Assembly: GCF_011745625.1 (NCBI RefSeq)
Contig: NW_027191461.1
Location: 682,001 to 705,719 of the forward strand
Source: Cladosporium halotolerans
Taxonomy: Eukaryota
DNA: 23,719 nucleotides
Reading direction: 5' to 3'
The notes beneath the pieces are model-generated. The model saw nothing but the letters and a program-made list of their open reading frames with translations. It had not been told where the DNA came from and made no database searches. The position numbers and the translations under genes are program-made. Positions 1 to 23,719 of this stretch are shown piece by piece (positions within the stretch are counted from its first letter, which is position 1; every line of letters starts with the position of its first letter).

Positions 1-46
1 GATCGCAGTATCGGCCGATGTTCTGAGCTGGCGACTTCGATGAGCC

Positions 47-1699
47 ATGGAGGCTATGAAGGAGCTCTCCCCCACCACTTCAAACAATGTCCAGGACATG
101 ACCATGGTCGATTCCAGTAACCACACCGGACGACTGGACAGGGCACACTACTCCCCGCCCTGGGCTAACACCTCGATCATCGGCATAGCTGGTAGCTCCG
201 GTTCTGGGAAGACCTCTCTAGCCTATGCCATTATCAAGGAGCTCAGCCTGCCATGGGTGGTCATCTTGTCTATGGACAGCTTTTACAAGCCCTTGACACT
301 TGAGCAGAGTGCTGCTGCTTTCAGGAACGAGTACGACTTCGATGCCCCTGAGGCCATTGACTTCGATGTTCTTGTCGAGAGGCTGAGGGATATCAAGGCT
401 GGGTAAGTGCATCCGGAATGTTGGCATCGTTATTTTCACTAACACCTCTGAAGCAAGAAAGCAGACATCCCGGTGTACTCATTCGAGAAGCATGCCCGAC
501 TTGATAAGTCCACGACCATCTATTCGCCGCATGTACTCATCCTTGAGGGCATCTTTGCTCTGCATGATCAGCGCGTCTTGGACATGCTTGATTTAAAGAT
601 CTTTGCAGACGCCGAGCCTGATCTTTGCTTATCCCGACGACTGCTTCGTGACGTGCGAGAGCGCGGCCGAGACATCGAAGGTTGCATCAAGCAGTGGTTC
701 AGCTTTGTCAAGCCCAACTACCACAAATATGTGGAGCCGCAGAGGAATGTTGCTGGTAAGTTTGAATTTTGTTATTACAATGCCACCTGTCATCATGATG
801 ATTCAAAATTAATGCATAGTTCAACTGAATCACATTGAAGAAACACAAACCATCACGTCTTTCGCTCCTATCTGATCTTTACCTTATCCTCAAAATTCTA
901 GCGCGCTATTCTACGAGCACTAGCTAATGGATTATCAGATCTTATTGTCCCTCGAGGCATTGAGAACAAAGTTGCTATTAGCATGATCTCAGACCGCGTT
1001 CACAAGACGCTTGACGAAAAGTCAGCTCTACACCAGGCGGAGCTACGGCGACTCGGGAAAGTGTCGGAAGACGCGCCCCTTTCGCCGAACGTGATTGTCC
1101 TCGACCCTTCGAAACAAGTGCGAGGCATCAATACTAGGCTGATGGAGCCTGGTCTCGATCGTGAGGATTTTGTCTTCTACTTTGACCGCCTTGCAGTCAT
1201 GCTTGTAGAGAAGGCGACTGAGCCCCTCCGCTATAAGTCAACTGTCGTGGAAACGCCAGTCCCAGGCAACACCTACAACGGGCTCGCCCTGGATGGCATC
1301 GTGTCCGCCGTAGTTGTCCTTCGTGGTGGCAGTATCCTCGAGACCGGCCTCAAGCGAGTCATCCCCGACTGCCGTACCGGCCGCATTCTCATCCAGACCA
1401 ACTTCCGCACAGGCGAGCCTGAGCTGCACTACTATTCGCTGTCGCCTGAGATTAGCAAACACAATGGGGTTCTGCTTCTTGACCCTCAGATGAGCAGTGG
1501 CGGCGCTGCTCTGATGGCCGTCAAGGTCCTGCTTGACCATGGCGTGAGGGAAGATAAGATCGTCTTCGTCACCTACACTGCAGGCACGCAGGGACTGAGG
1601 CGCCTCATGAGCGTCTTCCCCGATATTAAGGTCGTCGTTTGTAGGATCGTCGAAGACCTGGAGAGAAGATGGCTTGAGACTCGATACTTGGGTTGCTAG
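47..1699 (+). CDS. URK1: Uridine/cytidine kinase with C-terminal UPRTase-like domain (~472 aa); exons 47-402, 454-755, 939-1699
   Basis: P-loop IIGIAGSSGSGKT, plus DSFYK, YDFDAPEAIDF, ILEGIFAL and RDVRERGRD kinase motifs. C-terminal PRTase fold (VVLRGG, LLLDPQMSSGGA). Introns 403-453 (GTAAGT..CTAAC..AAG) and 756-938 (GTAAGT..CTAAT..CAG) join the three ORFs in frame. Confidence 0.95.
792..877 (+). ncRNA. snR60: Box C/D snoRNA, snR60-like, double guide for 25S rRNA 2'-O-methylation, inside URK1 intron 2
   Basis: Box C ATGATGA 795-801, D' CTGA 825-828, C'-like TTGAAGA 835-841, box D CTGA 872-875. D' guide GCATAGTTCA is complementary to LSU UGAACUAUGC. D guide GTCTTTCGCTCCTAT is complementary to LSU AUAGGGGCGAAAGAC with one G-U pair. 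rRNA segments and yeast snR60 guides recalled from memory; exact ends are approximate. Confidence 0.9.
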
Positions 1700-1951
1700 A
1701 CGCATAGAATCCCAATGGGCCAAACCGGCTTGTAGATACAATAAAAAAATACAAGACCTTCACGATCAAGAAGTGGCTTTACACCGTCGCGCTCCTCAAT
1801 CTGCTGTAATCCTTGTATCCTCAGGGTTGGCGAAGCGTCACAAGTTCTCATACGAGCACTATTGCAGCGATTGGAAGATTGGAAGAAGAGGTAGGAAAAT
1901 GATATTATGACGTTACAATCTGAACCTATGGTAGCATGACATTTGGAGGAA

Positions 1952-2850
1952 TCACCAGTCCGCATAGCTCGGCGGCTGGTACAATCTAATGACCTCATCC
2001 ACCAAGCTCGCCGCGCTGCTGCCATTCCTGAGATCCTTCCATTCTCCGCCGTCTCTGACAGCAAAGATCTCATTGCCAACAGTCACCGTACAGCTCTTCT
2101 CGATACCCAGCGCAGCCGTCCTGTTGAAGCTGGTCCTCAACATATCGACGCTGAAGCTGCCGTCTTCGGCAGTCGTGCAGTCATGCAGCTTGTCGAATGA
2201 CATGCCGTGTTCCAGGGCACACTCCTCCACCAGCTCTTTGCTTGGGATGTCGTCGTACTGGTTGGACATGCACATGGTGAAGCCGAGGTAGATCTTGGGG
2301 TTCGGATAGTGGTGCGCGGCGCAGAGCTCGAGCATGTTGCCGAGGCACTCGGAGGGGCCGTGTTTGCAGGCGACGCCGTCGTCTTCGTGGGTGATGCTGC
2401 GATCATGGTTAGCAAATGACGCTCTCCGCTTCCCGATGACAAGCAAGCTCACCTTCCGATATAAGACAGCTGGAAGTCGACCTTGTGGCTGACATTCTGC
2501 ATAGCCGGCAGGATCATGTCGTGCAGGCAGTCTCGAGCATCCGGGCACTTCGACATGATGAACGCCTCGAGCGGCACCCTGCCAGAGCTGTATGGCTCGT
2601 CGTCAAGCCAGAAGTCGGAGGCGATCAGCGACATCATGGCGACCATGCAGAAAACGAGCAGGCCCGTGACGCCAAAGATGATCCTCTTATGCCATTTGCC
2701 AGACGTCGACCGAGACCAGGCGCGCATATACGCGCGCTGGGCTTTGTAGACATTCTGTTGGAGCTCGGCGAGGGTGGGCTCTGGAGTGGATTCGTCGGTA
2801 GGATTCTGCGCTTCGAGCAGAGGCTGCTTCTCGACCTGATCTGAGGCCAT
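1952..2850 (-). CDS. GILT (gamma-interferon-inducible lysosomal thiol reductase)-family protein (~280 aa); exons 2850-2453, 2396-1952
   Basis: FIMSKCPDARDC active-site region and the GILT signature CKHGPSECLGN, with further conserved Cys. One hydrophobic TM segment (IIFGVTGLLVFCMVAMMSLIA). A 56-nt intron 2452-2397 (GTGAGC..GCTAAC..CAG) joins the frames. Confidence 0.88.
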
Positions 2851-3357
2851 GATGCGAGTATGTGTGTGTGATTGTGGACGAGAACAAAGAGCGCTGGATG
2901 CTGCCTACAAGTTGTGGCAAACAACCTGACGATGCACGCTGTCAGGGTCCATGGAAGGGAGTGACGATTTCTGGGGTTCGGCAGGTGCCGACAAGTGTAG
3001 CGCAGCTGAGGGAGAAAGCTTGAAGCACGTGAGAGAGATGGCATTGCCATTTCCATTATGGTCGGAATGAGCAGATACTGTAATTCTGTCCCAGTTCCCT
3101 GCTGTAACAAGGGATCATGAGGCCACGTTTCGCAGCCGTAGAATCTCGGTCTTCTACACCTCTCTGGAAAATGCTCTCATCTTTCAATCTCTGCCATCCA
3201 CCCGCAATCCGTTTCTGAACCAAAATTGAGAAGAGATCAGATTAATCAGTGGATTTGCATGGTTTCTGCACGTCTTTCCAGCCGCAGGTGGTGCAGCCCA
3301 GGAATGTTTGACGACATCGGCGTCTTTGCTCTGTGGAACGTCTGACCGGCAGTAAGA

Positions 3358-4264
3358 CTACTCGACTCGGGTGTTCATTATCTCCTTCAACTCATCCTTT
3401 TCCAGCCCCTCTAGATCCGTAGCAAGATCTTCGCACCATTTGGCAGATTGTTCCAGCCTCTTAACGTCTTCAATTAGTGGATCGACCGCCGCGGCTTCAA
3501 TAGCCTCTTGATAGCGACCGCCATTCATATTGTTGAAGAAATCGATACAGTCGTCTCTCTCTTTGGCGACCCGCTTTCTGGTGTCTTTGAGTAGCTCTTC
3601 GCCGTCCAGTTCGTGAATTTTCTTGAGCCTGCCGAATGACCTCGCCTTTTCGATTTTGCCTGCAACGCCTAGCAGCCTCTGGTTGATTTTACGAGCACTT
3701 TTATCGTGTCGATCACACAGACCAGCAGACGCCTTTTTGAATTGGCGAAACATCTGTGTTTGCACGGTCTTGAATACAATGGTATTCGATCCGCGGACGT
3801 TCGTTAGGCGAAGCTCGATAACTACGGCTGGTCAGCAGATATAGGCGCTCGAAGACAGTTCGTTACTCACCGGACAGATCGACAGCCTCCGATGTAAATG
3901 TCCCCGGAGTAGGTGACGGTGAGCGATTGCTTCCTGGCGCTCTAGAACCACCTGTCTCCCAGATGAGAATGTCAATTCGCCGCCAACTGATTATAAATAT
4001 CTGCAAAGGATAGGGTCGATCATGACCTACCGCTTGCGAAAGCACCATCCCTGAGAGTGTGTATCGTGGACCTCTTACGCTTCAAAGTAGATCGCCGTGT
4101 TCCGTCGTGAATGCCTAGTGATGAACGTATGTTAGTCTCAGTTTCAGTCCGGCTTTAAAGCTATTACTCTGTCTGTGAGTACTAGAGGCCCCTAGCTGGT
4201 CCTAGTATAGTACTAGGAATTATATTATGAAGAACGAGCTCCACATACCTTGAGTACTTGCCAT
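3358..4264 (-). CDS. Hypothetical orphan protein (~214 aa); exons 4264-4249, 4114-4031, 3951-3871, 3821-3358
   Basis: Three phase-1 introns (GTATGT..ACTAAC..TAG; GTAGGT..TTGAC..CAG; GTGAGT..CTGAC..TAG) give a continuous frame MASTQGIHDGTRRSTLKRKRS...IMNTRVE*. Internal exons of 84 and 81 nt keep the frame. No family recognised. Confidence 0.65.
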
Positions 4265-5026
4265 CTTAAGGCGAGATATTCGGTTAGGGAAGTAGTAAGG
4301 ATGGTGATTGAGTGGATGAATTGAATGGAAGTTGGAAAGGTGTGACAGTGTTTGGATATTGGAGTGTGCCGGTTCACTATAGGTCAAGGAAGAAGAGAGC
4401 GAGAAGAACGAAGGGCGGAAACCTTTATATACCCTCGGTGCCTTTGACATTTGCTCACCAGCACATGTCTACCACCTCATCTCATGTCACAAGCTGAAAA
4501 CGTTTGCTTCATTTCCAACTTCGTTCGTCTGACCACATCACTTCCTCACCTTTCGCAATCTGTTACGCACTATAGAGATGGGTTCCTCTGGCTCACGATT
4601 CGATGAATGAGTTATAGCTTATCTAAGTCCTTGCGATGAGGTAGCTCACAGAAATCAAGATACCAATGTCATATATATCTAGATATTTATAATGTTTCTA
4701 AAGGGTAACTCCTTGTAATCTTACTCTTAGCTCACTATGAGTATATAGATAGGAAAGACGATATCCTAGAATGACCACTTGACTGCTAATGAGGATGCCA
4801 TCGCAGTCACATTCAGTCCACACTTAAGTCACTACTGACTAGTCATGTCATCTGCTCATACATGTGAATACCGCTATCATGTGAAGACGCTGGCCTCCCA
4901 TTTGATGAAGCACTGACTGATCACACTGTACTGTATATAGTCACCGATCACGGTCTCATATATACTTAGTACTACTGACGACATTACAACTGATATCGCC
5001 GAAATCCTCGACGAGCAACCTCCGCA

Positions 5027-6021
5027 ATGAAGAACTGCAAGAACTGCAATATCTGCGCCTCGGACGTATCGTCGCTCAAAGTCTCCCCCAAGGGCCATGA
5101 GAGCAAGCATAAGAGCGACGACGAGCGCGCTTGTGGGGAATGCTGGGAGGCCTGGCTGAGCCAGCAGGTCGAAGAGAAGCATCCCCATGAGATTGAATGC
5201 CTATTCTGCAAGGCGACCATCAGTATCGATGAGCTTGCGAAACTGGCGCGGGTTGGAACAGCGTACAGGTATGTTGACCCGGGCTGGGGTAGTGTGGACC
5301 GGAATGGAGGACCAGTGAATGGTCCATACTGGTCTGTACTGATCTATGCTAACATAATTCAAGGTACGCTGAGAAATTGAAGACCGGAATAGTCTGCATG
5401 GCGCGCTGCACCTCGCTCCATCAACCCTTCGATCGCGAGAAAGACGGCCGCGTCTTCACTTGCGGCTCTTGCGGCTTTGAGGTCTGCGTCGACTGCGATC
5501 GCCCCGAACATATCGACGAATCTTGCGAAAACTACCACGCCCGCCAAACCGAACTTCACGCTACCGCAGAGCGGCAGACCCGCGATCTCTTCAAGTTTTG
5601 CCCTAGCTGCGATGTCACTATTGAAACCGAAAAGTGCGGCTTCACTCAGTGTCGCTGCGGCTATCGCTTCTGCAGCCGCTGCATGATCCCATGGGTTGGC
5701 GAAGGCAGTGCCTACATGCTTGGCAAGGAGGCTCATGGCGAAGGGTGTCTTTACAGAGCGAGGAATAAGCAGAGTAAGCATGGGCTGGGGCATCGTTTGA
5801 AAGACCCAGAAGACGTACAGGAGAGGAACGATGCGAGGGATGCTGCCAATAAGCTCAAGCGAGAGGCGAAAAAGGCCGATCTTGGGGAGAGCTTGCAGGC
5901 AAAGCCAGGCAAGAAAGTCAAGACCGAGCCGGTCAAGGCGGAGGGTGATCTCTCAACTCCGGTGAAGCTCGAGTCGAGCATTGTGAAGAAAGAACCGGGG
6001 GTCAAGACAGAGGATGAATAA
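5027..6021 (+). CDS. RBR-type (RING1-IBR-RING2) E3 ubiquitin ligase-like protein (~299 aa); exons 5027-5268, 5364-6021
   Basis: RING1-like CNIC..H..CGECW..CLFC; IBR-like CMARC..CGSC..CVDC..H..C; RING2-like CPSC..C..CRCGYRFCSRC; Lys/Glu-rich tail. Intron 5269-5363 is GTATGT..GCTAAC..AAG and preserves the frame. Confidence 0.85.
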
Positions 6022-6208
6022 GCTTTCTGAAGACGGCAAAGGGGCTTTGAGTTGGCGGTACGTGCTCTTTTGGAGGCGTGATTGCAAACCTAAGATCCGC
6101 CGACACCACTAGGCAAAAGGGATGCGGAGGAGGGTTTTCTTTCATTTTCACATGATCATATCAACCAGTGTGGCCATTTTGCATTGCCCAGCTTCGCTTC
6201 CCCTTCAT

Positions 6209-6402
6209 TTAATAGAAATCTTGCGACTGATTGCCATAATCTTGGCCAAAACCAGGCCTCTCTGCGTGATCCATGTTCATAAAATGATTGAGGTCTGCGT
6301 CACCCTGCCCAATGTTCTGCGCGGTATCAAACCGCGGATCAATGTTGATAGCCTGGGTACCTGTAGAATCATCAAGGGACGGGTCCATGTTTGCAGGCAG
6401 TG

Positions 6403-6434
<32 letters not shown>

Positions 6435-8265
6435 GTCGGTGTGTCTTGGATCTCCGCACCAGCTGGAAGAGCATGCCCCAGCGCGTCACGACGACTTGGC
6501 GTCTTGATGTTCTGACTGCGGATTTTCGGTAGGTTGGGAGCTCTGTTGGCGTTCTGGCAATCGTCGCGGCTGTTCATCCAAAGCGAGGCTTCTTGGATGT
6601 CGCCCTTAGCGGCCATACCATCGAAAGCCGCTTGGCCCTGAAGGATGGGTAGGAGGGTACTGGCTTCGTACCAACGACCTTTGACAGCATCCAGATCGAT
6701 ACGTGCCTGCCCACGCATAAGCTTCCAGTAGCTAGCGACACGCTTCACGTGGATCGACCGTGAATTGCGAAAGCCTAAGTCCCGGGTGAGGCGCTCTGGT
6801 AGTTGGGAATTCATGCTTGGTGCAGCAGGTGTCGGAACGTTGGGATCATCATGCTGGACATTAACGAGCGAATAGATGTCTCCAACGAAATGCATCGACT
6901 GCTGGAGGACTTGACCAGTCATGGCTGCCGTCTTTCGCCGCTCCACCACGGATTGGACAACCATTATGTCTGTTCCCGACCCTATAGCTAATCGCACGGG
7001 TTCGCCGACCCAGAGTTTCTCTCCTCCGAGGTAAAGCCCGTCAAAATGAGTTTCAGACACTCCAGGCTCAGCCTCGACGACCCGAGACTGGCCGAACGGG
7101 GTATAAGTCGAGTCTATACTCTTGGCTGCCAGAATCGAAGCGTCCACTTCCATGTCACCGCCAGTTCCGAACGCTCCTGACCGTAAAGCATTCCAGTCCA
7201 GAGCTTCGTACCGTGGCGGTTCCGCAGTATTGTTAAGTCCCGGGTAGGTGAACGCTGGGACACTCCAAGCTAACCAAGGCCGCATGTCGAACTCGGATGT
7301 CTTGGTGACTGCCACCGACGGACCGTGAGGATATGTCAGTGGTTGCACAGTGTAGCTGACTTGGCCGGCAGAAGATTTCCATCGTCGCATTACCACGCCT
7401 AGACCCCACGCTTGAACTCGACTGAACCATACCACTTCTCCCGGGCGATACATGAAGTTGCCACGTCGGTCGTCTTGCTGATCGATAGTCTTCGCAGGTG
7501 GCATTGGGCTTGGTCGTTGTTGTGACTGCTGTGCTTGTTGAGGGGTAGGAACCGCCGGACGAGGCGACTCTTGGGCTACGGGTTGTGGTCGTGTTGCAAA
7601 TGAACTCGCCGGAACAGTCTTCGGCTCTGGTTCCGGCTTGACCTCCTGCTTCGCAGGCTTCTCTGCCTTGGCGACCCTGCTGGACCCAGTATCAACATCT
7701 TCTGGAGAGCAGATCTTGCAAGCACAGTTATCCGGATCGCCACTCTCGTCCGTGCATAGCCATAGCAAATGTGGAAAGAAGTCTGCGGGGCTGCGGAAGC
7801 GCTTCTTCCGTCCTGTAGGATGGCCGTAGAGGTATGCGTCTTGTCTGTCATTGCCTCCTCCTGCATGTGTCTTGGTCTTCACCTCCGTTTCTCCATCCTT
7901 TTCTGTCTTCTTGACGTGTTCATACAAGCGATAGCCTTCCGGGAACGTGACGAGCATGCAGCCATTGTCTAAGAAGTATGAGCGATTGCGCCTTGGTTAA
8001 AGGGCAGGATGTCATACACACCACTTCCTGTGGGATCTCTCCATTCTAATTCGCGTGCCAGCATGCTGCCTAGCTTTCGTCTCCAATCCAAGTGCTTGAT
8101 CTCGTCTGAAGCGACCTCACGGTAGAAGTCGCTGACACCATTCTTATCGGGCTTCTGATCCAGTTGTGCGTCTGTCGGTTGGTTGGGCTCTCTCAATTTG
8201 CCTTTGGCAAAGATCTCGAACTTGCCGTCGCTCCTCCGCGGGTAGATCGGATAGAAGCGTGCCAT
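6209..8265 (-). CDS. clr2: Cryptic loci regulator 2 (Clr2)-like transcriptional silencing protein (~667 aa); exons 8265-8022, 7968-6209
   Basis: Clr2 N-terminal signature FPEGYRLYEH...DAYLYGHP..KRFRSPADFFPHLLWL...CACKIC, plus C-terminal YRPGEVVW, RPWLAW and GLYLGGEKLWVGEPVRL motifs. A 53-nt intron 8021-7969 (GTGTGT..TAG); the donor position is somewhat uncertain. Confidence 0.85.
6404..6433 (-). repeat. (CAG)10 microsatellite encoding polyQ in the Clr2 C-terminus
   Basis: Ten perfect CTG units on the + strand; translated as TQQQQQQQQQQSL. Confidence 0.95.
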
Positions 8266-8705
8266 CCTGTTGATCGACGTGGAAGACTGTACTGCTGGTG
8301 ATCGCGACGCGCTTGTATTCTTTCGTTAGGGTATTGCAAGGAGTCGATATGCTGATGAATCTCGATCAGAGTGACATGGCGCGAGACTGCAATGAAAGCG
8401 CCTGGCTTTGACTGTGCGCGCAAGTTTCTAAAGTGCTGTAGAGGTAGATATCTTTAAGGCAAGCTCTCGTCGTGCTTGGCAGATTGCATGTGAAGAGCGA
8501 CAGCCGATCAGCCAGCACCGTCACCGTCCCGCGCGTCAACCTCCGCCCTCAAACTCTTGAACTCTCGACCCTCTCCACCACCGTAACCCCTCTGCCCACC
8601 AACACCGCGTACAGACGCGTCGATTGCTGCAAATTCGCCATATTGCCAAATTCGACAACTCCAGGCTATTGCGGCTTTCGAAACCCACGCCCTCACGTCC
8701 TCAGA

Positions 8706-9397
8706 ATGCCGTACAACAACACTCCTATAGCTCCTTCCAAGGAGATTACTGGCACTGTGTCCCTACCGCGTATGTCCAACCTAGTCCTCAGTAGCTTGCA
8801 CATCCCTTCCTGTTATTGTTATCGACACTACCAAGCATAAACACCTTCAAAGATCCGCCTTGACATCTCTAACATATCACTTCTCAGTCGCTCGCGTGAA
8901 GAAAATCATAGCTCAGGACGACGATATCAACAATTGCTCGAACAACGCCGCCTTCGTTATCACCGTCGCTACTGAGATGTTCCTGCAGCATCTCGTGGAA
9001 CAATCACACAACGTTGTCAAGTCAGAGCGCAAGCCAAGGAGGAATATCCAGTACCGTGACGTTGGTAAGTTTCATCAGTCCCGGACATCTGCTGTCTCTC
9101 GCTGACAGACATGTAGCAAACGCAGTCGCTCGAGTGGAGAACCTCGAGTTCCTCACAGACGTCGTGCCCAAGACTCAGACCTACAAACAAGCAAAGCAGA
9201 AGCAAGCCAAAGAACCCGCCGCGAAAGCCAACGGTGCCACGAACGGTCAAAAGACCCTCGATCAACACATGGGCGAAGGCGCAGAGGAGCAGGCAACGAA
9301 CGGCGCAGCTCACGACCCAGAGAGCATGGACGTCGACGAGCAACGCCCATCTGGCGCTACGGTGCCGATTAGCAAGTTGGAGAACGAGGCCTCGTAG
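8706..9397 (+). CDS. H2A-like histone-fold protein, Dpb3/Dls1 (CHRAC/DNA polymerase epsilon subunit) type (~173 aa); exons 8706-8769, 8888-9064, 9117-9397
   Basis: SLPLARVKKIIAQDDDI..CSNNAAFVITVATEMFLQHL..RRNIQYRDVANAVARVENLEFLTDVVP is a CBFD/NF-Y-type histone fold. Introns 8770-8887 (GTATGT..CTAAC..CAG) and 9065-9116 (GTAAGT..CTGAC..TAG). Confidence 0.88.
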
Positions 9398-9697
9398 GAT
9401 GCGGCCGCTCCGCACACAAATCCACATCCCGACCGGGAGAACATCGATCCCGATGCATAGGAAAGCATCGACTATGAAGAGAACATACAGTGGTACGATC
9501 CTGCTCTCGACCGACCTATTACTTTTTCCTTCGAGGAGGACTCTTGCGAGGGGCATGCCCAAAGCTCCACAGGCTCGGACGGATGCCGCCCGGCCAGCAA
9601 CAAGACAGAAATCGACCTTGTCGAAGCGCCGCAAGACTGGATCAATGGTTTCGATGCCGGATTTAACAACAGGCCTTTTGGCCCGCATAATTCTGCC

Positions 9698-10555
9698 ATG
9701 TATTGTCAGGGCTACGTCGACGGGCAAACGGAATGGAGCAATCCAATTCCACCTTCGTGTGCAATGCTGCCGGGTGAAAACGGATTGGACGCGAGCTCGC
9801 TGAACTCTGCGACTATTGACCCTACAATTTTGCAGCAAGGTGGGGAGTCTATGGCCGATTCATCCTTCTCATCATCACCACGCAGCACAAGGCAAGGGAA
9901 TGGGGTCTACTTTCCCTTGAATGCTTACCCTGATTTGGATTCTGAGCCCATCACAGTAGCTAGTATCGGGGAAATCGCATACCCTCACCCAACCGCACCT
10001 GAGTTTGCTCGAATCACTGTCGACAGGCCTGGACGAGTCGAGCTTACTTTGACTTCTGCGGAAAATGAAACGCGCAGTTCAAGCTCGCAAGCAAATCCGT
10101 CACGAATTCTGTACCTTAGAGATTTGGAGACCAACATCTCTCAATTCGACGGCGCAGACACTACTCCTTTGCTGGCGGCGCCTGTACTATTCGAACCAAC
10201 CCCTTTGATGGATTTATACTCGAAAACGCGTAATGGGCTACTTTATAACTTCGACCCTTTCCCCTCATACCAGGACGAAACACTTCCTCTTCCAGAAGCG
10301 GGAGGATCTGGCATGGGAAATCCTCGTCTTCTCGGCATCCAACGGAAATTTGGCACGAGCTCTGCTGTCCACAACAATCTTTCGATGGCTCATCACAGCC
10401 GGGTGAAAGCTTGCTTTTTGGCTTCGCAGGGCGATGCCTCTGGAGCAGTGCTTGAACTAGAACGCTGCTTAGCTCTGGAGAAAAAAGCTCGCAGGCGGCA
10501 TATGAAGAACGAGTCTCAAAGAAGGAACAGGACCGGGAGAAAGGGGCGGAGGTAG
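9698..10555 (+). CDS. Hypothetical protein (285 aa from first ATG; frame actually open from 9461), basic C-terminus
   Basis: Long stop-free frame that is not the antisense shadow of any other gene model. Protein-like composition with an Arg/Lys-rich end (KKARRRHMK..RRNRTGRKGRR). No family recognised; true start unclear. Confidence 0.5.
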   Translation: MYCQGYVDGQTEWSNPIPPSCAMLPGENGLDASSLNSATIDPTILQQGGESMADSSFSSSPRSTRQGNGVYFPLNAYPDLDSEPITVASIGEIAYPHPTAPEFARITVDRPGRVELTLTSAENETRSSSSQANPSRILYLRDLETNISQFDGADTTPLLAAPVLFEPTPLMDLYSKTRNGLLYNFDPFPSYQDETLPLPEAGGSGMGNPRLLGIQRKFGTSSAVHNNLSMAHHSRVKACFLASQGDASGAVLELERCLALEKKARRRHMKNESQRRNRTGRKGRR

Positions 10556-10684
10556 TCAATAAGCCGCAAGGCGTTTTCGGTCATTTCAGAACATAGTGCA
10601 TGTGGTCGAGGTGACGTGTTGTGCGTTTGGACGCCAGACCGGCTGCCTCGGAAATATTACATTCATTCACTTGAGCTCGACTCT

Positions 10685-12793
10685 TTATTTTGACTTGCCC
10701 TTCCCTTTTTTCAGCCTCGCAACCAGGCCTTGCAACTCTTCATCTCCACCCTTAGCCTCCTTGCCAGCTTTGCCCTTCTTTTTCGCGACCGTGACTTCCT
10801 CAGCGCCGCCATCCTGATCGTGCCTCTTCCTCTTCTTCCTGCCCTCCTCAAGCAGACTCTTCATGCCCTCAGTGCTCTTGAACCTCGGGTTGGTCGGATC
10901 GATAGCATACTCATGGCTGTCAAACAAGGCCTTGAAACGCGGGTCCTCAGCTTCGACCTTGAAGTCGTCCTTCACCGCTTCTTCGGTATTCTTGCTGCCC
11001 TTCCTTCCTTTGCCCTTGCCCTTACGACGGGCCTCCTTCTCGGCCTTCTCGATCTCACGCATGTCGAAGTGGCGCACGCCCTCGCCGTTGGCCTCGTCGT
11101 CCGCCATGAGCAGCTCGAGCTCTGCGCGGCGCGACGCGGCTGCAGCCTCTTCGGCATCGCGCTCAGCGCGCTTCTTCGCCTTGTCGGCTTTGCGAGCAGA
11201 CTTCTCGGCCGCAGCGGCAGCGTTAGGGTCGTTGAAGAATGGGTCGTTGAACGGGTCTTCTTCGTCGGCAGCGTCCGCGGCCGGGCCGCCTTCCTGCTCT
11301 GAGCCGCTGTGGCCGCCGTTCTCTTCCTCCTCGCAACGGCCGGCCTTGTTCTTGTCCTTGCGGCGCTGCTTGCGCTCTTTCTCCTTGCGGATGTAGCGCT
11401 GGCGTGTGCTCTCTTCGTCCTGCGGCTCGTTCTCGAAGACGCCCTTGGAATCCTTGTTCGCGTTCAAGCCCGAGGAGAAAGTGATCTGCATGTCGCCGAC
11501 GGGCTCGTCCTTAGACTTCTTCGAGCGCGAGGACTCCTCAGAGAGACCGAGGGCGGCACGCATTTTCTGCCTCTCCGCCTCGCGCTTGTTGGCCTTGCGG
11601 TCTGATGCGCTGACGGATTTGCGCGAAGAGACGCTGTCGTTGTCCGAGGAGTCGGAGCCGATGTAGGCTTGCAGGTCGTTCTCGTCCATCTCGGCGCGAG
11701 AGAAGGCGCGCTTTTGGACTTCTTTGCGGGTAGTGTCGTCGTCGTCCCATGTCAGGCGGACTTTGGAGTGAGTGAGAGCTTCCGTACGGAAATCGTTGGG
11801 CTTATAGCCATCAGGAAGTTTTGTGCACTGCTCGCGAGGGGTATCATCGTCGAAGGAAACCTCATCTGGGATGAAACGAAGGTCGAAGAAGTTGGAGGTA
11901 GTCAGGTATTCGCGGTTGTCCAAGTCATCGTAGACTGCTTTGGCGGTCGTCTTGTTGTCGCACTCGATAACCGCGTAGTAGTATCGCAGGCGCTCAAGCT
12001 GGTACTGTCGCAGCTTTGCATCGTCGAACTCCTCGCCCTCTCCCGCCTGCTCCTTCAACAGACGCTTCTTGATCTTCTCCTCCTCGTCCTCGTCACTGTC
12101 TGACTCGTCCTCAGACTCTTGCTTGCGCTTGCTGCTCGCAAAAATCTCTCTAGGCGGACCCTCGAGCTCCTCGCGCTCCATGCGCTCACGCCCAAATTCA
12201 CTAGGGAAGATTGTGACGCTCTCTACTCTTCCCGCAGCCGGCGCGAAGCTGGATGCGACGGCCATGATATCTGCAGCTCTAATGTGATCCCAATCCAGAT
12301 TTACAGCAGCAATTCTCGTAGAAGCTTCGCCCATAGGGACCTGCTCTGTCTGCTCGCCGCCAGCTGTCGCATCCGCCAATTCATCTTCGTCTGCGCTGTC
12401 CTCCTCTTCTGATGTTGTCTCCTCTTCGGAGGATGATTCATCAAATCCTCCCTGTCTCGCCGGATCGTGAACATCCAGATCTTCACCATCATCGCTCTCT
12501 TCCTCGCTCTCATCCGAACTTCCAACGACCTCTCTCGTGGGCTTCTTAGATTTTCCCTTCTTTGGCTCATTGTCTTCGTCCTCGTCCTCCAACCTAAACC
12601 GCTTCTCAATATCTTTCTTTCCACTGCCCTGCTTCAACTTCCGGCCATATCTGTCGACGGTCGCCTTCTTCTGGAACCCTTGGTCGGTGAAGAGGCGCTT
12701 GAATCGAGGATCGACGGCGGTCTGCGCCTGCTTTTTGCTAGGCAGACGGTACCGCGGGTCTGACGCGAGGGCCGCGAAACGCTTGTCGGCCAT
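10685..12793 (-). CDS. ESF1: Pre-rRNA processing protein Esf1 (~702 aa), intronless
   Basis: N-terminal DPRYRLP..DPRFKRLF..VDRYGRK; RIAAVNLDWDHIRAADI; LRQYQLERLRYYYAVIECD; FFDLRFIPD; C-terminal NUC153 motif DPRFKALFDSHEYAIDPTNPRFK. Start taken at the ATG at 12793 (MADKRF). Confidence 0.93.
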   Translation of the reverse strand: MADKRFAALASDPRYRLPSKKQAQTAVDPRFKRLFTDQGFQKKATVDRYGRKLKQGSGKKDIEKRFRLEDEDEDNEPKKGKSKKPTREVVGSSDESEEESDDGEDLDVHDPARQGGFDESSSEEETTSEEEDSADEDELADATAGGEQTEQVPMGEASTRIAAVNLDWDHIRAADIMAVASSFAPAAGRVESVTIFPSEFGRERMEREELEGPPREIFASSKRKQESEDESDSDEDEEEKIKKRLLKEQAGEGEEFDDAKLRQYQLERLRYYYAVIECDNKTTAKAVYDDLDNREYLTTSNFFDLRFIPDEVSFDDDTPREQCTKLPDGYKPNDFRTEALTHSKVRLTWDDDDTTRKEVQKRAFSRAEMDENDLQAYIGSDSSDNDSVSSRKSVSASDRKANKREAERQKMRAALGLSEESSRSKKSKDEPVGDMQITFSSGLNANKDSKGVFENEPQDEESTRQRYIRKEKERKQRRKDKNKAGRCEEEENGGHSGSEQEGGPAADAADEEDPFNDPFFNDPNAAAAAEKSARKADKAKKRAERDAEEAAAASRRAELELLMADDEANGEGVRHFDMREIEKAEKEARRKGKGKGRKGSKNTEEAVKDDFKVEAEDPRFKALFDSHEYAIDPTNPRFKSTEGMKSLLEEGRKKRKRHDQDGGAEEVTVAKKKGKAGKEAKGGDEELQGLVARLKKGKGKSK

Positions 12794-13114
12794 ATTGTTG
12801 CTGTGGAAAGTAAATTGGTTGAACGTAACGAGAAGTTCCAGATTTGAAGATCCGCTCGGCAGCAGCCTTTCTAGAAAATGTTCGGCATCTCGGACGAAGC
12901 CCGCCTCGCTTTTCTGCGCCGGGCCGTGCGCCGCCCGCGCCTGCAGGGCCACGCCCGAACATGCGAACGAGCTTCATATGCGCGACTCGCATCTCCATGG
13001 CAGACTTCATTTGCTGATGTGATGCGGAGCGATTGATTTGAATGTTCATGCGAAGACAGAGAGGAAAGGTCCGAGCTATCCAAGTACTCCAATTCCCGTT
13101 CCTGCATCCCAGCC
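12794..13114. promoter_or_regulatory. Putative bidirectional promoter between ESF1 and POP5
   Basis: Head-to-head start codons 321 bp apart; GC-rich core at about 12895-12960. Inferred from the arrangement only. Confidence 0.5.
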
Positions 13115-13747
13115 ATGGTCCGCATCAAGTACCGCTACCTTCTGGTCAACATTCTTTATCCCGAGCAAGAAGTTCAAAATAAGAAGCAATTGCCTGCCGG
13201 ATCGAAAGATAGCCTACCGTATACCGTGCAATTCCGGCGTCCTGGCCCAGACTCCCTGAATGGCAAACTTCTCTCACGCCTGATCCGCGAAGGCGTCGCG
13301 GATCTCTTCGGCGACTATGGATCTGGCATGGTTTCCGGCAGTTTAATGGGTACGATTGATCGCGTCTCCTCTCCAATCTGACATCCTACTGACACCGTCA
13401 CAGTCAAATACTGCTCCCAAGCAACAAGCACCGCCATCATCCGCGTCGCACGCGCGCACTACCGCATGGTCTGGGCCGCACTCAGTTTCATGACTTCTAT
13501 GCCAGTCAAGGCTGGCGAGGTGCCCTGCGTCTTTCAGGTCGTTCGCCTCTCTGGCACCATCCGCAAATCCGAGGAGGAAGCCATTCGACGCGCCAGGTTG
13601 CAGATTCGGCGCGCCCAACGAGCCAACGGTGGCGATGCTGACGCGGCAGTAAAGGCTGTAGATGGCGCGGTTGACGCGGAGGGAGACCTCGCGATGGCGG
13701 ATGGCATCGAGGATTTTGAGGGCGAGGGCGACGAGAGTGATGGATGA
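13115..13747 (+). CDS. POP5: RNase P/MRP subunit Pop5 (Rpp14/Pop5 family, ~192 aa); exons 13115-13349, 13404-13747
   Basis: MVRIKYRYLLVNILYP, LFGDYGSG, VKYCSQATSTAIIRVARAHYRMVWAALSF and VVRLSGTIRKSE motifs. Intron 13350-13403 is GTACGA..CTGAC..CAG. Confidence 0.93.
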
Positions 13748-14453
13748 GTATTTTGCGCACGAGATCAACTCTTCGCCTTTCCACGCGGCGGACCTGGAGA
13801 ACAGCACTGCTGTCGCGCGAAAGTCGAGGCGTGCTTGCCGGAACTTCCTAAACATCAGTGCTTCGCGGTAATGAGATGTGACCTAGTCGAAGACCGATTG
13901 TGAAGGCAACTATCTGGACTCGTGTCCGCAGCTTCGGGATGCAACCTCGGCATGGATCTTGGAATCTGCTCGGACAATTCAGAATCTTTTCAGAGTGCTG
14001 TCCTGGCTCGCCGTACCAGCTCCGCAGCTGTCTGAACTCCCACGAAAGGCACAGGGGATGCGGCGCTTCGAGACATGCGCAATCTAGACCGGGGACAGCG
14101 GTCGACTCGGATAAATGCCTAATAAGAAAGCTCGCGGCACTTGTGCTCTACCCTGTCGCCTTGGAACGCTGAACTGCAATGCAGCCTTTGCCTCTGAAGA
14201 GCAGCAACGGCTTCCCCGAGAACTGTGGCACGTAGCACCTCTGATGAGCAATGCGGAGAGGAATAAAGTCAAGTTCAACATCAAAGCTGAGGATTCAAAG
14301 CTAGAAACCGGTTCGCATATTCATAAACAGGCACTGCCCGTGTCCCAACATCACAGCCACCACGGGTATAATTTTCGAAAGTAGGAAAGAAAAACTTAAT
14401 CAACCTAGTCTTATCATCAGTTAGGACCAGTCCTAGGAAAAGCGGAATAATAA

Positions 14454-16125
14454 TCAGAGGTCGGCTAGAGGCGTACTGGTATTGTTCTCCTCTTCCAACG
14501 TGTCGGTCTCCTTCCAGAACGCCGTTGGGCCTGCGGGGCCATGGATATCGTAGTCCCTAGCAAATCAATGTCAGCGTTGGAGTGGTACATCCGTCCGAGT
14601 CAGCCTCATCCTACTTATCGAACCAGTTTCCCAGCACGCCCCGAGCAGACCTCAGCCCGCCAACCTGAATTCCTTCGGAGCGCCAGCGCTCCTCGCCGTG
14701 GAAGATAGAAAACGTCGTCCATCGGATCTGGCCCTCGGGCGTTTGCCGTACGGTGCCTCGTTCCGCATCAGTTTCAGCTTTCTCCATTTTTGAGCTTGTA
14801 AGGGACTTGGGGTGGACTCACCACGGATCTTGCTGTTGGCGTTTGGATCCCAGCTTGCATGGAGACTCCTCGATGTTCCCGCGAAATGGACGATTGGTAG
14901 CCGCTCGCCTTGGAAATTGCTCCAGTCTAGCCCGTCGTCTTCGTCTTCGTCGTCGTCATTTTCGCTATGTGAGTTTGGCATCTCAATCTTGGTGACGTGC
15001 CATTTCACGCGGATTAGTCGAATTGCTGAGACGAGAAATGTAATCGTTAGACCTCAGAAGCACTGCATTCTCAATGCCAAACATACCTTCTTCTGTGTTT
15101 ATAGGTTCCCGCGGCTCGTTCGCCGGCGTGCGCTTCGTGAAATTGAAGGCGTACAAATCGTTGAAATCAAGGAAACAAACAACACGCATCCAAGTCCCCG
15201 TCACCCCATACGGATCCTGAGCATCGAGGCCAAGAGCAAGTTCGCGGATCTTCAGAAGCTCTTCGTCGAGCTCTTTATCAGGTGCCGGAGCGGGCGGGAG
15301 CGAGATATACGACCTCGGCGTAGCACCAATGAACGGCTCGTCCCAGATCAACGGAAAGCGACCTCCAGACCTCTCAGTGAACTTCCTCAGATTGAACCCA
15401 AGCACAATCATGATGGCCTCCACCTTCTCCCAGTCCACCCGCTGCGAGCCATCGTCGCGGAAAGGCCCCCAGAGCGTCGCGTCCGTGTACTGCCTCAGAT
15501 CGTACACCTTCGAGCGCGCATACGTATGCGTCAGCCTCGGCTTCGACCCACTCCTCGTACGCGAAGGCGACGAAAACTGCACGTGCGGCTGCCACTCGAA
15601 GAACGGCGTGGGGGCTGGGACTTCGTCCACCGGCACGCCGTACAGGCAGTGCAGTTTGGCGGACGTCTGGCAGAGCTCTTCGGTCGCGGCGGGGATCTGG
15701 CTGATGCTGCCGGCGCGGCTGAAGAGGGAGCTGGAGCACAGAAAGACGTCGATGTTGGCCACGTCGGCGAAGTGCTCGGCCAGAAGGCGGATGTTCAGGC
15801 TCGCGTCGGGATCAGAGGCGGACGTCTCTAGCAGGTGGTCAATACGCTCCGCAACGGTGCCCAGCGCTTCGCGTTTCACTTCGTGGTCTTCGGATTCTAG
15901 GATTCTCTCTAGCTCGAACAGATTGTGGACTTGGGTCTCCCAGTCCAGCTCCGAGTCCGGCGGATCATATCGCCGTCGGTAGATGTCCTTGTGCAGGAGC
16001 TTGTTGCCGCAGACGTAGCGGTTGAGGTCTTTACATGTACGGCTTATCGAGGACAAGTCTGTGGGCGAAATCTCCGTGAAGATGCAGTGTAACAGCTCGT
16101 GGCTCAGCTCGAGCAGTGACGCCAT
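14454..16125 (-). CDS. Fungal F-box domain protein (~495 aa); exons 16125-15087, 15025-14822, 14756-14615, 14556-14454
   Basis: N-terminal F-box LLELSHELLHCIFTEISPTDLSSISRTCKDLN. Downstream blocks DPYGVTGTWMRVVCFLD, GTVRQTPEGQIRWT, RWRSEGIQVGG and HGPAGPTAFWK are joined in frame by three introns. Confidence 0.85.
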
Positions 16126-19100
16126 TTGGCGGACCAGCCAGGGTGTGAATGAGGGCTTCGCACGCTTTAAGGTGACGATAATAGAGACTGTCTATATGAT
16201 AGCAAATGTCACTTGATAATGATGGATAGGATCCTAGATGATGATGATATTGTTAGAGGAGTGTAGTGTTGGCGGCGCGGGACTAAAGAGTGGTATGCCT
16301 TATCTCCGAACCCCACCTTGCGTCGCTGCCCCCACGCCACGCTGCACGAAGTGATGGCGGTGATTTCCTGTACGGCACGACTTTTTCGTTGTTGTCAGCA
16401 AATGCGCTGAGAAAGTTTTACATACACAATAACGGTCGACTTTGCTTCAGCATTCTCGGAAATGGGTGCTCAAGTAAACCGTCCACACGCGCTCACCGTC
16501 GTCCGCCCGGAATGACGTAATCGCAGACGACTGTCGTATACGGAAGTTGAAGTGATTGAACAAATACTCGCCATGTGACAGGCGCTTCTACAGGTGGCTT
16601 GTGGGAAAACATGTATCAGAATGGTTGAAATTTAGGAAGAAATTCTGGTCCATAATGAATCGCAGAAAAAGGAATGATAAGGGGTGTATCAGGCCTCCAT
16701 CACTTTGAACAGTTGTCTGCTAGCAGCGAGAAAGTAATGATCTGAACAGGGCATGTAAAGGTTCGTGGCTACAATCTGTCTGCGTTAACAGAAACTCGAT
16801 TTATTAGTATACGCAGTTTAAATGGGCATAAGCGACAGCAGAGGTAACCTAACGGGAGTGTCATTCATCCAGAGATGATGACGGTACTGATCGCTTTAGG
16901 CAAATGAAGGTGAGCCCCGACAACGCGAATCACGTCGGCCATCAAGCGAACACGCAATTATGCTACCATGGAAGTCCCATTTGCGGGCGGTGCCGCCATT
17001 GGAAAGCACCATCCTATCTCGTGTCGATCGGACCTACTGCCGACATACAATAAACTGCCGTCCGAACTCCATCCTAGTCGAAGTTGCCTAGCGGAAGGAG
17101 GAAAATACACCAACCTCCAACGCAGGCTATCGAAGGCACTAGGTCCGACTTACACCACAACGAGAGGAGATAGGCAAGATACTCCGCATGCAACCCATAA
17201 GGCTCTCCCAACACGCCGCCAAGTCGTGCCGATCTGGCGCACGCATCTATACGCCAGATCTTGTATAGCCTCGATCCTGGCATGTGGGAACTGAGATTGG
17301 GACAAGTATCCAAAGCCTTGGGTCCCGTAGTCGCTAGCCAGAATAGTGGAGGGGCGGAGAGCTTCGGGGAGGAAGATGCCGTCGCAGGCGTACAGAGGAT
17401 GGGCCTCTCAGAAGAGAGACATGAAGAGGCATGCCGCGCGCGCTGCCGATGTGGAGCTATACCACGCTCACCGCTATAGCTACCGGACTAGGGGTATACC
17501 GGTATGTGGGTGTTGGCGCACCTCAGTGGGCGAGCGCAGGGTCTGGTTGCTTTGACATGCTTTGATGCTCGATCTCTTACCCCACTTCTGGGGCGTTTGG
17601 CTCGCAACGGTGCGAGATGTGTTGTTGTTCCCATCGGAGGGTCGGACGATACGCCGTTGCAAGCAATAGTCCACCGGTCGGAGTGTCGATCTCGAGAAGC
17701 GGACAGCCACCGACAAACGTATCCTCCCGAACATTCGGTAGGGAGAGTTCGAACTCTCTTTCGACGCATACCACCTCTTCGCGGCCAGACAAGCACGTTG
17801 TATGCGACGTCGGGCCGCTGTGGTAGGCTCGAGACGGAGAAATTCTTAGGCTGAGAGCAGTCCAAACTTCGAAGGCAAAAATGCAAGGAAGAATGACTCC
17901 CGTCCACTTGCCGAGCACCGCGACACGTTGTGGTCTGGTCAGGGTCTCTCGCCCACGCGAGTAAGAGGACGCGAGCTCAAGCTTCCCTTTTAGTCACGCT
18001 GTTGCAATCGCACATCCCCTCCATCTTGCCGTACAGTACCAGGCGTGCGGAACCGCTGCAAAGCCCACCGCGATACGGTGGCGCTTGTGTTGTCAGCGGC
18101 GGTTCTCGGTCGCTGCACGATCGAGCGCGCGGCTCTTCGCGTGGCTGGCGATGGACGGTGGAGGGGTGGGCTTGTGGGGATAGACTCGACTATTTGAGTT
18201 GGTGCGACCACGGGTGTATGCGCGCGCGAACTCAGGGAGACGTCCGACCAGAACTATCGCGAACTGTCACTGCAGGCTGGTGAACCCACCGGCCAGGCCA
18301 CCGGGTCTCGTCTGATTTGGACGCGCCGCCTGCCACCCCTGCGAAGATCCGATTGTCGACGCGCAAGCGAGATGGAAATCGTGGGGGCAGCGGACGACGT
18401 CTCATCATCCTTCGCGCGGCCTCGCGAGAGCAATGTCCCCCTCGCCTTACGCGTGCGTCCTGCGTCGCCCTCGCATGCCCGCATGGCGCGCAGACTTCAC
18501 GAGACCAGATGAAGCCGCAGGTTTGACTTGGGCCAGCGGAAGGCCATGGCCGGCGCCCGGTGTGCGCGCCAGGCCTGCCAACGGCGGAGCCATCTCGCTC
18601 TACTGCAGGAGCTTGCACTCCACAGACCGCCGGCTGCCGCCCCCATTGGCCGTGCGGCGTGCGAGAGGGTCTGCCGTGCATGTGCTGTCGGGCCCAGCTG
18701 CCCACGATTTGGGAGCGGCGCGCAGGAGTTGCCCGGCCGAAATAGCACGCATTGCGCGAGGGCATCAGGCGTAGCGATGATCAGGGGACATTTTATTATC
18801 TCGCTCGCGCGCACGCCCGCCTCGCTCGAAGGCATCGCACAATCGACTCTCCCACCTATACGTGCCTCCTCCTAAGCACCAGCGACAAGCTCAGCCCGAT
18901 CGACACCCTCCACCCAGCGTGCGGCTCCCGACCTGTCTCTGACCTGCGCCGGCCCGTCGCAGCCCTTCCTCCTCCCCTTCCCCATCAGAACCTCTGATAT
19001 AGCGACGGCGTCGCGGATTATAGGCGGCACGGTGGATGGGATCGCCTGCCGCGCTGCAATCACTGTTACTGCATGCGGCAGAAGCGCGCCTCGGTCGCCT

Positions 19101-19135
19101 CTCAAGTAGTGCCGCAACCCTTGATATTAAGCACC

Positions 19136-22100
19136 ATGTCTCGTCAGGACTCGACCAGCACCCTCAGCGCCGCAGCCCGCAACTCGGCCAGCAGCACCAA
19201 CAGCCTTCACCCGCTCTCTCCCCTCTTCAAGCGCGACTCTGCCGCCTCCTTGGGCCACGCCGGGTCACGGTCGGATGCCAGGCGCATTTCGTTAAGGCGC
19301 TCCTTCCAGAGCTCCGAAGCGGCCTTTGTCGAAGACGATCTCGCCCAGTTCCTCGCCGACCAGCCAGCCATCATGGGGCCCGTCTACCGCCTGGTGAGTC
19401 TCCGTTTCTCCTTTCTTTCCTCCTCGCACGACTCATCAACCCTCCATCTGCCCGCACATCGACGTCGACTTGGCATCATGGCACGATATCGACACCAGTG
19501 GCTTGATCGCGGTGGTAGCGTCGATACGAATGCTCACGACTGGCGCCACCCCACGGCCACATCGAGCCTCATCGGTGATGCTGACAGGCCACGGCGCGAA
19601 AGCCCTCGGCTGCGTGCGCGTCATGCCCGTCGGCCGGTGGGTCCGGGCTTCGGCTGATCCCACCCGACAGCCAAACAGAGCGCACACCTTGCGGCGATCA
19701 TCTGGCTTCTGCCCACGGACGCCGCCATCTCGCGTGGGCAGATCTTTCGACCATGCCCATGCACGCTTGACGTACGGCCGATCTGTCACAATTTCACTGC
19801 CACTCCGCTGAGCCTGCTCTCATCATTCAAGACACTGACGTTCCCTCTTCTCAGTATCCGCATCAGACCGCCAGCGGCCGTCGTGAGATCCGCGCCGCCT
19901 CAGACGCCATCGGTTCTCGCCCTGCATCCCGTCTGCAGGAACAAGGCATCCCAGATCGCGCCGAATTAGCTCACACTGCGACTCCCGGGCGTGCCTCGCA
20001 CGACTCCCAATTGACTTCGTCGGAGCCGCCCCGCAACAAGCCGGTTGCACAAGACTCGCAGCACGGCAATCGACCCTCGCGCGACTCCTCTTCTCGGCCA
20101 TTGTCGCCAGCGAGTGTCTTCTCCAAATACTACCACGCGAGTCTTCCGACGCCTCCCGAGCCCAACTTCAACACTGCCGAGTCCACCGGGGAAGTTCCAA
20201 GGACCTGGACTCGCAACAGTATTCGCATTCCGCCGAGGATTAGGTTCGTTGTGGCGGAGATCGATGATCATTCGAGCCAAGATGCTGACAGTTGCTCGAG
20301 CAGTTCGGCACACAACAACAACGTTGTAAATATCACTCGACGAAACAGCATCAGCCAGATACTCGAGTGCATGCCAGCGGCGCCATCAAGTTCTGTAAAT
20401 TCCGTTGCAAATTCCGACTCAGAGCCAGGGTCGCCAGGCGCAATGACCGATCCTCACGCGGGCATCGGCGACCGGAGCAGCAGAGATTCTCGCGACTCCA
20501 TCGACACCACAGCAACTTCCATCCACACTCTTCCACCTTTGCAGAGCAAGGCCCTTGACGGCAATGACGCTCATGCGCTGGAGCCTTTAGTGGAGGACGA
20601 CCCTCGCTCATTCGATCTTGTAGAGCCGGCGCAGAAGGACGGCAACGTCGGTCTGTACGAACTAGAGAAGCAGGCCGAACAGCTTCTGTCAAAGGAACAC
20701 CTCAGTGCTATCTTTGCCGATCCCAAACTTCTGCTCAAGTTCAATGGCTTTCTCAGCTCGCACAGACCTCAAAGCATACCGCTACTGATTTACTATCTGG
20801 ACGCACTGAAGGCTCTTCGTGCAATCCATTACGCCAATGCTGTCGCCGAGGCTCTGGAACCAATCCCGTCTTGCGACTTCACTAAGGAGATTGCTCAGCA
20901 GACCGCGAACGCCACTCTCCAAGAAAAGGCCAACAAGGCATTCGAAATCCTCGTCAGGGAGGACTTGCCCGCGTACATCTGCTACACATGGATTCAGGTC
21001 GTCTCGACTAGCATTCAGAAACGCATCACTGGTACCCTGGCCCCTCACCTGAGAGAAGCGAGTGAAGGATTGGCGGAAGTCTTCTGTCTTAGCGATCCTT
21101 CCAGACACGACAACCCCATCGTGTTTGCTTCTGAAGAATTTGCTCGCACAACCCAGTACGGAATGAACTACTCCATCGGGCGTAATTGCCGCTTCCTTCA
21201 AGGGCCGAAGACCGATCCGAATTCGCCCCGACGCTTGGCCGAAGCATGTGCGGCTGGCAGGGAACAGACCGAAGTGTTTGTCAACTACCGACGTGACGGC
21301 AGCCCATTCATGAACCTCTTAATGATCGCGCCGCTCATGGACAGCAAGGGCACTGTCCGTTACTTCATTGGCGCCCAGGTTGACGTTAGTGGCCTACTCA
21401 AGACCTGCAGCGACCTTCCCGGACTCGCGAAACTCGTCGATGAAGAGTACGAGCGGGAGGATCACGAGAAGAGAAAGAAGAAGGGCAAGGAGTTCCAGCA
21501 GCTTTCTGAGATGTTCAATGGCGCTGAGCTCGATCTTGTCCGCCGTCATGGCGGCCGGATGCACAGGGAGTATGTTGACGACAGCGATTCGGAAAGCATC
21601 CATGGCGCGGACCGCAACCGGCCGCGACTCATGCTTTCCGATCCTAGCCAGGATGTTCTCGACAGGCAAAGGGACCGCATGGCGCCTGGTGTGCCTCTCG
21701 TGGACAAGGAGCGTATCAACGGCAAGCTCGCTGGTGTTTACCAGAACGTAAGTAGTGGCCTCAGGCAGAACCTCGTTGGCGCTCCTGCTGTGGTGAGATG
21801 ACTGTGATCTTTTGCTGACATCGACGACAGTACCTCCTCATTCGACCTTCTCCCTCTCTGCGAATCTTGTTCACCTCGCCATCGCTCCGCGTCCCTGGAA
21901 TCTTGCAGTCTCCTTTCCTCCATCGCATTGGTGGCTCTCCACGTGTGCGTGCCGATCTAGCTGCTGCGCTCGGCGAAGGTCGTGGTGTCACTGCAAAGAT
22001 CAGGTGGCTCGCAAAACCCGACGAGGATGGCGAGGGCGAAGGCCGCCCACGATGGATTCATTGCACCCCACTGTTTGGTCACACCGGCGCCGTCGGTGTT

Positions 22101-22631
22101 TGGATGGTCGTTCTCATAGACGAGGAAGGAAGTCGTGATAGTATCACCGCTAATCGCCGCTTCCGCACCGCGCCGCCTGTCTCGACGACCATCGGCGGCA
22201 AAGATTTTGAGAACGCGCCCAACAGATTCAGCACCAACGAGCGCCGTCACCTGAACGCCTACGATGCTGAAGGCCAGCGACGCGGAGCTGGCAGCGGAGC
22301 GAACGCACCCAACAGCGCCAACTACTTCGCCAACTCAGGCAACGCTCACAACAGCTCCAGCTCTGTTAACAGGCGTCCCTCGAACATTTCTTTGACCGGC
22401 CCGTTGACGTCGTCTCACGAGTATCCGCCTTCCTCGTCTCAATTCAGCCTACATGCTGGACAGAGCCCGGCGCATTCGCGCGCACAGAGCATGACGCGCC
22501 GGGATGATGGCGGTGCGAGCTTGAGCGCGCTCGGCGGGCACATCGCGGGTCAGATGAGCCCTGCCGCGAGACCGGATAATCTTCGCAGGGACACCAACGA
22601 AAGCCAGACTTTCAGCGTGAGAACGCGGTAA
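19136..22631 (+). CDS. RGS-LOV blue-light photoreceptor (RGS-like + LOV + C-terminal conserved domain, ~983 aa); exons 19136-19393, 19855-21747, 21831-22631
   Basis: LOV flavin-binding GRNCRFLQG (21178-21204) with flanking DNPIVFASEEF, NYRRDGSPFMNLL and YFIGAQVD. Upstream helical RGS-like segment (KFNGFL..LIYYLDALKALRAI..AFEILVREDLPAY). Downstream YLLIRPSPSLRILFTSP..RWIHCTPL block. Intron 21748-21830 is firm; exon 1 and intron 19394-19854 (GTGAGT..CTGAC..CAG, phase 0) are less certain. Confidence 0.88.
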
Positions 22632-23277
22632 TCGCATGGCGCTTTGAAAGTGCGAATACGACTTTGATATCAATTGGATATAGAGGCGGATGCTCTGCTT
22701 AGTTATGAGCGACGGCGTTTTCGAGGAAAGAGGAGGGTTAGCAAGCCTGCGGTTTGGAACATGGCGACGGGCAAAGGGAATTTTAGAGCCCGTCGATTCT
22801 TTCTTGTGTGATTCTTTTCTTGCCGGGCTCTCGTGATTGGAGAGCAACATTATACCCCTGAGTTTTTACTTCTGAACATTAGCTAGCTCTTTTGGCGGTT
22901 GGGCTGTTGATAGGAATGACCAATGCATTTTATGACCATCAGCCACCCTCTCCAACACACCAGGGAACCATGAAGGATACCAATCCCAATTCTGGAGATG
23001 TTGCGAATATTTCCCCAAAGGCAAACGAAACGGGACCATCCATCTTGTGCTCAGCAGCAAAACATCTGTCTGCATTGGCAGAGCACGAATTACCTTCCCG
23101 GACGAAGCGGAGCCAGTCTTCGATCGCACATTTGTAGCAACCCACCACTCCTGCGAAACATAAACAACACAAGCCCTTTCGCCTCGCTACCATCCATTTC
23201 CCGACTCTACAACCCTCGCCGCCACCATCCTGAAATCGGCAAACACGCACCCAACCCGAACAACCCCCCACCGCAAA

Positions 23278-23635
23278 ATGTTCCTCCTCACCAACACAAA
23301 AGAAACCCCCCTCCTCTCCCCCTCCACCGTCCCCCTCCACACCGACTCCGACTCCGAGCTCCTCTCCCACGTCCCCGCCTTCCCCTCCACACGCGCCCCG
23401 CCAGACGAAATCCGCGACTTCCTCGCGCACCAGCTCATCACCGCGCGCGGCCTGCCGGAGTCCCACGTGCGAGCCGTCGTCGCGCGCTGGAAAGTCGGCT
23501 CCGGCTTGGAGTTGCGGCAGTACGGGGCGGGGATGTTCCTGGAGGTTTTTGGGCGAGAGGACGGCTGGGTTATCTTCAGGGAGGTCAAGGTGCGGGCGTG
23601 GAGGGAGAAGGGGTGGTGGGTTAGGTGGGCGATTG
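23278..23635 (+). CDS. Partial hypothetical protein (first exon), possible SAM/pointed-like helical domain; continues beyond the window
   Basis: CAAAATG start context. Frame MFLLTNTKETPLL..DEIRDFLAHQL..VVARWKVGSGLELRQY..FGREDGWVIFREV..WWVRWAI is followed by a GTACGT donor at 23636. Missing from the ORF track because no stop occurs before the window ends. Confidence 0.6.
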
Positions 23636-23675
23636 GTACGTACCGTCTCCGATTCTCGTGCTCGAAGATCTCTCC

Positions 23676-23690
23676 TTTTTTTTTTTTTTT
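23676..23690 (+). repeat. T15 homopolymer in the putative intron
   Basis: Fifteen consecutive T, downstream of the GTACGT donor. Confidence 0.9.
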
Positions 23691-23719
23691 CCGTTTTTTC
23701 TTCTCTTTTGGGGGGATGG

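Follow-up and report, generated by a model that had tools for sequence, protein, structure and literature searches.

Two conserved in-frame TAG codons between a Dpb3/POLE4-like gene and an orphan coding frame of Cladosporium-like fungi: a candidate for conditional stop-codon recoding

A-to-I editing of stop codons in fungi is ADAT (Tad2-Tad3) dependent. A-to-I editing of mRNA has been documented in the fungi Fusarium, Neurospora, Sordaria and Pyronema, but was not detected in Aspergillus nidulans and Botrytis cinerea; it prefers U at position -1 and A or G at positions +1 and +3 (PMC11156358). In the CHE1 gene of Fusarium graminearum, a conserved premature UAG is corrected by such editing, also in hyphae under oxidative stress, and depending on the species the annotation takes the stop as canonical, places an erroneous small intron across it or begins at a Met further downstream (PMC11169179). 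In PUK1 of F. graminearum, the two stops TAGTAG are both edited to TGGTGG (PMC11156358). Stop-loss editing of DBF2 is described for Sordariomycetes, with raised TAG usage and a conserved extension as criteria (PMC13123824). Our literature searches returned no report of A-to-I mRNA editing for Dothideomycetes or Cladosporium, and nothing that combines Dpb3, stop-codon readthrough and fungi. Programmed translational readthrough is exemplified by UGA CUA in fungal peroxisomal isoforms, by UAG CAR YYA in viruses and by UAG G with a pseudoknot in retroviruses; a purine after UAG is not known to make the stop leaky.

Here we describe a locus in a window of 23,719 nucleotides (the whole stretch of DNA analysed) where a Dpb3/POLE4-like gene ends at a TAG and the same frame runs through 20 sense codons and a second TAG into an orphan frame of 364 codons (9461-10552). 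An earlier note on this DNA had described this open frame up to position 10555 and a fusion length of about 559 residues. Both agree with the sequence, the latter as 173+1+20+1+364. We infer that the two UAGs may be recoded under some condition, so that a default product of 173 aa would be accompanied by a conditional fusion of 559 aa. On the comparative data given below, we hold this reading with moderate confidence, evenly poised between right and wrong.

The upstream gene occupies positions 8706-9397 of the forward strand, from the ATG at 8706 to the TAG at 9395. Its three exons, the last one extending with the stop to 9397, are connected by GT..AG joints that are supported by RNA contigs (Table 1), and the spliced translation comprises 173 codons. 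Exon 2 alone scored 32.6 bits against PF00808 (CBFD_NFYB_HMF), which is above the family cut-off of 21.4. The best solved relative of the histone-fold gene was 5y26_B (E 2.2e-11), which we take to be S. pombe Dpb3 in the Dpb3-Dpb4 structure, and NF-YC chains scored far lower. A JGI protein that bears the name 'DNA polymerase epsilon subunit 4' shares 57% identity with the Dpb3-like protein. The best solved match and this one source name point to Dpb3/POLE4 as the probable identity, rather than NF-YC, NC2 or CHRAC, in line with the earlier assignment. A Dothideomycete origin, which had been guessed, is borne out by 88-89% identity to two Cladosporium proteins. For orthologues outside the Cladosporium group, the match was confined to the histone-fold part, with 17-34% query coverage.

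Table 1. Features of the locus, with window coordinates and the observations attached to each.
Feature	Position	Strand	Observation
Exon 1, Dpb3/POLE4-like gene	8706..8769	+	ATG 8706, phase 1 end; joint 8769>8888 in contigs of X1, X8, X10, X13
Intron 1, 118 nt, GT..AG	8770..8887	+	Skipped in contigs, 4/4 runs
Exon 2, histone-fold core	8888..9064	+	Pfam PF00808 E 1e-7; PDB 5y26_B E 2.2e-11
Intron 2, 52 nt, GT..AG	9065..9116	+	Skipped in contigs of X1, X8, X10
Exon 3 coding part, conserved acidic/low-complexity tail	9117..9394	+	Conserved in L002-L006; pN/pS 0.21 in last 50 codons
TAG1, stop of 173-aa protein, first candidate recoding site	9395..9397	+	TAG in 6/6 loci reaching the site (5 distinct)
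Inter-stop segment, 20 codons, no ATG	9398..9457	+	Last 8 codons conserved as peptide (..ENIDP.A)
Local hairpin, 6-bp stem CGAUGC/GCAUCG, 8-nt loop holding UAG2	9451..9470	+	MFE fold z -1.33, not significant; P(unpaired) 0.80
TAG2, second candidate recoding site, within invariant GCATAGGA	9458..9460	+	TAG in 8/8 loci (7 distinct); A2 columns G118-A125 invariant
First 50 codons of orphan frame, weakly conserved linker, no ATG	9461..9610	+	Exactly 50 codons in 8/8 loci
Conserved N-terminal motif IDLV.EPQ.WI.GFDAGFNNRP...YC.GY..GQ..W..P, residues 51-95	9611..9745	+	Invariant A3 columns; pN/pS 0.29
First in-frame ATG of orphan frame, residue 80, inside conserved motif	9698..9700	+	Prokaryote-type gene callers start 98%-identical P0001 here
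C-terminal helical hairpin and basic tail (..EKKARRR..KNESQRR.R..), residues 301-363	10361..10549	+	AlphaFold2; invariant A3 columns
Terminal stop of orphan frame, TAG in window	10553..10555	+	Across loci: TGA x4, TAG x3, TAA x1

Transcripts of the locus were available as assembled contigs of four runs (X1, X8, X10 and X13), which behave as RNA because they skip both introns. These contigs cross TAG1 and TAG2 without any joint, unspliced and with the UAGs intact; record 2 of X1 leads from exon 2 over the intron 2 joint to position 10655. An A was found at 9396 and 9459 in all four assemblies, and all listed contig mismatches fall elsewhere. Contigs drop minor variants, and the A at both sites shows only that the bulk RNA, at whatever growth stage was sampled, is unedited. 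Of the options in the earlier note, double UAG recoding fits the comparative data best, although the assembly consensus reads UAG at both sites.

The contigs also bear on conditional alternative splicing, by which a minor or stage-specific intron would remove both stops in frame, retention giving the short protein and splicing the fusion. In the window, GTAGGA at 9394 and the AG at 9464-9465 would allow a 72-nt in-frame bypass, and two NCBI Cladosporium models, which fuse both parts via different introns over the stop region, assume introns of this kind. In P0045 (Cladosporium fusiforme) the residue before TAG1 is joined to a few codons past TAG2, and in P0046 (Cladosporium sp. NU13) ..PIGKL is joined to ..DQNY, i.e., the two models differ in the sites used. 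However, the bypass joint is absent from the contigs of the four runs, which show both true introns, and the GT at TAG1 is missing in 4 of 5 distinct loci. The intron from GTAGGA (9394) to AAG (9465) that had been proposed earlier was likewise not seen in the four assemblies; the C. fusiforme model does use a similar bypass. When all GT..AG pairs were enumerated, candidate donors reached 2.0-4.3 of 7 on a crude scale, no CTRAY branch site was found beyond one partial match in L002, and candidate positions were not homologous between loci. An intron would keep neither its length nor a peptide-like pattern. Exactly such introns are called annotation errors in the CHE1 study (PMC11169179). We consider a conditional intron quite improbable.

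To compare the layout between relatives, we used the window and seven related metagenome loci (8 loci, 7 distinct at TAG2). Wherever a locus extends into the last exon of the Dpb3-like gene, this exon and the orphan ORF share one frame. The internal stops are TAG in 14/14 cases (TAG1 6/6, TAG2 8/8), and the terminal stop of the orphan ORF turns over, with different terminal stops even in the close relatives L006 and L007. The inter-stop segment measures 20 codons, or 21 in L003 and L005, the sole indel being 3 nt, and the distance from TAG2 to the conserved motif is the same in all loci. The intron spans of the Dpb3-like gene across loci are 62, 62, 66 and 67 and 181, 165, 165 and 166, differences that are not multiples of 3. 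Judged by these lengths, the spacing around the TAGs acts like coding sequence, unlike the two introns of the gene.

Substitution patterns were also considered. The codon following TAG1 is GAT, GAA, GGA, AAA or AAA across the distinct loci. Just upstream of TAG2, codons vary at the third position of this frame (AAT/AAC, CCT/CCC, CTT/CTG), and by this pattern the conservation that reaches TAG2 is peptide-like. The pN/pS of the inter-stop segment was 0.57, similar to that of the following 50 codons (0.64); all pN/pS figures given here are based on five sequences near saturation. In database proteins, a Gln was seen opposite TAG2; this is an alignment artefact, as those proteins begin downstream of the stop.

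As a further alternative, the orphan frame might be truncated or decaying, or begin at ATG 9698, with the frame shared by mere chance. A shared frame alone has a one-in-three prior, the window does contain the in-frame ATG at 9698, and the gene calling of P0001 from this position is in agreement with such a start. However, starting at 9698 would halve the invariant motif, and in loci other than the window the first Met occurs only at residue 86 to 265. Furthermore, the orphan family is under purifying selection, with a pN/pS of 0.29 in the motif, and frame-breaking indels are present neither in the seven related loci nor in four near-identical strains. The same frame, the two TAGs and their spacing in every related locus that extends to them are, on this comparison, more than chance would give. 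The TAGs have been kept between sequences that are close to saturation at synonymous sites, and recent decay of CAG or TGG to TAG, another option in the earlier note, is therefore rejected. Decay and chance together are very improbable, and the alignments largely refute them.

By its conservation, the orphan frame is a real and apparently lineage-restricted family of coding sequences. The 79 codons upstream of its first in-frame ATG (9698), described earlier as protein-like, are coding by homology, since the invariant A3 columns I51..P95 are located there; the conserved motif with its low pN/pS lies mostly upstream of this ATG. AlphaFold2 predicted two helices in the orphan protein (301-322 and 326-363) as a block with pLDDT 94-98, and values below 50 for the remainder. 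The orphan protein has no Pfam family, no usable Atlas match and no fold match at E<=0.001, and the extension appears to be restricted to the Cladosporium-like lineage.

An AUG upstream of the conserved domain, by which an ordinary gene would be recognized, is lacking in 8/8 loci: no in-frame ATG occurs between TAG2 and the invariant motif, and the earliest Met falls between residues 80 and 265. Nor was a near-cognate start common to all loci found in the first 50 orphan codons. The orphan frame might still be an independent gene, translated alone from a shared or internally initiated transcript with a non-AUG start soon after TAG2. In that case TAG2 would be only an upstream in-frame stop, and the conserved block in which it lies would serve as leader, promoter or initiation element. 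Contigs bridging the two genes, which agree with the shared transcript suggested earlier, do not prove a single transcript. The metagenome contigs L001 and L007 begin just upstream of TAG2 (at -16 and -44 nt) and end about 100 nt past the ORF, like transcript contigs. The first residue of P0018, a more distant relative, is an M about 3 codons past the TAG2 position, but P0018 is a Logan ORF call and this M may represent an alternative start. Likewise, the first residues (M or L) of database proteins P0002-P0010 sit where the locus DNA has TTG, and we take them to be alternative starts picked by prokaryote-type gene callers.

Among possible non-AUG starts, TTG at codon 10 and AAG at codon 4 each occur in 5 of 7 distinct loci. 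However, both are missing from the window, so that not even a near-cognate codon is conserved in all loci, and out-of-frame ATGs precede the candidate starts in several of them. An independent gene would also leave unexplained the invariant TAGs, the kept Dpb3-like frame, the 20-21-codon spacing and the third-position variation before TAG2. We regard an independent gene as rather unlikely.

A stop-free fusion, with TGG or another sense codon at the TAG sites, was not seen among 17 profile matches from 1.84 billion representatives, all of them of 365 aa or less, nor were hard-wired stop-free fusions among the 9 and 23 matches of two further searches; representatives clustered at 50% identity can hide such forms, which makes this a soft negative. 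Other ways of entering the orphan frame were considered as well and rejected. The frame-0 ATGs at 9399, 9453 and 9474, which would need a frameshift or intron to reach the orphan frame, are not conserved in other loci, and the same is true for a 228-codon alternative frame and a 280-codon antisense frame of the window.

Recoding of the stops fits the comparative data best: no other stop codon occurs at the two sites, frame and spacing do not change, an ATG is lacking and peptide-like conservation reaches up to TAG2. Two candidate routes can be envisaged. For editing, one would expect different species to keep the UAG and a conserved coding sequence to follow it, and TAG was indeed kept in every instance, with the downstream motif and the C-terminal domain following. 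All 12 distinct sites (5 TAG1, 7 TAG2) read U-A-G-[G/A]-[A/G] and fit the editing preference, with a prior that is not small, since UAG itself fixes positions -1 and +1. The window contexts are TAGGAT at TAG1 and TAGGAA at TAG2, confirming the common TAGGA reported earlier.

Predicted RNA structure was compared with that around background UAGs. The A was in an MFE hairpin loop in 6/12 sites (2/5 TAG1, 4/7 TAG2) versus 11/39 background UAGs, with no covariation shown and no clear conservation of the loop setting, and the mean P(unpaired) was 0.86 for TAG1, 0.68 for TAG2 and 0.51 for background UAGs. Folds of the TAG flanks were no better than those of shuffled sequences (z-scores not significant), no conserved downstream structure was found, and the form of the window's UAG2 hairpin is not conserved in other loci. 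Conditional A-to-I editing (UAG to UGG) is a tentative candidate for the route, likelier than readthrough.

Translational readthrough by near-cognate tRNAs is the other candidate. A conserved, in-frame and selected extension behind the stop, as expected for this route, is present. The leaky contexts named above are absent at all sites: the base after each UAG is G or A, and neither CARYYA nor CUAG occurs. Two serial stops would multiply two small efficiencies, giving a very low yield. We judge readthrough improbable as the route.

If the stops are recoded, the locus would be one expression unit with two outputs. Ribosomes would start at ATG 8706 and by default stop at UAG 9395, giving the Dpb3/POLE4-like histone-fold protein of 173 aa. 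The downstream frame, which has no start codon of its own, would be expressed only as a C-terminal extension of this protein. When UAG 9395 and UAG 9458 are both read as sense codons, a 559-aa fusion would result, in which the histone fold is followed by a long disordered linker, then by the conserved motif with GFDAGFNNRP and last by a basic helical hairpin. With editing as the route, conditional A-to-I conversion at each UAG would give UIG that is read as Trp, as in the premature-stop-correction and stop-loss editing of fungi. A bolder version of this model, which we consider doubtful, is that in Cladosporium-like Dothideomycetes UAG-to-UGG editing at both sites acts as an obligatory switch. 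A lineage-specific gene that lacks an ATG would then be expressed only on the C-terminus of Dpb3, and a developmental or stress signal would lengthen this factor of replication and heterochromatin from 173 to 559 aa, adding a new basic tail that binds DNA or chromatin.

Current annotations of the locus are inconsistent: the short gene alone, fusions by invented introns, or orphan proteins that ORF callers start at an internal Met or TTG. If both UAGs are recoded, the conditional recoding of stop codons would be known from a further class of fungi, and this would be a clear case in which recoding adds to one gene a whole conserved gene that has no other form of existence, and not a short tail. 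A Pol-epsilon/heterochromatin histone-fold subunit would thereby gain a regulated alternative form, and the locus would be a conserved marker, ready for use in asking if mRNA editing occurs in Dothideomycetes in the first place. The signature of this locus could serve as a genome screen for further recoded genes.

The described systems share different features with the locus. As in CHE1, a conserved in-frame TAG stands between a short default product and a longer form that contains the conserved domains, no downstream Met is conserved, and all three ways of annotating CHE1 recur. Unlike CHE1, which has one TAG and an orphan fragment upstream, the Cladosporium locus has two TAGs 20 codons apart, and its upstream part is a complete, widely conserved Dpb3/POLE4-like protein. 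The locus belongs to a Cladosporium-like Dothideomycete lineage for which we found no editing report, and no edited read was seen here. As in PUK1, a full-length protein would need both UAGs to be recoded on one mRNA; the PUK1 stops are adjacent and inside a kinase gene, whereas those described here are 63 nt apart, at the seam of two otherwise separate conserved proteins.

The resemblance to Dpb3/POLE4 of DNA polymerase epsilon resides in exon 2, which matches PF00808 and 5y26_B, and the orphan extension, apparently found only in this lineage, sets the gene apart from its orthologues elsewhere. With programmed translational readthrough, the locus shares a conserved in-frame extension behind a conserved stop of a single type, but it differs by lacking a leaky context and a conserved downstream structure and by two serial stops, for which a very low yield would be expected. 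The relation to DBF2 is that a conserved gene of housekeeping type retains its canonical TAG across species, that raised TAG usage and a conserved extension are both found, and that recoding would add a largely disordered C-terminal extension. In contrast to the short destabilising tail of DBF2, the extension at the Cladosporium locus would comprise 386 aa with its own conserved motif and folded hairpin, and would have a second stop to pass.

The Dpb3-like gene has three exons, and its spliced frame of 173 codons ends with the TAG at 9395-9397 (TAG1). Intron 1 is spliced out in contigs of four public runs (X1, X8, X10 and X13) and intron 2 in those of three (X1, X8 and X10). Exon 2 scored 32.6 bits (cut-off 21.4) against PF00808, a histone-fold family, and its top relative of solved structure was 5y26_B (E 2.2e-11), which we take to be S. 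pombe Dpb3 of the Dpb3-Dpb4 structure. As a whole, the protein shares 88% (150/171) of its residues with the N-terminal part of an NCBI protein of Cladosporium fusiforme and 89% (147/166) with that of a Cladosporium sp. NU13 protein, which places the window in this genus or close to it; a JGI entry bearing the name DNA polymerase epsilon subunit 4 is 57% identical.

Behind TAG1 the same frame continues with 20 sense codons, a TAG at 9458 (TAG2), 364 codons and a TAG at 10553; the first in-frame ATG of this orphan frame is at 9698 (residue 80). The earlier note had described this junction, and re-reading the sequence showed every coordinate to be correct. No Pfam family and no usable Atlas neighbour was found for the orphan protein. 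A search of 5.8 billion proteins gave 10 relatives; with a profile, 17 representatives were found among 1.84 billion proteins at E<=0.001, the longest at most 365 aa. The members looked up were Logan, ENA or JGI ORF calls, with 0 from curated eukaryotic annotation. Invariant across the family are an N-terminal motif (residues 51-95, IDLV.EPQ.WI.GFDAGFNNRP...YC.GY..GQ..W..P), the bulk of which lies upstream of ATG 9698 in the window, and a C-terminal block (..SQG...A....EKKARR...KN.SQ..R). Judged by sequence comparison, the orphan frame is a real gene, the coding part of which starts ahead of its first ATG.

The AlphaFold2 model of the orphan protein (mean pLDDT 48.6) is disordered outside a confident C-terminal hairpin of helices 301-322 and 326-363 (pLDDT 94-98), and gave no specific fold match. 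Further metagenomic proteins, P0021, P0023, P0024 and P0038, lack the N-terminal motif and share the C-terminal helical module (..L.S.GD.D.AA.A...A...E.KA.R...KN..Q..R..), in places 2-3 times; this module may represent a wider, undescribed domain.

A scan of metagenome contigs yielded 99 pattern matches, from which seven loci were confirmed (L001-L007). L003 and L005 are nearly identical in sequence, L006 and L007 are close relatives, and the entire upstream gene is present in L003, L004 and L006. In every locus that extends far enough upstream, the last exon of the Dpb3-like gene leads into the orphan ORF in the same frame across two stops. The earlier note had suggested reading the codons at both sites in relatives, and they are TAG throughout: TAG1 in 6/6 loci that reach the site (five distinct sequences), and TAG2, embedded in the invariant GCATAGGA, in 8/8 loci including the window (seven distinct). 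The terminal stop of the orphan ORF is TGA in four loci, TAG in three and TAA in one, and is unlike even between L006 and L007. Spacing between the two stops is 20 codons, or 21 in L003/L005, so that the sole indel is 3 nt, and TAG2 lies exactly 50 codons from the motif in 8/8 loci. The introns of the Dpb3-like gene vary by non-multiples of three (spans 62, 62, 66, 67 and 181, 165, 165, 166).

The codons just ahead of TAG2 are conserved as peptide (..QENI[D/E/G]P[L/D]A) with third-position changes. Summed pairwise pN/pS was lowest in the Dpb3-like tail (0.21), followed by the motif (0.29); it stood at 0.57 in the inter-stop segment and at 0.64 over the 50 codons past TAG2. These values are weak evidence since they come from five sequences near saturation. 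By comparison of the loci, the double-TAG layout is a solid, conserved feature. Its conservation rules out decay, an option of the earlier note, and makes an origin by truncation, decay or chance highly improbable.

Exons and introns of the Dpb3-like gene and RNA contigs across the junction (window coordinates)
Feature	Position or extent	Strand	Basis
Dpb3-like gene exons	8706-8769, 8888-9064, 9117-9397	+	sequence, RNA-contig joints
Dpb3-like introns	118 nt and 52 nt, GT..AG	+	skipped by assembled contigs
X1 record 2	8967-9063 joined to 9116-10655		RNA contig
X8 record 18	8715 to 9738, both introns out		RNA contig
X10 record 9	9334-9630		RNA contig
X13 record 15	9221-9462		RNA contig

The organisms behind the four runs are coded A, C, D and F, and their sequences match the window at ~97-99.6% identity. 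The runs behave as RNA, though none is so recorded, since their contigs skip the introns. Both TAGs are crossed by contigs in 4/4 runs and are so retained in these four further strains. The contigs of the four runs contain no splice joint between 9116 and 10655 and no indel in 9398-9697, where frameshifts would have spoken against a continuous frame in the earlier note. All four contig sets read A at 9396 and 9459, as every contig mismatch was assigned to other positions; neither the A>G changes nor the 9393/9466 junction that the earlier note had in mind appeared. With no joint and A at both sites, the bulk transcript is unspliced and unedited at the junction, as far as can be read from contigs, which are blind to transcript ends, levels and minor forms; a contig bridging two genes is likewise not proof of a single mRNA. 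One X8 contig stops at 10568, 13 nt past the ORF stop, and continues into Illumina adapter, which may be a fragment or a transcript end; X1 extends to 10655. X1 record 3, a 1671-nt contig from a more divergent relative, aligned only at 8967-9062 (exon 2), 9431-9480 (around TAG2) and 10809-10846 (ESF1 end), a pattern that again singles out the TAG2 block as an island of conservation. From these alignments, the X1 sample seems to contain another species that shares this gene order.

A minor splice form that removes the stops is quite unlikely. Two NCBI models, P0045 (C. fusiforme) and P0046 (NU13), do unite the orphan frame with the histone-fold gene, but they excise the TAG-bearing segment with two different predicted introns: the former joins the residue ahead of TAG1 to a few codons past TAG2, the latter joins ..PIGKL to ..DQNY. 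For Fusarium CHE1, a passage in PMC11169179 treats introns of just this sort as misannotation brought about by a conserved editable stop, and by analogy the fusion introns are probably artefacts of that kind. We enumerated all in-frame, stop-free GT..AG pairs in five loci. The best bypass donors scored 2.0-4.3 of 7 on our own crude scale, on which the true donors GTATGT and GTAAGT reach 6.5 and 7 by hand; a CTRAY branch site was absent but for one partial match in L002, and bypass positions were non-homologous among loci. Against the intron from a GTAGGA donor suggested earlier stand the missing RNA joint and the GT, which is missing at TAG1 in 4/5 distinct loci.

An independent non-AUG start of the orphan frame is doubtful. 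Of the seven distinct loci, five have TTG at codon 10 and five have AAG at codon 4, but the window itself has neither and no near-cognate codon is common to all loci. No in-frame ATG lies between TAG1 and the motif in any locus, and the first Met falls at residue 80 to 265. The first residue 'M' or 'L' of the database proteins corresponds to TTG in the locus DNA (e.g., CTT TTG AAC in L006), from which we infer that prokaryote-type gene callers chose these codons as alternative starts.

On these data, ribosomes should arrive in the orphan frame from upstream without a frame change, the sole available AUG being that of the Dpb3-like gene; recoding of both stops, to which we give an even chance, would let them do so. 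The conserved two-TAG layout and the editing context favour this option of the earlier note; the A read at both sites in contigs does not. The likelier of two routes, held tentatively, is A-to-I editing, by which UAG would become UIG and be read as Trp. The -1/+1/+3 editing rule is fitted by 12/12 distinct TAG1/TAG2 sites. UAG2 of the window is predicted to lie in a hairpin loop of 8 nt closed by a 6-bp stem; across sites, predicted loop placement was found for 6/12 TAGs versus 11/39 background UAGs, and conservation of the loop setting is not clear. Against editing, we found no literature report of it in Dothideomycetes, to which Cladosporium belongs, and for many Cladosporium species the asexual form is the main one known. 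According to passages in PMC11156358, no such editing was detected in A. nidulans or B. cinerea; it favours U at -1, purines at +1/+3 and hairpin loops, and corrects premature UAGs, including two adjacent stops of PUK1. Passages there and in PMC10776026 and PMC13123824 describe it as well known in Fusarium and Neurospora, present also in Sordaria and Pyronema, and abolishing the canonical UAG stop of hundreds of genes; editing in hyphae is possible under oxidative stress, as a passage in PMC11169179 has it.

Translational readthrough is an unlikely route. It would account for the fixed stop type too, but very little protein would result from passing two stops one after the other, and folding across loci revealed no conserved downstream RNA structure at the TAGs. 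The contexts of TAG1 and TAG2 are, to our knowledge, unlike leaky stop contexts.

Directly upstream and divergent lies a Clr2-type silencing protein gene (6209-7996, minus strand; PF16761 E 6e-24, PF10383 E 6e-13). In fission yeast, Clr2 and Dpb3-Dpb4 are both heterochromatin factors; the two genes may be neighbours here by chance. An ESF1/NUC153 homologue (10685-12793, minus strand) converges on the orphan ORF, and does so in L003, L004 and L006 too. Only ~130 nt separate the two stops (10555 and 10685), and since the X1 transcript contig reaches 10655, the 3' ends of the plus-strand unit and the ESF1 gene probably abut or overlap. Open frames with F-box (14983-16191, minus), PAS (19771-21801, plus) and uracil phosphoribosyltransferase (902-1699, plus) domains were also noted. 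The junction is overlain by a 228-codon alternative frame (9117-9803, plus), whose ATGs lie at 9399, 9453 and 9474, and by an antisense frame of 280 codons (9017-9859, minus); neither these frames nor the ATGs are kept in related loci.

We found no published account of this locus. It most resembles the Sordariomycete genes with premature-stop-correction or stop-loss editing, CHE1, PUK1 and DBF2, a likeness short of established membership, since no RNA-DNA difference, the defining feature, was observed. Unlike these genes, the Cladosporium locus belongs to a different fungal class and has two separated UAGs. Furthermore, a complete, widely conserved protein is here joined to a complete lineage-specific one without a start codon, and the extension, 386 aa long, has a conserved motif and a fold of its own.
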